Source of the DNA: Minisyncoccota bacterium
GTDB lineage: Bacteria > Patescibacteriota > Minisyncoccia > Phycocordibacterales > UBA5272
Assembly (NCBI GenBank): GCA_043781255.1
Contig: JAYWBQ010000028.1
Location: 16,702-80,701 of the forward strand
Direction: 5' to 3'
Length of the DNA: 64,000 nt
This document shows, piece after piece, positions 1 to 64,000 of the stretch. Numbering within the stretch: the first letter of the stretch is position 1; each line of letters starts with the position of its first letter. The position numbers were made by a program, and so were the translations under genes. Below the pieces are notes generated by a model, which saw nothing but the letters and a program-made list of their open reading frames with translations, was not told the origin of the DNA and made no database searches.

Positions 1-176
1 TGAAATCTTTGAATGGCGATACGCTGTTAGCTCAGACCCAACAGCAGGACTCGCAGTTCTTGGCTCACAAGGGGATATCTGGGACGCACAAGAAGACATG
101 CTGATGGATACAATAGGGGGATTTATTGGTGTAGCACTTTATTTCTTTTTCGGGAGAACAAAAACTTTATCCTAAT
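1..176 (+). CDS. 3' fragment of a hypothetical hydrophobic protein; CDS enters from upstream of the window
   Basis: In-frame ORF running to the TAA at 174-176 (...MLMDTIGGFIGVALYFFFGRTKTLS*). No start within the window. Confidence 0.3.
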
Positions 177-863
177 TTATAGAAATTCCTGTGGTGCATC
201 TGTTGCGAAAAAATATTTTTCACCACCGGCTTCAAACATTAGCGTCTTTGCATGAAGCATGATACGAGGGGAGTCATAGGTGCTACCGTACGCCTTGTCA
301 CCAACAATTGGATGAGAAATATATGACATGTGTGCACGTAGCTGATGTGTGCGACCAGTTTTTGGTGTAAGTTCTACAAGAGTTGTTCTGTCAGCTTCAT
401 TTCTTGTTATTACTTTCACGTCAGTCACTGCGTCTCGCAGTTCTCCTCGCGGATTAGGTGGGTTAACTTGCTGCCTGTAGTCTTTCTTATTTCGTCCAAG
501 AGATGCATTAATTCTAAACTCTTCTTGTTTAACGACCCCACCAACAATAGCTATATATGTTTTTTTAGTAATGTGATTTCTAAATTGTGCCTTTAGTTCA
601 TTAAACGTTTTTTCATTTTTTGCTATTACCATTACACCTGAGGTATCACGGTCTAGTTTGTGGACAATGCCACCGAGATTAATTGTCCTTTTGTCTTGAA
701 GTGTGATTGGATTATCAATGATAAAAATTTCTGGCACATGCGTCATCAAAAAATCAATAAGTGTCTCTTCTAAAGAATGGTCAAAAGGATGGACCACGAA
801 CCCAGAAGGTTTATTAATAACTAAAATATTTGTATCCTCGAATATAACAGGGATAGGTTGCAT
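177..863 (-). CDS. RluA-family 23S rRNA/tRNA pseudouridine synthase
   Basis: 228-aa ORF with the HKLDRDTSGVMVIAKN catalytic Asp motif (HRLDxxTSG) typical of the RluA/RluD family. Confidence 0.85.
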   Translation of the reverse strand: MQPIPVIFEDTNILVINKPSGFVVHPFDHSLEETLIDFLMTHVPEIFIIDNPITLQDKRTINLGGIVHKLDRDTSGVMVIAKNEKTFNELKAQFRNHITKKTYIAIVGGVVKQEEFRINASLGRNKKDYRQQVNPPNPRGELRDAVTDVKVITRNEADRTTLVELTPKTGRTHQLRAHMSYISHPIVGDKAYGSTYDSPRIMLHAKTLMFEAGGEKYFFATDAPQEFL

Positions 864-1004
864 ATTAATCTACTCTAGCATGTAGAAAGAAGTTGGTCAC
901 GAAGTTACTTTTGCACAAGAAGAGTGGGTTTCAGAACTTTTAAAATCTTGTTCTTCCCTCAAAATCTCAATTAAGATGTTAGAAAAAGTTACCCTACAAA
1001 AGAA

Positions 1005-1595
1005 TTAAACTAATTTATCCTTAATTTTGTTTATTAGGGAAGTCATCTCTTGATTATCTCTTAGGTCAACTTGTGTAATATCAACATCTAAAAAGTTTTT
1101 ATTCATTAAAAAATTTTTGATATTATCCGCAGTTGTCTGTAAGACCTCTTTATTAAGATAAGTATTTTCTAAACTTAAACCTAAATTCCGTTCTTTTGCT
1201 CTTTTCAAGATGACTTCTATATCTCCAGTTAAGTTTAGATATAAGTCTGGTTTTGGAATGAAAGTATTAATTATACTACACGTATTTTTGAACTCAGGAC
1301 ATTCTTCTTCTTTTAACAGAAATTTTGAGTAGATCTCTGTCATTTCAAAGCATGTATCAACAAAAATAAGTTCACTAATAGAATCTTGAGCTTTCTCCAT
1401 TTGATGGTATCTGAGATTAAGAAAACCAATACATTTTTCAAAATTAGAAGCACTACTTTCTCTTTCTTTTGAAATAGAAGAAATTTGATCAAATTTCTCT
1501 TCATAAAAAGGATACTCTAAATTTTCATATATAGATTTTCCTAATGTTGACTTACCAGATCCAGGTATTCCTAATAGACAAATAATTTTTTTCAT
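1005..1595 (-). CDS. P-loop NTPase, deoxynucleoside/nucleoside kinase-like
   Basis: N-terminal Walker A GIPGSGKST. Size (196 aa) and downstream DTCF/ERN-like segments resemble dNK-family kinases. No search done. Confidence 0.5.
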   Translation of the reverse strand: MKKIICLLGIPGSGKSTLGKSIYENLEYPFYEEKFDQISSISKERESSASNFEKCIGFLNLRYHQMEKAQDSISELIFVDTCFEMTEIYSKFLLKEEECPEFKNTCSIINTFIPKPDLYLNLTGDIEVILKRAKERNLGLSLENTYLNKEVLQTTADNIKNFLMNKNFLDVDITQVDLRDNQEMTSLINKIKDKLV

Positions 1596-1601
1596 ACCTG
1601 T

Positions 1602-2345
1602 TTAAAATTTTACTTCTAATAACTCATCATCTGAAAAACTAAATACTTCACCCGTTTTTAACATTTGTGTGGAATGATAATCTTCTTTAATTCCCCCCTC
1701 TGCAATATGCTTAACTATCCGCCCTATCCACCCATGTGTTGATATAAAAACACTATCATTCTTAGTCCATTTTCTAAGTCTTCTTAAGTATGTTAAAAAT
1801 CTTTTAGCTCTAAAGTAAGTATCCTCAGCATTTTCAGTTTTTGATTTTCCTTCATACCACTGCTCAACGTAAAAATCCAAAACTCCCATAAATCCAACTT
1901 TTTCTATTAGGATTTTGTATTCCTCAGAGCTCAGTAAGGTAGTATCAAATTCTACTTCCTTCAAGTACTCACTTTGGATAATTTCAAGATGATTACCAGT
2001 TTTTTCTTCTATGACATTTAGAACTTCTTGAGCTGTCTCAACACAGCGTAAATATGGAGAAGAAATAATAAGTTTTACTTTTTCTAAAACTTCAGTAGAA
2101 AGTTTCTCAACACTTCCCCTAACTTCAACCTTACCGTTTTCAGAAAGTGGTAAGTTTAAAGATTTTGGAACATCAATTGCATTTAGAAAGTCATCAAAAG
2201 GCATTCTATTTGTACCGTAAGTTTCCGGGTCTACTCCAGGACTAGTAACCGGCTTTCCATGTCTAACAAAATGAACATTTTTTATTGATTCTGCAGGAAA
2301 ATTTTCTTGAGTGACATTTAAACTATCTGGATTAGTAGGTTCCAT
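1602..2345 (-). CDS. Histidine phosphatase family protein (phosphoglycerate mutase-like)
   Basis: FVRHGK (RHG catalytic motif) near the N-terminus and a second conserved His in ISTHGW. Confidence 0.6.
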   Translation of the reverse strand: MEPTNPDSLNVTQENFPAESIKNVHFVRHGKPVTSPGVDPETYGTNRMPFDDFLNAIDVPKSLNLPLSENGKVEVRGSVEKLSTEVLEKVKLIISSPYLRCVETAQEVLNVIEEKTGNHLEIIQSEYLKEVEFDTTLLSSEEYKILIEKVGFMGVLDFYVEQWYEGKSKTENAEDTYFRAKRFLTYLRRLRKWTKNDSVFISTHGWIGRIVKHIAEGGIKEDYHSTQMLKTGEVFSFSDDELLEVKF

Positions 2346-2603
2346 AATTCAAAGTATAACATTTACTTAATTAACTAAGCTAGAATACGCAAATTACACC
2401 TAATGAAATAAAAATAGAGACTAATGATTTAGTTTAATTTGACAACCTTTTCCATAAAATGTAACAATGAATATACGGAGTAAGGTCATTTACTTCTGTG
2501 CATTCCCGTAAAGATTGTTTACTAACATGTTGAGTGTTAGTTGTCCTGATTTCCCAAAAGCATAGCTGTACCAGTTGCGGTCATAGAAAGTCCAAAAACT
2601 TCT

Positions 2604-3101
2604 ATGTCTACATCTATCTTAGATGAATTCTTCCTGTGTGATGTTTCTGTAGATCAAAAATCAATAAAGTATTCAATAGACAGAAATAGTACTTATCTAC
2701 TGTCTAGAGAGTTGTTCCTACACTCAAAATCACATGTTGAGTGGTTTTCCGCATTCCCTGATGTATCACTGCACGCTGATTACTCACAGAAGGTTAGAGG
2801 GTCACTTTTCACAGGTATTGTTAAAACACTTTTTCCGGAGGAAAAATTAAGTATTGTATCTGCACATTACCTTTTCCCTTGTCAAACTCTAGCGGAGGAA
2901 CGGAGTGAGTTTTACAAGTGGAAAAGTAGTGTGATAGGTGAAGACATACCAGCCCGTCCTGTTAAAGGGCGGGTATGGTTACACATAGCACGCGGGAAGT
3001 GCGTAAGCGGTACCCAACGGGTACCGAGCAACGCGTATCAACGTTCTGGGTTACTAGTAACACCCAGAGAACGTTGCATGTTGCAACAACACTCCATATG
3101 A
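2604..3101 (+). CDS. Hypothetical protein on the element. The C-terminal part overlaps the inverted-repeat block and may not be coding.
   Basis: 165-aa ORF. Its last ~50 codons run through GC-rich palindromes (2940-3095), so the true product is probably shorter, or the ORF is spurious. Confidence 0.25.
   Translation: MSTSILDEFFLCDVSVDQKSIKYSIDRNSTYLLSRELFLHSKSHVEWFSAFPDVSLHADYSQKVRGSLFTGIVKTLFPEEKLSIVSAHYLFPCQTLAEERSEFYKWKSSVIGEDIPARPVKGRVWLHIARGKCVSGTQRVPSNAYQRSGLLVTPRERCMLQQHSI
2950..3096. repeat. Cluster of inverted repeats; candidate replication origin or recombination site of the element
   Basis: Three inverted repeats: GGTACCCAACGGGTACC (3009-3025), CAACGTTCTGGGTT-ACTAGT-AACACCCAGAGAACGTTG (3039-3076) and TGTTGCAACA (~3078-3087). 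They are GC-rich in an AT-rich element and sit immediately upstream of the putative Rep start at 3098. Confidence 0.45.
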
Positions 3102-4171
3102 TAGACACAATTAAATTCTTTGTGTCTATTCCTGATGTTCAAGTTCTTAATAGAATAAAGAGCATTTCTGAACAAATAAAAAGAGAAGACCTAAAAACAG
3201 GAAAGATAAGATTTGTATTCCACACAACTGAAATAAAAGTAGGTTCTTATAATAAATCAATCAATATAAGGATAACAGACAATCTTTACAACCAAGGATT
3301 ATTCATAGAGCTCTCAATTCCAAAATATGCAAAAGGAAACAATATAGAAATGCTCCTACCCAGAGAGCTCCCACAAATAATAGAAAAATTATCCCAAGAC
3401 ATAACCACCCAACTAGATACCCCACTACCTCATTTTTCTACTTGGGAAATATTTAGATTAGACATTTGTTATAACTGGATATTTAAAACTAAACAAGAAA
3501 CAGAAACAGTAAGGGGTTTTCTTCAAAGAATAGATTATCCAAGAAAGAAGAAAATCCTGTACCCAACATCCGTCATGTTTTTAGGTACTGCTTATCTTAT
3601 TAGATTCTACTTAAAATATCCTGAGTACTTAGTTCATGACTACAAAGATTTACAAGATGAAGACAAAACAAGTGATAGAACATTTAATCTTTTATTCTTT
3701 GCAGAAAGAATTGTTAGATTTGAAGTTGAGTTTAAGAAAAAACATCTTAAAGGGGTTTTTAGATATGACAAAGTATTCATTGTACATATACAAGATGATG
3801 AAAAAATAGAGGAGGAACTCAAGCACTACCTCAATGACAAAGTATTCAAATATGTAACTCTTAAGAATACAACAGATATCAAAGTAGAAGAACTGCTTTA
3901 CAGTAACTTCACAAAAACAAAAGCTACACGTCTTTATCAATTCTACAATGATTTCTATTTAAGTAATGGAGCTATAAAAAATAGAATGCTTAGCGGTGGT
4001 TTAAACAGAAGCACTATTTGGAGGTATAAAACAGATCTTAAAAGTGTTGGTATTGGTTTTGACGTGGTAAGTACTTCTGGCGTCAGTTTACTTGAACAGT
4101 TAGTAATTCCATCTCCAAATTCAAAGTTTGATTTAATTGGTTTTCCTGAAAAAGAAAATGGACATTGTTAA
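3098..4171 (+). CDS. Possible rolling-circle replication initiator (Rep_trans-like); otherwise a hypothetical protein
   Basis: The ORF track starts it at 2975, but codons 1-41 lie in the IR block. The Met at 3098 (MIDTIKFF...) is the more plausible start. The segment KKHLKGVFRYDKVF resembles the Rep_trans R-x-Y-D-K nucleophile region. Weak, unverified. Confidence 0.35.
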   Translation: MIDTIKFFVSIPDVQVLNRIKSISEQIKREDLKTGKIRFVFHTTEIKVGSYNKSINIRITDNLYNQGLFIELSIPKYAKGNNIEMLLPRELPQIIEKLSQDITTQLDTPLPHFSTWEIFRLDICYNWIFKTKQETETVRGFLQRIDYPRKKKILYPTSVMFLGTAYLIRFYLKYPEYLVHDYKDLQDEDKTSDRTFNLLFFAERIVRFEVEFKKKHLKGVFRYDKVFIVHIQDDEKIEEELKHYLNDKVFKYVTLKNTTDIKVEELLYSNFTKTKATRLYQFYNDFYLSNGAIKNRMLSGGLNRSTIWRYKTDLKSVGIGFDVVSTSGVSLLEQLVIPSPNSKFDLIGFPEKENGHC

Positions 4172-4328
4172 AACTTCACAAGAAGAAGTTTTACCTGAAG
4201 AAACCCTACAAACGTTAGAGGCTTTAGGTGAGGTGCTGCTTAGAATTAGGAGAAGGATGTTATCTGAGGGGTTTGACGTGGTAGATGGAAAAGTTGTTAA
4301 AAAGAGTATAATAGACAAAAATGACTGA
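4137..4328 (+). CDS. Small protein translationally coupled to the recombinase; candidate recombination directionality factor or regulator
   Basis: Of the 63 codons, a start at MDIVKT (4158) is likely. Its stop TGA (4326-4328) overlaps the recombinase ATG (4321) in an ATGACTGA arrangement. Confidence 0.3.
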   Translation: MVFLKKKMDIVKTSQEEVLPEETLQTLEALGEVLLRIRRRMLSEGFDVVDGKVVKKSIIDKND

Positions 4329-5991
4329 AGAAGAACTACAAATCTGGAAGGATATTGAGAAAGGTAAGTACTGCAATTACTATTTGATTTACAATAGAAA
4401 AAGTACTGATGAACAAGATAATCAGAAAACTTCTCTTAGACATCAAAAAGAAGAAAATCTTAAATTTGCTCAAAAGAATAATTTACCTATTGCCCCCATT
4501 ACAACACCTACATTTTTTAATAATGGTGTAATATCAGAAAAACATTCTGCATATAAACAAGATGATGATATGGTTTTAAATGATGACGGAACTGTTCAAC
4601 TTAGCGTTGGAAGACCAAAGTTTTTTAAACTGTCACAGTTGTTAAATAAGAAATTATTTAAAGGTGTTATTTTCTTATGTCTTGACAGAGCTAGTAGAAA
4701 TGCGTCTGATAATTTAATCATCAAAAAACTTCAAAAGAATGGTGTAGATATACTCTTTGCTCTTGCTACTTATGATAAGACTAGTGCGGGGAAATTACAC
4801 CAAGATATTGATGGGATGTTTGCGGAACATAAATCAAGAGACACTGCTGAAAAAGTCACAAATACTGGAAAGAAGAATAGAAATGGTGGTGTCTGCACTT
4901 ATAAAGCACCTGTTGGTTATTTAAATCTAGGAACAATGGATAACAAACCATTTGACCCAGTACGTGCTCCATTTATTGTAAAATTTTTTGAACTAGCAGA
5001 TACTGGATGGTCACTTGCGGATATAGCTAGATTTTCTATTGAACAAGGTTTTACAATGCCTCCAATTCGGAAAAGAAGGAGTACTCATCAACTACTTTTA
5101 GATGAAGAAGAAGATGAAGCATCAACTCAACCCAAAGTATGCAACCTTGCTAGATATACCACTATACAAAAGATACTACGCAGTCCTTTTTATACAGGTG
5201 CTGTCCAAAACAAAGAACTTGGGTGGATACCTAGTACAAGTCATAAAGCTCTCATAACAAAAGAAATGTTTGATAGAGTACAAGAAAAACTTACTAAGAA
5301 GAACAGGAGTAAAAAGTATAATGAACCTCTTCCTAATCCATTTAGAGCACAATTCACCTGTGACGGTTGTAGACGCTCCTATACCCCATATTTTAAGAAA
5401 GGACACCTATATTTAGGGTCTAGGTGTGTAGTTGGGTGTTCTAACTCAAACAAGAACTTTAACGTTGATTTTATTACCAAGAACATAAGTAAGGTTGTCA
5501 GTAGTCTTTCTTTCTCTAAGGAGGAAATTGGAGTTATAGATAGTAGGGTTAAAAACTATTTAGAAGTCTTAGAAAAAGACCAAAATAGTAAGGATGAGGA
5601 AAATAAAAATAAGAAGAATAAACTTAGTGAAGATTTAGCATACTTAATAGCAAATAAACTCACCCTTTTAAAGAATGGTGTTTATACTCCTGAAAGTTTG
5701 GTGGTAGAAGAAAAAAAACTGGAAACAGCTATCAGTAACATTTCTAACCTTGAGCATGTTTCAGTAGAAGAAATACAAAAAACAGTACAAAATGTTTATA
5801 AACTTTCAGAACTTCTAAAAGACTTTATTCCTCAATGGGAATTTGCTAATTCTCATGAAAAACAAGATTTACTTAAAATAATGTTTTCAGAACTTTCTAT
5901 TTCTGAGAAAAACCTTAATTATAAGGTTACAAATGGACTTGTTCCCATTCAATCAAGATTTTTCTCTCTTTGTGCCCAGGAAAGGACTTGA
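4321..5991 (+). CDS. Large serine recombinase (resolvase domain, recombinase domain, zinc ribbon, coiled coil)
   Basis: N-terminal YLIYNRKSTDEQ (the Y-x-R-x-S-T-x-x-Q catalytic serine motif). The central region has the large-serine-recombinase layout. Cys cluster CDGCRRS...GSRCVVGC. C-terminal coiled-coil-like segment. The last 19 nt overlap tRNA-Leu. Confidence 0.9.
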   Translation: MTEEELQIWKDIEKGKYCNYYLIYNRKSTDEQDNQKTSLRHQKEENLKFAQKNNLPIAPITTPTFFNNGVISEKHSAYKQDDDMVLNDDGTVQLSVGRPKFFKLSQLLNKKLFKGVIFLCLDRASRNASDNLIIKKLQKNGVDILFALATYDKTSAGKLHQDIDGMFAEHKSRDTAEKVTNTGKKNRNGGVCTYKAPVGYLNLGTMDNKPFDPVRAPFIVKFFELADTGWSLADIARFSIEQGFTMPPIRKRRSTHQLLLDEEEDEASTQPKVCNLARYTTIQKILRSPFYTGAVQNKELGWIPSTSHKALITKEMFDRVQEKLTKKNRSKKYNEPLPNPFRAQFTCDGCRRSYTPYFKKGHLYLGSRCVVGCSNSNKNFNVDFITKNISKVVSSLSFSKEEIGVIDSRVKNYLEVLEKDQNSKDEENKNKKNKLSEDLAYLIANKLTLLKNGVYTPESLVVEEKKLETAISNISNLEHVSVEEIQKTVQNVYKLSELLKDFIPQWEFANSHEKQDLLKIMFSELSISEKNLNYKVTNGLVPIQSRFFSLCAQERT

Positions 5992-6054
5992 ACCTTCACG
6001 CCTTGCGGCATCAGTTCCTAAGACTGATGTGTCTACCAATTTCACCACCTGGGC
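5973..6054 (-). tRNA. tRNA-Leu (anticodon TAG)
   Basis: Hand-folded. Acceptor stem GCCCAGG/CCTGGGC. D-arm GTGAAATTGGTAGACAC. Anticodon loop CTTAGGA. Long variable arm TGCCGCAAGGCGTG. T-arm AAGGTTCAAGTCCTT. Confidence 0.85.
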
Positions 6055-6199
6055 ATTTTTTGAACTTACTCTTTTGTAAGTATTTTCCATTTCCTCTACA
6101 GTAGAAAGATTATAACGTATTTATACTAAATTTGCGAATTTAAGTTTTAATAAAACCAAAGCACAATTTTTACTAATCTTTAGTGGTATACTTAAGAAA

Positions 6200-6805
6200 A
6201 TGAACCCTCAAGATGTAACTATACAAACATATCAGGATAATTTTGAGCTCTACAAAGAAAAGACACCGAGGGTACTATTTGGTGAATTTCTTACACGGAT
6301 GGATTCTTTTATAAATGTGCTTCCTCTACATGGAAAAATATTTGAACTAGGCTCTCTAGAGGGAAGAGATGCACGGTATTTGCGAGACAAGGGTTTCACT
6401 GTCACCTGTACAGATGTCATTCCACAAGCGCTTCAGTCACTAGAAGTAGATGGATTTACAACGTACTTCTATGACCTGAGAGATGAGCCAAAAGAAGAAT
6501 GGAGTAACTTATTTGATGGCATTATTGCAAAAGCCGTCTACCTTCATATGTCGCAGGAAATATTTGAAAAATCTCTCGCTTATATGGGTACGATTTTAAA
6601 AGTGGGAGGTATATTTTGTTTGACTTTTAAGCTGGGGGTTGGTGAGGAAATAGAAACAAGGAAGCTGGGAGGTGAGAGATATTTTAAGTATTACACACAA
6701 AAAGAGCTGGAAGCTATCGTAAAAAAATATCAGTGCTATGAGCTCGTCGATACAGTAACAATAGAAGATAAAAAGTGGATCCAGATTCTTCTGAGGAAGA
6801 AATAA
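6200..6805 (+). CDS. Class I SAM-dependent methyltransferase
   Basis: Motif I-like FELGSLEGRDARYL and the size (201 aa) are typical of small-molecule MTases. Confidence 0.65.
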   Translation: MNPQDVTIQTYQDNFELYKEKTPRVLFGEFLTRMDSFINVLPLHGKIFELGSLEGRDARYLRDKGFTVTCTDVIPQALQSLEVDGFTTYFYDLRDEPKEEWSNLFDGIIAKAVYLHMSQEIFEKSLAYMGTILKVGGIFCLTFKLGVGEEIETRKLGGERYFKYYTQKELEAIVKKYQCYELVDTVTIEDKKWIQILLRKK

Positions 6806-6885
6806 AAATAAAAACCCCAGCAAACGACTGTGCGCTTGGAGGGGTTTTGCTTGTAACATTGCGCTACAAGGTTGGAGCGTTTCGA

Positions 6886-7728
6886 TTAGGCTGATGCCAT
6901 CTCGCGTTGCTCGAAGTCAACTTGGTCAACTTGGAACATCGACGAAACGTCGATACCACTCACGGGGACCTTTACGTCATCGTCATCACCAAATTCTGCC
7001 TTATGCTCTTCGTCGACCATTTTCATGGTGATGACGGCATCCATGGGCTGATCAAATGAATCTCGTGTCATTTTCATGAAGTTTTTCTGTACGTTTCGTG
7101 CTTTTGCTTTGGTAATCAACTCTTTCAAGTTGTGCTGCAAAAATGCAAGCATGCCATCCTGAACTTCCCCGATTTTCCCTCGCGTGAAGTTTGCCTTCAC
7201 GTGTTTCTGCAGAAGCCAGGTATGAGGGATGAAAATTCGCTCATGTGCGCCATCCCGGAGGAATGGTTCTTGAATAACCAAGATGTCTTGTGCAGGCTTG
7301 TCCCCATTTTTAGGGAACCAGCGAAGTGTGACAATAAAGTCGTTGGTGACGAACTGGTCATCAGAGTTTCGGCCGAAGACATGGTAGCTACCATGGGTGC
7401 CAATAACCATCTCTTTAAGACGATTTTGCTCCTGTTCAGCAAGAATTTTCTTTGTCTCGGCTTTTGCCTTTGCGGCTAGTGCCTGCTTTTGCTCTTGGTG
7501 AGCTTCTGCACGGTCTTGGTTTCGGTCAAAGTTCGGGATCATACCTTTCACTTCCTTTACCGGCTTGGCCGCTTGTACAGCCGCCTCTTTGGCAGCTTTT
7601 TTGTCAGCGAGAGTCGTTTTCTTTATCTGCTTAGTCATCGAGTACTCCAGTTGATGCCTGTTAGGGCTATAACAATTTAAAAGGACATGACCATGTAAAA
7701 GTACAGGGTCAAGATATATTATACACAA
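6886..7728 (-). CDS. Hypothetical protein with a Lys/Ala-rich N-terminal tail (possible nucleic-acid binding)
   Basis: Likely true start at 7638 (MTKQIKK...), which has a GGAG 8 nt upstream. The tail ADKKAAKEAAVQAAKPVKEVKG is histone-H1-like low complexity. The globular part matches no family I recognise. GC is higher than in neighbouring genes. Confidence 0.5.
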   Translation of the reverse strand: MCIIYLDPVLLHGHVLLNCYSPNRHQLEYSMTKQIKKTTLADKKAAKEAAVQAAKPVKEVKGMIPNFDRNQDRAEAHQEQKQALAAKAKAETKKILAEQEQNRLKEMVIGTHGSYHVFGRNSDDQFVTNDFIVTLRWFPKNGDKPAQDILVIQEPFLRDGAHERIFIPHTWLLQKHVKANFTRGKIGEVQDGMLAFLQHNLKELITKAKARNVQKNFMKMTRDSFDQPMDAVITMKMVDEEHKAEFGDDDDVKVPVSGIDVSSMFQVDQVDFEQREMASA

Positions 7729-7739
7729 AATATAGATTT

Positions 7740-7812
7740 TGTCAATAAATATATTGACATTTAATATAAAATATTATATATTATAAAAATCTGGTGTCAT
7801 TAAAAATACCAG
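7740..7812. promoter_or_regulatory. Divergent promoter region with a palindromic operator-like site and a second hairpin
   Basis: TGTCAATA-aata-TATTGACA is a perfect 8-bp inverted repeat (7740-7759) that overlaps a TTGACA -35-like hexamer and is followed by A/T-rich -10 candidates. A second inverted repeat CTGGT-n12-ACCAG lies at 7790-7812. AGGAG at 7858-7862 precedes the ATG at 7871. Confidence 0.35.
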
Positions 7813-7870
7813 ACGAAAGTTTCTCTTTAGTTCACTGTCCTTTTACATTTTATTTTTAGGAGTTATTCAA

Positions 7871-8770
7871 ATGACAAAAAGTGTCCCTCACACTCTGGAA
7901 GACCAAATCGGGGTAGCGAACCTTCTTTCGCTGGCTACTAAGGTGGCCCTTCAACTGAAGCCAGAGACTAAGTTCTCAGCCTTCGCAGCTGAAGGACATG
8001 GTGCATGCCTGCTTCTTGACGGCACTATCTTCGGGTATATCGCACACGCAAATGGCGACAAGGCAATGGTGCTTAAAACTGGACACCAAGACCTTGAGGT
8101 GAACGATTTTGTTCATCTTCAGGAAGTTGGCTATTATGCATTCTCTGGTGAGGGGTACTATCCCTCTAGCGTTCGTGATCCAAGGATTGAGAATAAACGC
8201 GTAGCGATGTTTGATATCTTGCTTTCTGTAATCGCTGCTGAAGGCGGCCATGAGGCTGTGCTTCAAGCAATTAAAATGCGAAATGGCAAAAAAGATGAGG
8301 TGAGGCGTATTGTGAAAGATATGAAAAGTGGGGTGCTTCCGAGTAACCTGCTTGACATGTTTAGTGATATGAAGAAAGCGAAAGCTCTTGGAATCATTGT
8401 TAACAATTCGCCTCTGGTTTTTTATCGAGCATATCAAAGGATGCAGGTAAAAGATGTGTGGAAGCATGTACTTGTTATTCGCTTGGGGCTCGCGCCACAC
8501 GGTGTTGAGGGGTTTGATATTGGGACATTTGTCCCTTTGGCCAATCTCTTCATCGAGCACAGTAACAAACATGTTGCTCAAATGGTGAAAGTTCTGGTGG
8601 AGAGTATCTCGCCAAAAGATCTGGATGAGGTTAAACGCCTTACTCATGATCTTGCGGTTACGGAAGGCCGTATTCTGGAAGCAGAAGCAGAAGACTCGGC
8701 ACCTTTACTACCTGAAATTATTTTTAAGGAAGTGGGTGCTGGAGAGTCTGACAGTCAGATTCTTCATTGA
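7871..8770 (+). CDS. Hypothetical protein
   Basis: 299-aa ORF with a canonical SD (AGGAG, 8-nt spacing) and a downstream hairpin terminator (8786-8815). No recognisable motif. GC is higher than in neighbours. Confidence 0.6.
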   Translation: MTKSVPHTLEDQIGVANLLSLATKVALQLKPETKFSAFAAEGHGACLLLDGTIFGYIAHANGDKAMVLKTGHQDLEVNDFVHLQEVGYYAFSGEGYYPSSVRDPRIENKRVAMFDILLSVIAAEGGHEAVLQAIKMRNGKKDEVRRIVKDMKSGVLPSNLLDMFSDMKKAKALGIIVNNSPLVFYRAYQRMQVKDVWKHVLVIRLGLAPHGVEGFDIGTFVPLANLFIEHSNKHVAQMVKVLVESISPKDLDEVKRLTHDLAVTEGRILEAEAEDSAPLLPEIIFKEVGAGESDSQILH

Positions 8771-8836
8771 GTTCATACATGTACACATGAGGTGAACAAA
8801 AGGCGAACGCAAGCGTTCGCCTTTTCTTTTTATGGT

Positions 8837-9241
8837 TTAATTATCTTCGAGCTCCTCCTTTCGATGTTGTATCATTGCTTGGTAGTCGTCGTTTGCTTTC
8901 TTTTCTTTTCGTAAAAGTTCATCAACATGAAGACGGTTTTTCTCTCCGAAGTCAATCTCTACTTCAAAGAAAGGAATTACTTTAACAGGAAGCCTTTTCA
9001 TCACAAAGTGACGAAGTTCACTACGCATACGCTTGGCAAAGTTGATGGCCGCATCTTCTTTATTTTCTGGAAGTACGGTAATAAAAATAGTTCCATGTTT
9101 CATATCTCGCGATACCTCGGTGCGAGTGACGGTTATCATAGAAGCGCCTGAACTTTCACGTTGAAAAAAGTCTTGGGTGATACCGAGGACTTGCTGCTCG
9201 ACTTGGAGCTGGCGTTGTGATTTTGGGATGTTGGCGTCCAT
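8837..9241 (-). CDS. rbfA: Ribosome-binding factor A
   Basis: 134 aa, lying immediately downstream of infB in the conserved infB-rbfA order. RbfA-like core (TVTRTEVSRDMKHGTIFITV...). Confidence 0.7.
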   Translation of the reverse strand: MDANIPKSQRQLQVEQQVLGITQDFFQRESSGASMITVTRTEVSRDMKHGTIFITVLPENKEDAAINFAKRMRSELRHFVMKRLPVKVIPFFEVEIDFGEKNRLHVDELLRKEKKANDDYQAMIQHRKEELEDN

Positions 9242-9321
9242 ATGAAGATAGTTAGTAGTTGATAGTGTTAAGATTTTTTTGAATTTTTGCTATAAGCTAT
9301 TAACCATGAGCCATTAGCTGA

Positions 9322-10884
9322 TTATATTCGGAGTTTCTCCACAGTGATTGCTTCGATCATGTCTCCTGGAACCATTTCGACTTTACTTTCAATCATAAGA
9401 CCACATTCTATTCCTTCCATGACAGTATTTGTTTTTATCTTTTGTGATTGAAGTTCGACAATTCTCCCACGTCCTAGCTCGACTCCTCGACGAACAACGC
9501 GAACGAGTCTGTCATTTTCTATCTTACCAGTCTCGACACGTCCCCCGATCACATGCTTTTCTTTTTGTGAACTAAATGTGCGGAGAATTTTTAGTGTTCC
9601 GAGTATTGTTTCTTTTTCTTCAAACGGAAGACGAGCTTCGACGATAGTATCGAACCATTCTGATAGTTTGTAAATAATGTCAAAAATCTCTGGGGTGATT
9701 TTAAAACGGTCTGCTTGGTCACGTGCTTTTGCTTCCATCTTCACGGTAAAGCCAATGATCACTGTCTTCTCATCGGAGGATGCGAGCATGATGTCACCTT
9801 CAGAGATATTCCCCACACCCTCTGCGATTATTTTTATTTTAATAGCATCTGTCTCACGTTTCTTTACTTCACGTTTTACAGCATCTAATGTTCCAAGAGA
9901 GTCAGCTTTAATAACAACAGGGATGACTACTTTTGCATTGCGATAGATACGAGGATCCATGACTATTTTTATTTTAGCTTGTCTGGTTTCTTGTGCAAGC
10001 TTTTCCATTTCTTTTTTATCTGGAGAAGAAATGAAGATAGCTCCAGATGCTGGTATCTCGTCAAACCCTGTCACCATGACGGGTTGTCCTGCATGAGGAT
10101 TCTTTATTGCCTTACCTGCAAAGTTTTCAACAATACGAATAGGGGACAGTGCAGTCCCTGCCAAGACTGAGCCACTTGCACTCAGCGTACCGTCTTTAAT
10201 AACGAGTGTTGCAGAGATACCACGCTTTGCATCTACAAAACTTTCAAGAACGTGACCAGTTGCCTCGGTATCTAATTCTGCAGTGAGCTCATTCATATCA
10301 ACAAGAAGAAGGAGTGTTTCAAGAAGAAGGTCGATACCAGTTCCTGTTTTTGCAGAAATTTCTACACAAGGGACTTCACCTCCGTAGCCTTCGATGTAAA
10401 TTGCATTTTCAACAAGAGAGTTTTTTGTTTTCTGGATGTCTGCACCTGGTTTATCTATTTTGTTAATAGCAACAACATACGGAAGTTTTCGGGCTTCGAT
10501 TGTTTTCCATGCTTCAAGAGTTTGTGTCTTCACACCATCTTCTGCTGAGACAATAAGGATAGCAATATCTGCAATCTCAACACCGCGCTCACGCATACCT
10601 TGAAATGCTGCATGCCCTGGTGTGTCTAAAAAGGTGATTGGTTTTACTTTTCCGTCTGCTTGCTTGTGTTCGACTTCATACGCTGAAATACGCTGTGTAA
10701 TACCTCCTGCTTCACCGTCAACAATATTTGATTTTCGAATGTAATCAAGAAGAGAAGATTTTCCATGGTCGACATGACCAAGTACCGCAATAATTGGTTG
10801 ACGAGGGGATAAAGCTAAAGTTGCTTTTGGTATAAGCTTTTTTGACATAATGATAGTGGCAATTATACCACAGAATGCCAACAA
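9322..10884 (-). CDS. infB: Translation initiation factor IF-2 (compact form)
   Basis: G-domain motifs GHVDHGKSSLLD, DTPGH and NKIDK. IF-2 beta-barrel domains. C-terminal GGRVETGKI-like region. Confidence 0.9.
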   Translation of the reverse strand: MLAFCGIIATIIMSKKLIPKATLALSPRQPIIAVLGHVDHGKSSLLDYIRKSNIVDGEAGGITQRISAYEVEHKQADGKVKPITFLDTPGHAAFQGMRERGVEIADIAILIVSAEDGVKTQTLEAWKTIEARKLPYVVAINKIDKPGADIQKTKNSLVENAIYIEGYGGEVPCVEISAKTGTGIDLLLETLLLLVDMNELTAELDTEATGHVLESFVDAKRGISATLVIKDGTLSASGSVLAGTALSPIRIVENFAGKAIKNPHAGQPVMVTGFDEIPASGAIFISSPDKKEMEKLAQETRQAKIKIVMDPRIYRNAKVVIPVVIKADSLGTLDAVKREVKKRETDAIKIKIIAEGVGNISEGDIMLASSDEKTVIIGFTVKMEAKARDQADRFKITPEIFDIIYKLSEWFDTIVEARLPFEEKETILGTLKILRTFSSQKEKHVIGGRVETGKIENDRLVRVVRRGVELGRGRIVELQSQKIKTNTVMEGIECGLMIESKVEMVPGDMIEAITVEKLRI

Positions 10885-10985
10885 AGGATAGCTCTTAGAC
10901 TATAGAGGTTAGACTGTATCTTTTAGATACATGAGTATGCGAAGCTATTTGAGTTGAACTTTAACTACAGTCTAAAGGCCAAGAT

Positions 10986-11483
10986 CTACTGGCTATTCTT
11001 CTGGTGTGCTGCGCGAGCATCGTCGATGACAGCGAGTTCTTCTTCTGTTAGTTCGTACGTGCTTTCATAGTTTTCAAGTGGCTTTGCAAAAGTGCTCATA
11101 CGTTCATGGGAATGAAGTGATGTAAGAACAACACCATTTCCTTTTTCATTGATAAGTGCGATGGAGAAGCTTTGATTAGAGCCGTTAGTGTCGAATGCTT
11201 TGTAGCGGATAGTTTGCGCATTACGAAGTGAATGAGAAACTTTCTCTTCAAGGAGTTCTGCATGCTTAGTAAGGAGGTTGTTTTGTTTTTCGATTGTTTC
11301 GGCATTTTTGATACAGGATCGTATGATCTCTTCAAGAGATGCTCCGTTGTTACCTCTCGTTAAGACGACAATTTTATGATCAAGGTAAAGAGCGTAACAA
11401 ATGACAACAAAGAGTGACATCGCAAGGAGTATTGTTGGTGTGATTGGGAGAGCGGAGATGGAAGAGAAGAGAGTTGAGAGCAT
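10986..11483 (-). CDS. DUF4446-like membrane-anchored protein
   Basis: N-terminal TM helix, then RYKAFDTNGSNQSFSIALINEKGNGVVLTS, which resembles the DUF4446 consensus. From memory; unverified. Confidence 0.5.
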   Translation of the reverse strand: MLSTLFSSISALPITPTILLAMSLFVVICYALYLDHKIVVLTRGNNGASLEEIIRSCIKNAETIEKQNNLLTKHAELLEEKVSHSLRNAQTIRYKAFDTNGSNQSFSIALINEKGNGVVLTSLHSHERMSTFAKPLENYESTYELTEEELAVIDDARAAHQKNSQ

Positions 11484-11638
11484 AGAGAGTATTACAGAGA
11501 TTGTAGCATGATGAACATAAAAAGGTGTTACTAGAAAAGTGAGATGATATAAAGTAAAAGTAGTATTATCGAAGGTTAGGTATTACAATTTATGTAGCCA
11601 GTACTTTTTCTTTTGTATCTATATGGTAGAGTATTTGT

Positions 11639-12952
11639 ATGATGAAATTATTTTTCACAAAAAATAAAAATAAAAGAGTGTATTTGGATAATGCGGGGGC
11701 GACAGAGATAGGAGGGCGGCCAACGGCCGCCCTTCTAGAAGCACTCAGTATCTATGGCAACCCATCAGGCATCCATAAAGAAGGCGCAGATGCAGGAATT
11801 CTTCTTGATAAAGCACGTGCCATGTGTGGAACCGTGTTAAATGCGCACGCTTACGAAATATACTTCATGTCTTCTGGGACAGAGTCATGTGACCTTGCTG
11901 TTTTTGGAACATATTTTGGATTTGTTGATAGCCAAGAGCTGCTAGTTAATAGTCAAAATCCTCCCCATATCATTACTTCTTCTATCGAGCATCCTGCAGT
12001 CCTCGAGCCAATTAAACAACTCGAGCGTGACGGCAAAGTACGAGTGACGTATCTCCCTGTGTATGAAGATGGTATTGTAAGAGTGAAAGATGTACGTGTG
12101 GCATTGTGCGAAGAAACAATACTCGTAAGTGTGATGTATGCAAATAACGAGATAGGCACCATTCAACCATTAAAAGAAATGGGTCGTGTGATAGACGAAT
12201 GGAAAAGAGATAATGGTAAGACTTTCACTTCGTATCCTTACTTTCATGCTGATGCTTGCCAAGCTGCTAATTATTGTAATCTCGATGTACTTCGTCTTAA
12301 GTGTCACTTGATGACGGTTAATAGTAGCAAGGTGTATGGTCCAAAAGGCTCCGCACTGTTATATAAACGAGAGGGAATAAAAATTTCCCCAGTAACTCTC
12401 GGTGGTGGACAAGAGCGAGGATTACGTAGCGGGACAGAAGCTGTGCCTCTACATTATGCATTTGGTGTAGCTCTTCTAGAAGCTAAAGAGCTACAAGAAA
12501 AAGAAAGCGCGCGCTTGCGCGCGCTTCGTGATGAGACGGTAAAACTTCTTACAAAAGAAATCCCCTCAATTATTTTCTACGGCGCTTTCGATGTTAGTAA
12601 CAAGGAAGTCAAAAGAAGTAAGAAGCAAGAAAATAATATGGAAAGTTTACAACCTACAGCATACAGCCCACAACCTGCCCTCCGCTTGCCGAATAATATT
12701 AATTGTAGAGTTCCAGGAATCTCAAGTGAAGAAATGATACTTCGCCTCGATGCAAAAGGCTTCGCAGTCTCACATAAGTCTGCGTGTGCATCAAGGGAGA
12801 CAGAAGGGAGTTATGTCGTAATGTCACTCGGTGCTACAGAATTAGAGGCACAAGAAAATATTCGCATCTCACTCGGCCGTTCAACATCCAAGGGAGATTT
12901 AGATAGACTGGTGGAAGCAATGAAAGATATTTCTACAAAATATACTAAATAG
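11639..12952 (+). CDS. Cysteine desulfurase (class V aminotransferase, IscS/NifS-like)
   Basis: YLDNAGAT N-terminus. PLP-lysine region SSKVYGPKG. C-terminal active-site Cys loop (SHKSACASRETEGSYV). Confidence 0.8.
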   Translation: MMKLFFTKNKNKRVYLDNAGATEIGGRPTAALLEALSIYGNPSGIHKEGADAGILLDKARAMCGTVLNAHAYEIYFMSSGTESCDLAVFGTYFGFVDSQELLVNSQNPPHIITSSIEHPAVLEPIKQLERDGKVRVTYLPVYEDGIVRVKDVRVALCEETILVSVMYANNEIGTIQPLKEMGRVIDEWKRDNGKTFTSYPYFHADACQAANYCNLDVLRLKCHLMTVNSSKVYGPKGSALLYKREGIKISPVTLGGGQERGLRSGTEAVPLHYAFGVALLEAKELQEKESARLRALRDETVKLLTKEIPSIIFYGAFDVSNKEVKRSKKQENNMESLQPTAYSPQPALRLPNNINCRVPGISSEEMILRLDAKGFAVSHKSACASRETEGSYVVMSLGATELEAQENIRISLGRSTSKGDLDRLVEAMKDISTKYTK

Positions 12953-12998
12953 GTTGTATACTTTGGATATCATTAATTTATAAACTTACAATAAAAAT

Positions 12999-13565
12999 AT
13001 GCAACCATACGTAGCAAAAGATTTTTCACACTTACTTGGAACTCCTGGTATGAGTGACACACTTCTCACTAATCACTTCACGCTTTACCAAGGGTATGTT
13101 ACCAATACCAACAAATTAATGGATATGATGAAGGATAAAGAGTCAGGAACACCTGACTATGCAGAACTTCATCGCCGCTTCGGATGGGAATGGAATGGAA
13201 TGAGACTACATGAGCTTTACTTTGGAAACATCGCAAAACATCCTGTGCCATTAAGTGAAAGAACTCTCAAACAAAAAATTGAAAGCACGTGGGGAACATA
13301 CGAAAATTGGGAAAAAGAATTCCGCGGAATAGCAGCAATTCGGGGTGTAGGTTGGGTGCTCCTTACTCATGACAAAAGAGATGGAAAGTTAATTAACGTA
13401 TGGATAGGGGAACACGATTGGGGGCATCTTGCAGGTCTTACTCCGTTACTTGTTATGGATGTGTGGGAGCATGCGTTCATGCTTGATTATGGCATCAAAC
13501 GTGCAGATTATATTAATGTGTTCATGTCTATTGTTGATTGGCATGCTGTAGAAGAAAGAATATAA
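12999..13565 (+). CDS. Fe/Mn-family superoxide dismutase-like protein
   Basis: C-terminal DVWEHAFMLDYGIKRADYINVF matches the D-x-W-E-H-A-Y-Y...R-x-x-Y region. The N-terminal ligand region is divergent (see findings). Confidence 0.7.
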   Translation: MQPYVAKDFSHLLGTPGMSDTLLTNHFTLYQGYVTNTNKLMDMMKDKESGTPDYAELHRRFGWEWNGMRLHELYFGNIAKHPVPLSERTLKQKIESTWGTYENWEKEFRGIAAIRGVGWVLLTHDKRDGKLINVWIGEHDWGHLAGLTPLLVMDVWEHAFMLDYGIKRADYINVFMSIVDWHAVEERI

Positions 13566-13972
13566 ATAAATTGCATCTTTAATTCGAAAATACAAATACT
13601 TTAAGGTTCACCCTATGGTGAGGACAAGACAGAAGAAGTTTTGGGGATGAGATCACTGTTGGTGAGAAATTAGGAATTATTTCAGGTAAAATTATATATC
13701 AAAAAGAAATTTTGTCAAGTTGACTTCAGTAATTAATTTTGGCATTGTATATATACTACCGAAGATGTAAGAATAGTCTGCTTATCCACCACAACTTAAC
13801 TCTATAATCCTGCTACACTGTAAGAGAAGATATACGTAAGATTTTTTGTGTATTTAAGAATTATATTTGAATTATCAGTATTTAATTAGTTACGATTTAT
13901 TTTTATCTACGAAATAGTGTCTCAAGAGATCATCGTAGATAAATTACTTGGGCTAAAAGTTATATTTACCAT

Positions 13973-16672
13973 ATGCCTCCAGCATTTAATAATTTCACCA
14001 CTAAAGCAAAAGAAGTAATCAGGCGTGCTCATGAGCTCGCTATTGAACGTGGACAAAACCAAGTTTCACCACTGCACTTAATGGGCGCACTTCTTACACA
14101 AGAAGAGTCCCTTGTGCATGCCATTTTAGAAAAACTCGAGATTGATGTCATCCACCTCACAGATACGATTGTGGATGCCATAGAAGTTCCGGGAGCATCA
14201 GCTACGATGAGTCCGTCATACCAGATGTACCTCACTCCTGAACTAGCAAATACCCTTGAAATGTCGATGAAAGTCGCACAGTCTTTTAATGATGAATTCG
14301 TTTCAACAGAACATCTGTTCCTTTCACTTCTTGAAACGACAGGTCAAGTGCGTGAAGTCCTTGCACGTTTTAGAATTGACAAGGACGCGGCATACCATGT
14401 GCTCGAAGAACTTCGTACACAAAATATTACCGAAGCTCAAGGTCCAAAGAAAAATAAAGCACTCGTTAAGTACACTCGTAACTTCACTGATCTTGCTCGT
14501 GCTGATAAGCTCGATCCTGTGATTGGACGAGATACTGAGATTATGCGTCTCATGCAGATTCTTTCTCGACGTACAAAAAACAATCCGATACTTATTGGAG
14601 AAGCAGGAACAGGAAAGACCGCAGTCGTAGAAGGTCTTGCTATTCGTATGGCAAAAGGGGATGTACCTGAAAGTTTAAAAGGAAAGGAGCTCGTATCACT
14701 CGATCTCGGGATGCTTATTGCAGGAACAAAATTTAGAGGTGAATTTGAAGAGCGATTAAAAGCGATAATGAAAGAAATTGAACGGTCAGAAGGGGGTATT
14801 ATTCTCTTTATCGATGAGATACACACCATAGTAGGAGCAGGAGCTACAGAAGGGTCGGCGGATGCTGCAAACCTCCTTAAGCCTGCGCTTTCTCGTGGAG
14901 AACTTCGTGCAATAGGTGCAACGACTCTCAAAGAGTACCAAAAGCATATTGAAAAAGATCCAGCACTCGCACGACGTTTCCAGCCAGTGTTTGTTGAGGA
15001 GCCGTCAGAAGCTGATGCTTTGGCTATTTTACGAGGCCTTAAAGAAAAATATGAGCTTTTTCACGGTGTGCGTATCACTGATGACGCACTTGTCTCTGCC
15101 GTGAACCTTTCAACGAGATACATCACGTCACGATTCCTTCCTGATAAGGCGATTGACTTGATTGACGAGGCAGCATCTTCTCTTCGTATCGCTCTTGAGA
15201 ACAAGCCTCCTGTGTTGGATGAGGCACATCGTCGTATCATGCGACTTGAGATTGAAAAAGAAGCTCTTTCGAAAGAACTTATTTTAGATAGTGAGCGAGA
15301 AGATGTTGGGTCAACCAAGAAACGTATTGCAATAATTGACGAAGAAATAGCGAACGTGAAAGAGAAAACTCGCGAGCTGGAGCTGAAGTGGAAAAATGAA
15401 AAGAAGACGCTTGGTGAGATAGGAGAAATTAAAAAATCTCTTGAGGCACTTCGTACTGAAGCAGAGAATGCTGAGCTTCGTGCGGATCTCACACGTGTAG
15501 CTGAGATTCGTTACGGTCAGATACCAGAGCTTACTCGTGAGCTCCATGACTCTATCGAGAAATTAAAGAAACTTCAGAAGACCCGACGAATTTTGAAAGA
15601 AGAAGTTACTGAGGAGGATATTGCATCTGTTGTTGCGAGATGGACTGGTATTCCTGTGGTACGAATGCTTGAAGAAGAGGAAGAGAAACTCTCACGAATG
15701 GAAGAAGAACTCGGCAAGCGTGTGATTAGTCAGAAGGAAGCGATTAGTAAAATAAGTGGTGCTGTGAGAAGGAGTCGTGCGGGGATCAATGACCCAGGAC
15801 GACCAATCGGATCATTCATGTTCCTTGGTCCAACAGGAGTTGGAAAAACTGAGCTTACAAAAGCACTCGCAGAATTTATGTTTAATGACGAGAAAGCTCT
15901 CATAAAAGTAGACATGAGTGAGTACATGGAAAAACATAGTACGAGTAAACTAATCGGAAGTCCTCCAGGATACGTGGGTTATGACGAGTCAGGTCAACTC
16001 ACCGAAGCAGTCCGACATCGACCGTACGCTGTGATACTTTTTGATGAAGTTGAAAAGGCTCATCCTGAAGTGTTTAATATTCTTCTTCAAGTTTTAGATG
16101 AAGGAAGACTCACTGATAGTAAAGGACGAGTGGTAAACTTTAAAAATACAATCATCATCATGACATCCAACATCGGCAGTCAGTACATTCAGAAGATGGA
16201 GCAGATTGGATTTTCAAATATGGTTGCAGGAGCTGAATACACACAAGTGAAAGAACGTGTTACAGAGGCTGTTAAAGAGTTTTTTAAACCAGAATTTTTG
16301 AATCGTCTCGATGAGACAGTTATTTTTGATGTATTGTCTAAAGAAGAAATCAAGCAAATAGTCGGTCTTCAGATCGCATCTCTTGCAAAGCGACTTCTTG
16401 AAAAAGAAATCACTCTCGAAGTAACCCCAAACGCAGTCACTTACATCGGAGAGAAATCCTATGATCCGCATTATGGAGCACGACCAATTAAGCGTTATAT
16501 GCAGACACATATCTTGAACCAGATTGCATCACTTATGCTTTCTAAGAAGTTTACAAAAAGTGGTATCGCCTATGTGACACTTGATAAGAAAGGGGAGCTC
16601 ACCGTAGAAGCGCGTCGCCCAGCTAAGATACTGAGTCCACTTCAAAAAGAAGAAGTTGTAGGGAAAAAGTAA
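13973..16672 (+). CDS. clpB: ATP-dependent chaperone ClpB
   Basis: Clp N domain. Walker A motifs [15 protein letters not shown] and [15 protein letters not shown]. Long coiled-coil middle domain. Total length 899 aa. Confidence 0.9.
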
Positions 16673-16734
16673 TTGGAAAGACTTTTGATGTGTAGAGGGG
16701 TAGAGAGAAGTAAGATAAGAATTGTATAAAAAAA

Positions 16735-16766
16735 GAAGCGCAGGCCACAGGCCTGCGCTTCTTTTT
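16735..16766. terminator. Rho-independent terminator after clpB
   Basis: GAAGCGCAGGCC-aca-GGCCTGCGCTTC perfect 12-bp stem, followed by TTTTT. Confidence 0.7.
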
Positions 16767-16883
16767 GCTTTACTTTCTTATTTTTGGTAGAATGTGGTTC
16801 GCTGTCACGTGCATGTGTAGGATAGACCAGAGGCCTTGAAGCCGTCCTTGAAATATGGTCCTTGTACGTGATGGCGACCATAT

Positions 16884-16966
16884 GCGTCGGTGGTGGAGTG
16901 GTCAATCACAACAGACTGTAAATCTGTCGCCTCCGGGCTTCGCTGGTTCAAATCCAGCCCGACGCA
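16884..16966 (+). tRNA. tRNA-Tyr (anticodon GTA)
   Basis: Hand-folded. Acceptor stem GCGTCGG/CCGACGC. Anticodon stem-loop ACAGA-CTGTAAA-TCTGT. Long variable arm. T-arm GCTGG-TTCAAAT-CCAGC. A TAGAAT -10-like element lies ~85 nt upstream. Confidence 0.85.
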
Positions 16967-16972
16967 CTGAAT

Positions 16973-17000
16973 TCAAAAAGCACCTTCAGGTGCTTTTTGT
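16973..17000 (+). terminator. Hairpin terminator after tRNA-Tyr
   Basis: AAAAAGCACC-ttca-GGTGCTTTTT perfect stem with a T-run. Confidence 0.55.
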
Positions 17001-17326
17001 GCGCAGGGCAGGATTTGAACTGCTGATTAGTAAATCACACGGGGGGGGTGATAGTCGCAACCTGCATACTCCAGGAGTTATTCTGCTGAATGACGAGCAG
17101 GTGTAGGTCTCGAGTATAGTAATGTGATACCATCCCTAACAAACCATTCAACATATTTGCCTTAATTTACCTCATAAAAAATAGTGTTTTTGTGCAGACA
17201 GTGTGTAAAGGTTAATTAGAAATGGTATGAGAGGCGAGTTTAGTCCGACACATAAAATTAAAAACACCTACTTGAAAGTATTTTTAATTAAAATTATTTT
17301 TTGGAGATAGATGATACGATGGAGTT

Positions 17327-17800
17327 ATGAGTGTCATAACATTAAAAAATAAAATTCATCTGGTTTTTGAGGTTAGTATTTTACTAAAAGGCTTGCATGC
17401 GATATTGGAAATTGTAGGAGGAGTTTTAATATTCTTTATCACTAAAGCGTATGTTATTAGTACAGTACTTTCTATCACACAGGAAGAATTAAGTGAAGAT
17501 TCAAAAGATTTTATTACTCATTATCTTATTATAATGAGTAATAATTTTTCGATTAGCTCACAGCATTTTATTGCTTTTTATTTACTTAGTCATGGAGTTA
17601 TAAAATTGTTCTTAGTTATTAATCTTTTTAAGAAAAAGTTGTGGGCATACCCTCTATCTATTTTAGTTTTTAGTTTATTTATTCTCTATCAACTTTACAG
17701 ATTTAGTAGTACTCATTCTGTTTGGCTACTTCTTTTGACTCTCTTTGATATTATAATTATTTGGCTAACACTTCGTGAGTATCAGTATATTCAAAAGTAA
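17327..17800 (+). CDS. Hypothetical multi-pass membrane protein
   Basis: 157 aa with 4 predicted hydrophobic helices. Confidence 0.5.
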   Translation: MSVITLKNKIHLVFEVSILLKGLHAILEIVGGVLIFFITKAYVISTVLSITQEELSEDSKDFITHYLIIMSNNFSISSQHFIAFYLLSHGVIKLFLVINLFKKKLWAYPLSILVFSLFILYQLYRFSSTHSVWLLLLTLFDIIIIWLTLREYQYIQK

Positions 17801-17862
17801 AAGTTGTGCAGTATTTCTCACCAGTAAAGATTAATTAAAGTAATCGATGGTATACTCATCAT

Positions 17863-18876
17863 ATGAAATTTCGTGGAATCGATACATTTAGACAACCCTG
17901 GGTACTTGGGGTTATTTTTTTTAGTGCATTTTGTGGATCATTGCTTACATGGGGTTTGGTGACTTTTATGTCAAATCAGTCTTCAGTAAGTTTTGGTGCA
18001 ATTAGAATAAGTGAGGCATCAAAGCCACTGATTCATCCTTTACTTGCATACAATACTCCAGAAATGCAAACAGTTAGTCCTCTCGAAGAGGCTCTTAAGT
18101 TAATTGTTTCTACTTCTATCAAAAATAAGCAACTTACAACAGCCTCAGTGTATTATCGAGATTTGAATACTGGTCGTTGGTTTGGTATTAATCAAGACCA
18201 AAAATTTGTCCCGGCAAGTTTGTTTAAAGTTCCTCTTATGATTGCTTATTTAAAAGATGCAGAAAAAAATCCAAATTTATTATCAACAAAAGTTGTTAAT
18301 GATCTTGTAAGTGATGAAAATGTAAATGAAACAATCAAGGCGCTACAGTCAGTCAAGCAAGGTGAAAGATATACCGTTGATGAGCTTCTACACTATATGA
18401 TTGATTCTTCAGATAACAATGCTACGGTATTACTTTTTAAAAATGTTAACCAAGACACTTTAAAAAAAGTTTTTTCAGATTTGGATATACAAATACCAAC
18501 CACGGGTATAAATACAGATTTTATCTCAGTAGATAATTATAGTTTTCTTTTTAGAGTGCTCTATAATGCAACATATCTAAGTCATGAGATGTCTGAAAAA
18601 GGTTTGGAGATGTTGAGTAAAATAGATTTTGAAGATGGACTCCGCACTAGTAGTATTCCTAAAAGCATTACTATTGCAGATAAATTTGGTGAGTATTATC
18701 TAATTGAAAATGGCAAGGTTGGTGAACATCAGTTGCATGATTGTGGTATTGTGTATCACCCTAAACACCCATACCTTCTTTGTGTGATGACAAAAGGTGA
18801 AAAAATTGAAGACCTTGAAAAACTAATACAAGACATATCAAAAATGGCGTACAGGTATGTAAATAACATGAAGTAA
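17863..18876 (+). CDS. Class A beta-lactamase-like serine hydrolase, membrane-anchored
   Basis: SxxK (PASLFK), SDN (IDSSDNNAT) and a KTG-equivalent (DKFGE) in class-A order. N-terminal TM segment. Confidence 0.6.
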   Translation: MKFRGIDTFRQPWVLGVIFFSAFCGSLLTWGLVTFMSNQSSVSFGAIRISEASKPLIHPLLAYNTPEMQTVSPLEEALKLIVSTSIKNKQLTTASVYYRDLNTGRWFGINQDQKFVPASLFKVPLMIAYLKDAEKNPNLLSTKVVNDLVSDENVNETIKALQSVKQGERYTVDELLHYMIDSSDNNATVLLFKNVNQDTLKKVFSDLDIQIPTTGINTDFISVDNYSFLFRVLYNATYLSHEMSEKGLEMLSKIDFEDGLRTSSIPKSITIADKFGEYYLIENGKVGEHQLHDCGIVYHPKHPYLLCVMTKGEKIEDLEKLIQDISKMAYRYVNNMK

Positions 18877-19064
18877 AAGATACAAAACTTCAGGTTATAT
18901 TTTTTTGAAAATTTTTTTACAGGTAGTTCTTATCTTGGGTTTTTTAAAACAATGATTGATTCTTGGTTAAAAGACATGTTCTTGTTTGTGTTTACCTTCT
19001 TAGGTCTCACAGAGTGGTAGTGGTATACTCTAAAAGGGTAGATAAACTTTCACAGGAGTAATTC

Positions 19065-19262
19065 ATGCTTACATCTCAACCGACACCTGATCCTTTTTTT
19101 TTGGTAAATCTTTTTTTCGAAAAGCCCCCGTACAAATACAACTCTATGTTATTTACTGGAGTACTTTTTGCGAGACCTATGGCAATGGGACTTGTGATGA
19201 TGATGCCTTTTTTCCCCGCGCTTGATTTGCGTACACCTCTTAGTACAAAGACTTTGGCGTAA
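19065..19262 (+). CDS. Small Pro/Met-rich hypothetical protein (65 aa)
   Basis: AGGAG 9 nt upstream of the ATG. A hairpin terminator ATTCCGG-n18-CCGGAAT plus T-run lies at ~19270-19312. Unusual composition; could still be spurious. Confidence 0.3.
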   Translation: MLTSQPTPDPFFLVNLFFEKPPYKYNSMLFTGVLFARPMAMGLVMMMPFFPALDLRTPLSTKTLA

Positions 19263-19343
19263 AAAATCTAAAGATTCCGGTCTAACCTAACAGTTATGCC
19301 GGAATCTTTTTGCTTGTGATATAAAAATGATAGTATATATAGT

Positions 19344-19889
19344 ATGACAAAATCAGTTATTTTAGCAGGTGGATGTTTCTGGTGTGTTGAGCATGATCTT
19401 CGTGCGGCTCCTGGTGTTAGTTTGGTAACGTCAGGATACGTGGGTAGTGATGCTGGATTACAGGTGCCGTCTTATGAGTATCATCAAGGGTATAAAGAGG
19501 CTGTACATGTAGAGTATGATGAAGAAAAAACTAGTTATAAAAAAATACTACAATTTTTTATTGACCACATAGATCCAACAGATGAAGGTGGTCAGTTTGC
19601 TGATCGAGGAGATAGTTACAAAGCTGTAATATATTATAAAGATGAAGAAGAACGACTTATTTCACTGTTTGTGATTAAAGAACTTAACGAGAGTCATGTC
19701 TATAATGGTCCTTCGAAGATAGAAGTACTCCCTCAGGCTTACTTTTATGAAGCAGAAGAGTGCCATCAGAATTATGCAGACAAAAATCCTCTTCGTTATG
19801 ATCTGTATAAAAAAACTTCTGGACGTGAAGCATTTATTAATCGAACATGTGCGATGAGAGAGGAAAAGAAAATTTCTTGGAAAGAATAA
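19344..19889 (+). CDS. msrA: Peptide methionine sulfoxide reductase MsrA
   Basis: AGGCFWCVE (GCFWC active-site motif) near the N-terminus; 181 aa. Confidence 0.85.
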   Translation: MTKSVILAGGCFWCVEHDLRAAPGVSLVTSGYVGSDAGLQVPSYEYHQGYKEAVHVEYDEEKTSYKKILQFFIDHIDPTDEGGQFADRGDSYKAVIYYKDEEERLISLFVIKELNESHVYNGPSKIEVLPQAYFYEAEECHQNYADKNPLRYDLYKKTSGREAFINRTCAMREEKKISWKE

Positions 19890-19910
19890 GGTTCATAAAG
19901 TTCATAACGT

Positions 19911-20537
19911 GTGTTACATAAACAAAAGATAGAGATGAAGAAATACATTATTGGTATCGATGAAGTAGGGCGTGGGCCGATAGCTGGACCTGTCGTAGTC
20001 TGTGCCTGTGCAATTATCTCTGGAGTAGATATTATTAAGTATTTTCCAAGGCAGGAATTACAGGATAGTAAAAAGCTTACAGGAAAACGTCGTCAAGAAA
20101 TTTTAGAAAAAATTACTGATCATACAAAATCACAAGAAATAATTTTTGGTATCGGAGAAATGAGCGCTGTTGTGATTGATGAAATTGGCATAAGTGTTGC
20201 AATTAAAGGAGCAATCTTGCAAGCACTGATTTCACTTCATCAACAAAGTGTCCCCAAAGAATCATTCATCTTTTTGGATGGCTCCCTGTATGCACCAGAA
20301 ATCTACCAACAGGAAACAATCATCAAAGGTGATGAAAAAATCCCTGAGATATCGCTTGCATCAATCTATGCAAAAGAATATCGAGATACTAAAATGAAAG
20401 AGTATGCAAAGCAACTTCCGCACTATTCATTTGAAAAGCATGTTGGATACGGAACGTCTGCTCATTACAAAGCTATGAAGAAGCACGGTCTCTGCGAACT
20501 TCATAGAAGAAGTTTTCTTACAAAATTTCTTTCGTAA
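19911..20537 (+). CDS. rnhB: Ribonuclease HII
   Basis: IGIDEVGRGPIAGPVVVCA catalytic motif. Likely start at MKKYIIG. Confidence 0.85.
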   Translation: MLHKQKIEMKKYIIGIDEVGRGPIAGPVVVCACAIISGVDIIKYFPRQELQDSKKLTGKRRQEILEKITDHTKSQEIIFGIGEMSAVVIDEIGISVAIKGAILQALISLHQQSVPKESFIFLDGSLYAPEIYQQETIIKGDEKIPEISLASIYAKEYRDTKMKEYAKQLPHYSFEKHVGYGTSAHYKAMKKHGLCELHRRSFLTKFLS

Positions 20538-20628
20538 AAATATAGAGCATTTTCCTTGTGTAAGATTTAAGGATTTTAATGAGAATATTTTAGTAGCTCT
20601 TTTCTAAGAAGGGGGTATACTTACATAT

Positions 20629-21012
20629 ATGTCTAGTATATTTTCAAAAATTATTTCAGGAGAGGTTCCTGGTTATAAGATTTATGAAGATGACTATGTG
20701 TGTGCTATTTTAGATATTAATCCAATTCAAAAAGGTCACACACTTGTTATACCTAAACAAGAAGTAGATCAACTTTTTGAACTTGATGAAGTGTATTTTG
20801 ATAAAATGATGCATCGGGTTCGATATCTGGCACAAGTTATAAAGGCGCAAACTAATTGTAAGCGCGTGTGTGTTTTCGTGGAGGGTTATGGTGTTCCTCA
20901 TGTGCATGTACATCTTGTACCAACGAATACGCCCGCTGATTTTGATAAAGAGCTTGTGTATGAAGCATCTGTGGAAGAATTAAAGGAAATGCAGGCAAAG
21001 TTACAATCCTAA
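20629..21012 (+). CDS. HIT-family (histidine triad) protein
   Basis: HVHVHLVP histidine-triad motif. Confidence 0.85.
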   Translation: MSSIFSKIISGEVPGYKIYEDDYVCAILDINPIQKGHTLVIPKQEVDQLFELDEVYFDKMMHRVRYLAQVIKAQTNCKRVCVFVEGYGVPHVHVHLVPTNTPADFDKELVYEASVEELKEMQAKLQS

Positions 21013-21015
21013 TTT

Positions 21016-21369
21016 ATGAAGTATCTTGCCATACGAACAATTGCTGTTCTCATCACAAGTTATCTTACTAAAGTTGGAGTACCACTTGTATTCACCACTG
21101 TCGCATTTACGCTTAGCACAACATGGACAGCACTGATAGTCGCACTTGTCCTTGCGGTGATTAACCATACAATCAAACCATTGTTCATGATTATTTCGAT
21201 TCCGATTAATCTTGTAACACTTGGCTTGTTTTCGTTTGTGATTAATGGTCTCATGATTTTATTGGCAGATAAAATAGTGCCAGAATTTGCAATCCCATCG
21301 TTCTTAATGGCAATTTATTTTGCAGTCGTCCTTTCTGTCGTGAACTGGATTTTACATAGCTTTGAATAG
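21016..21369 (+). CDS. Small 3-4 TM membrane protein (phage-holin-4-like superfamily possible)
   Basis: 117 aa, strongly hydrophobic. Confidence 0.4.
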   Translation: MKYLAIRTIAVLITSYLTKVGVPLVFTTVAFTLSTTWTALIVALVLAVINHTIKPLFMIISIPINLVTLGLFSFVINGLMILLADKIVPEFAIPSFLMAIYFAVVLSVVNWILHSFE

Positions 21370-21782
21370 AAATTGGTATTTTACTTCGTTTTCTTTCTTG
21401 AATCTCTCTTGGAGTCACATTCCCCATCAGCTTGCTGCGGAAAGTTTTTGTTTTGACTTTCATGCCTTGTCAGCTTGCTGCAAGATCATTCATTCTTGGT
21501 GTAGTTTCTTGCTTTCAGTGGAGTCCGACGTTGAAAAGTTAATTTAACTAAACTGGTTTCCCTAATAATGCCAAATCCAATTAACCTCTTCCCTAAGTCA
21601 TCTCTGACTTAGGGAAGTCATGTCTTTTACCAGAATGAGGGAATCCAAATTTATTCCCTGGAATGTTCCAAGAACCAATTTTACTCATTCGTCCGTTTTG
21701 CGAGGGTAACAATACGTGGGAAGCGTTTAATTAGAAATGGTATAACGCTCATCTCGAGCGTTATTTTGCTATCAACTTATTA

Positions 21783-22268
21783 TTATAAAGGTCTATTGTG
21801 GTCAATTTTTTCATCAACGACTTCTATCTCATCTTGCATTTCGTCAATGTTTTCTTGAATATCCTCTACATCTTCTGCAATATCTTCCATATCCTCTTGA
21901 ATTTCCTCCACGTCGTGTGAGATCTCTTCCACGTCTTCTGCTATACCTTCCACATCTTCTTGCATCTCCTCAACATTTTCTTGAATATCCCCTACATCTT
22001 CCGCGATTTCATCAATTTCTTTTTCAACGCTTGCAAGAGCTCGTCCTTGGTAATTCACACTTATCTGAATGAATATTGAAAGATAAATAGCCTCGAGAGA
22101 CACAATCGTCGTAAGAACAAGAAGTACTCGTTCAAAATTAACGCCAAGCAAGATAATCACAAATGCTCCTGCAAAAAGGAGTGTATGGATGACAACTGAA
22201 CTGATTGACCCAATACCACGAGTTACCGAAAGTGCAAGAGCTTCAGCCTTATTTAAAGGGGTTTTCAT
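21783..22268 (-). CDS. DUF1003-like membrane protein with a C-terminal acidic heptad-repeat tail
   Basis: N-terminal GSISSVVIHTLLFAGAFVIILLGVNFERVLL...SLEAIYLSIFIQISVNYQ matches the DUF1003 pattern. The C-terminus has nine 7-residue repeats (IAEDVED/IQENVEE/MQEDVEG...). Confidence 0.55.
   Translation of the reverse strand: MKTPLNKAEALALSVTRGIGSISSVVIHTLLFAGAFVIILLGVNFERVLLVLTTIVSLEAIYLSIFIQISVNYQGRALASVEKEIDEIAEDVGDIQENVEEMQEDVEGIAEDVEEISHDVEEIQEDMEDIAEDVEDIQENIDEMQDEIEVVDEKIDHNRPL
21825..22015. repeat. Tandem 21-bp repeats (about 9 copies) encoding the acidic heptad repeats
   Basis: Periodic gatatcttc/gacgtcttc/catatcctc... units visible in the plus-strand sequence. Confidence 0.6.
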
Positions 22269-22307
22269 AGTATTCCCACTATATCATGAAAGTGGTAGAA
22301 TAGAGGA

Positions 22308-23459
22308 ATGGTAGTAACAATAATATTTATCGTAGCTCTTTTGGTTATCGTGATTATAGCTTCTGGTGTTCGTTTTGTTTACTTACTAGCATTACCTCAT
22401 ACAAATATACAATTAAATATGAAATCAAAAGCACTCGATCTTTTCCTGTACTTAGGAATAGCAATCTCACTTATAGTAAGCGTTACAAATTTACTACAAA
22501 TAATTTTTGCAGCAGTTGATAGAAAGTTCGTTGATATTTTAAGTGCTACACAATATTTCGATAGTACACAGGCTGATGTTCGTTTTGCAATCGCATCACT
22601 TGTGGTCATGTTTCCAATTTATGTCGGACTTTCTTGGTATGTATCTACTAACATCAAGAAGTATTTGTTTAAGCAAGATATTTCTGTTCGTAAGATTATG
22701 ATTTACTGTACACTTTTTGTGGCAGTACTAACTCTTATTGGAACTCTCGTTTCTAGTATCTATACGTATCTAGGAGGAGAAATTTCTATTCGATTTCTAC
22801 TTAAGGCTCTTGCTGTGTTTGTGGTCGCTTTCGTACTCTTTGGGTATTACTATTACACACTTAAACGAGATTATGCAAAGTCAACAATATTTCCAGCTGT
22901 TATCACAGCTATAACTTCTGTCTGTGTTATTGCTTCGGTGGTATGGAGTGTTTCTATTATTGGTACTCCAACAGAAATGCGTGCGAAGAAAATTGATAGT
23001 ACTCGTCTTTCTGATATTTCTAGAATTCAACAAGAAGTATTTAACCGTGTGCAGTCAACGGATAAGCTACCGCTTGCACTTTCTGAACTTAATAATGCCT
23101 TCCAAGGGTATAAAGTTCCCACAGATCCCCTTACTCATGTTGCCTATGGGTATAAAGTTATTCAGCAGCCAACAGTAAAGATTAATTACACAACAAACAG
23201 AAAAGATCTTACATCTCCGGCTATTTTTGAGCTTTGCTCAATATTTGATACGACTCGTGCAATCGATGCTCGTGGCCAGGCTGTAGTAAGTAAGGGTGAC
23301 ATCCCGAGTCAGGTAGTAGGTAATGTTATTGGCACTGACTCACTTTACTCTGTGCAGAACTATTACTACGAAGGTGATCAATCACCATTTTGGAATCATG
23401 GGACTGGAGAAACATGTTTCAAACGAATTATTTCATCTGATATGTATTATGGACGATAA
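22308..23459 (+). CDS. Hypothetical polytopic membrane protein with a C-terminal soluble domain
   Basis: 383 aa. About 6 N-terminal TM helices, then a ~150-aa hydrophilic C-terminal region. Confidence 0.5.
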   Translation: MVVTIIFIVALLVIVIIASGVRFVYLLALPHTNIQLNMKSKALDLFLYLGIAISLIVSVTNLLQIIFAAVDRKFVDILSATQYFDSTQADVRFAIASLVVMFPIYVGLSWYVSTNIKKYLFKQDISVRKIMIYCTLFVAVLTLIGTLVSSIYTYLGGEISIRFLLKALAVFVVAFVLFGYYYYTLKRDYAKSTIFPAVITAITSVCVIASVVWSVSIIGTPTEMRAKKIDSTRLSDISRIQQEVFNRVQSTDKLPLALSELNNAFQGYKVPTDPLTHVAYGYKVIQQPTVKINYTTNRKDLTSPAIFELCSIFDTTRAIDARGQAVVSKGDIPSQVVGNVIGTDSLYSVQNYYYEGDQSPFWNHGTGETCFKRIISSDMYYGR

Positions 23460-23470
23460 CGAAGTTGGTT

Positions 23471-23507
23471 TTATTTACGAATAATACCCCGTGGCATTAG
23501 CCCAAGG
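23471..23507 (+). repeat. Hairpin-repeat family, degenerate type-A copy
   Basis: TTATTTACGAATAA palindrome + TACCCCGTGGCATTAGCCCAAGG. Confidence 0.4.
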
Positions 23508-23612
23508 ATGTTCATTGAAATAAAAAGACCCCCAGAATACGTAGCCGTTCAAGGATTAATCCCAGTACCACTTAATGTATATCCTTCACATGCTTAGAGC
23601 AAGGACAATTAG

Positions 23613-24059
23613 TTAAACATATTTTGTAACTGAATAGGAGATATTTATTTGGATACCGCAATCAAAATCTCCACAGGAACTCAGTTTGCTTGCTGTAGTA
23701 TGGACCCAAGCTTCAAAGGCTGGAAGTTTAGATCGTATAAGTGCGTCCATGTATCCGGCATGTAGAAGAAGGTAACCTTTCCGAGAATGTAATTTGTTGT
23801 CATTCCTTGTTGTCCAGATGCCAAAAGAACCGCAACCACCTTTTTCACCCTTCCTTCTGTTCGTCCAAGGATTTTGATGGGTAAATAGTGCCATTTGAGA
23901 AGATAGCACTTCCATAACATGTGCGTAATAACCAGACTGATAGCTTTCATCTGTATCCTTATCTTTAGGCCAATGAGATTTTGCCCTTACTGTGAAGTTA
24001 ATTTTAACTTCAGGACTGTAGCGAGTCGTCAGTTGTTTTGCAGTCATCAAGACCTCCAT
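23613..24059 (-). CDS. Hypothetical protein (orphan)
   Basis: 148-aa ORF between the repeat hairpin at 23471-23507 and the duplicated topA 3' end. No recognisable motif. Confidence 0.45.
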   Translation of the reverse strand: MEVLMTAKQLTTRYSPEVKINFTVRAKSHWPKDKDTDESYQSGYYAHVMEVLSSQMALFTHQNPWTNRRKGEKGGCGSFGIWTTRNDNKLHSRKGYLLLHAGYMDALIRSKLPAFEAWVHTTASKLSSCGDFDCGIQINISYSVTKYV

Positions 24060-24222
24060 TTGTAGGGAAAAATGATCTAATTAATTTATATACTACTATA
24101 ACACTTTTGTCAAGTAAGTTTAGGTTTTGTATTTTCCTGTAGTCTAGAGATTTTTTATCCAACTTATGCGGGTTATGATTCGGCCCCCACTTTACAGGTA
24201 CGTTTCGCGGGGCACGTACATT

Positions 24223-26427
24223 TTATTTCTCTAATTTATGTGGATTATGATTCGGGCAGGTTTTGTCTGAACAGCGTTCAGGGATAGTCTTTGTCCCGGT
24301 CATCATGAGTTCACCGCACTCTGTTCCATCAGCTTTTTTATAGGCACACCGATTGCCTGTTGGTCGTGTTTTGATGATGTGTTTGCAATCAGGGTAGTTA
24401 GAACATGAAAAGAAAATTCCAAAACGACCTTTACGTTCTTCCATATAACCGTCTTTACATTTATTACAATGTACCCCAGTTGAGTTTGCTTTTCGCATCT
24501 CCTCATCTTGCTCGATGTACTTACACTTTGGATAATTATCACATGCAATAAATCTACCATACTTTCCTTCTCGTTCTATGAGTTCACCTTTCTCGCATTT
24601 TGGACATTTCTTGCCAAGTTTCTTTGGACCTTCCATGACTTCACCATCCATTTTTCGTGCACCCATACATTCAGGATAGCGGATACATGAATAGAATTTT
24701 CCATTTTTCGCAAGTTTGATAACCATGTTAGCATCACAGAGTGGGCATTGCATCCCCTCAGGGGCATCACCCATACTTGTCGCTTTCTCAAGATCATCTT
24801 TTGATTTTACATCTTTGATGAATGGTCCGTAGAAATCTTTGAGCGTTTTTAAGTATGTTGCTTTACCTTCTGAAATGAGGTCGAGTTTGTCCTCCATATC
24901 TGCAGTGAACGTGTCACTGATGTACTGTGCAAAATGTTCTTCAAGGAATGAAATAACTACTTCACCTGTATCAGTTGGGTGAAGTGCTTTGTTTATTTTA
25001 TCGACATAACCACGGGCTTCAATCGTAGAAAGAATAGACGCGTAGGTGGAAGGGCGGCCAATACCACGCTTTTCGAGTTCTTTAATGAGTCCAGCTTCTG
25101 TGTAGCGATGAGGAGGTTCAGTTTCTTTTTGGATGGATTGAAGTGTTGTTAAAGTAAGTGAATTACCTTTTGAAATATCTGGCAGGATAACATCATCACC
25201 TCGTGAAGCAGGGTCAACAGCGAGCCATCCAGGAGAAAGAAGAATGGAGCCATTTACGGTAAAATTGGGGATGGACTTTGTTGTAATGTTTGCAGTCACT
25301 TTACTTCGCTTGATCTTGGCATCCACCATTTGGCTTGCAACAGTGCGTTCCCAAATGAGAGAATAGAGCCGCTTTTCGTCGTCTGTAGTTCCTCCACTTC
25401 GTATTGTTGCGTTGGTTGGGCGTACTGCTTCATGAGCTTCCTGAGCATTTTTACTTTTAGTTTTGTACTTTCTAATTTCGATTTTATCTTTACCATAATT
25501 TTTTTCAATTACACTCGTTATCTCAGTAACCGCCTGATCAGAAAGAGTGGTGCTATCGGTACGCATGTAGGTGATAAGACCTTTTTCATAAAGTTTTTGT
25601 GCGATGCCCATGGTACGTGACGGTGCGTATCCTAAACGTGATGAAGCTGCTTGTTGAAGTGTGGAAGTGGTAAAAGGTGCTTTTGGTGAACGGGACGCTT
25701 CGGTACTTTCAACATCGAGAACTTCCCAAGTGCCATTTTTCCCTTCTTTAACAATTCTTTCTGCTTCTTCTTTGTTGTTTGGCTGTATTTCACACTCCAT
25801 TAAGAGGGGATAGGTTTTACTCTCTGCCATTTTACCTACTGTTTTAAATTCTCCTGCGATAACAAAGTAGGTAACAGGAATAAATGCACGAATCTCACGT
25901 TCGCGTTCCATGATAATACGAAGCGCAGGGGACTGCACTCGTCCAGCAGAAAGTCCGTAACGAACTTTTTTCCAAATAACTCCTGAGAGGTCATACCCCA
26001 CAAGACGATCAAGCACACGACGAGCTTCTTGTGCTTCTTTCATTTTCATATCGATCTCACGAGGGTGTTTGAGTGCTTCTTTGATGGCACTTTCAGTGAT
26101 TTCGTGAAAAGTGACACGCTTAGCACCATCTAATTGACACGCATCTTTAACATGCCATGCGATAGCTTCTCCTTCACGGTCGGGGTCGGTTGCGAGGATG
26201 ACCTCATTAGATCTTTTGGCGAGAGCTTTGATATCTGCTATCACTTTCTCTTTTCCTGGAGTGACTTCATAGTGAGGAATAAATCCTCCTTCGATGTCCA
26301 CTGCTTTTTTATTACTCTTTGGCAAGTCTCTAACATGACCAACAGAAGCACGTACTTCGTACGCACCATCTAAGTATTTTGCAATTGTTTTTGCCTTTGA
26401 AGGACTTTCTACGATTAAGAGTTTCAT
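24223..26427 (-). CDS. topA: DNA topoisomerase I
   Basis: Toprim N-terminus (IVESPSKAKTI). Type IA core. C-terminal repeated CxxC...CxxC zinc ribbons. Confidence 0.92.
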   Translation of the reverse strand: MKLLIVESPSKAKTIAKYLDGAYEVRASVGHVRDLPKSNKKAVDIEGGFIPHYEVTPGKEKVIADIKALAKRSNEVILATDPDREGEAIAWHVKDACQLDGAKRVTFHEITESAIKEALKHPREIDMKMKEAQEARRVLDRLVGYDLSGVIWKKVRYGLSAGRVQSPALRIIMEREREIRAFIPVTYFVIAGEFKTVGKMAESKTYPLLMECEIQPNNKEEAERIVKEGKNGTWEVLDVESTEASRSPKAPFTTSTLQQAASSRLGYAPSRTMGIAQKLYEKGLITYMRTDSTTLSDQAVTEITSVIEKNYGKDKIEIRKYKTKSKNAQEAHEAVRPTNATIRSGGTTDDEKRLYSLIWERTVASQMVDAKIKRSKVTANITTKSIPNFTVNGSILLSPGWLAVDPASRGDDVILPDISKGNSLTLTTLQSIQKETEPPHRYTEAGLIKELEKRGIGRPSTYASILSTIEARGYVDKINKALHPTDTGEVVISFLEEHFAQYISDTFTADMEDKLDLISEGKATYLKTLKDFYGPFIKDVKSKDDLEKATSMGDAPEGMQCPLCDANMVIKLAKNGKFYSCIRYPECMGARKMDGEVMEGPKKLGKKCPKCEKGELIEREGKYGRFIACDNYPKCKYIEQDEEMRKANSTGVHCNKCKDGYMEERKGRFGIFFSCSNYPDCKHIIKTRPTGNRCAYKKADGTECGELMMTGTKTIPERCSDKTCPNHNPHKLEK

Positions 26428-26590
26428 GAGGACAGTAGCTAGTGACTAGTTGTTAGTGTTTAGTAAACTAGATATAGCACAGTAATTTGTAACATGAGAT
26501 TCAGTATACATTATTTTTTATGCTTAGCATTATATTGTATTGTTGTTGCGCACTAGTCGCTAACAACTAGTAACTGATAACTGTTTCACT

Positions 26591-27521
26591 CTACACTATT
26601 CGTCTCACTTCACCAAATGTTTCTTCAATAGCACCAGTAAGTTCAAGAGAAGAGAATCCAGAAATAAAATCTTCAAATGATAAGTGTGTTGTAGAAAAAA
26701 GTGAGTCTTTGTCAATTGGTTCTCGAAGGTTTTCAATAATTATTTTTTCATTACGGGTATATTTTTTAAGTATGGTCTCGGATATGTCGGCACTATCTAC
26801 TTCTTGTTTTGAAATGTGAAGAAGTGCATAGAGGTCATCTGATGAAGTTATAGAATACGCTCCCTCACGGATAAGCATATTCGTACCAAAGGCAGTTGGA
26901 GAAAATATATCACCAGGAATTGCCCCAATATCACGACCGAGCTCTATTGCTTGGCGAGCGGTGATGAGTGTGCCTGACTTTACTTCTGCTTCAATAAATA
27001 GTACAGCATCTGACAGTGCCGCCATGACGCGGTTACGCATAGGAAATGTCCAGGGCGCAGCGATAGTCTCATTTGGAAGTTCAGAAAGAAGTGTTCCTCC
27101 TTTTTCTAAAATTTCTTTGGCGAGATGTCTATGAGCGCTCGGATAGAGAACTTTTTCGTCAAGACCACTTCCTGGAATGGCAATTGTTATGAGATTATTT
27201 TTAAGGGCATGGTGATGTGCGAGACTATCTATCCCAAGAGCAAGGCCAGATACAATAACAACGTCCTCACCCTTTAATGATGCAAGCAACATTTCAAGTA
27301 CCTGTCTTCCGTATGCTGTATTTTTTCGTGAGCCAACTTATTGTAAGAATACGAGGGGTTGCTCTACCATAAAGATCGATAGTGACTTCAGGGAGCTTCC
27401 CTTGTATATGGATGACTTCTGGAATTTGATGAAGTTCAAGAAGACGTGAAAGAAGAGGGTGAGCAGCAAAATCTTTTTTAAGGATAGTAACAATTTCGTT
27501 AGTCATGATAAAAGGATACAA
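26591..27521 (-). pseudogene. dprA: DNA processing protein DprA/Smf, interrupted by a +1 frameshift. ORFs 27294..27521 and 26591..27292 together encode one protein.
   Basis: The upstream ORF ends ...TPRILTI-SWLTKK*. The downstream frame reads (stop)VGSRKNTAYGRQVLEMLLASLKGEDVVIVSGLALGIDSLAHH, which is the DprA IVGSRk...SGlAxGID core. One extra base near 27336-27342 would restore RILTIVGSRKNTAYG. Confidence 0.6.
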
Positions 27522-27618
27522 AAATATAGCACTATATCACAAGGGATAGGAAAAACTTTTAGCAAAATAAAAAGCAGTGATATGTTACTATCGCTGCTTT
27601 TAGAAAGTGTGCATTCTC

Positions 27619-28758
27619 TTAAAAACAAACTAGCCCACCAAATTTTTTTGAAGAGGGTAGAAGTTCTGCTGTAGGTAAAGCTTCCACTTTAAGGCCATGT
27701 TTTTCTGTGCTTACCTCATCCCAACGGTCGTAAAGATATTTCCACGAAGTCTCGTCAAGTCTCATGGGTTTTTTCCAAAGAAAGTAGAAAATCTTTTTAT
27801 CGAATCTGATCTTCTCGGGGTCAAGTGCATACTTCACTCGATTTTTCATGTTAAGAACATAAAGAGGTGGGTATACAGAAGATACAAGTGCCGTTCTTCC
27901 TGGTGGAATGACGACGCACGAGGACTCAGTAATAAAGAAAGTGTGAAGTTCCCTATTATCTGTTTCATGGAATAAAAAGTACTTCCTGGGGTCGTTCTCT
28001 ACCTCTATATAAAGCTGTTTATCACCAAGTGGTTGTACGACAAAATCTTCGGGTAAAGGCATTGTCGGAGGTTTCCCTACTTTTAATGACGTGTAGATGA
28101 TAACGTGACCTTCCTTTGGAATTTTTGGTACTGTTATAGTATTCATGGGAGCGTGAGTGCTGCTTGAATATTTTTTTGAGTCATCATAGTTTGTGTGTGT
28201 ATTACCATAGAAAGCATTCGCACCCCATCCTAAGATGACGGCTGCAAGCATGACTCTGAATCCAACTCTTTGGAACAAGAGCTCTTCTTTACCTTTTTCT
28301 ACACCGATAAACCAGCAAAGTATGTTGTTAAAAACACGACTAGCTGTTGCTGTAAAGAAACTAGTTTCAACATTTACTCGGTACTGAGGAAGTCGCTGGT
28401 CTTGAAAATGGTCCACAGATACATTTCGTTCCTCTACACCATAGAAACTTCTTGGTTTTTTCAACGACCAGAGAAGATAAATTCCAAAGTAGTGAAGTAT
28501 TGGAAGAAGCGATGGTGTAAAGCAGTACCCATCTTCCCAGTATAACCCTGTAGCTTTTCCATTAAATACAAGTTCAGCCCTCTCAGCAGGTTCAATGATG
28601 TGAAAGAAATGGAGTATTACTCCAAAACCAAAAAGTGCCATCAAGTGAATAGTGTAGAGATTGCTGCCAAAGTACTGGAAGTAAAAAAACTCATAGGGAA
28701 CAGTGAGCAAAAGACAAAGTAAAAACCCTTGCCATTTTGTGATAAAGAATGAACTCAT
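27619..28758 (-). CDS. Hypothetical membrane protein
   Basis: 379 aa with several hydrophobic helices. No recognised motif. Confidence 0.5.
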   Translation of the reverse strand: MSSFFITKWQGFLLCLLLTVPYEFFYFQYFGSNLYTIHLMALFGFGVILHFFHIIEPAERAELVFNGKATGLYWEDGYCFTPSLLPILHYFGIYLLWSLKKPRSFYGVEERNVSVDHFQDQRLPQYRVNVETSFFTATASRVFNNILCWFIGVEKGKEELLFQRVGFRVMLAAVILGWGANAFYGNTHTNYDDSKKYSSSTHAPMNTITVPKIPKEGHVIIYTSLKVGKPPTMPLPEDFVVQPLGDKQLYIEVENDPRKYFLFHETDNRELHTFFITESSCVVIPPGRTALVSSVYPPLYVLNMKNRVKYALDPEKIRFDKKIFYFLWKKPMRLDETSWKYLYDRWDEVSTEKHGLKVEALPTAELLPSSKKFGGLVCF

Positions 28759-29106
28759 AATGTCTCCTTTTGTGAGAATGAGATTAATGAAAAAGAACGT
28801 TTATGTTATCCTAGTATATTAATGTTTAAAATACAAGTGTTTGGAGATGCCTGCGGGAATGTCTTCGGCAAGTAAATTTTTGTCGTCACAAAAATTTCTC
28901 GCTTTGGCCTCCCGGCATCATTTACTAATCGTCTAACGCAAGTCAAGCAGTTGGGATCGCCCCTCCCTGCTTGCTTGAGTACAAGTATCGTTTATCGTTG
29001 GTCGGAACGCACTATTTTTATATTCACTTTGTTCATTAAAAATAGGTGCCTACGGTCCCTGAATGTAAGTCAAACAGTAGGGAAGAAAACTTTTTGAAAC
29101 ATAGCT

Positions 29107-29179
29107 GTGTCCCCAGTAGGGATCGAACCTACGACCTGCGGATTAAGAGTCCGATGCTCTACCAGCTGAGCTATAGGGA
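29107..29179 (-). tRNA. tRNA-Lys (anticodon CTT)
   Basis: Hand-folded. Acceptor stem GTCCCTA/TGGGGAC. D-arm GCTCAGCTGGTAGAGC. Anticodon loop CTCTTAA. T-arm GTAGG-TTCGATC-CCTAC. Confidence 0.85.
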
Positions 29180-29250
29180 CATTGACACACAAAACATATT
29201 ATACCACAATATAAAGAATAATTCTAGCTCAAATATGCTACAATTTATGT

Positions 29251-30408
29251 ATGAATACGAAAAAAACTTTACGTATATTTCTTGGTGCTACTCTTTTTAG
29301 TGTGAGTGCTGTATTTTCGCCTATATTTGCTGCAACAACTTTTGACAAAGCTGTGTGGATTCCATACTGGCGAAAGACAGAAGGTGCGAGCACAACACTT
29401 CCAAATTTAAATAAATTGACTCAGATCAGTCCTTTTGCTTTTGAATTACAGTCAAACGGCACAATAAAAAATGCGCTTAAGTTCGAAGATGAGCCATGGA
29501 CTACACTCATTACAGAAGCAAAGAAAAAGAAAGTAAAAGTGTATCCAAGTATTCTTTCATACCCTCATAACGAGAACGAAAAGTACGCATTCTATCTTCT
29601 TTTGGCACAACGAAACAGAAGACTGGCCCACGAAAAAGAAATTCTAGCACTTGTTAAAAAATATAATGTTGATGGGATCGATATCGACTATGAGGCAAAA
29701 ACTGCAGAGACGAGGGTCTACTTTTCTGCTTTCTTAACTGAACTTGCAACGTTACTTCATAATAATAAAAAACAACTGATCTGTACCGTGGAAGCTCGTA
29801 CGCCACCAGAAAGTAGGTATGCTACCACATCACAAATTGTGCTTTCAAAAGTTGAATATTCAAATGATTACAAAGTTATAGGTAAAGTGTGTGATCAGGT
29901 GCGTATCATGGCGTATGATCAGGCAGGGGATGATATGCAACTGGTCAATCAAAATACTGCCTTAGGAACTAGTTATAAACCTGTAGCGGATATTAATTGG
30001 GTAGAAAAAATCGCAACCCTTGCACTTCGTGACATTCCTGCAAAGAAACTTATTCTTGGTATTCCAACGTATGGTTATAAGTACGAAATAATTCCAGCGA
30101 CCGCAACAAGTAGTCAAAAATACGCACGTCTAGGCTCAATGAATTTTAATTATGCTGATGAACTAGCAAAGAGTCTTCGTATTACACCAACACGAAATAG
30201 CGCAGGAGAAATAAGCTTTACGTATGCAACCTCAACAGATATAAATGGCAACCAGTTAGGAAGTTTGAAGCAGTATCTTGTATGGTATTCAGACGCTACA
30301 GCTATCGCTGACAAAATCCGTATTGCAAAGTTATATAAATTAGGAGGAGTCGTTATCTTTAAGGTAGATGGAGGGAATGATCCGAATCTTTGGAATGTAT
30401 TGAAGTAG
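29251..30408 (+). CDS. Secreted glycoside hydrolase family 18 (chitinase-like) protein
   Basis: Signal peptide. DGIDIDYE matches the GH18 DGxDxDWE catalytic motif. Confidence 0.75.
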   Translation: MNTKKTLRIFLGATLFSVSAVFSPIFAATTFDKAVWIPYWRKTEGASTTLPNLNKLTQISPFAFELQSNGTIKNALKFEDEPWTTLITEAKKKKVKVYPSILSYPHNENEKYAFYLLLAQRNRRLAHEKEILALVKKYNVDGIDIDYEAKTAETRVYFSAFLTELATLLHNNKKQLICTVEARTPPESRYATTSQIVLSKVEYSNDYKVIGKVCDQVRIMAYDQAGDDMQLVNQNTALGTSYKPVADINWVEKIATLALRDIPAKKLILGIPTYGYKYEIIPATATSSQKYARLGSMNFNYADELAKSLRITPTRNSAGEISFTYATSTDINGNQLGSLKQYLVWYSDATAIADKIRIAKLYKLGGVVIFKVDGGNDPNLWNVLK

Positions 30409-30526
30409 GAGTTGGGAGCCAGTTTCTAGTACTTGGAAGTGTTGAGGTATGTATAAGATGAGGAGGTGAAGGATTTCCTCCTTATGTTCACTAGCCACTA
30501 GCCACTAGCCACTATATACTATCCCT

Positions 30527-31282
30527 ATGGAATTTACTTTAAAACTCGATCGCTTCGAAGGGCCTTATACAAAACTCCTCGAACTCATCGAGTCACGAAA
30601 ACTTTCTGTCACGGAAATTGCTCTTGTTGAGATTACTGATGACTATATTGCGTACATAAAAACCATGGACCAGAAAAATAGTATCGATATTTCACAGTTC
30701 ATTGTTGTGGCATCGACCTTAATGCTTATGAAAGCAAAGTCACTTCTTCCGGGAGTCGTCTACACCGAAGAGGAAGAGAAGCAGGTTAATGATCTTGAAC
30801 ATAAACTTGAATTGTATACACTTTTAGCTCGAGGCTCATATCTTATAGAAAGTATTTATGGGAAAAATGTTCTCTACTCTCGTCCACATATTCAATCAAA
30901 AGATTTCCACGTTTTTGTTCCAGATGAGCGAGTTACTCCAGCTTTTTTGCAGTCAATTATTTCTCTTACACTTGTGTCATTTGTTACTCCAAAAGCTCTC
31001 GTGAAAGTAGCTGTTGAGCAAGCGCTTCGCATTGAAAACGTTATTGAAAATCTTCTCAAGCGTGTACAAAATGCACAGTCAGTAAGCTTGCAAAGCATGA
31101 CTCAAAATGAAGGAACAAAAGAAGAACAGAAGAAGTCACTCATTGTTAATTTTATTGCACTTTTAGAACTTCTTCGAATAGGCACACTTTATGCAGAGCA
31201 ACATAGTGATGGTGGTGAAATAACTATTCTTACACTTCCCTCATCTTCTTTTCTTACCCCACAAGAACCTGTGGTACACTGA
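30527..31282 (+). CDS. scpA: Segregation and condensation protein A
   Basis: N-terminal FEGPYTKLLELIESRKLSVTEIALVEITDDYIAYI is a ScpA signature. It is followed by scpB. Confidence 0.8.
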   Translation: MEFTLKLDRFEGPYTKLLELIESRKLSVTEIALVEITDDYIAYIKTMDQKNSIDISQFIVVASTLMLMKAKSLLPGVVYTEEEEKQVNDLEHKLELYTLLARGSYLIESIYGKNVLYSRPHIQSKDFHVFVPDERVTPAFLQSIISLTLVSFVTPKALVKVAVEQALRIENVIENLLKRVQNAQSVSLQSMTQNEGTKEEQKKSLIVNFIALLELLRIGTLYAEQHSDGGEITILTLPSSSFLTPQEPVVH

Positions 31283-31291
31283 TTAATATAT

Positions 31292-31798
31292 ATGCTCGAA
31301 AAAGTTATCACACTTCTCTTTCTCTCTGGCGATGTTGTTCCTGTAAAAAAACTTGCAGATTTTTTAAATATTCGGCCAGAGGAATTGATAGAAAATGCCC
31401 CATACCTAAAAACTAAATTAGAAGAAGTAGGTCTTACACTTTTGGTGAGTAATGAAGGCTTTTCAATTGTTTCTACCGTAGCACAATCCGCACTTGTGGA
31501 AAGTTGGAGAAAAGAAGAACAAAAAGGCGACCTTACCCCAGCAACGCTGCAAGTGCTCACGTTAGTTGCATACTTAGGGTACCCAACCCGTGAACAAATA
31601 TCATACATTCGCGGGGTTCAATCATTACAATCAATCAGAACTCTCACGGTGAGAGGTTTGATAAATCGCGTAGGAGAAATATGCTCACTCACTGCTGATG
31701 CACTCAAACATCTAGGTGTGACAAGTGTTGAGCAGCTCCCAGAGTATGCAAGTATGCACAAAGATTTATTGGATAAGCTGCAAGCTCGTGAACTATAA
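31292..31798 (+). CDS. scpB: Segregation and condensation protein B
   Basis: Two winged-helix repeats (LLFLSGDVVPVKKLADFL...; LTPATLQVLTLVAYLGYPTREQISYIRGV). Confidence 0.8.
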   Translation: MLEKVITLLFLSGDVVPVKKLADFLNIRPEELIENAPYLKTKLEEVGLTLLVSNEGFSIVSTVAQSALVESWRKEEQKGDLTPATLQVLTLVAYLGYPTREQISYIRGVQSLQSIRTLTVRGLINRVGEICSLTADALKHLGVTSVEQLPEYASMHKDLLDKLQAREL

Positions 31799-31806
31799 GT
31801 ACGTGT

Positions 31807-32751
31807 ATGTTGCTTAATCCTAAAAAAGTAGAAGTTGATATTTTTGTTATATACAGTCTTTCAGTTTGTATTATTATAGTAGTTTCTATTCTTGCACTTG
31901 TAAAGAAACATGTAGCGCCTCCTCGGGTACAGCCTCAGAAAGAAACAATGTCTGTAATAAGTCAAACAATTTTATTTAACAAACATGCTTTTGATCATGT
32001 AAAAATTGAAGGTAGAGCGTATGTTGTATATGATATTCTTAGTAAAGAAACTATTGCTTCAAAAAATGAAACTACCAAGCTACCTCTCGCTAGTATTACA
32101 AAAGTCATGATGGCAATCAGTGCAACACTTCATAAAGAAAAAAATGAAAAAGTAACAGTTAGTCCAAAAAGTATTGAAGATGGATATGATCTTGGTCTTA
32201 AAGATAAACAAATCTGGGAACTCTCTGAGCTTTTAAAATATACCCTTGTCTTTTCTTCAAATGATGGAGCAGAAATAGTGGCTGATAGTTTTGGTGGAAA
32301 AGATATTTTTGTAACACAAATGAACGCTGATGCAAAAAATCTTGGTCTTAATATTTTATTCACTGATCCTGCAGGTAGAGATATTGGTGGAAAATTTGGG
32401 GGATTAGGAACAGTAACTGAAGTTGCAAAACTTTTTTCTGTTGCACGAAAAAATATTCCAGAGATTATGGATGCAACTACAAAAAAACGAGAAACCGTTA
32501 TCGTAAATGGGGGTAAGATGAGAGGTATTCCAAACACCAACCAAGCAATCGAATCTCTTTCAGGGGCAGAGGCTTCAAAAACTGGTTACACTGACATGGC
32601 TGGAGGAAATTTGGGAGTAATTGTTGATATTAGTATTGGTCGCCCGGTAGTCATTGTTGTACTAGGTTCAACCAAAGAAGGGAGATTTAAAGACATGAGT
32701 ATTTTATACAAAACATTACGAGAAAGTATTCTACATACAGATATACAATAG
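31807..32751 (+). CDS. D-alanyl-D-alanine carboxypeptidase (S11, PBP5-like)
   Basis: SxxK (ASITK), SxN (SSNDG) and KTG (KTGYT) in order. N-terminal TM anchor. Confidence 0.8.
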   Translation: MLLNPKKVEVDIFVIYSLSVCIIIVVSILALVKKHVAPPRVQPQKETMSVISQTILFNKHAFDHVKIEGRAYVVYDILSKETIASKNETTKLPLASITKVMMAISATLHKEKNEKVTVSPKSIEDGYDLGLKDKQIWELSELLKYTLVFSSNDGAEIVADSFGGKDIFVTQMNADAKNLGLNILFTDPAGRDIGGKFGGLGTVTEVAKLFSVARKNIPEIMDATTKKRETVIVNGGKMRGIPNTNQAIESLSGAEASKTGYTDMAGGNLGVIVDISIGRPVVIVVLGSTKEGRFKDMSILYKTLRESILHTDIQ

Positions 32752-32802
32752 TATAGAAATATTCAGAGTATTTCTAGCGTTTCCTGTGATATAATTTAAG
32801 CT

Positions 32803-33873
32803 ATGTTAGCACTTGATCCTTTTAAGGTATTGTTTCCTGCTGTTATTTCGTTCTTAATTGGTATTGTCATCGCCCCAATTATTGGAGGTTTTTTAGTACG
32901 TCACAAACTTTGGAAAAAAAAGAATGTGAAAATGACAATAGATGGAAAAGAAGCAACCATCACTGCCTCGCTCCATAACGACGAAAAAGCACCCATTCCA
33001 AGAATGGGTGGACTTGTCGTTGTCATTTCAGTATTCGCAACAGCGCTTATTTTGTGGCTAATTTCTAAAATATACCCAACTATTTTTACTGAGAAACTAG
33101 ATTTTATTTCCCGTAATCAAACATGGCTTCCACTTTTTGCGATGCTCGTAGGTGCTCTCGTGGGTGCACTCGATGATCTTTTAGTTGTCGAAGCGTTTGG
33201 TGGAAAACTTAACTCATACATCGGAGGTGGGTTATCTTTTCCTGTCAGACTATTTGCAGTTTCATCGTTAGGATTATTTGCAGGGTGGTGGTTTTATGCA
33301 AAGTTAGGGATTGACTACGTGTACATTCCTTTCTATGGAGATTTTCATCTTGGTGGATTTACTTTTATTTTATTTTTTGTCTTAGTGACACTTGCAACTT
33401 TTTCTACGGGGGTAATCGACGGAGTGGACGGTCTTTCTGGCGGTGTCATGTCAGCTGTCTTTACGGCGTATGGAATGATAGCTTATGTCCATGGGCAAGT
33501 TAATATCGCAGCACTTTGCTTTGTTATTGTTGGAGGAATTATGGCGTTCTTGTGGTTTAATATTCCGCCTGCACTTTTTTATCTCACAGAAACAGGAATG
33601 CTGGCTCTTTCTTTAGGGCTTTCTGTTATTGCCTTTTTAACAAATGCTGTTGTCTATCTACCTATTATTGCGCTCCCACTCATGATGACGACACTCTCAG
33701 TAATTTTACAACTCGTATGGAAGAAATTTTTTAAGCGAAAGTTATTTTTGGTTGCACCACTTCATCATCATTTTCAGGCCAAGGGTTGGCCGGCATACAA
33801 AGTAGTAATGCGTTACTGGATTGTTTCGTATATGTGCGCGATGCTTGGGGTTGTAATAGCTCTTATTAGTTAA
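32803..33873 (+). CDS. mraY: Phospho-N-acetylmuramoyl-pentapeptide transferase
   Basis: Polytopic membrane protein with DDLL and HHHFQ motifs. Lies in the mraY-ftsW-murG order. Confidence 0.8.
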   Translation: MLALDPFKVLFPAVISFLIGIVIAPIIGGFLVRHKLWKKKNVKMTIDGKEATITASLHNDEKAPIPRMGGLVVVISVFATALILWLISKIYPTIFTEKLDFISRNQTWLPLFAMLVGALVGALDDLLVVEAFGGKLNSYIGGGLSFPVRLFAVSSLGLFAGWWFYAKLGIDYVYIPFYGDFHLGGFTFILFFVLVTLATFSTGVIDGVDGLSGGVMSAVFTAYGMIAYVHGQVNIAALCFVIVGGIMAFLWFNIPPALFYLTETGMLALSLGLSVIAFLTNAVVYLPIIALPLMMTTLSVILQLVWKKFFKRKLFLVAPLHHHFQAKGWPAYKVVMRYWIVSYMCAMLGVVIALIS

Positions 33874-33879
33874 CAGTAT

Positions 33880-34980
33880 ATGTTCCAACGAGTTGACAAA
33901 CCACTCCTTATTACTATTCTCATTCTTCTTATTAGTGGACTGGTTATTTTCGGTTCGGCTGCTCTTGGTGTACTTGCGAGTAATGAAGTAAAGTTTTTCT
34001 CAATTATTAAGACACAGTTAATCTATGCATTATTAGGTGGAGGAATCGCACTTTGCCTAGGTAGTTTTATCCCGTATCAATCGTACAAAAAGTACGCATA
34101 TCCATTATTTTTTTTCGCATGCATAGCGAGTATTTGTGTCTTTGTTCCAGGACTATCACGCTATCACGGTGGGGCACATAGATGGATTGATGTAGGTTCT
34201 TTTTCATTACAGCCGAGTGAAGCCCTTAAATTTGCTTTTGTTGTCGTCGTTGCGTATTGGTGTACAAAGTACAGAAATTTTTTTAAAAATTGGAAGTACG
34301 GGTTTTTAGCCTACCTGGTTGGCTTAGGCTTTGTCAGTGTTATATTGCTTGCTCAGCCTGATTTTGGTACTTACTTGGTAGTTGCGGGAGCCTCTTTTAT
34401 TACATATTTTGTTGGCGGAGCACGAAAACGTCATATTCAATATCTGATACTCTGCGGGGTTGCTGGCTTTCTCTTGCTTATCCTTTTTAGACCGTACATG
34501 CTCGAACGAGTAAAGACATTTTTTAATAACACTCATGATCCACGAGGTTCTTCATGGCAACTAAACCAATCTCTCATTGCTCTTGGCGGTGGTGGTTTAA
34601 CAGGACGAGGATTAGGCCAAAGTGTACAGAAATTTAACTATCTTCCTGAACCAATTGGAGATTCTATTTTTGCTGTTTTAGGTGAAGAATTAGGGTTTAT
34701 AGGATCGATGTATCTCATCGTGCTATATGGTATAGTTAGTATGCGTGGGTATGTTATTGCAAAGGTTGCAGGAGATCAGTTTGGACGATTATTGGCAACA
34801 GGGATTGTCTCTATCATTCTCATTCAAGCGGCTCTTAATATCGCGTCCATGCTTGGAATTTTGCCACTAACGGGTGTTCCACTTCCACTTGTGTCTCATG
34901 GAGGGACGGCATTTCTTGCAGCTTTATTTGAGTTTGGGGTCTTGCTTAATATATCAAAGTCAACCACTAATTATCTATGA
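33880..34980 (+). CDS. ftsW: SEDS-family peptidoglycan glycosyltransferase FtsW/RodA
   Basis: About 10 TM helices. QPDFGT motif. Gene order. Confidence 0.8.
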   Translation: MFQRVDKPLLITILILLISGLVIFGSAALGVLASNEVKFFSIIKTQLIYALLGGGIALCLGSFIPYQSYKKYAYPLFFFACIASICVFVPGLSRYHGGAHRWIDVGSFSLQPSEALKFAFVVVVAYWCTKYRNFFKNWKYGFLAYLVGLGFVSVILLAQPDFGTYLVVAGASFITYFVGGARKRHIQYLILCGVAGFLLLILFRPYMLERVKTFFNNTHDPRGSSWQLNQSLIALGGGGLTGRGLGQSVQKFNYLPEPIGDSIFAVLGEELGFIGSMYLIVLYGIVSMRGYVIAKVAGDQFGRLLATGIVSIILIQAALNIASMLGILPLTGVPLPLVSHGGTAFLAALFEFGVLLNISKSTTNYL

Positions 34981-36083
34981 AAATTGTTATTACAGGAGCA
35001 GGGGGAGGACACTTTTATCCACTTATCGCAGTTGCAGAGCGTATTCGAAAAGAAATTTTTATTCAGAAGCTTATTCAGCCTGAACTCTATTTTTTATCTG
35101 ACAAACCATATGACGAAGAAGCTCTTTTTAATCTTGATTGTAAGTTTATAGAAATCCCAGCAGGGAAGTTGCGTCTTTACCCGTCCTTTCAAAATATTAC
35201 CGATCTTTTTATAACCATGCAAGGATGTCTTATTGCACTTTTTAAGTTGTATTCTCTGTATCCTGATGTTATCTTTGCAAAAGGGGGATACGCCAGTTTC
35301 CCAACACTCCTAGCTGCGAGGATATTATCGATCCCAGTTATTATTCATGAGAGTGATACTGTCCCAGGCCGCACAACAAAATGGGCAGGACAATTTGCTT
35401 CTCGTGTCGCACTTTCATATCCTGAAGCCTCTTTGTTTTACCCACAGGATAAAGTTGCGTTAACGGGTCAACCGATTCGTGACATACTGCTTCCACCTCA
35501 CGATTTTGAAAAAAAATATGTAAAGAAAGATCGTCCTGTAATACTTATCTTTGGAGGATCTCAAGGAAGCCAAGTTATTAATACTGCTATACTTGAGGCA
35601 CTCCCTAGGCTCCTTAACTCATATGATGTTGTCCATCAAACCGGAATAGAAAATCTAAAAGAAGTAGAAGAAGTTGCGAAACATCTTCTTGTTAATCATG
35701 AATTTAAGAATCACTATTTTGTTAATGGTTTTTTAGACGCAGCTTTATTTTATCCAAAAGTAGACATGGTTGTGACTCGTGCTGGGTCTTCTATGTTTGA
35801 AATGGTGTTATGGAGACTCCCAATGGTTGTTATTCCCATACCAGAGTCAATTAGTCGAGATCAAAAAAGTAATGCATACGCCATGGCTTCTCATGGAGTG
35901 GCAATGGTTCTTGAGGAAAATAATCTTGGTCCAAATGTACTCATTTCAACTATCTCAAGGATATTGGATAATGAAGATGAGTATAATCATATGATTAAAA
36001 ATGCCCATATCTTTGAAAATTCACGAAATGCTGCATCAACTATTGCACGAGAAATTGTTCGTATTTGTCTGAGTCATTTATAA
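34977..36083 (+). CDS. murG: UDP-N-acetylglucosamine--N-acetylmuramyl-(pentapeptide) pyrophosphoryl-undecaprenol N-acetylglucosamine transferase
   Basis: N-terminal ITGAGGGHFYPLIAVAE (GGTGGH-type motif). GT28 layout. Confidence 0.85.
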   Translation: MKIVITGAGGGHFYPLIAVAERIRKEIFIQKLIQPELYFLSDKPYDEEALFNLDCKFIEIPAGKLRLYPSFQNITDLFITMQGCLIALFKLYSLYPDVIFAKGGYASFPTLLAARILSIPVIIHESDTVPGRTTKWAGQFASRVALSYPEASLFYPQDKVALTGQPIRDILLPPHDFEKKYVKKDRPVILIFGGSQGSQVINTAILEALPRLLNSYDVVHQTGIENLKEVEEVAKHLLVNHEFKNHYFVNGFLDAALFYPKVDMVVTRAGSSMFEMVLWRLPMVVIPIPESISRDQKSNAYAMASHGVAMVLEENNLGPNVLISTISRILDNEDEYNHMIKNAHIFENSRNAASTIAREIVRICLSHL

Positions 36084-37414
36084 TAAATATCACTATCATG
36101 GAAAAACCTGTCATTACACGTCTTGCCCCTAGTCCTACCGGACTACTTCATTTAGGTACCTATCGTACTGCTGTTTTTGCATATTTATATGCAAAAAAAA
36201 ATGGTGGCAAGTTTATTGTGAGAATTGAAGATACTGACAAAGCAAGAAGTAAGAACGAGTATAAAGAAAATATCCTTGCAAGTTTGAAATGGCTCTCACT
36301 ACCGTACGATGCTTTATATATTCAAAGTGAAAATATTCTTTCGCACACAAAGCACCTCGAAAGACTTATTGATACAGGGGCTGCATATATTTCAAAAGAG
36401 GAAGCAAAAGATGGGAGTGGCGTTATGCGTGAACTTGTGCGTCTTAAAAATAAAGGTGAAGTAGTTATTTTCAATGACATTATTCGCGGAAGTATTGAAA
36501 CAAATACAACTGATTTGGGTGATTTTGTGATTGCAAAATCTATCACGGAACCACTTTTTCACCTTGCGGTAGTTATTGATGACCATGAAGAAGGCGTGAC
36601 ACACGTTATACGAGGTGAAGATCATATTGCAAACACACCACGACAAATTCTTATTTCTCGAGCTCTTGGATTCCCATCACCAAAGTATGCTCACCTTCCA
36701 CTTGTACTTGCAGAAGACAGAACAAAACTCTCAAAACGAAAAGGGGCACTTCCAGCAACAGCATATAAAGATATTGGGTATTTACCAGAAGCATTACTTA
36801 ACTTCATGGCATTTATTGGATGGAACCCAGGAGGGGAGAGGGAAATTTACTCCCTTGAAGAACTTATTTCACTTTTTGAACTTGAAAAAATACATAAAGG
36901 AGGAGCTGTTTTTAATAAAGAGAAACTCGCATGGATGAATAAAGAATATATGCGAATGCAACAAGAAGTAGATCAACTAGCTTCAGTGAAAAAATATTTA
37001 CAAGGATACGATGAGATTCTTCTTAAAAAACTTCTTCCAACTATTATTGATAGAATTTCTGCATACGGTGAACTTGTAGCAATTGAAGCTTCTGAGTTTA
37101 GTTTTTTTAAAAAATACCCAGAAATAAATATAGAAAAAATTGTTTGGAAAGATAGTGAAAAGAGCGAAGCAAAAATGCATCTCGAAAAAGTTATGGAACT
37201 TTTGGATGGAGTTGATTTCTCTACATCGTCAGCAATCAAAGAAAAAATTATGCCGTATGCAGAGGTGCATGGTAAAGGTAATGTATTGTGGCCACTCCGA
37301 ATGTCATTATCAGGCCAAGAAAAATCGATAGACCCGTTTACTATTTGCTATGTACTTGGATATAAAGAAGTCATGAGTCGTTTAAAACTTGTTTGTAGCG
37401 CCCTTGATTCATAA
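36065..37414 (+). CDS. gltX: Glutamyl-tRNA synthetase
   Basis: HIGH-type motif (PSPTGLLHLGT). KMSKS-type KLSKRKG. Likely start at MEKPVITR (36098). Confidence 0.9.
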   Translation: MSESFIINITIMEKPVITRLAPSPTGLLHLGTYRTAVFAYLYAKKNGGKFIVRIEDTDKARSKNEYKENILASLKWLSLPYDALYIQSENILSHTKHLERLIDTGAAYISKEEAKDGSGVMRELVRLKNKGEVVIFNDIIRGSIETNTTDLGDFVIAKSITEPLFHLAVVIDDHEEGVTHVIRGEDHIANTPRQILISRALGFPSPKYAHLPLVLAEDRTKLSKRKGALPATAYKDIGYLPEALLNFMAFIGWNPGGEREIYSLEELISLFELEKIHKGGAVFNKEKLAWMNKEYMRMQQEVDQLASVKKYLQGYDEILLKKLLPTIIDRISAYGELVAIEASEFSFFKKYPEINIEKIVWKDSEKSEAKMHLEKVMELLDGVDFSTSSAIKEKIMPYAEVHGKGNVLWPLRMSLSGQEKSIDPFTICYVLGYKEVMSRLKLVCSALDS

Positions 37415-38720
37415 CACTCATAGTATGCTACCTACTCGCTCTTTTATTTCTATATTTCTAGTTAGCTCACTTTTACTCTTCTGTTCACCTTCTTTTCTGA
37501 CTCATACAGTCGCTCAAACAGCAGAGCAGTTAAAAGGTAATCTTGATACCCTGTCATTACAAATTAAAGCACTTGATGATGAAATTAAAGCGTTCAACTC
37601 AAAAATTAGCAAAACCCAAGGAGAGGCAAAAACCTTAAAAGAAGCTCTTACTAAACTAGAACTTCGACGCACAGGACTTTCAAAAGATATTTCCTATACA
37701 AAACTTCGGATTAATCAGGCTGAGCAAAATATTAGTTTTACGCAAGGAAAAATTAAAAATACAGAATCAACGCTTGATAAAACTAAAAGTGAGCTTGGAC
37801 TCTCTTTGCGGTTACTTGTCCATAATGAACAGTCTCTCCCATATTTTGTAAGTGCTCTTGCAAAGGGTGCTCACATCTCTGATGCGCTTGACATCACAAA
37901 ACGTGGAGAGGAGTTTACCACTGCTGTTAATCAAAAAACCCGTGCACTTGTTGATACTAAAACAACACTCTCAATTCAAAAAGCTTCATACGAACAACAC
38001 AAAAATGTTCTTCTCACACTTAATCAAACATTAACTGACCAAAAGATTCTAGTTGATCAAACATCAAAGGATAAGAGTTCTCTTCTTTCTGAAACAAAAG
38101 ATAAAGAGTCGACATATCAAAAGCTACTTGCTGAGAGGAAAAAAAAGAAAGGTGAGTTGGAAGTGGAAATGCTTGATGTTGAAGCAAAACTCCAAACAAT
38201 CGTGGACTCAAGTAAAATTCCTAAATATGGAAAGGGGATTCTTCAATATCCACTTGATAATGTTATCATCACTCAGTACTTTGGTAACACACCATTTTCA
38301 AGTAAAAACCCTCAAGTCTATAATGGTTCTGGGCATAATGGGGTCGATTTTGGTACAAAGATAGGTACGCCAATTTTATCTGCGGCAGCTGGCAGAGTGC
38401 TCGGTACCGGAGATACTGATGCATCATGTAATGGTGTGTCTTATGGTAAATGGGTTCTCATTAGACACGGCAATGGACTCACATCGCTCTATGCACATCT
38501 TTCTGTTATCCAAGCAAAAGTCGGAGATGTCGTTACCTCACGACAAAAAATTGGGCTCTCAGGAAATACCGGGTATAGTACTGGTCCACACTTACACTTT
38601 ACCGTGTATGCTTCTGATGCAGTTCAAATAACAAAGTATGTTAGTAAAGTATGTGGGACAAATATGACTATGCCAATTGCTCCACGTGCAGGGTATCTCA
38701 ATCCACTATCTTATTTGTAA
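37389..38720 (+). CDS. M23-family peptidoglycan endopeptidase with an N-terminal coiled coil (EnvC-like)
   Basis: Signal or TM segment, then a long coiled coil. C-terminal GHNGVDFGTKIGTPILSAAAGRV...GPHLHF carries the M23 HxxxD and HxH motifs. Confidence 0.8.
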   Translation: MFVAPLIHNTHSMLPTRSFISIFLVSSLLLFCSPSFLTHTVAQTAEQLKGNLDTLSLQIKALDDEIKAFNSKISKTQGEAKTLKEALTKLELRRTGLSKDISYTKLRINQAEQNISFTQGKIKNTESTLDKTKSELGLSLRLLVHNEQSLPYFVSALAKGAHISDALDITKRGEEFTTAVNQKTRALVDTKTTLSIQKASYEQHKNVLLTLNQTLTDQKILVDQTSKDKSSLLSETKDKESTYQKLLAERKKKKGELEVEMLDVEAKLQTIVDSSKIPKYGKGILQYPLDNVIITQYFGNTPFSSKNPQVYNGSGHNGVDFGTKIGTPILSAAAGRVLGTGDTDASCNGVSYGKWVLIRHGNGLTSLYAHLSVIQAKVGDVVTSRQKIGLSGNTGYSTGPHLHFTVYASDAVQITKYVSKVCGTNMTMPIAPRAGYLNPLSYL

Positions 38721-38753
38721 TCTTTCTTATTACTACATATACTGTTTACATAT

Positions 38754-38861
38754 ATGCTTACCTTCACTATCCCCGCACTCATACTCCTAATGATCTTGGC
38801 GTTTCTTGTCGGAGCTCTCATTGGTGGGGTTATTATTTATAGAAAGTCTACGGGAAAATAA
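38754..38861 (+). CDS. Small single-TM peptide (35 aa), copy 1 of a tandem pair; not in the ORF track
   Basis: MLTFTIPALILLMILAFLVGALIGGVIIYRKSTGK. Hydrophobic core with a basic C-terminus. The first 11 codons match copy 2 with mostly synonymous differences. Confidence 0.45.
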   Translation: MLTFTIPALILLMILAFLVGALIGGVIIYRKSTGK

Positions 38862-38873
38862 TTCATCTAAATT

Positions 38874-38975
38874 ATGCTAACATTCACTATTCCAGCCTTT
38901 ATTCTCTTGTTATTTATGTGTGCTTTAGTTGGTGCAACATTTGGAATTTGGGTTGTTCTTATAAAGTGGAGGTAG
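38874..38975 (+). CDS. Small single-TM peptide (33 aa), copy 2 of the tandem pair; not in the ORF track
   Basis: MLTFTIPAFILLLFMCALVGATFGIWVVLIKWR. It starts 13 nt after the stop of copy 1. Confidence 0.45.
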   Translation: MLTFTIPAFILLLFMCALVGATFGIWVVLIKWR

Positions 38976-39079
38976 ATAATTTTTGGTAAAGGTGAAAGGG
39001 TGAGGGGAGAAGTCCCCTATTTAAACTAGGGTTAGTTTTTAAATGTTAATTTAAGAGTTACGAGGGTTAGTATTTCTTT

Positions 39080-39116
39080 TTATTCGCGAATAATACCCTG
39101 TGGCGTCAGCCCAGGG
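39080..39116 (+). repeat. Hairpin-repeat family, type-A copy
   Basis: TTATTCGCGAATAA perfect palindrome + TACC + CCCTG-TGGCGTCAGCC-CAGGG hairpin. Confidence 0.6.
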
Positions 39117-39334
39117 ATGTAGCGAGTTCTGCATCCAGTTCTCCTTCGTTATGATACGATACAGGTATGTCTGCAAAACAGAATTACAAAAGGGGTAATC
39201 ACTGTGTATACCTGTGCGATTATCACATAGTGCTTCCGACCAAATTCAGACACTCATGTATCACAGAAGACCTGTGGTCGTACTTGTATGGGAAACTTCT
39301 GGAGATTACAAAACATTATCCGAATTCGTGAATA

Positions 39335-39362
39335 CTACCTCCATAGCGTCAGTCCAAGGTAG
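39335..39362 (+). repeat. Hairpin-repeat family, degenerate copy
   Basis: CTACCT-CCATAGCGTCAGTCCA-AGGTAG. The loop is related to TGGCGTCAGCC and the outer stem is compensated. Confidence 0.4.
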
Positions 39363-40057
39363 TTCATTGGTCAGTATGGTAAATACGGTACATTGTGGAA
39401 CAAGTTTGCTGTAAAGTTACTATTATTATAAAAATTTAAAAATGCAAAGGTTTTTAAAGTCTTGTAATGGCTAAAATAGCTTACCAGATAACTACGGTGA
39501 AGATGTGGGTTATTTAGGATACTTATGTCGTAAAAGATATATTGTGCGACATTAACTTATAATAACAAAAGCCCCCTCAACCTTATATATACAAAGGATT
39601 TTTCCCTTTGTCTTTTACTATTGATTATTACTAAATTTTTTAACAGCACTTACTGCCCTATCCATCCGTAGGTAACCATCAAGTCATCCTATTTCCTTTG
39701 TTACTATTTAAAAGCAAGTTAAGTCTTGGTTAATGTCATACATAGAAATATACTCTTACCAGATTAAGTCATTTTTACTGTAGTTCGATCTTAGATAGAC
39801 TACTGCTCGCACATAGCATGTCTCGCTTACTCTTTATAGATCTAAGTAAACACTGGATAACTATAAATCCCAAGTTACGATAGGCTCTAAGGTTAATTTT
39901 AGAGGATACTACCTACATCACTAGAATTATATATAAGACTACGATTACTTGGAATATATACCAAATCAGTAAAAAGTCTCTGATGTTACTGTAAAGATTA
40001 ACCATTAGTAAGATAAATTATTCCTACTATTTTTTATTCAATTGTTTTTATCTTTTT

Positions 40058-40093
40058 TAGTCCACACAAATCCTCCGTGGCGTCAGCCCGGAG
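40058..40093 (+). repeat. Hairpin-repeat family, type-B copy
   Basis: TAGTCCACACAAATC + CTCCG-TGGCGTCAGCC-CGGAG. Confidence 0.6.
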
Positions 40094-40235
40094 TTCTTTA
40101 GTTTATAATTATTATTTTATTATTTCTGTGGCTAAGACTACTTTTTCCTTGCTATTTTTTTTGAAAAAATATTTTAAGCTATAGTGAATGCTTTATATGT
40201 CTGCGTTTCCTCACCTTCCATTATAAAAGTAAAAT

Positions 40236-40263
40236 GGGTATGTATCCTTACAATACATACCCA
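40236..40263 (-). terminator. Hairpin terminator downstream of proS
   Basis: GGGTATGTAT-n8-ATACATACCC inverted repeat, followed on the minus strand by a T-rich run. Confidence 0.5.
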
Positions 40264-40331
40264 TTTAAACTATTAGATATAGCAAAATGTTTAGATAGAT
40301 AACTATAGAAAAGTGATACTGTCTTCTATGG

Positions 40332-41585
40332 CTAGCAAGCTTTTGTAAACATGTGAATGCACTGATCTACGGAAACAACATCAGAAGTTGTTCCTGTACG
40401 TTCCTTCACTTCAACTCCTCCTAAGGTGAGAGACTTGTCACTCACAACAACCCGCATAGGAATACCAATGAGATCACTATCAGCAAACTTTTCCCCTGCC
40501 TGTAACTCACGATCATCAAAGAGTACTTCTACATGGTTGTCAGTTAGTTGCTTGTATAAATACTCTGCTTGCTTGTAAGCTTCTCCATTTTTATCTTTTC
40601 CAAGCACGATAAGATGTATTGAGTATGGTGCAATAGATGCTGGCCATACGAGACCATTTTCATCAGATAATGTTTCAGCAATTACTCCCATAATACGACT
40701 GACCCCAATGCCATAACATCCCATAACGCCCCGCTTCCCTTCACCTTCCTTATCAATAAAAGAAAAATCAAAAGCTTCTTGGTAACGAGTGCCTAAGTCA
40801 AAGACATTCCCAACCTCGGAGGCCTTTCCTAATTTAAGTGGACCAGATCCATCTGGAGACTCATCTCCTTCTTCTAATTCTGTGATTTCTTTGTTGATGC
40901 AATAATTAGATTTTTCTGAATACAAAATATCATCTTCACCAGCATTGGTAAGCACCATGAATTCATATGATATTTTTTTTGAAAAACTGCCACCACTTGC
41001 CTCCGTTACTTTTGTCACAAGTCCAATCTCAGAATAAATCTCAAGGTACTTCTTCTTTGCTTGCTCATAAAATGTATCAAATGCATCTTGGTTTTCATGA
41101 ATTGTATACATGTCTTTCATAAGAAATTCTCGACCACGCATAATGCCTGCTTTTGCTCGAAGTTCATCTCTAAATTTCCAGTGAATTTGATATCCAATGA
41201 ATGGAAGATTTTTATATGATCGGATATATTCTTTAATAATTGGCGTCACAACCTCTTCTTCACTTTGTCCGATTGCATATTCTCGTTCAGTCCTGCTTTG
41301 AATTTTGAAGAGAACTTCAACAGAATCCCATGCACCAGTTGTTTTCCATAGTTCTGCCGGATGAAGCATCGACATAGTCATTTCTTGAGCGCCAAGCTCA
41401 TTCATTTTAAGCCTAACTATATCCTCAATTTTTCTAAGCACACGAAGACCTAGTGGAAGAAATGTGTAGGACCCCGCCATTGTTTTATGAACAAAACCAG
41501 CACGAATAAGTAGCTGTGCATTTTTACTTGTTTCATCTGCAGGTAGATCTTTAGTCGTCTTCGTAAATAATTGTGATTGTCGCAT
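40332..41585 (-). CDS. proS: Prolyl-tRNA synthetase (bacterial-like N-terminus, no INS editing domain)
   Basis: MRQSQLFTKTTKDLPADETSKNAQLLIRAGF matches the ProRS N-terminal consensus. Class II motifs present. 417 aa is too short to hold an INS domain. Confidence 0.85.
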   Translation of the reverse strand: MRQSQLFTKTTKDLPADETSKNAQLLIRAGFVHKTMAGSYTFLPLGLRVLRKIEDIVRLKMNELGAQEMTMSMLHPAELWKTTGAWDSVEVLFKIQSRTEREYAIGQSEEEVVTPIIKEYIRSYKNLPFIGYQIHWKFRDELRAKAGIMRGREFLMKDMYTIHENQDAFDTFYEQAKKKYLEIYSEIGLVTKVTEASGGSFSKKISYEFMVLTNAGEDDILYSEKSNYCINKEITELEEGDESPDGSGPLKLGKASEVGNVFDLGTRYQEAFDFSFIDKEGEGKRGVMGCYGIGVSRIMGVIAETLSDENGLVWPASIAPYSIHLIVLGKDKNGEAYKQAEYLYKQLTDNHVEVLFDDRELQAGEKFADSDLIGIPMRVVVSDKSLTLGGVEVKERTGTTSDVVSVDQCIHMFTKAC

Positions 41586-41600
41586 ATTCGTAAAATTATT

Positions 41601-42731
41601 TTAAACTCTAATGTCATTAATGGTTACAATGATAAGAAGTAACATAAGGCTTACAAAACCAATAACATTAACCCAAGAATAATATCCATAAGGTATCTTT
41701 TTTCGAGTCACGGTTTCGATAATCACCACTACCATTCTTCCACCGTCAAGTGCCGGGAGTGGAAGAATATTAAATATTGCAAGGTTAATAGAAAGAACAG
41801 CAACAAGCGTAAGGACTGCGCTGATTCCGTATTCACTAGTTTCCCCTACTATTCTCGCGATTCCAACTGGACCAGAAAGTGAAGAGAGAACATTATTACC
41901 TTTAAATATAGAACTAACAACACTGCTGAGGCCATCAATTGTTAACCTGGTAATGGTAAGAGTTTTGCCATATCCAAGACTAATAGCTTCTGCAAATGTT
42001 GTTTTTATTGTGCCAACTTGTTCAATAGAGATACCAAGAGCTTTTTTATCAGGTACGATGCCATAGACTGCGGCTACTGTTGTTGATTTTTCTTGCCCAT
42101 CGGGGGATCTATACGAAATTATAAAAGGAGTATTTTGGTGAGCTCCAATAAAAGCAATAAGTGACGTAGCTGTTGTAAGTTGTGCTTTTTGATTCGCACT
42201 TGTGAGAGCGAGAATTGTAGAACCAGGTACAACTCCCGCCTTATACGCTGGACTTTCTTTTGAAACTTCTGCAACAATAAGTGAACTCTCCTTGATACGA
42301 GATCCATATATTTCATCGTTCGCACTCACAGTAACTGTGCCATACGAAATACCGATAAAAATAAAAAGTGCCAAAAGCATATTCATAGTAACTCCAGCAA
42401 TGAGTACAAGCAGCTGCGTCCACCATGGACGATTACCAAAGGCACGAGGATGATGCTTTGCTCCGCCTTTCTCTTTGTCTTCGTCACTGCCATTTTCACC
42501 CCAAATTGAAACATATCCACCAAGAGGAAGTGCATTAATGGCATATGTCGTCTCACCATATTTTTTGGCAAATACTCGTGGAGGGAAGCCGAAAGCAAAT
42601 TCATCGACTCGCATCCCAGTTAGCTTGGCAACAATAAAGTGTCCGAATTCGTGAACGATAACGAGCACTAATAAAATAATAATAAACAGTGCTAAGGCAG
42701 ATATAGACATAATGACCTTAGTGTACCACAT
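41601..42731 (-). CDS. rseP: RIP metalloprotease RseP (M50 site-2 protease)
   Basis: HEFGHFIVAK (HExxH) in TM1. PDZ-like central region. C-terminal LDGG motif. Confidence 0.85.
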   Translation of the reverse strand: MWYTKVIMSISALALFIIILLVLVIVHEFGHFIVAKLTGMRVDEFAFGFPPRVFAKKYGETTYAINALPLGGYVSIWGENGSDEDKEKGGAKHHPRAFGNRPWWTQLLVLIAGVTMNMLLALFIFIGISYGTVTVSANDEIYGSRIKESSLIVAEVSKESPAYKAGVVPGSTILALTSANQKAQLTTATSLIAFIGAHQNTPFIISYRSPDGQEKSTTVAAVYGIVPDKKALGISIEQVGTIKTTFAEAISLGYGKTLTITRLTIDGLSSVVSSIFKGNNVLSSLSGPVGIARIVGETSEYGISAVLTLVAVLSINLAIFNILPLPALDGGRMVVVIIETVTRKKIPYGYYSWVNVIGFVSLMLLLIIVTINDIRV

Positions 42732-42823
42732 AGAACAGACTGAAGCAGGTACACTCTAGACTTTAGCTTTTTAATTCAAATGTATACAAAAAATGGTATC
42801 TTTGGAAATCAGTTTTTGTACTT

Positions 42824-42860
42824 TAGTCCACACAAATCCTCCGTGGCGTTAGTCCGGGAG
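42824..42860 (+). repeat. Hairpin-repeat family, type-B copy
   Basis: TAGTCCACACAAATC + CTCCG-TGGCGTTAGTC-CGGGAG. Confidence 0.55.
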
Positions 42861-42942
42861 ATGGAGTGAGTTCATGTTTTGTAATCAAAACATGTTGAAT
42901 GGCGAAGCTCTTCAACTAAAGCAATCCAAAGGATTGCGATCT

Positions 42943-42965
42943 AATCCTCTGTGGCGTCAGTCTAG
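42943..42965 (+). repeat. Hairpin-repeat family, degenerate type-B copy
   Basis: AATCCTCTG-TGGCGTCAGTC-TAG. Confidence 0.4.
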
Positions 42966-43008
42966 TATTCTTTAGTTATGGGCTACAGGCTAATTGCTAC
43001 AGTCTGTA

Positions 43009-43563
43009 TTATTCCCCCATTACTTCCTTTTCTTTTTTATTAAAAAGTTCTTCAAGTTCTTGGTTTGCATTGTCAACTATTTTTTGCATTTCGTCACGAT
43101 ATCTTTTTTGATCATCTTCGCCGTATGCTCCATCTTTTGCTTCAGTGTCGATTACTTTGTTTGTTTCTTCTCGCAGTGCACGTATGCGTACTCGTGCGTC
43201 TTCTAGACGATCTTTAAGAAGCTTTACAAGCTTTTGACGAGTCTCTGTTGTGAGACTTGGGAAGTGTACACGGAGTCCTTCACCATCAGAAGAAACAGAG
43301 AGCCCAAGGTCTGCGTCATTGATCGCCTTTTCCATTTGACTAATAATAGACTTATCCCACGGAGAAACACGAATGGTTCTTGGGTCTTCGATGGTAATAC
43401 CTGCGGCATGAGCGAGAGCTGTACGAGTTCCATACATATCGATGTGTACAAGATCAAGTACTTGTGGAGTTGCACGTCCGGTCTGAATAGATCGGTACTC
43501 AGCTTTTAACCATTCTGTAATGGTATTTTTTTGTGCTGTAACTTGTGAAAAATCGTATGCCAT
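43009..43563 (-). CDS. frr: Ribosome recycling factor
   Basis: 184 aa with the RRF consensus throughout (RVHFPSLTTETRQKLVKLLKDRLEDARVRIR...). Confidence 0.9.
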   Translation of the reverse strand: MAYDFSQVTAQKNTITEWLKAEYRSIQTGRATPQVLDLVHIDMYGTRTALAHAAGITIEDPRTIRVSPWDKSIISQMEKAINDADLGLSVSSDGEGLRVHFPSLTTETRQKLVKLLKDRLEDARVRIRALREETNKVIDTEAKDGAYGEDDQKRYRDEMQKIVDNANQELEELFNKKEKEVMGE

Positions 43564-43596
43564 ATAAAAGTAATTAAGTGTATGTAGTGTAGCTCA

Positions 43597-44391
43597 CTAT
43601 TTCATTTGTGGCAATAAGAGCGAAAGATACTCTAGGAGAGCTTTACCTGAAGCGGATGGGTCAGATGCAAAAGAAGCTATAGCTATCGTTTCAGTAATGT
43701 GATTATTTTGAAGAGAATCACCCCTTCTTTTTTTTTGTGAAAGAAGTTCAGCGAGATTAAGAATAAATTGTCGAACGGCTTCTCTGTCTTTACGATCCTC
43801 TTCATCTTTTTTTTCAAGAAGTTTTACTATGTAGGGTAATTTTATTCTCATTGTAGGATTCGTACTTAAAAATAATTCTGCATCTTTGTGTATATTTAAA
43901 TTTTCTTTTTCTTCATGTAGTAGGACTCTAGAAATAACTGTGTCAATCAAGTGAGATTTGTTACTTGTAATAAGAATAAAGCGAGTATTACTTGGAGGCT
44001 CTTCTAGAATTTTAAGTAAAGCATTTTGTGCAGGGATACCTGCTGTATGAAAAGAAATGATCCCGACCCTCTCATCATTGTAAGAAGTTTTTGCCCAAGA
44101 GATTATCTCACGCGCTGTCTCTATGTTTAATACTGTTTGGTTGAAGTATCTGTGTATAGGAGAAAGTCCTTTGAGTTCATTCCAAAGATCAGTACTTACT
44201 ACTATTCGATCATTTGTTGTTACAAGGATCGCATGATGTGTTGGGAGAGAAGAAAGTAGCATAGTTTTGTATTCCAAGTATAACATTTTGACAATATTGT
44301 GGAGGAGATGACAGATATTAAAGAAAAACTTTCTGAGACTAGAAAGAAAAAAATACCAGAGTCGCTTGCGACTCTGGTATTTGCCCACCAC
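43597..44391 (-). CDS. holB: DNA polymerase III delta-prime subunit-like clamp-loader protein
   Basis: NALLKILEEPP motif and SRV box (TVISRVL). Likely start at the internal Met (MLYLEYK...). Confidence 0.6.
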   Translation of the reverse strand: MVGKYQSRKRLWYFFLSSLRKFFFNICHLLHNIVKMLYLEYKTMLLSSLPTHHAILVTTNDRIVVSTDLWNELKGLSPIHRYFNQTVLNIETAREIISWAKTSYNDERVGIISFHTAGIPAQNALLKILEEPPSNTRFILITSNKSHLIDTVISRVLLHEEKENLNIHKDAELFLSTNPTMRIKLPYIVKLLEKKDEEDRKDREAVRQFILNLAELLSQKKRRGDSLQNNHITETIAIASFASDPSASGKALLEYLSLLLPQMK

Positions 44392-44397
44392 ACCTGC

Positions 44398-44970
44398 TCA
44401 CTTAAGGGGTAGTCTATCTGGCATTCCAGATCTTTTACAAACCTCTTGTAAAAACATTCTGCCATCTCTGGTCACGAAAAAACAAAGCGTTTCTTCAACG
44501 GCACGGTTATCAGCGAGGGTTGCATACGGTGCGTTTTTGTAAACGGGGTTACCATTTGTCATTAACAAGTGCTGAAGGCGATTTACTGTTAGTAATCCAA
44601 GCTGATTTTCTATAGCCCAAGAAGCAATAGCGCTGTCTCTTTCGCTTGAATAGTCATTCCAACCGTGCGATTTTTCTTTTGCTTTTCTCAAGGCGCTCTC
44701 AAGAAAAGATAATCCAACAGGCATCATTGACCACACAGCAAATGTTGCCGCAACTTTGGCAGTTCGAATCGTTAAACCTTGGGGTATAGAAGTTAAGAGT
44801 GCAATGAGTCGTGTTGTCCAACCACACGCGTACTCATTTTCATACCCCATGTATTCTTTCCAAAACGTAACCACTGCCAGCTCAAGAGGTCGGTCAAAAC
44901 GTGCATCAAAGTGTGGTAAAAACCAGTCGTCGGTAATTTTAACTTTAGTAGCATCCATAAGTATCTCCAA
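44398..44970 (-). CDS. Hypothetical protein
   Basis: 190-aa ORF between holB and mreB. No motif recognised. GC is somewhat higher than in flanking genes. Confidence 0.5.
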   Translation of the reverse strand: MEILMDATKVKITDDWFLPHFDARFDRPLELAVVTFWKEYMGYENEYACGWTTRLIALLTSIPQGLTIRTAKVAATFAVWSMMPVGLSFLESALRKAKEKSHGWNDYSSERDSAIASWAIENQLGLLTVNRLQHLLMTNGNPVYKNAPYATLADNRAVEETLCFFVTRDGRMFLQEVCKRSGMPDRLPLK

Positions 44971-45034
44971 AATAAAGAGCCCAGTTACTCTGAAAAAACT
45001 CTAACACTAATAGTTGTCTACTGCAAACCTATCT

Positions 45035-46048
45035 TTATTTCTTGGCGAAAATACTTCTCTTGTACGTATCTAAGTGTTCAAGTGCAATACCTGTACCTTT
45101 AGCCACACAATAGAAAGCATCAGGTGCCAGCACAGCTTTTACTCCCGTGCGACGTTCTACAAGGTCTGGGAAATGTCGAAGCATGGAAGATCCTCCGCTC
45201 ATGATGATGCCGTTGTCGATGATATCTGACGCGAGTTCTGGTGGAGTTTCTTGGAGCACATCTCGAATTGCTTTTATCATAAGTTTAAGTTCTTTATCAA
45301 TTGCTTTTACAATTTCATTCGTTCGTATCTCAACGGTACGTGGAAGCCCTGCAATAAAGTCCCGTCCTTTTACTTTAAGAACAAGTTCGTCTTCAATTGG
45401 AAGAGCGGACCCAATTTTTATTTTAATGTCTTCTGCAGTCTGGTCTCCGATAGCGAGATTGTAAGTTTTCTTTACATAATCAATGATGGCTTGATCAATT
45501 TTATTTCCTGCGCACTTCACTGAAGTACTACAAACAATACCACCAAGCGAAATAACGGCGACATCTGTTGTCCCTCCTCCAATATCCACAATCATTCTTC
45601 CTTGTGCTTCGTGAATTGGAATACCAGCTCCAATTGCAGCCAAAATCGGCTCCTTTACCACGTACGCATTCCGGGCCCCCGCTTTAAGGGCTGCTTCTAT
45701 TACTGCACGGCGTTCCGTCGAAGTCACTCCTGCAGGGACCGAGACCATCACATCAGGTTTGAAAAGATTAAACCCGCCAAGTGCCTTATGGATGTAATAT
45801 CGGAGCATCGCTTCTGTAACTCTGTAATCAGCAATAACTCCATCACGCATAGGGCGGTAGGCAGTGATTGAGTCAGGAGTTTTACCAATCATATCTTTAG
45901 CCTCACTCCCAACTGCTAGAATCTTTGTACCAGTCTCAGAAATAGCAACAACAGAGGGCTCAACGAGCACAACTCCTTTTCCAGGAACATAGACAAGTGT
46001 GTTTGCTGTGCCTAAGTCAATACCTAATTTCTTAAAAAAGAATCCCAT
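45035..46048 (-). CDS. mreB: Rod shape-determining protein MreB
   Basis: Actin-fold motifs (GIDLGTANTLVYV; DIGGGTTDVAVIS). Confidence 0.9.
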   Translation of the reverse strand: MGFFFKKLGIDLGTANTLVYVPGKGVVLVEPSVVAISETGTKILAVGSEAKDMIGKTPDSITAYRPMRDGVIADYRVTEAMLRYYIHKALGGFNLFKPDVMVSVPAGVTSTERRAVIEAALKAGARNAYVVKEPILAAIGAGIPIHEAQGRMIVDIGGGTTDVAVISLGGIVCSTSVKCAGNKIDQAIIDYVKKTYNLAIGDQTAEDIKIKIGSALPIEDELVLKVKGRDFIAGLPRTVEIRTNEIVKAIDKELKLMIKAIRDVLQETPPELASDIIDNGIIMSGGSSMLRHFPDLVERRTGVKAVLAPDAFYCVAKGTGIALEHLDTYKRSIFAKK

Positions 46049-46087
46049 AATTTTCTTAAGTATATCATATTTTTATGTTGTCGCAGA

Positions 46088-48022
46088 ATGCTTATTTACC
46101 TTATTTTAAAAGGATTTTTAGGGTATTTTATGTACTTTCTGATATACTTTATGGTAACCATGTATCTCCTTACTGTATCCCCTTTGGTTAATGGAATCCC
46201 ATATGAGGAGTTAACTTACTTTTCTAAAATTGAAACAGCCCCGGGAGACTTAGTGGAAATAACTATTCGCAAACGAATCTGTCGGGCACTCGTCTTATCT
46301 GTTGTTAATGCCGAAGAAGAAAAACAATCACTCAAGAATGCATCATTTGTTACAAAGAAAATTTCTAAAGTTTTGATTAAAGGTTTTCTTCATCCACGTC
46401 TTTGGTCGGCACTTGCTTTTGCATCGTCATGTGTTCTTCGTAATGTCGGGACACTTATCTATGATTTACTTTCTGAAAAAAGTTTTGATGATCTTACATT
46501 ACTTACTGTGTCCGAAGAAGCGAAAGGATTTGAAGTTTTACTTCTTGAGCAAAATTATTCAAATCGAATGCTAAGGTTTAAAACAACAATACGAGAAATG
46601 TTTTCAAAGAAGAAATCTCTTGTTATTTTTTTTCCGACAATTACTGATCTTGAACATGCAAAAGATATTTTAGCAAAAGGAATTGAGGATTATGTCATTA
46701 CCTTCCATGGAAGCTTAACTGATAAACAGTATGCACAATCAGAGTACACATTAAAGGTAAGTAATCACCCACTTGTAATTCTTACCACACCATCACTTCT
46801 ACCGTGGGTGCGGACTGACCTTGGGTTAGTTGTTATTGAGCGTGAACATAGTCACTATTACTACACGTATGGTGAACAAGGGTATGATATGCGTTTTGTT
46901 ATTGAGCTTTTAGCAAAAGCATCTGCAATCCCCTGCTTGTTAGGATCTCATATGCTCTCGCTCCGTGCTCATATGAAGTATCTAACAAAAGACGCAACAG
47001 AAATTATCCCCCTCTTGTTTAGAAATGATGCAAATGTAACTATTATACCAATGATAGAAGACAATAGGACAAGTAGTCCATATCTTTCACGACAGGCACT
47101 TGAAATTCTTCATCAATGTAAAGTACAAAAACATGGACACTATTTTTTGTATGCACATCGTAAGGGTATGTATCCTACTACTGTATGTTCTGACTGTGGT
47201 GAATTATTTACATGTACTAGGTGCAACCGTCCATATGTGCTTCATAAAATTGCAGGTAAGCGAACCTATGTCTGCCACGGATGTGAATCAATTATTCAAA
47301 TTGATGAAGAGACCTCACTGTCATGCCGGCATTGTGGTGGATGGAGAATGGCAACACTTGGCATTGCAACTGGTGGTATTGAGGAAGTATTGTCTCGTCT
47401 CGGACTCCCTATTTTTGTTATCGATGGAGAACGAACACCCACAAAAGCTAAAGTTAAAAAAGTGTGCAAAGAGTGGCAAGATTCACCGTATGGAATACTT
47501 ATTGGAACTGAAATGGCTCACAACATAGTAAATAGCTGTGATGGAATAATTATTCTCTCACTTGATTCACTTTTTTCTTTACCAGAATATAGAACAGATG
47601 AAAAGATACTTTCGCTTGTAACTGAAATGGCAGAAAAGTTATCTCGTGGTATTCAAACTGATGCGCCACTTATTCTTCAAACGAGATTAAAAAATAGCCC
47701 CGTCATTAAGCATTTAACCTCTTCCTCATTCAGAGAGGTATACCAGATACTTTTGAAAGAACGAGAAGCATTTTTACTGCCACCATACTATACAGTTATT
47801 AGAGCGTCATATGACAACTTATCAGATGATCTTAGAAAAAGATTTGAGCACGAACTTGAACCATATACAGTTATATGGTTTGAACAAGGTCGTGGGGTGA
47901 CACTTCTTTTTGTGCATATTAAAGAGTCAGAGTGGATGAACAACAGTGACGTACGAGAAAAAGTGAAGCGAGTGGTGTATGATGCACACCCTGTAGTTAA
48001 TCCTCTTCACTTCTTCATCTAA
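46088..48022 (+). CDS. PriA-like primosomal protein with degenerate helicase motifs
   Basis: Central Cys4 zinc-binding insert (CSDCGELFTCTRCNRP...CHGCES...CRHCGG) and PriA-like domain order. The expected Walker A (GxGKT) is absent and DEEH is replaced by EREH. Confidence 0.55.
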   Translation: MLIYLILKGFLGYFMYFLIYFMVTMYLLTVSPLVNGIPYEELTYFSKIETAPGDLVEITIRKRICRALVLSVVNAEEEKQSLKNASFVTKKISKVLIKGFLHPRLWSALAFASSCVLRNVGTLIYDLLSEKSFDDLTLLTVSEEAKGFEVLLLEQNYSNRMLRFKTTIREMFSKKKSLVIFFPTITDLEHAKDILAKGIEDYVITFHGSLTDKQYAQSEYTLKVSNHPLVILTTPSLLPWVRTDLGLVVIEREHSHYYYTYGEQGYDMRFVIELLAKASAIPCLLGSHMLSLRAHMKYLTKDATEIIPLLFRNDANVTIIPMIEDNRTSSPYLSRQALEILHQCKVQKHGHYFLYAHRKGMYPTTVCSDCGELFTCTRCNRPYVLHKIAGKRTYVCHGCESIIQIDEETSLSCRHCGGWRMATLGIATGGIEEVLSRLGLPIFVIDGERTPTKAKVKKVCKEWQDSPYGILIGTEMAHNIVNSCDGIIILSLDSLFSLPEYRTDEKILSLVTEMAEKLSRGIQTDAPLILQTRLKNSPVIKHLTSSSFREVYQILLKEREAFLLPPYYTVIRASYDNLSDDLRKRFEHELEPYTVIWFEQGRGVTLLFVHIKESEWMNNSDVREKVKRVVYDAHPVVNPLHFFI

Positions 48023-48135
48023 GGTAACATAGACCTCTCTGGTTTTATTTTGGTCCCAGACTTGAACTTTAGTTCAACCAGGAAAACAAACACAGGCTCT
48101 GTCAAGAGCTCTGTTTTTATGGTAGTATTATTTTT

Positions 48136-48681
48136 ATGAAAGTGAAAGATACTATCATTCAAATTAATGATGATGAACATAGTCCACTTCGTGCACATGC
48201 GCGATCTATTACGAAAGACGAGTTTAGCTCTGTCTATCTTCGGGACGTCATCTCTTCTATGAAGCAAGCGCTTGCTTCTGAGAGTGATGGTGTTGCAATA
48301 GCGGCTCCGCAGATAGCGATCCCACTTCGTTTATTTGTGGTTGCCCTATCATCATATGAAGAGAGCGTTAAACATAAGCCCCTTGTTTTTATTAACCCAA
48401 AGATAGTCAAAAAATCTAAGAAGACAGTTATTATGCAAGAGGGATGCCTTTCCGTGAGGTGGATTTATGGTAAGACAAAACGTTCAATTGCATGTACAAT
48501 TGAAGCGTATGACGAGGATGGAAAGAAATTTAGTTATGGTGGTCAAGGATTGTTAGCTCACATTTTTCAGCACGAAACAGATCATTTAAATGGAGTATTG
48601 TTTGTTGACCACGGATTTGATTTTGAGGAGTATACAGAGGAGGAAATTAGAAAAGCTGAAAAAGAAATGGAGAAAAAATAA
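48136..48681 (+). CDS. def: Peptide deformylase
   Basis: EGCLSV and HETDHLNG (HExxH) motifs. Confidence 0.85.
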   Translation: MKVKDTIIQINDDEHSPLRAHARSITKDEFSSVYLRDVISSMKQALASESDGVAIAAPQIAIPLRLFVVALSSYEESVKHKPLVFINPKIVKKSKKTVIMQEGCLSVRWIYGKTKRSIACTIEAYDEDGKKFSYGGQGLLAHIFQHETDHLNGVLFVDHGFDFEEYTEEEIRKAEKEMEKK

Positions 48682-48706
48682 GTTTTAATTTGATATACTT
48701 TAAAGT

Positions 48707-49582
48707 ATGAACAAAAATATACCGTATATATTTTTTGGTACCGGCGTACTCGCGGAGAGTGTCCTTGCATCACTCTATCGTGCTGGCTATGTGCCAGAAA
48801 TTGTTGTGACAAAACCTGATAGTAGACAAGGTCGTCATATGGAACTCACATCACCTACTATTAAAATTTGGGCAGAGATGAAAGGAATAAAAGTTCTCCA
48901 ACCCGAGAAATTAGACTTTGAATTAAGCGACAGTCTACAGCCTACTAGCTACAATCTATTTATTGTTGCTTCCTATGGTAAGATGATTCCAGAAGCTATT
49001 CTTAATCTGCCGGTTCACGGAGTTCTTAATGTGCATCCCTCTCTCCTTCCTCTCTACCGTGGAGCATCCCCTATCGAATCAGTACTCCTTGATGGTCACA
49101 TGACAACTGGTGTAAGTATCATGAAGTTAGATAAAAATATGGATCATGGACCAATTCTCGCACAATCAGCTTTTATGATTAACCCCGAATCAAATGCAGG
49201 TACTCTTGAAGTAGAGTGCGGACAATTAGGTGGCGAACTCCTCACACAAGTAATTCCTCACTACCTCGAGGGCACTCTTATCCCAAAAGAACAGGACCAC
49301 ACTAAAGCTACAATTTGTAAGAAGATTACAAAAGACCTTGGACTTATTCACTTACATGATGACATTGATATTGTACGAAGAAAGTTCCGTGCCTTCACTC
49401 CGTGGCCTTCACTTTATTTTTTTATTGAACACGCTGGACGTGATATTCGAGTAAAAATAAATCAAGTTGATTGTATTTCGGAAAAAGAATCACGCTTAGC
49501 AGAAGATTATATTATGAGTGTGACTCCTGAAGGGAAAAAACAGATGGACTGGGAAAGTTTTAAACGTGGTTATTTAAGTTAA
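48707..49582 (+). CDS. fmt: Methionyl-tRNA formyltransferase
   Basis: NVHPSLLPLYRGASPI formyltransferase motif. def-fmt gene order. Confidence 0.85.
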   Translation: MNKNIPYIFFGTGVLAESVLASLYRAGYVPEIVVTKPDSRQGRHMELTSPTIKIWAEMKGIKVLQPEKLDFELSDSLQPTSYNLFIVASYGKMIPEAILNLPVHGVLNVHPSLLPLYRGASPIESVLLDGHMTTGVSIMKLDKNMDHGPILAQSAFMINPESNAGTLEVECGQLGGELLTQVIPHYLEGTLIPKEQDHTKATICKKITKDLGLIHLHDDIDIVRRKFRAFTPWPSLYFFIEHAGRDIRVKINQVDCISEKESRLAEDYIMSVTPEGKKQMDWESFKRGYLS

Positions 49583-49618
49583 GTGTTTGGCTACTGGCTA
49601 AAGTCTACGGTCTGCCAG

Positions 49619-50320
49619 CTATCTCACTTCCACTTTTTGGATAATCACGTCTTCAATTGGGCGATCTGCAACTCCTGTTTTTACGTTTTGTATTGCTAGT
49701 GCGACTTCAAGTCCTTTTGTTACATGGCCGAAAACTGTATAAGCAGGAGATGGTGGAGTATACCCATCAGCTCCAGTCACAATGAAGAACTGTGACCCAT
49801 TAGTATTTTTTCCAGAGTTAGCCATAGAGACGGTCCCTTGAGGGTATTTTTCATTCCCGATATTTTCGTCATTGAACATATATCCTGGCCCGCCTGTCCC
49901 CCACATTGCCTCATTTGCTTTATCTTTAGAGAGCGGGTCCCCTGTCTGAATCATAAAGTTTTTGATAACACGATGGAAGCGTACCCCATCATAAAACTTT
50001 TCTGCTGATAACTTACCGAAGTTAGCAACTGTTATTGGTTTATTTTTATCAAACGTAATTTCGATCACTCCTTTGTTTGTTGTAATAGTCGCACTCGTAT
50101 ATATTTTTTCTTCCATAGTTTTTGTTGTTGTGGCTTCTGGTTTAGAGGCAGGTGTTGGGGTGGTTGGTAATGGTTTTGGCTTTTCTAGTATACTTAGTTC
50201 TTTAGAAGGAGGTGTTTTCAACTGCTCTACCCCCATCGGTTGAAGAAAATATGCAAGCCCTCCTAAGAAAATAATAAGCACCGCGATAACGCTGTAGGTA
50301 ACTTTTGTTTCACTATCCAT
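49619..50320 (-). CDS. Cyclophilin-type peptidyl-prolyl cis-trans isomerase, membrane-anchored
   Basis: FHRVIKNFMIQTGDP and GTGGPGY cyclophilin motifs. N-terminal TM segment plus a Pro/Thr-rich linker. Confidence 0.8.
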   Translation of the reverse strand: MDSETKVTYSVIAVLIIFLGGLAYFLQPMGVEQLKTPPSKELSILEKPKPLPTTPTPASKPEATTTKTMEEKIYTSATITTNKGVIEITFDKNKPITVANFGKLSAEKFYDGVRFHRVIKNFMIQTGDPLSKDKANEAMWGTGGPGYMFNDENIGNEKYPQGTVSMANSGKNTNGSQFFIVTGADGYTPPSPAYTVFGHVTKGLEVALAIQNVKTGVADRPIEDVIIQKVEVR

Positions 50321-50334
50321 ATTTATTCTCGTAA

Positions 50335-50697
50335 TTAAACTAATTTTTTAAATAATGATTTTACTTTATGAGCACTTCTTCGCATGATTGAACGCTCTTT
50401 ATCTTTGTGTGTCGCAAGTTCACGTGTCAGCATATCTTTGAGTACGTCAACAGCTTTATACAAGTCATCTTGAGTTGTTTGAAGTGTTGTTTCTTTCCCC
50501 TTGATATGAAGATTTGCTTCTGCTTGGAATACTTGACCGTGTACATGGTGATTTGTTGTCTTTGAAAGTTCGACAACTAGCTTTGCGCTCGCATCATCAT
50601 GTGGTACCAATTTTTCTAATGACTTCATTTTTTCAAGTGTATAGTCACGAATCGCTTCAGTAATCTCCATATGAACACCAGTAAGTATTGTATGCAT
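50335..50697 (-). CDS. hpf: Ribosome hibernation promoting factor / RaiA family protein
   Basis: N-terminus MHTILTGVHMEITEAIRDYTLEKMKSLEKL matches the HPF/YfiA consensus; 120 aa. Confidence 0.7.
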   Translation of the reverse strand: MHTILTGVHMEITEAIRDYTLEKMKSLEKLVPHDDASAKLVVELSKTTNHHVHGQVFQAEANLHIKGKETTLQTTQDDLYKAVDVLKDMLTRELATHKDKERSIMRRSAHKVKSLFKKLV

Positions 50698-50894
50698 ATA
50701 TGTGTGAATTGGTTACTCAGTAATACTTTCAGTATATAGTAAATATACAAATATGATAGTAATTACTATGCTATATTTTCTGGTACGTAGCTGTGAAGAT
50801 ACTGTGTGAAGTATTATAAAAATTATACACAGGTTTCCTTGATTATTTCATAAAAATAGTAAGTATCCTTGATATACTAAAAATACATAAAAAT

Positions 50895-51560
50895 ATGACA
50901 AAGCACCATTTTTCAATCAAAGAAGTTTTTACGTTTGGATACAATAAATTAGTGCAGCATGCATGGTTCGTGTTCCTTACTGGTATTATTAGTAGTATCA
51001 TTGTTTCCGCTACTATTCCTAACCCACTCCTAGTATTTATAGTAGGCACTATGGTTGGACTATCACTTGTTTCAATATCACTTATGATTGTTAGAAATCA
51101 TAGCTTTTCTTTTTCAGATTTAACTACCCCACTTCTGTCATATAAGCGAGTGTTAAAGTTTTTTGCCCTTACATCATTCTATATGCTTCCTGTGTTATTT
51201 CTTTCATTAACTGGTGCAATTATAGTTTTCGGTGCTGCAAATGGTAGTACGTCGGTAACTATTTTTGGCTTAATTCTTACCATGATTTTCTTTGTCATTA
51301 GTGTTTTTATTACTGTGCGTCTTAAATTTTTTCCATATATTGTTATAGAACATGAATATTCTTCTGTGAAAGATTTAATTCTCATGAGTTACAAGCTAAC
51401 TCAAAATAATTTCTGGAAACTTCTTTTATTCATTCTTGCTGCAGCTGTGCTTAATACTCTGGGAGCCTTGTTCTTTTTAGTTGGACTTGTTGTCACAGTT
51501 CCAATTACTGCATTTGCTTCTGCGCATCTTTATGATAAATTTAAAAGTCATTCTGCGTAG
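50895..51560 (+). CDS. Hypothetical polytopic membrane protein
   Basis: 221 aa with 5-6 hydrophobic helices. Confidence 0.5.
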   Translation: MTKHHFSIKEVFTFGYNKLVQHAWFVFLTGIISSIIVSATIPNPLLVFIVGTMVGLSLVSISLMIVRNHSFSFSDLTTPLLSYKRVLKFFALTSFYMLPVLFLSLTGAIIVFGAANGSTSVTIFGLILTMIFFVISVFITVRLKFFPYIVIEHEYSSVKDLILMSYKLTQNNFWKLLLFILAAAVLNTLGALFFLVGLVVTVPITAFASAHLYDKFKSHSA

Positions 51561-51810
51561 TTATTAAATTATGTATTCAAAGTAATATCAAAAAGATTGC
51601 TTATAAAGCATTTTTTATCATGTCAAAAAGTGTAGCAGATTTATGACTTTTGGAACTAAAAAAGCTATTTGGTATAGAGATTTCCCCAATTAATTTCAAG
51701 AGTAATATACACTACTTCAGTAAGATTTCTAAAGATTCAACGTCATAAATAGTGTAATCAGAGTTAGATACATAGCACTGATACAAAATTACCAATAATC
51801 ACATATTTCT

Positions 51811-52059
51811 ATGGGAATAATTTTATGGATCGTATTTGGAGCATTAGTAGGTTGGATTGCATCAATGATTATGAATACCAATGGCCAGCAAGGGGTAATT
51901 CTTAATATCATTGTTGGTATTGTTGGTGCAGTGATTGGGGGTTGGATTATGAGTTATTTTGGTAAGGCTGATGTTAATGGATTCAATCTCTACAGCTTTG
52001 TCGTAGCCTTAATTGGGGCGTGCGTGTTGATTGCTCTAGTTAAAATGGTAAGGAATTAA
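51811..52059 (+). CDS. GlsB/YeaQ/YmgE-family small membrane protein
   Basis: 82 aa. Gly-zipper TM helices (GALVGWIASMIM...GAVIGGWIMSYFG). Confidence 0.7.
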   Translation: MGIILWIVFGALVGWIASMIMNTNGQQGVILNIIVGIVGAVIGGWIMSYFGKADVNGFNLYSFVVALIGACVLIALVKMVRN

Positions 52060-52142
52060 GCTGTTACGTTCTAAAATATATTATAAAGATATTATGAAGA
52101 TACACGGTTTCGCGAGGCGTTACATATAAAAAATAAAAAAAA

Positions 52143-52589
52143 ATGGCTGACCCAATTAAAATCATAAAGAGTGATCACAGAATGGTTGAGAAACTATTTA
52201 AGGGATACGAACAACTAAGTGGTGGTGCGCTCAGGGCCAAACAAAAAATTGCAGAGGATATTTGTGTTGCTTTAACATTGCACGCAGAAATGGAAGAGAC
52301 CATAATGTATCCAAAGCAAGAGGAAAAGTTTAATAATGAGGGAGATAAAATGGTAGAAGAGGCGTACGCAGAACATGAAGTAATAAAAGGGCTCATAGCC
52401 GCATTAGAAGAGATGGACCCTGATGATCCTCAATTTGATGCGAAACTAAAAGTTCTTCAAGAGGTCGTTTCTCATCACGTTAAAGAAGAGGAACAGGAAC
52501 TACTTCCAAAAACTGAAAAGGAATTTTCGGAAGAGGAACTCTCTGAAATGGGAAATGAGATGGGAGCATTCAAGGCAGAAAATAACTAA
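52143..52589 (+). CDS. Hemerythrin-like (HHE cation-binding) domain protein
   Basis: Repeated H-x3-E / H-x2-EE-x3-P motifs (SDHRMVEKLF; LHAEMEETIMYP; HHVKEEEQELLP). Confidence 0.6.
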   Translation: MADPIKIIKSDHRMVEKLFKGYEQLSGGALRAKQKIAEDICVALTLHAEMEETIMYPKQEEKFNNEGDKMVEEAYAEHEVIKGLIAALEEMDPDDPQFDAKLKVLQEVVSHHVKEEEQELLPKTEKEFSEEELSEMGNEMGAFKAENN

Positions 52590-52840
52590 TTTGAATGAAG
52601 AAAATACCTCAATATAAAAAGAAAGCTACCGAAATCGGGTAGTTTTCGACGCCCGTATAATTAAAACGGGATTTTTGACAACCACTACTGTGGTCGTCAA
52701 CCAAAAATCCATTTGCTCCAAGCTTTGAGAAAACCTTCAGTGGTAATGAACAGACCTATCAAAACCTTCTTTGTCTACGACATAAAACGTACCCACCATT
52801 TCCCAAATGAAAATCCCCTTTTAAGGGATGTTTTCATTTA

Positions 52841-52858
52841 GCTCCGTGGGTAGGGATC
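52841..52858. repeat. Copy 1 of the tRNA-Asn 3'-end sequence (GCTCCGTGGGTAGGGATC)
   Basis: 18/18 identity to the tRNA-Asn 3' end at 53906-53923. Confidence 0.6.
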
Positions 52859-53140
52859 TTTCCCGAGAGTATTCGGGACTGTGGATTCCTGCAGATTGAG
52901 TACAATCTAAGAAATCTCGTAGCCTTCGGTTCGATCTCGGTACAAACGGCTGTTAAAAGTAAAAATCCCACACAAAGTGGAACTTTTACTTTTAATGCTC
53001 GCTTGGCAATCTGACTTCTGAACTTTTAATTGGTCCAAAGCTGTCGGTGATCCAGAGATAACAGCCAGAGAAGTTAACTACTTGTTATCACTTTGTTTAA
53101 TTAGTTTTAGAAAATAATCGTTAGTATCGTAAGTAGTATA

Positions 53141-53180
53141 AAAATGAAAACCACCGAAGCGCACGGTGGCTTTCGGTGGG
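53141..53180 (-). terminator. Rho-independent terminator of the GC-rich orphan gene
   Basis: Minus-strand RNA CCACCG-UGCGCUU-CGGUGG followed by UUUUCAUUUUU, immediately 3' of the stop at 53198. Confidence 0.6.
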
Positions 53181-53197
53181 GCTGTGAAGTGGTTCGT

Positions 53198-53581
53198 CTA
53201 CGCGTCAGCATAGCGCTTGAAGAACTCTGCACGTGTCGTGACAGGCTTCACGACTTCAGCAGATTCCAGACTGAACAGGAAAAGAGCAAAGTCATGATTC
53301 GGGAAGCCGAGCTCGTTCCAGTAGGTGGCGGCTTCCGGTGACTTTTCACGAAGTGCTTCGATCGCCATGGTCTGAAGCACGATGTAGCCGGGATAGTCCG
53401 GAACGTCGAACCCAGAAATGACATCACGCATCCCATCACCTTTTTGAGGAGTGCCGTCGTGCGAAAAGAGACAAGGAACTTCGACCTCAATCCACTGCTC
53501 ACGGATTGAGAGTGGTGCACCACCCTTTGGAACAGCGGTGAAGCGAATGACACCGAGATCTTCCAGTTTAATCTGTAACAT
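53198..53581 (-). CDS. Hypothetical protein; high-GC orphan gene inside the tRNA-Asn repeat region
   Basis: 127-aa ORF, noticeably more GC-rich than the rest of the window. It has its own terminator and lies between repeat copies 1 and 2. No motif recognised. Confidence 0.5.
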   Translation of the reverse strand: MLQIKLEDLGVIRFTAVPKGGAPLSIREQWIEVEVPCLFSHDGTPQKGDGMRDVISGFDVPDYPGYIVLQTMAIEALREKSPEAATYWNELGFPNHDFALFLFSLESAEVVKPVTTRAEFFKRYADA

Positions 53582-53708
53582 GAGAACTCCTTGGTTTGGT
53601 TATAGAAACACCTAAATACTACACTTTTGAAAATCATAAAGCAAGAACTAGTTCTGAACCCTAACTAGGTAAATGAAAAATACCTTATCTAAAAGGTATT
53701 TTTTAAAG

Positions 53709-53725
53709 GCTCCGTGGGTAGGGAT
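53709..53725. repeat. Copy 2 of the tRNA-Asn 3'-end sequence
   Basis: GCTCCGTGGGTAGGGAT, 17/17 identity to the tRNA 3' end. Confidence 0.6.
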
Positions 53726-53906
53726 ATCTCCCACAAGTAAACTTTTGCCGTCACAAAAGTTTCTCGCGGGCCACTCCTCGTCGTTTCGCTTGCTAGCGAA
53801 ACATACTCCGGACTTTCGACCCCTAACAAAAGCCAAGCAGTTGGCTTTTTCCCGCGGAGCACTAAAATCAAAGGCCGCCATTTCTGGCGACCTAAGATTT
53901 TATGGG

Positions 53907-53978
53907 CTCCGTGGGTAGGGATCGAACCTACGACCAATTCGTTAACAGCGAACTGCTCTACCGCTGAGCTACCACGGA
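53907..53978 (-). tRNA. tRNA-Asn (anticodon GTT)
   Basis: Hand-folded. Acceptor stem TCCGTGG/CCACGGA. Anticodon stem-loop GTTCG-CTGTTAA-CGAAT. T-arm GTAGG-TTCGATC-CCTAC. Confidence 0.85.
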
Positions 53979-54173
53979 ATATAAGTAGAACTGAAACTTT
54001 ATTATTTAAGAATTACTTCTTGAACATAGATACAATCATACAAGAAAAACAGGCTTTCTGCAAGATGAAATTTTGTGAATAATGAGTATAGATAATAATA
54101 TTTATTACAATAGATTCTTGATTCTAGGAAGTATCTTTTAGATGCCTCTATTAGAAAATAGTGACTCTTTGTA

Positions 54174-56639
54174 TTATTTTTCTGAAAGCAACTTTTTAAG
54201 TGGAGTTTTTGTAAGAGAATATGCAATGTAATATGAGAAGGTAGATGTCACCACTAAAATACCGATGGTAATATACAGTGGAGTAATTGCAAAAGTGAAA
54301 AGCTTAAAAGAAAAAAGATAGGTATTAAGAATGAAAGCAACGCCATGCGCCACAAGATACGAGATAAACGTTGCAATAAGAATAAGAACTGCTGTCTCAG
54401 CAACAAAAAGGAATGTAATAGTCATTCTCGTTAGGCCGTAGACTCGAAGCACAAGTACATCCCCTTTTCTTTCGTAGAGTGATTGACCCGTCATAACAAG
54501 GACCAGCATAAGACCAAGGAGGATACTCGGTATACCAATTATTTTTACAACTAGAATAATTGAAGTTAGTAATGTATTTATGGTTTCTAAGATTGTGCTT
54601 GTACCAAGTGGAATTATATTTGGATATAGGTTACCTATCTTTGTTTCAATTTCTTCCACAGTTTCTTTATTTACATCTACTGTTCCAAAATAGGATGCTG
54701 GGAATGTAGCTAAAACATCTGGTGAGAATACCATATAAAAATAAGGAGTACCTCTAGCCTTGTCTGCTTCATGAATGCTCGTGACTTTTGCTGTAATAAT
54801 AATACCTTGAACAAAGACGGACACCATATCTCCGACTTCAACACCCCCTGCTTCCTTAGCAAATGACTTTTCAAAAGAAACTGACTGCTTGCTACTATCT
54901 GCCCCATGCCACACACCCGAAGAAACTATTTCACCATCAATAAGAGTGTCTCGGTATGTCATATTTAATTCTCTGGTCACTTCTCTGTCTTTTGACATTG
55001 TAATATCTCTATCGTTAATAGTTAACAATCTTCCACGGATAATTGGATACTCCTTAAACGTTGATCCAGCTATCTCTTTTACTTTTGGTAATTGCGAAGT
55101 AGTGATGTCAACAAGATATAGAGCTGGGGTAGATTTTGAAATAGTCCCGTGCAAGTTGTACATAATATTCTGTTCAACAGCAGAAACAATAAATACTCCA
55201 GCAAGTGCTGTCATAATAGACGCAGAAGTTATCATGGTTTCAATTCCTCGCCATTTTAAAAATGAAATAATACTTGAAAACATAAATGAAAAGTATCTTC
55301 GATTATTATAGAGATATGTCACGACACCGTACGAGATAAGCATAAAAAAAGAAAATAGCAGGATAAGACCAAGTACACCATAGAGAGTAAGTTGTATATC
55401 TTTGGATATACCGTAAAGCAATATTCCTAAAAAAAGTGGTATAGGGCTATAGGTAAGTATATTTGTAATTATTTTTTTATTTGTGGTGGTGGATATATTA
55501 GAAAGTAATTGTTTTGGGTTAATATATTTAAGTGAATTAAAAAATGGAATAGAAGAAATTATAATTAGTATGAAGCCACTACAACCACCAAGAATAACAA
55601 TAGGAATAATTGCAGTACTTGGAATAATTCCTTCAATGTAAAGAGAAAGAGTGGGTAAAAACATCGTAGTACCAAATGCTCCTAAAAAAGTACCGAGTGC
55701 TCCCGCAGTGATCCCTAGTGTGCCTAGAATAATCGAATATATACATTGTATTTGTAGTGTGGTAGCCCCAAATGTCTTTAGAAGGGCTATAGTTTTTTTG
55801 AAGCGAGCAAGGATATATGTTAAGTTGGCTCCAATATTTACTGCGACTAAGAATAATGCAATAGCGAGGATAATCCCTGCAAAATCTTGAACTGAAGAAA
55901 GGCCTTCTACTAAGTTGTTCGGACCATCTCTCGCATCATCAAATCGTAGTTTATTATCTTTTGCAAATGTTTTGATGCTATCGATAGTTTCTTTCGTTAA
56001 AGGTAGTATTTCATTTTCTTTAATGGAAATTTTATATGAGACTCTACTTTGACTGAGATTAATTCCTGATGTTAGGATATCATCTTGTGACATTATTACG
56101 GTTGGGCTAAACGAAACCCCAAGAGATACCTTATCCGGCTCTTTAAGAAGTACACCTGCTACTTTATAAGAACTCGTACCAATAAAAACGTTATCACCCA
56201 GAGAAATACCTAGTTTTTTTAGGAACGGTCTTTCTGCGTAGATTATATTATGACCAACAAGAAAAGGAACATTATCTTCTACGGAGATTTTTCCATACAA
56301 CGGAAAGTCTTTTCCTACAAAACGGATATTCGTAGATATGGTAGAAGACCCAGTAGTATTTCGAAAAACTGCTTGCACATCATACTCAGCAGTGAGAATA
56401 TAATCTTTTTTTATAAGACCAGCAAATAGCTCGTTAGCAGTGTCTATTTTGTTGGAACTTTTAAGTACAATATCACCACCTAGTAAGGTTTTACCTTGTG
56501 TAGTAAAAAAGGATGACAAACTTTTCGATAATGATAGAATTGCTCCAAAAAGGAAAGCCCCCACAAGAAGGCTAAAAAACGTTAAAAGAAGGTACTTATA
56601 TGAGCGAATAAAAATAATCTTAACAAAATAATATATCAT
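54174..56639 (-). CDS. ABC transporter permease, FtsX/MacB-like with two permease modules
   Basis: 821 aa with two FtsX-like 4-TM modules separated by large extracytoplasmic domains. Overlaps the ATPase gene upstream. Confidence 0.8.
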   Translation of the reverse strand: MIYYFVKIIFIRSYKYLLLTFFSLLVGAFLFGAILSLSKSLSSFFTTQGKTLLGGDIVLKSSNKIDTANELFAGLIKKDYILTAEYDVQAVFRNTTGSSTISTNIRFVGKDFPLYGKISVEDNVPFLVGHNIIYAERPFLKKLGISLGDNVFIGTSSYKVAGVLLKEPDKVSLGVSFSPTVIMSQDDILTSGINLSQSRVSYKISIKENEILPLTKETIDSIKTFAKDNKLRFDDARDGPNNLVEGLSSVQDFAGIILAIALFLVAVNIGANLTYILARFKKTIALLKTFGATTLQIQCIYSIILGTLGITAGALGTFLGAFGTTMFLPTLSLYIEGIIPSTAIIPIVILGGCSGFILIIISSIPFFNSLKYINPKQLLSNISTTTNKKIITNILTYSPIPLFLGILLYGISKDIQLTLYGVLGLILLFSFFMLISYGVVTYLYNNRRYFSFMFSSIISFLKWRGIETMITSASIMTALAGVFIVSAVEQNIMYNLHGTISKSTPALYLVDITTSQLPKVKEIAGSTFKEYPIIRGRLLTINDRDITMSKDREVTRELNMTYRDTLIDGEIVSSGVWHGADSSKQSVSFEKSFAKEAGGVEVGDMVSVFVQGIIITAKVTSIHEADKARGTPYFYMVFSPDVLATFPASYFGTVDVNKETVEEIETKIGNLYPNIIPLGTSTILETINTLLTSIILVVKIIGIPSILLGLMLVLVMTGQSLYERKGDVLVLRVYGLTRMTITFLFVAETAVLILIATFISYLVAHGVAFILNTYLFSFKLFTFAITPLYITIGILVVTSTFSYYIAYSLTKTPLKKLLSEK

Positions 56640-57307
56640 TGCTCGTGTTGTAGTAAATGTATCATTCCATCTTTTATTTCATAAATATCGTCCATCTGCC
56701 TTGCAATATTCATATCGTGCGTAATGATAACAAATGTCTTTTTGTTTTCTTTTATTGTTCTTAAAAAAAGATCTAAGATTTTTTTCCCGTTTACTGCATC
56801 TAAATTACCAGTAGGTTCATCTGCAAAAATAATTTCACTTCCAGAAGCTAGTGCTCGTGCTATTGCCACTCGTTGCTGTTCCCCTCCTGATAATGTAGCT
56901 GGTAGATTATTCTTTCTATGCGTGAGATTAATCTCTTTAAAAAGCATGTCTACTTTTTCTGTGTTTACTTCATTTCTAATTGAAAGTGGTAGCATTACGT
57001 TTTCATATGCAGTGAAAAATTGCACTAATTCAAAAGCTTGAAAAATGATACTAATCTTTTTATTTCTAAACAATGCTAATTCTTGTTCATTAAGAGATGC
57101 AATGTCTACCTCGTCTATGAGCACCTCTCCTGTTGAAGGTTTATCTAACCCAGAGAGAATCGATAATAATGTTGATTTACCAGACCCTGAAGGACCTATG
57201 ATGGCAACACGCTTCCCAGTTTCTATGGTAAAACTGACATCCTTGAGAATAGTTACTTTACTATCTCCATCGAGAAATGTTTTTGATATATTCTTAACTG
57301 TGATCAT
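56636..57307 (-). CDS. ABC transporter ATP-binding protein (LolD/MacB-type)
   Basis: Walker A GPSGSGKST. Signature LSGGEQQRVAIARAL. Walker B IIFADEPT. Confidence 0.9.
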   Translation of the reverse strand: MITVKNISKTFLDGDSKVTILKDVSFTIETGKRVAIIGPSGSGKSTLLSILSGLDKPSTGEVLIDEVDIASLNEQELALFRNKKISIIFQAFELVQFFTAYENVMLPLSIRNEVNTEKVDMLFKEINLTHRKNNLPATLSGGEQQRVAIARALASGSEIIFADEPTGNLDAVNGKKILDLFLRTIKENKKTFVIITHDMNIARQMDDIYEIKDGMIHLLQHEQ

Positions 57308-57347
57308 CTTTATATAATAACATGCACGTTAATGTATACTAGTAACC

Positions 57348-58049
57348 ATGAAATCCAAAGTAATAATTATAATAATGTTAATACTTTTTCTAAGTATTAG
57401 TTATTTCCTGTATACAAAAGAACAAAAAAAGACTCCACTCAAAAATCAGCTGGCTAAAGGAAGTTTGATAGCAACGTCAACTCATAACGAAGTATTCACT
57501 ATTATTGCATTTGGCGATTCACTCACCGCAGGGTATGGGGTGCCTCTTGAAGAAAGTTATCCAAGTCTTCTAGAAAAAGAATTACAAAAAAGAAATAAGA
57601 ATATTGTTGTTGTGAATATGGGGATATCTGGAGAAACGACCACAGGTGGATTAGATAGAGTTGATTTTATCTTATCTCAAAAACCATCTCTTATTCTCTT
57701 AGGACTTGGGGCAAACGATATGTTGCGATCATCATCACCAATAATAGCAAAAGAGAATCTTCGAAAAATGTTACAGCGCATTACTACTAATAATGTTAAA
57801 GTAATTCTTCTCGGGATGAAGTCCGTTGCAAGTAATGGCAAGACATACAACGATGAATTTGATGTAATCTATACAACACTAGCAAAAGAATTTAATGTAC
57901 CTCTAGTACCTTTCTTTTTAGAAGGTGTCACACGTAATCCTTCCTTAAATATAAATGATGGTATCCATCCAAATAAAACTGGGTATGAGAAAATAGTAGA
58001 GGAGAATATTCTACCTGTTCTTTTACCATTAGTTGCTAATTATAAATAG
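57348..58049 (+). CDS. SGNH/GDSL hydrolase (TesA-like arylesterase/lipase)
   Basis: GDSL block (AFGDSLTAGYG). GxND block (GANDM). DxxH block (DGIHPN). Confidence 0.8.
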   Translation: MKSKVIIIIMLILFLSISYFLYTKEQKKTPLKNQLAKGSLIATSTHNEVFTIIAFGDSLTAGYGVPLEESYPSLLEKELQKRNKNIVVVNMGISGETTTGGLDRVDFILSQKPSLILLGLGANDMLRSSSPIIAKENLRKMLQRITTNNVKVILLGMKSVASNGKTYNDEFDVIYTTLAKEFNVPLVPFFLEGVTRNPSLNINDGIHPNKTGYEKIVEENILPVLLPLVANYK

Positions 58050-58084
58050 GAATACATTAATTTTAATTCTACAATATATCACAC

Positions 58085-58807
58085 ATGAATGAACCCTCAT
58101 CCACACTTCATCACTCCGAGTTCCATAAGCATATATCTAGGTCAAAATTAAATTGGTTACGCGCTGCTGTGCTTGGATCAAATGACGGCATTGTATCTGT
58201 TGCCTCTGTTGTAGTGGGTGTTGCGGGTGCAACTCAGGATACAAAAATAATTCTCACTGCAGGAATCGCAGCTCTCGTTGCGGGGGCGCTTTCCATGGCA
58301 GTCGGTGAGTATGTTTCGGTTAGTACCCAACGTGATACCGAGCAAGCCCTTTTACAAAAAGAAGAACAAGAATTAGTTGTACATCCTGAAATAGAACTTG
58401 AAGAACTTATTTCTATTTATGAAGCGAAAGGACTATCGAGAGTGACAGCAGAACTTGTCGGAAAGGAATTAACTCAACACGATGCACTTTGTGAACATGC
58501 TGAAACTGAACTTGGTATTAATCCACACAATCTTACTAACCCATGGTATGCAGCATATGCTTCTGGTCTCGCATTTCTTTGTGGAGCTGTCATCCCAATG
58601 CTCTCTATTATGTTGACACCGTCAAGGTACGCAATTGCAGCAACTTTTTTTTCAGTGATCATTGCACTTACTATTACAGGCGCATTAAGTGCTCATGTTG
58701 GAGGTTCACGAAAAAGAACTGCAATTATGCGTGTAATAGTCGGAGGTCTAATTGCGATGGTGGTTACCTACGTTGCTGGAAAACTTTTTGGAGTAGTTGG
58801 AATCTAA
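58085..58807 (+). CDS. VIT1/CCC1-family iron/manganese transporter
   Basis: LRAAVLGSNDGIVSVASVVVGVAGA motif. 5-TM layout. Confidence 0.75.
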   Translation: MNEPSSTLHHSEFHKHISRSKLNWLRAAVLGSNDGIVSVASVVVGVAGATQDTKIILTAGIAALVAGALSMAVGEYVSVSTQRDTEQALLQKEEQELVVHPEIELEELISIYEAKGLSRVTAELVGKELTQHDALCEHAETELGINPHNLTNPWYAAYASGLAFLCGAVIPMLSIMLTPSRYAIAATFFSVIIALTITGALSAHVGGSRKRTAIMRVIVGGLIAMVVTYVAGKLFGVVGI

Positions 58808-58852
58808 TGTTAAATTATCCTTGTGCTATATCTTAAATAGATCTAGAATGAA

Positions 58853-59686
58853 TTGATGAATAAAAAAACAATAACTTATGGAAGTGTTTTACTAGCTTTC
58901 ATTATGATTATTGTATATGCATACTTTAAACTTTCATTTTTAAAACTTGAGACATACACAGCAACAGTCGGTACATCTACGCCATTAGCAACAGTAGTGC
59001 CGAACGTTCCGAGGTACCAATATGTTGAGGTGGTTGATGGATGTGATTATGCGTTTGTGGGTGATTGTGTAAATATGCGAACTGGTCCTGGAACTGAATT
59101 TCCTGTGGCTGTTAAATTACGAACTGGAGTAGTTTTAAAAGTTGCAGAAATTGTAATAAAGGATGGCAAGTCTTGGTATAAAATTTTGTTTAGCCACAAG
59201 CTTCTCTATCCGGAGCGAGTAAAAGGTGATTGGTATGTATCAGCTGATTACGTAAAACTATTTTCAAATGAAGGTGATTATAATTTAGAAAAAGGCCAGG
59301 TTGCAACAACTACTAAACATATACTAGTTGATGTATCAGAGCAAAAACTATATGCCTATGATGGTGACGTGCTTTTTATGGAAGCTGTAGTCTCAACTGG
59401 ACTAGAACTCACACCGACTACCCGCGGCACATTTTCAGTTTTTAAAATGACGCCAAGTAGATTTATGCAAGGACCAATTCCAGAAGTCAGTGACCAGGTG
59501 TATGATCTTCCGGGAGTGCCATGGAATCTCTATTTTACAGCAGGAGGAGTTGTGATACATGGCGCCTACTGGCATAACCATTTTGGCACTCCATGGAGTC
59601 ACGGTTGCGTCAATCTAACCCCAGCGAATGCAAAAAAACTGTACAATTGGGCTGAAATTGGAATGAAGGTTGTTGTGCAGAATTAA
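58853..59686 (+). CDS. L,D-transpeptidase (YkuD domain) with an N-terminal anchor
   Basis: SHGCVNL catalytic His-Gly-Cys motif. Confidence 0.8.
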   Translation: MMNKKTITYGSVLLAFIMIIVYAYFKLSFLKLETYTATVGTSTPLATVVPNVPRYQYVEVVDGCDYAFVGDCVNMRTGPGTEFPVAVKLRTGVVLKVAEIVIKDGKSWYKILFSHKLLYPERVKGDWYVSADYVKLFSNEGDYNLEKGQVATTTKHILVDVSEQKLYAYDGDVLFMEAVVSTGLELTPTTRGTFSVFKMTPSRFMQGPIPEVSDQVYDLPGVPWNLYFTAGGVVIHGAYWHNHFGTPWSHGCVNLTPANAKKLYNWAEIGMKVVVQN

Positions 59687-59740
59687 AAATGAAATGCATA
59701 CCATTATTATTGGCATTTCTGGGAAATACTTGCAAATGAT

Positions 59741-60307
59741 TTGCATAACTGTCATAGTGAATATATGATACCTGTCATTCCTGTTCACTCGCCTATTCCA
59801 GTTGTGCCCTTTTACTCTCAATTTACTGATATCCATAGTTCTTCATGGCAAAAAGTTGGTTGCGGGATAACAAGTCTTGCAATGGTAATTGACTATTACA
59901 GTGAGGAAACTATTTCAGTGGACGCATTACTGAAGCAAGGTGTAGCAAGCGGTGCGTATAATAAAACATATGGCTGGATACATAAAGATCTGATAACACT
60001 TTCAAAAGAATATGGACTAGAAGGAAATAGTTATGATGTATCGTCACTTGGGAAAAATACTTCTTTGGTGAAGTTAGAAAGTTTTTTATCTGAAGGTCCA
60101 GTGATTGCTTCTGTTCATTATAAGTTTGATCCAAAAAGTAAAATTCCACATCTTGTTGTACTCGATGGAATACGAGATGGTTTTGTTTACTATAATGATC
60201 CAGCAGGAAAATTTGGTCAAAAAAAGATTTCTATTACAGATTTTCAAAAAGCCTGGAAAAAGAAATTTATTGTTATCCGACCACTGGAGAGCAACTTCCA
60301 TGTCTAG
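59741..60307 (+). CDS. Papain-like cysteine peptidase, C39-like domain protein
   Basis: WQKVGCGITSLAMVIDYY (C39-type catalytic Cys context), with downstream His (HLVVLDG) and Asp candidates. Confidence 0.5.
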   Translation: MHNCHSEYMIPVIPVHSPIPVVPFYSQFTDIHSSSWQKVGCGITSLAMVIDYYSEETISVDALLKQGVASGAYNKTYGWIHKDLITLSKEYGLEGNSYDVSSLGKNTSLVKLESFLSEGPVIASVHYKFDPKSKIPHLVVLDGIRDGFVYYNDPAGKFGQKKISITDFQKAWKKKFIVIRPLESNFHV

Positions 60308-60332
60308 TCTACGAGCTGAGTAAATGAACCTC

Positions 60333-60368
60333 CCCGGGCTGACGCCACGGGGTATTATTCGCGAATAA
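60333..60368 (-). repeat. Hairpin-repeat family, type-A copy in inverse orientation
   Basis: The reverse complement reads TTATTCGCGAATAA + TACC + CCCG-TGGCGTCAGCC-CGGGG. Confidence 0.6.
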
Positions 60369-60475
60369 AAAATAGTTTTTTGTAAGAAATTAGAGACCAG
60401 AACGTCACAATAGATGAGCCTCGTGATATTGCAAGTAATTATACAAATGTTTCTTAATTAATACTCATAAATACT

Positions 60476-60988
60476 ATGAAGAATACAACTATAGGTGTCT
60501 TTACAACTCATGTAACCGCTGAAAAAGGTTTGCAAGAACTCCGTAATTCTGGAGTCAGTGAAGGTGATCTATCATATCTTTATACTGATGACGAAGGAAG
60601 TGTGAAAGATGGTCAAAATGGCCAGAAGATTGCAACTGCAGCTAGCGTGGGTGTTGCGACGGGAGCTGTTATTGGTGGAATTGCTGGTTTAGTTATCGCA
60701 AATGGGATTATACCAGGATTTGGAGCACTTGTAGTTGCGGGACCTCTCGCTGAAGCTCTTGGAATTGCAGGAGCTACTGCCTTAGCAGGTGCAGGAACAG
60801 CAGCTATTGCAGGTGGTCTTATTGGAGCACTTACTCACCTAGGAGTGAGCGCTGATGATGCACATCTTTATGAAGAGCATGTTCGTAAAGGCGGGGTTCT
60901 AGTTATAGCGCGTGATCAAGATAAAAGTACTAGTGCAATTTTTGAAAGAAATGGTGCAACTAATGTAAAAGAATATCCCGTAAGTTAG
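60476..60988 (+). CDS. General stress protein 17M-like (YflT domain) with a glycine-zipper segment
   Basis: N-terminus IGVFTTHVTAEKGLQELRNSGVSEGDLSYLY and C-terminus LYEEHVRKGGVLVIAR resemble the YflT family. Central Gly/Ala-rich hydrophobic stretch. Confidence 0.5.
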   Translation: MKNTTIGVFTTHVTAEKGLQELRNSGVSEGDLSYLYTDDEGSVKDGQNGQKIATAASVGVATGAVIGGIAGLVIANGIIPGFGALVVAGPLAEALGIAGATALAGAGTAAIAGGLIGALTHLGVSADDAHLYEEHVRKGGVLVIARDQDKSTSAIFERNGATNVKEYPVS

Positions 60989-61219
60989 TAAAACTACTTT
61001 TTATACTAAAAATACCTCAAAATCCTCTTTGAGGTATTTTAGTATGCATTATTTACATAATAAGGATTGACGGATTGTTTTCTTTTTATGAAATAAACTA
61101 TTTCCAAATAATAACTTTCCACTTGTTTTCATCTTCGTGAAGACAAGGAGTCAGTGTTATAGATTTAGATGGACGTCTTTACGAGAATGACACAGGAAAC
61201 TGGTTAATTGGAGATGGTG

Positions 61220-63919
61220 TTACTTTCTTATTCGTTCTTTAGGATGTTTACGGAAGAGACGTAAAATTGAAAATGCTGCAAATAATATAACATACTGGAG
61301 TGAAGAAGATGTAGGCTGAAAAGGACTAGATTGGCCTGCTTCAGCTTCATTTTCTGCGTAGGCTGTTTCTATAAAATTGCTTCTAATAAGTGATTCGAGG
61401 GTTACTTTTTTTATTTGAGAGCTTACTCTTATTTGAGGAACTATAAGAGAAGTGATGACTGCTGTAGGTTTGATGGCACTTTGAATATCATTTCTCTTTG
61501 GCAGATAGTTAATAATTCCATTATTTCCAAAAAAAATATTTTGAGAGTGGGTTCCGAGAACTTCACTTGATAGAGTGTATACGCCTCTATTTGCTTGCGA
61601 TTCAAATGAAAGAGAATACGTTAGTGTAACTTCTTCATCTGCAAGTAAACTTCCGATATCCCAGGATTCTTTTTTAATTTTTTTACCATTCTCGTCAATA
61701 AGAAAGTCATTAAATATGACAGAAGGTATCTCTGTTTGAGTTGGGTTCTTGATAAGAATCGTCTGCTCTACAACGGTCCCCTCTGTTGTCACTATTGTAG
61801 AAGTAGACACCCGAACTACGATTATGGAATGTAGTGTGTCTGTTTGTGGTTTTTCTTGAACAACTAAAGGAATTTTTTGAGGAGAAATGGCGAGAATAGT
61901 AATTTCAGGTGGAATATATTGATATCCAACACCGGATGCTATAGTTCTTACTGTTGTTGTTATGGTTGTGGTATCGATATTATCTTGTGTATTATTATCC
62001 TTCTCATCTCCTTGTACCGTTACAGTATTGGTAATAGGTATTCCAGGTGTGCTTTCTTTAATTTTAGCATGAAAAGTTATTTCTTTAGATTCTTCTGGTC
62101 CCAGATTGCCAATAGAAAAGACAAGTTTACTGTGAGTATCTTCACTATATGAGGTGTTCGAATTAATGATATCAAGATGGTTGGTATCATAAGATGATGT
62201 CACTACAACATTTGAGGCATTACTATCGCCTTTATTAATAACGGTAACTCTGTAAAGAAGTTCTGTGTCGTTTGCGATTATAGACTCCGCTGAAACTTGT
62301 TCTCCGACCCAAAGATCTGGTCGCCCAAATGCAATGTTTCCAGTAAAATCTCCAAAAATGGTAATAATAGCAAGTACCCAGTTATGTCCTATAATATGTG
62401 TATTTGCGATATTAATTATATTTGCTGAAGCATATGCATCTCCTGTTGTGATCTGTGAGGTGTTAGTGTCCGTTGTTATATTTTTACCACTATCAGCAAG
62501 TACTTCGACATTGTTAGTAAGTAAAGCAGTACTCGAACTTAAAAACGTACCATTATGATTAGACCCCATCGACAGATTATCTTGTAATTGAAGTATACGA
62601 GTAGACCCTTCATCAATAAAATTCATAGGAGTCTTTATACCAACTAAGTTACCAAGCCAAGTACCAGTTACTTTAAGAAGTAGTAACAGTGAATTGCCTC
62701 CAAGAAGTGTGGAATTCGTATTATTGTACAGGTTTAAGGATGAGTTTGTACTTCCTGTTTGAGTAAAACCGGTAGAGCTTCCAACTGTGTTCTCGCCAGC
62801 ATTTGCTCCTATGTTAAGATTATTCGTTATTGTGGCATTTGTTTGGATGGTGGCATTTCCAAAATCTGATAAAGGACTACTGCTATTTGGTGAAGAGAAA
62901 AAGTTAGAGAGCGATGGGAAAATAATATCTCCATTAAAGTTACCGAAGGAATTAAGTGAGAGTAGTAAATAATGTGAATCCACTAAAGTCGTGTTGGCTA
63001 TGTTTACAAGATTAAGGCCCGCATAGACATTCCCAGTATCGATGATAGCTGCGTCCACTGTAGTAATTTCATTACTTCCTGATGTTGCAATAAGAGAAAC
63101 TGTAGTATCTACAGTTGATTCAGCTGTTATTTTGGCAGTAATAGAATCAATACCATTACAACTAAGAAGTGTACAAGGTGTACTCGTCGCCCCTTTATTG
63201 AGACGTATATCTAGATCTCCATTTTGAGGAGTAAATAAATTCTCAAGAATAATTGACCCCGTTGAGTTAATTAAGTTTGTATTAGTTATATTAAGAATAT
63301 TTGCTAACGCAACTGAAGATCCTGTGGAAATAGTTGTTGTTCCTGAGGGAAGGTCCCCTGTGTTTTCATGCGAAATAACTTCTTCTATTAATGCTGTTGA
63401 TGACGCTACTTCTGTTGATGACGCACGGACTTCTTCTTGTGAAGTGGTTGAACCTTCAAAACTTGAACTTGCATTTGAAAATAATACTATAGAAGGCGCT
63501 GTAGAAGTTCCCGTTGATTCAATTGTAGAAGTTCCTGTTGATTCAATTTTTGGCTCTTCTGGCGTAGGTGGTGTACTTGTCGTAGTGATTACTTCTGCTT
63601 TAGGAGTAGATCCTGTGATTGTTTCTTCTAAAGGTATCGCTGGGGTAGATATTTCTGTAGATATTTCTTGAGAGGAGGTGCCTAGGGTTTCTATAATTTC
63701 TTTTTTTTCGTTACTTATGGTTTGCTCAACTAGTCCTACCGGTTCTGATTCACTTGCATAGGAAGTCAATGTGAGTAAAGGTCCACATTGAAGTATAACA
63801 ATCATTCCTATTGAAATATATGATTTTTTTGCACAGTACTTTTTTGTAGTCATAGTCTTTGTGGTATGAATGTTAGTGCGTGTGTAGCTAGTACCTAATT
63901 CTGTACTCTTAGGAGACAT
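61220..63919 (-). CDS. Large Thr/Ser-rich cell-surface protein with a DUF11-like repeat domain and a C-terminal anchor
   Basis: Signal peptide at the internal Met (MTTKKY...SYA). Low-complexity T/S-rich repeats. VTVINKGDSNASNVVVTSSYD is typical of the DUF11 'conserved repeat domain'. C-terminal hydrophobic segment plus RKHPKERIRK. Confidence 0.6.
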   Translation of the reverse strand: MSPKSTELGTSYTRTNIHTTKTMTTKKYCAKKSYISIGMIVILQCGPLLTLTSYASESEPVGLVEQTISNEKKEIIETLGTSSQEISTEISTPAIPLEETITGSTPKAEVITTTSTPPTPEEPKIESTGTSTIESTGTSTAPSIVLFSNASSSFEGSTTSQEEVRASSTEVASSTALIEEVISHENTGDLPSGTTTISTGSSVALANILNITNTNLINSTGSIILENLFTPQNGDLDIRLNKGATSTPCTLLSCNGIDSITAKITAESTVDTTVSLIATSGSNEITTVDAAIIDTGNVYAGLNLVNIANTTLVDSHYLLLSLNSFGNFNGDIIFPSLSNFFSSPNSSSPLSDFGNATIQTNATITNNLNIGANAGENTVGSSTGFTQTGSTNSSLNLYNNTNSTLLGGNSLLLLLKVTGTWLGNLVGIKTPMNFIDEGSTRILQLQDNLSMGSNHNGTFLSSSTALLTNNVEVLADSGKNITTDTNTSQITTGDAYASANIINIANTHIIGHNWVLAIITIFGDFTGNIAFGRPDLWVGEQVSAESIIANDTELLYRVTVINKGDSNASNVVVTSSYDTNHLDIINSNTSYSEDTHSKLVFSIGNLGPEESKEITFHAKIKESTPGIPITNTVTVQGDEKDNNTQDNIDTTTITTTVRTIASGVGYQYIPPEITILAISPQKIPLVVQEKPQTDTLHSIIVVRVSTSTIVTTEGTVVEQTILIKNPTQTEIPSVIFNDFLIDENGKKIKKESWDIGSLLADEEVTLTYSLSFESQANRGVYTLSSEVLGTHSQNIFFGNNGIINYLPKRNDIQSAIKPTAVITSLIVPQIRVSSQIKKVTLESLIRSNFIETAYAENEAEAGQSSPFQPTSSSLQYVILFAAFSILRLFRKHPKERIRK

Positions 63920-64000
63920 CGATAGAATTACATATGATAATTAGAATCAATGTCTTCTAAGAATACAGGGTGATTAAACCCTTTATTCTTATACCAAACT

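What the first reader, a model, noticed from the sequence alone, without database searches (positions are those of the whole stretch)
52841..53978. tRNA-Asn integration hotspot with a triplicated tRNA 3' end flanking a high-GC orphan gene
The 17-18-nt 3' end of tRNA-Asn (GCTCCGTGGGTAGGGAT[C]) occurs three times in direct orientation, at 52841, 53709 and in the tRNA itself at 53906. This is the classic footprint of serial site-specific integration at a tRNA.

- **Segment 1 (52859-53708, ~0.85 kb).** It carries a single 127-aa gene (53198..53581, minus strand). The gene is markedly more GC-rich than anything else in the window and has its own textbook terminator.
- **Segment 2 (53726-53905, ~0.2 kb).** It is non-coding and hairpin-rich.
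- **No integrase nearby.** These look like decayed or satellite-type islets that depend on a recombinase encoded elsewhere. The serine recombinase at 4321 is one possibility, and an unseen recombinase is another.

The orphan gene is a candidate horizontally acquired cargo of unknown function.
Basis: partly seen in the sequence, partly recalled or inferred. Interest (0 to 1): 0.65.

Follow-up and report, generated by a model that had tools for sequence, protein, structure and literature searches.

The report
Stacked small modules behind tRNA-Asn
Behind a tRNA-Asn gene of a small-genome (Patescibacteria-type) bacterium sit three short DNA modules, each ending in a copy of the tRNA's last 17-18 bases plus a terminator; one is a foreign-looking single-gene cassette found at many unrelated sites in related bacteria, and another belongs to a conserved hairpin-rich element that follows many different tRNA genes and matches no Rfam 15 family.

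Summary
GCTCCGTGGGTAGGGAT occurs exactly three times, with 0 expected by chance. The 127-aa gene is a compositional outlier (GC3 z=+4.2, codon usage z=-4.3).

- **Gene cassette.** The gene with its promoter and terminator recurs at at least 8 unrelated chromosomal sites in Patescibacteria. It is usually bracketed by direct repeats of a "tRNA-3'-end-like stretch plus hairpin". That fits a mobile cassette added at tRNA-Asn by site-specific recombination in the T-loop.
- **Recombinase.** None is encoded nearby, in the window or next to any related copy.
- **No empty site.** None was found among 14 same-species contigs.

Two corrections are needed.
- **Four boundaries, not three.** There are therefore three modules.
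- **Segment 2 is not a decayed scar.** It belongs to a conserved structured family:
  - It has three hairpins, and all 32 base pairs show compensatory changes across 10 members.
  - It has no Rfam match.
  - It lies directly behind tRNA-Asn, Lys, Tyr, Gly, Phe and Arg genes.
  - Its 5' part is the reverse complement of the neighbouring tRNA's 3' end, split by a conserved hairpin. Its 3' end is a direct copy of that tRNA end.

How these modules move and what the element does remain inferred. The protein's function is unknown.

The parts
53903..53979 (-). tRNA-Asn (GTT), intact. Its last 17-18 nt (53906-53922 on the + strand) are repeat copy 3.
   Evidence: ARAGORN; Rfam tRNA 69.7 bits; pattern match.
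53872..53893 (-). Terminator hairpin of tRNA-Asn. It is the centre of a roughly 30-nt-arm imperfect palindrome that runs from the tRNA 3' end to the inverted copy.
   Evidence: Terminator scan; full-length fold; sequence.
53709..53862 (-). Module A, the tRNA-trailing structured element (segment 2). In order it contains:
- the inverted acceptor piece, 53851-53860;
- hairpin 1, 53828-53849 (loop CUGC);
- the inverted T piece, 53815-53827;
- hairpin 2, 53783-53802 (loop AGCA);
- hairpin 3, 53734-53767 (loop GACG);
- a T-arm-like GUGGG-AGAUAUC-CCUAC and repeat copy 2, 53709-53725.
   Evidence: Fold z=-9.1; homologues; RNAalifold and covariation; covariance model 154 bits; inverted pieces.
53676..53703 (-). 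A+T-rich hairpin with a U-tract directly after copy 2. The same position in the cassette is occupied by a hairpin in other loci.
   Evidence: Inverted repeat I13; upstream alignment.
53582..53675 (-). Cassette leader: a T-loop-like box GUUAGGGUUCAGAAC (53651-53665), then a putative promoter (TTGCTT-17-TAGTAT) and ribosome-binding site.
   Evidence: Alignment with 17 other loci, where a GTTCGAAC-type box sits 5-6 nt before a TTGACT -35. The promoter is read by eye and was not called by the scan.
53198..53581 (-). 127-aa protein gene: the GC-rich cargo of module B. Function unknown.
   Evidence: ORF; 54 close homologues; 1385 representative clusters; composition; AlphaFold pLDDT 89.7.
53146..53174 (-). 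Intrinsic terminator of the 127-aa gene.
   Evidence: Terminator scan: 11 pairs plus a T-tract.
52953..53023 (-). Fourth, degenerate boundary and distal end of the cassette: GUUCAGAAGUCAGAUUGCCAAGCGAGCA (52996-53023) followed by a 19-bp-arm hairpin (52953-52995).
   Evidence: Aligns with the cassette-distal motif ...GTTCGAAACGCGTCCCGCCAAGCGAG plus hairpin of L018 and L021; inverted repeat I2 and direct repeat D7.
52859..52952 (-). Module C: a short hairpin-rich non-coding stretch (GUUUGUACCGAGAUCGAAC box, two hairpins) that ends in copy 1.
   Evidence: Fold; sequence. It was not detected by covariance model R1, so calling it a reduced relative of module A rests on layout only.
52841..52858 (-). 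Repeat copy 1: 18 nt identical to the tRNA 3' end.
52805..52838 (-). Bidirectional terminator hairpin after copy 1. On the integration model it is the original tRNA-Asn terminator. It also ends the convergent hemerythrin gene.
   Evidence: Terminator scan on both strands; repeat D2.
28835..28971 (-). Second member of the module-A family in the window, downstream of tRNA-Lys (29107..29180, minus strand).
   Evidence: blastn 83% over 47 nt; sequence; covariance model 103 bits.
16975..17021 (+). Terminator hairpin, then an imperfect inverted copy of the tRNA-Tyr 3' end (17000-17021), behind tRNA-Tyr (16884..16967). It is a distant relative of the same layout.
   Evidence: Not detected by model R1.

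Best explanation
The 1.1 kb between tRNA-Asn and the hemerythrin gene is a stack of three small modules that cannot move on their own. They were added one after another at the 3' end of tRNA-Asn by site-specific recombination within the T-loop.

Each incoming module supplies a fresh copy of the tRNA's last 17-18 nt plus a terminator. The tRNA therefore stays functional, and the displaced older copy is pushed outward together with its own terminator.

- **Module A (53709-53902).** A hairpin-rich element of a conserved family that sits directly behind many tRNA genes in Patescibacteria.
- **Module B (about 52953-53708).** A promoter-gene-terminator cassette for a 127-aa protein of foreign composition, which circulates among these bacteria.
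- **Module C (52841-52952).** A short remnant.

The recombinase is not encoded in the modules and must act in trans.

**Shown:** the repeats, the four boundaries, the foreign composition, the recurrence of the cassette with the same boundary motifs at unrelated sites, and the conserved folding of module A.

**Inferred:** that recombination rather than RNA function created the repeats, the order of events, the crossover point in the T-loop, and the identity of the enzyme.
For: 1. **Repeats.** Three exact copies, 0 expected. The identity starts inside the T-loop and stops at C74, which is the usual extent of integrase core sites at tRNA genes (established knowledge). The tycheposon preprint 10.1101/2020.12.28.424599 describes adjacent elements separated only by a partial tRNA copy, and older partial tRNAs, as traces of successive integrations.
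2. **Terminators.** Each copy is followed by its own terminator-like hairpin. That is expected if every element carries 'tRNA 3' end plus terminator'.
3. **Composition.** Gene GC3 z=+4.2 and codon usage z=-4.3. The gene is also more GC-rich than its flanks in 9 of the 11 other loci measured.
4. **Cassette recurrence.** Nucleotide homology of 73-84% runs from about -140 to +450/+610 across different contexts.
5. **Flanking direct repeats** bracket the gene in:
   - L018 (about 120 nt, spacing 704);
   - L015 (23 nt, spacing 620);
   - L019/L028;
   - L031 (about 30 nt of tRNA-Asn-like sequence plus terminators on both sides);
   - the window.
6. **Strain variants.** L006 and L007 diverge exactly after a terminator U-tract.
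7. **Parallel layout.** L067 shows tRNA-Gly, element, direct copy, NUDIX gene, partial copy.
Against: - No tyrosine or other recombinase lies next to any copy (gene tables).
- No empty site or alternative junction was found among 14 same-species contigs.
- In the related species L008 the gene sits in an operon without cassette flanks, yet still downstream of tRNA-Asn plus element. This could mean old, vertically inherited linkage.
- The cassette with its tRNA-like boundaries also occurs where no tRNA gene exists.
- Module A is under selection for its hairpins, which a passive att scar would not be.
- Modules of 95-200 bp are far smaller than any known integrative element.
- The inverted copies of the tRNA end are not explained by ordinary integrase recombination.
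Confidence: 0.5

Rival explanations
1. RNA-level function. Module A, and perhaps module C, is a functional non-coding RNA made from the tRNA's 3' trailer. Its 5' strand pairs either with the tRNA's own 3' half or with the element's own 3' copy, forming a tRNA-like acceptor/T minihelix with extra arms. The repeated tRNA 3' ends are kept by selection as helix strands and as processing or termination signals, not as recombination scars.
For: - Fold z=-9.1.
- Three hairpins with conserved loops (CUGC, AGCA, GACG) and compensatory changes. With 4 sequences, 17 of 32 pairs covary; with 10 sequences, all 32 do. No shuffle out of 500 reached the observed values, and slid controls were much lower.
- A G-U pair at the base of hairpin 3 is invariant in the four founding members, which points to folding of the tRNA-sense strand.
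- The element is always co-oriented with the tRNA and directly behind it. In L093 no terminator separates tRNA-Phe from the element.
- The L031 element has its own perfect 11-bp closing helix, different from the neighbouring tRNA-like repeats.
- A T-arm-like GUGGG-AGAUAUC-CCUAC precedes copy 2.
Against: - In the window, L008 and L009 a good intrinsic terminator separates the tRNA from the element, and no promoter is evident.
- L008 lacks the 3' acceptor copy, so a closed tRNA-like fold is not conserved.
- The window's closing helix has a C-A mismatch on the tRNA strand.
- It does not explain the mobility and foreign composition of the gene cassette, or the direct repeats around it.
- No Rfam family matches, including tRNA-like, tmRNA, RNase P and T-box. 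ARAGORN finds no tmRNA.
Confidence: 0.25
2. Folded-hairpin recombination sites, as in integron attC sites or the CTX-phage attP. Each boundary (direct tRNA-3'-like piece, hairpin, inverted piece; 70-110 nt) folds in single-stranded DNA into a mimic of the double-stranded tRNA gene end. A host tyrosine recombinase (Xer- or IntI-like) recombines it, so single-gene cassettes and non-coding modules are captured in arrays at tRNA genes and at secondary sites.
For: - Boundaries are imperfect palindromes centred on a hairpin. L008 has perfect 29-nt arms plus 12 nt after hairpin 1. The window has about 83% identity over 30-nt arms that include the trailer, not only the tRNA part.
- After each hairpin comes a GTTAGGG/GTTAGAC-type box that resembles the integron R' core GTTRRRY (the resemblance is from memory).
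- The units are single-ORF, 620-870 bp, lack a local recombinase and occur at several contexts, like attC clusters without an integrase.
- Hairpin covariation with conserved G-T/G-U pairs fits strand-specific folding.
- A single-stranded-DNA phage replication gene is present in the same window (circumstantial).
Against: - No integron integrase or any recombinase was found.
- The cassettes carry their own promoter and terminator, unlike typical integron cassettes.
- Canonical attC features (R''/L''/L'/R' with extrahelical bases) were not demonstrated. Hairpin 1 inserted between the two inverted pieces has no attC counterpart.
- No viral contig carries the protein or the hairpin-3 motif.
- A literature search gave no report of such sites.
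Confidence: 0.15
3. Local, non-mobile origin. The repeats arose by tandem duplication and by palindrome extension (template switching at the terminator hairpin) around tRNA-Asn, and the gene was acquired separately.
For: - The inverted repeat includes the tRNA trailer as well as the tRNA end, as expected from fold-back copying.
- Copies 1 and 2 share similarity on both flanks (D1 84% over 31 nt, D2 74% over 19 nt).
Against: - Hairpin 1 is homologous (GCCAACUGCUUGGC) in elements sitting at different tRNAs in different genomes, whereas the flanking inverted pieces differ. These are therefore related elements, not independent local accidents.
- The cassette and its boundaries recur at unrelated sites.
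Confidence: 0.07

Closest known systems
Successive integration (accretion) of integrative elements at a tRNA gene, with partial tRNA copies between and behind them. Examples: Prochlorococcus tycheposons and their degenerate remnants; cis-mobilizable elements that keep att sites but no integrase.
   Same: - Direct repeats of the tRNA 3' end starting in the T-loop.
- Several copies in a row.
- Cargo of foreign composition.
- An intact tRNA.
- Older copies pushed outward (for the tycheposon description; the cis-mobilizable elements are cited from memory).
   Different: - The modules are only 95-870 bp, and none of the related loci has an integrase beside them.
- Each boundary has its own terminator and an inverted copy of the tRNA end.
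- The same boundaries flank the cassette at sites without a tRNA gene.
Integron gene cassettes with attC sites, and attC clusters that lack an integrase (CALINs).
   Same: - Single-ORF units of similar size.
- Boundaries that are 70-110-nt imperfect palindromes.
- A GTTAGGG-type box.
- No recombinase in cis.
- The same cassette in several genomic contexts.
   Different: - The cassettes have their own promoter, 5' leader hairpin and terminator.
- The boundary sequence mimics a tRNA 3' end.
- No IntI was found, and attC signature features were not demonstrated.
tRNA-like RNAs (the tmRNA tRNA-like domain, bacterial Y-RNA-like YrlA, viral 3' tRNA-like structures) and functional tRNA 3' trailers (3' external transcribed spacers).
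   Same: - Module A can close into an acceptor-like helix next to a T-arm-like hairpin with a 7-nt loop.
- It lies in the tRNA's 3' trailer on the same strand.
   Different: - No match to any Rfam model.
- No G3-U70 pair and no tag reading frame.
- The closing helix is not conserved in L008.
- The D and anticodon arms are replaced by one hairpin, and the T-loop by two arms.
Target recognition by base-pairing in mobile elements: IS200/IS605 guide sequences, IS110 bridge RNA, group II intron EBS/IBS pairing.
   Same: Two segments flanking a hairpin are complementary to the sequence next to which the element sits. They differ from tRNA to tRNA, while the hairpin between them is conserved.
   Different: - No transposase, recombinase or reverse transcriptase is associated.
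- Both segments pair with the same strand, over about 22 nt.
- This is an analogy only, and nothing was tested.

Membership tests
tRNA-targeting integrative element / genomic islet (tyrosine-integrase type) | Direct repeats identical to the 3' part of the tRNA gene bracket the inserted DNA. | tested here: met
   Three exact 17-nt copies, 18 nt pairwise.
tRNA-targeting integrative element / genomic islet (tyrosine-integrase type) | An integrase gene inside the element, usually next to the tRNA. | tested here: not met
   - The only ORF between the repeats is the 127-aa gene, which has no Pfam, PHROG, NCBIfam or PADLOC hit.
- Among the neighbours scanned, every Pfam hit was a non-recombinase family; some neighbours had no hit.
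- No integrase lies beside related copies, apart from one Xer-type gene 1.4 kb away in L015.
- The window was not scanned exhaustively.
tRNA-targeting integrative element / genomic islet (tyrosine-integrase type) | Composition differs from the host's. | tested here: met
   GC3 z=+4.2, codon log-odds z=-4.3 against 57 ORFs.
tRNA-targeting integrative element / genomic islet (tyrosine-integrase type) | Presence/absence polymorphism: empty sites or excised circles. | tested here: inconclusive
   - All 14 same-species contigs carry the same arrangement.
- The related species L008 has a different content behind tRNA-Asn.
- Strains L006 and L007 diverge at a terminator.
- Circles cannot be tested with these tools.
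Integron cassette / attC | An integron integrase (IntI) in the genome or next to the array. | not tested
   Only parts of one 64-kb window and the loci flanks were scanned, and none was seen.
Integron cassette / attC | An attC site: an imperfect palindrome of 57-141 nt with R'' RYYYAAC, R' GTTRRRY and extrahelical bases. | tested here: inconclusive
   - Boundaries are 70-110-nt imperfect palindromes with GTTAGGG/GTTAGAC after the hairpin and CCCTAC before it.
- No attC model was available.
- Hairpin 1 has no attC counterpart.
Integron cassette / attC | Cassettes are mostly promoterless. | tested here: not met
   A conserved TTGACT -35, a 5' leader hairpin and a dedicated terminator are present in most copies.
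Known RNA families (tRNA, tmRNA, RNase P, SRP, 6S, T-box, Y-RNA-like and others in Rfam 15) | A match to the family covariance model. | tested here: not met
   - E-value scans of window 51500-55000, L008 2700-3200 and L009 4300-5010 gave only the tRNAs above the gathering score.
- The remaining hits are far below threshold and lie on the terminator palindrome.
- ARAGORN finds no tmRNA.
tRNA-trailing structured element (family defined here, model R1) | Hairpins 1-3 with covariation. | tested here: met
   - Window copy scores 154 bits.
- With 4 sequences, 86.6% of cells are paired against 72.3% in shuffles, and 17 pairs covary.
- With 10 sequences, 89% against 62%, and 32 of 32 pairs covary. That alignment is fitted to the model, so it leans in its favour.
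tRNA-trailing structured element (family defined here, model R1) | Located directly 3' of a tRNA gene on the same strand. | tested here: met
   - Seven tRNA-linked cases were seen: Asn twice, Lys, Tyr, Gly, Phe and Arg.
- Six of these are model members at E below 0.01. The L093 Arg-linked hit is weak (12.9 bits, E 0.21), so its membership rests on sequence inspection.
tRNA-trailing structured element (family defined here, model R1) | The 5' part is complementary to the 3' end of that tRNA, and the 3' end is a direct copy of it. | tested here: met
   Cognate specificity was seen in 4-5 of the 8 tRNA/downstream pairs compared.

The most novel reading that the evidence does not exclude
Patescibacteria carry a cassette-capture system that has not been described. 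Its recombination sites are strand-specifically folded hairpins that mimic, or base-pair like a guide with, the 3' end of a tRNA gene.

The conserved 'tRNA-trailing element' would be the docking module, customised to each tRNA by its two complementary segments around hairpin 1. Small promoter-bearing gene cassettes such as the 127-aa gene would be stacked behind it by a recombinase encoded elsewhere.
Probability: 0.15. Interest if true: 0.85.

Novelty: new variant of a known kind. Interest (0 to 1): 0.6.

Why it matters
Patescibacteria (CPR bacteria) have tiny genomes, and few of the mobile elements that are easy to recognise have been seen in them. How they exchange genes is therefore poorly understood.

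This locus, with its relatives, shows two things.
- **Small self-contained gene cassettes move between lineages.** They carry their own promoter, gene and terminator. They keep a GC content well above their hosts and land at tRNA genes and other sites without bringing a recombinase.
- **A conserved hairpin-rich element sits behind many tRNA genes and is tailored to each one.**

If the element is the docking site for cassette capture, it would define a new route of gene flow in a large part of bacterial diversity. If it is an RNA, it is a new tRNA-linked non-coding RNA class.

Either way, model R1 gives a concrete handle for genome-wide surveys.

Tried and rejected
**Identities considered for segment 2 and rejected.**
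- **tmRNA, including two-piece forms.** There is an acceptor-like closing helix and a GGGGUCGAA motif. However, ARAGORN and Rfam are negative, there is no G3-U70 and no plausible tag frame.
- **RNase P RNA.** GAAAGUCCGG resembles conserved region I. However, the element is only about 150 nt, has no P4 3' strand and no Rfam hit.
- **Retron msr/msd, T-box, Y-RNA-like, bridge RNA.** No model hit, and no reverse transcriptase, Ro or IS110 gene nearby.

**Identities considered for the 127-aa protein.**
- **IS200-type Y1 transposase or another small recombinase.** No Pfam, PHROG, NCBIfam or PADLOC hit. No conserved HUH or Tyr pattern appears in the alignment.

**Searches that found nothing.**
- **Phage or plasmid carriage.** No relative of the protein and no hairpin-3 motif in IMG/VR.
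- **Empty site.** An exact look-up of the neighbouring hemerythrin found only occupied sites.
- **Systematic tRNA linkage of the protein family.** Not supported. Four loci with close homologues lie near tRNAs (window, L008, L009, L021). Almost none of the distant soil homologues do.
- **Covariance model on module C and on the tRNA-Tyr-linked stretch.** Neither was detected, so their relationship to module A rests on layout only.
- **Literature.** Searches on integrons or attC in Patescibacteria and on folded attP at tRNA genes gave nothing relevant.
Full report
**1. Observation**

The 17-mer GCTCCGTGGGTAGGGAT occurs at 52841, 53709 and 53906 on the + strand and nowhere else. None of 100 shuffles gave a match.

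tRNA-Asn(GTT) lies on the minus strand at 53903..53979 (Rfam 69.7 bits). On the tRNA strand the repeat is AUCCCUACCCACGGAGC. That is the second half of the T-loop, the 3' T-stem strand, the 3' acceptor strand, the discriminator and C74. Pairwise identity with the tRNA reaches 18 nt for each distal copy.

The gene is the compositional extreme of the window:
- GC is 0.521, against a maximum of 0.46 among 57 ORFs.
- GC3 z=+4.2.
- Synonymous-codon log-odds z=-4.3.

**2. Anatomy on the tRNA strand**

Reading from the tRNA outward, there are four boundaries of the same type. Each is a stretch like the tRNA's 3' end, followed by a hairpin with a U-tract.

| Boundary | tRNA-3'-like stretch | Hairpin |
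|---|---|---|
| i | the tRNA end itself | terminator 53872-53893 |
| ii | copy 2, 53709-53725 | A+T-rich hairpin 53676-53703 |
| iii | degenerate GUUCAGAAGUCAGAUUGCCAAGCGAGCA, 52996-53023 | 19-bp-arm hairpin 52953-52995 |
| iv | copy 1, 52841-52858 | bidirectional terminator 52805-52838 |

After each hairpin comes a box related to the complement of the T-arm:
- GCUCCGCGGG, hairpin 1, then GUUAGGGGUCGAA;
- GUUAGGGUUCAGAAC;
- GUUUGUACCGAGAUCGAAC;
- GUGGGUA.

Each boundary is therefore an imperfect palindrome centred on a hairpin. This gives three modules:
- **B** = the gene cassette.
- **C** = a 95-nt hairpin-rich stretch.

**3. Module A is a conserved structured element**

Its tRNA-sense strand folds at -96.8 kcal/mol, z=-9.1.

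*Homologues found by sequence similarity:*
- behind tRNA-Asn in a related species (L008, also L006 and L007);
- behind tRNA-Tyr in L009;
- a second copy in this window, behind tRNA-Lys (28835-28971, minus).

*Structure and covariation:*
- RNAalifold on four members gives three hairpins with conserved loops (CUGC, AGCA, GACG). Seventeen of the 32 pairs show compensatory double changes.
- With the structure fixed, 86.6% of cells pair, against 72.3% in shuffles (0 of 500 reach the observed value). Slid controls give 2-6 covarying pairs.
- A G-U pair at the base of hairpin 3 is invariant in these four. It is the tRNA-sense strand, as RNA or as single-stranded DNA, that folds.

*Further members found with the covariance model* (R1; hits):
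- directly behind tRNA-Phe in L093;
- directly behind tRNA-Gly in L067;
- in L031, L032 and L036, plus a second L067 site;
- a weaker hit (12.9 bits, E 0.21) directly behind tRNA-Arg in L093, supported by sequence inspection.

With ten members all 32 pairs covary, and 89% of cells pair against 62% in shuffles. That alignment is fitted to the model, which favours the structure. No Rfam 15 family matches any copy.

**4. The element is tailored to its tRNA**

In L008 the 5' part reads GGGGCUCCGCGA, hairpin 1, then GUAGGGAUCGAA. This is the exact complement of the last 24 nt of the adjacent tRNA-Asn and its trailer.

The same layout, with mismatches, holds for:
- the window's tRNA-Asn;
- L067 tRNA-Gly;
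- L093 tRNA-Arg and tRNA-Phe;
- L009 tRNA-Tyr;
- the window's tRNA-Tyr, where the inverted copy is continuous, without hairpin 1.

The 3' end of the element is a direct, often partial, copy of the same tRNA end:
- window copy 2: 17-18 nt;
- L067: CGAUUCUUCCUCUCACCC;
- L093 Arg: AAUUUCCUACCGAGGGC.

In a cross-comparison, the cognate tRNA gives the best or near-best inverted match in 5 of the 8 tRNA/downstream pairs considered, and the best direct match in 4 of 8.

Hairpin 1 itself is homologous between elements at different tRNAs: GCCAACUGCUUGGC at window Asn, L009 Tyr and L093 Phe. These are related elements whose flanking segments differ. They are not independent local accidents.

**5. Module B is a mobile cassette**

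*The protein:*
- It has 54 close homologues (60-100% identity) in metagenomes and in genome bins labelled Moranbacteria, Kaiserbacteria and Paceibacteria.
- It belongs to a superfamily of about 1,385 representative clusters.
- It has no Pfam, PHROG, NCBIfam or PADLOC annotation.

*Contexts differ from locus to locus*:
- tRNA-Asn / hemerythrin (this window);
- between tRNA-Tyr and tRNA-Thr (L009);
- between rpsO/NYN and pnp (L015);
- beside a ParE toxin-antitoxin pair (L010);
- after a glycosidase gene (L012).

*Homology beyond the gene.* Nucleotide homology nevertheless runs from about -140 to +450/+610 at 73-84% identity.

*Upstream alignment of 18 loci*. It shows a fixed order:
1. a tRNA-3'-end-like stretch, ending ...GCGGAGC(C) in the window, L021, L027, L031 and L032, or ...CCTCCAG..GCGCAC in L015, L019 and L030;
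2. a hairpin;
3. a GTTCGAAC-type box;
4. a TTGACT -35;
5. in most loci, a conserved leader hairpin.

*Downstream.* After the gene's terminator the same kind of boundary recurs. This gives direct repeats around the gene in:
- L018 (about 120 nt, spacing 704);
- L015 (spacing 620);
- L019/L028;
- L031;
- the window (spacing 636 for repeat D7, 868 for copies 1 and 2).

The gene is richer in GC than its flanks in 9 of the 11 other loci measured.

**6. What argues against simple serial integration**

- No recombinase lies in or beside any module. The serine recombinase at 4321..5991 sits next to an inovirus-type replication gene and overlaps the 3' end of tRNA-Leu. It probably belongs to a prophage there.
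- All 14 same-species contigs show the same arrangement.
- In L008 the gene lies in an operon without cassette flanks, yet still downstream of tRNA-Asn plus the element, near the same fmt-PPIase-HPF block. The linkage may therefore be old.
- The cassette also sits at places without any tRNA gene.
- Ordinary integrase recombination does not explain the inverted tRNA-end copies.

**7. Interpretation**

The best-supported account (confidence about 0.5) is accretion of small non-autonomous modules at the tRNA-Asn T-loop by a recombinase acting in trans. This matches the pattern described for tycheposons, where adjacent elements separated only by a partial tRNA copy, and scattered older partial tRNAs, mark successive integrations.

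The rivals are:
- an RNA-level role for the tRNA-trailing element (0.25);
- folded-hairpin, attC/CTX-like recombination sites (0.15);
- purely local duplication with palindrome extension (0.07).

These are not mutually exclusive. The hairpin covariation shows that module A is functional, whatever created the repeats.

**8. Novelty**

The headline claim, a tRNA integration hotspot with repeated att copies, is a known kind. These features are not described in the sources I could search (Rfam 15):
- the very small size of the modules;
- the boundary design (tRNA-end mimic, terminator, inverted copy);
- the cassette's occurrence away from tRNA genes;
- the tRNA-tailored structured element.

I rate the finding a new variant of a known kind, with interest 0.6.

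Noticed in passing
window 2975..5991 and tRNA-Leu 5972..6054(-): An inovirus-type replication initiator (Phage_CRI, E 1.3e-10) is followed by a large serine recombinase whose 3' end overlaps the 3' end of tRNA-Leu. This is probably a filamentous-phage-like prophage integrated at tRNA-Leu. No second copy of the tRNA-Leu end lies within the window.
   Followed up: partly
window 28835..28971(-), behind tRNA-Lys 29107..29180(-): A second full member of the tRNA-trailing structured element (103 bits). A 9-nt partial copy of the tRNA-Lys T-stem (UCCCUACUG) lies 24 nt after the tRNA.
   Followed up: yes
window 16968..17160(+), behind tRNA-Tyr: A terminator hairpin is followed by an imperfect inverted copy of the tRNA-Tyr 3' end (GTGCGCAGGGCAGGATTTGAAC). 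Its complement differs from the tRNA at 3 positions, as if it came from another tRNA-Tyr allele. Further on are motifs shared with the Lys-linked element (GAUUAGUAAAU; UGUGA..AUCCCUAAC).
   Followed up: partly
window 6886..8770: Two ORFs (280 and 299 aa, no Pfam hit) just upstream of tRNA-Leu have the next most atypical codon usage and GC3 in the window.
   Followed up: no
loci L009, L010, L012, L015, L018-L022, L027-L032, about 25-60 nt upstream of the gene's start codon: A strongly conserved leader motif, ATCTTGCCTnnGTyGGCATGTGTTC (hairpin UGCC/GGCA), sits between the promoter and the ribosome-binding site of the 123-128-aa gene. It is absent from the window and from L008. It may be a regulatory hairpin or an operator.
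   Followed up: no
L006/L007 2350..2360; window 53140..53150; L008 4425..4440: Strain variants L006 and L007 diverge exactly after a terminator U-tract. The words TTTTTATACTACTKAC follow the terminators of different genes in different genomes, which suggests a shared cassette-end motif.
   Followed up: partly
L008 2826..2925: The tRNA-Asn 3' end, the terminator and the inverted copy form a perfect palindrome with 29-nt arms, plus 12 nt after hairpin 1. Contigs L006 and L007 start inside it.
   Followed up: partly
L067 4460..5390(-): The same layout occurs at tRNA-Gly: terminator, inverted tRNA end split by a hairpin, arms, direct copy of the tRNA end, a NUDIX gene, a terminator, then an 11-nt copy of the T-loop region.
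   Followed up: partly
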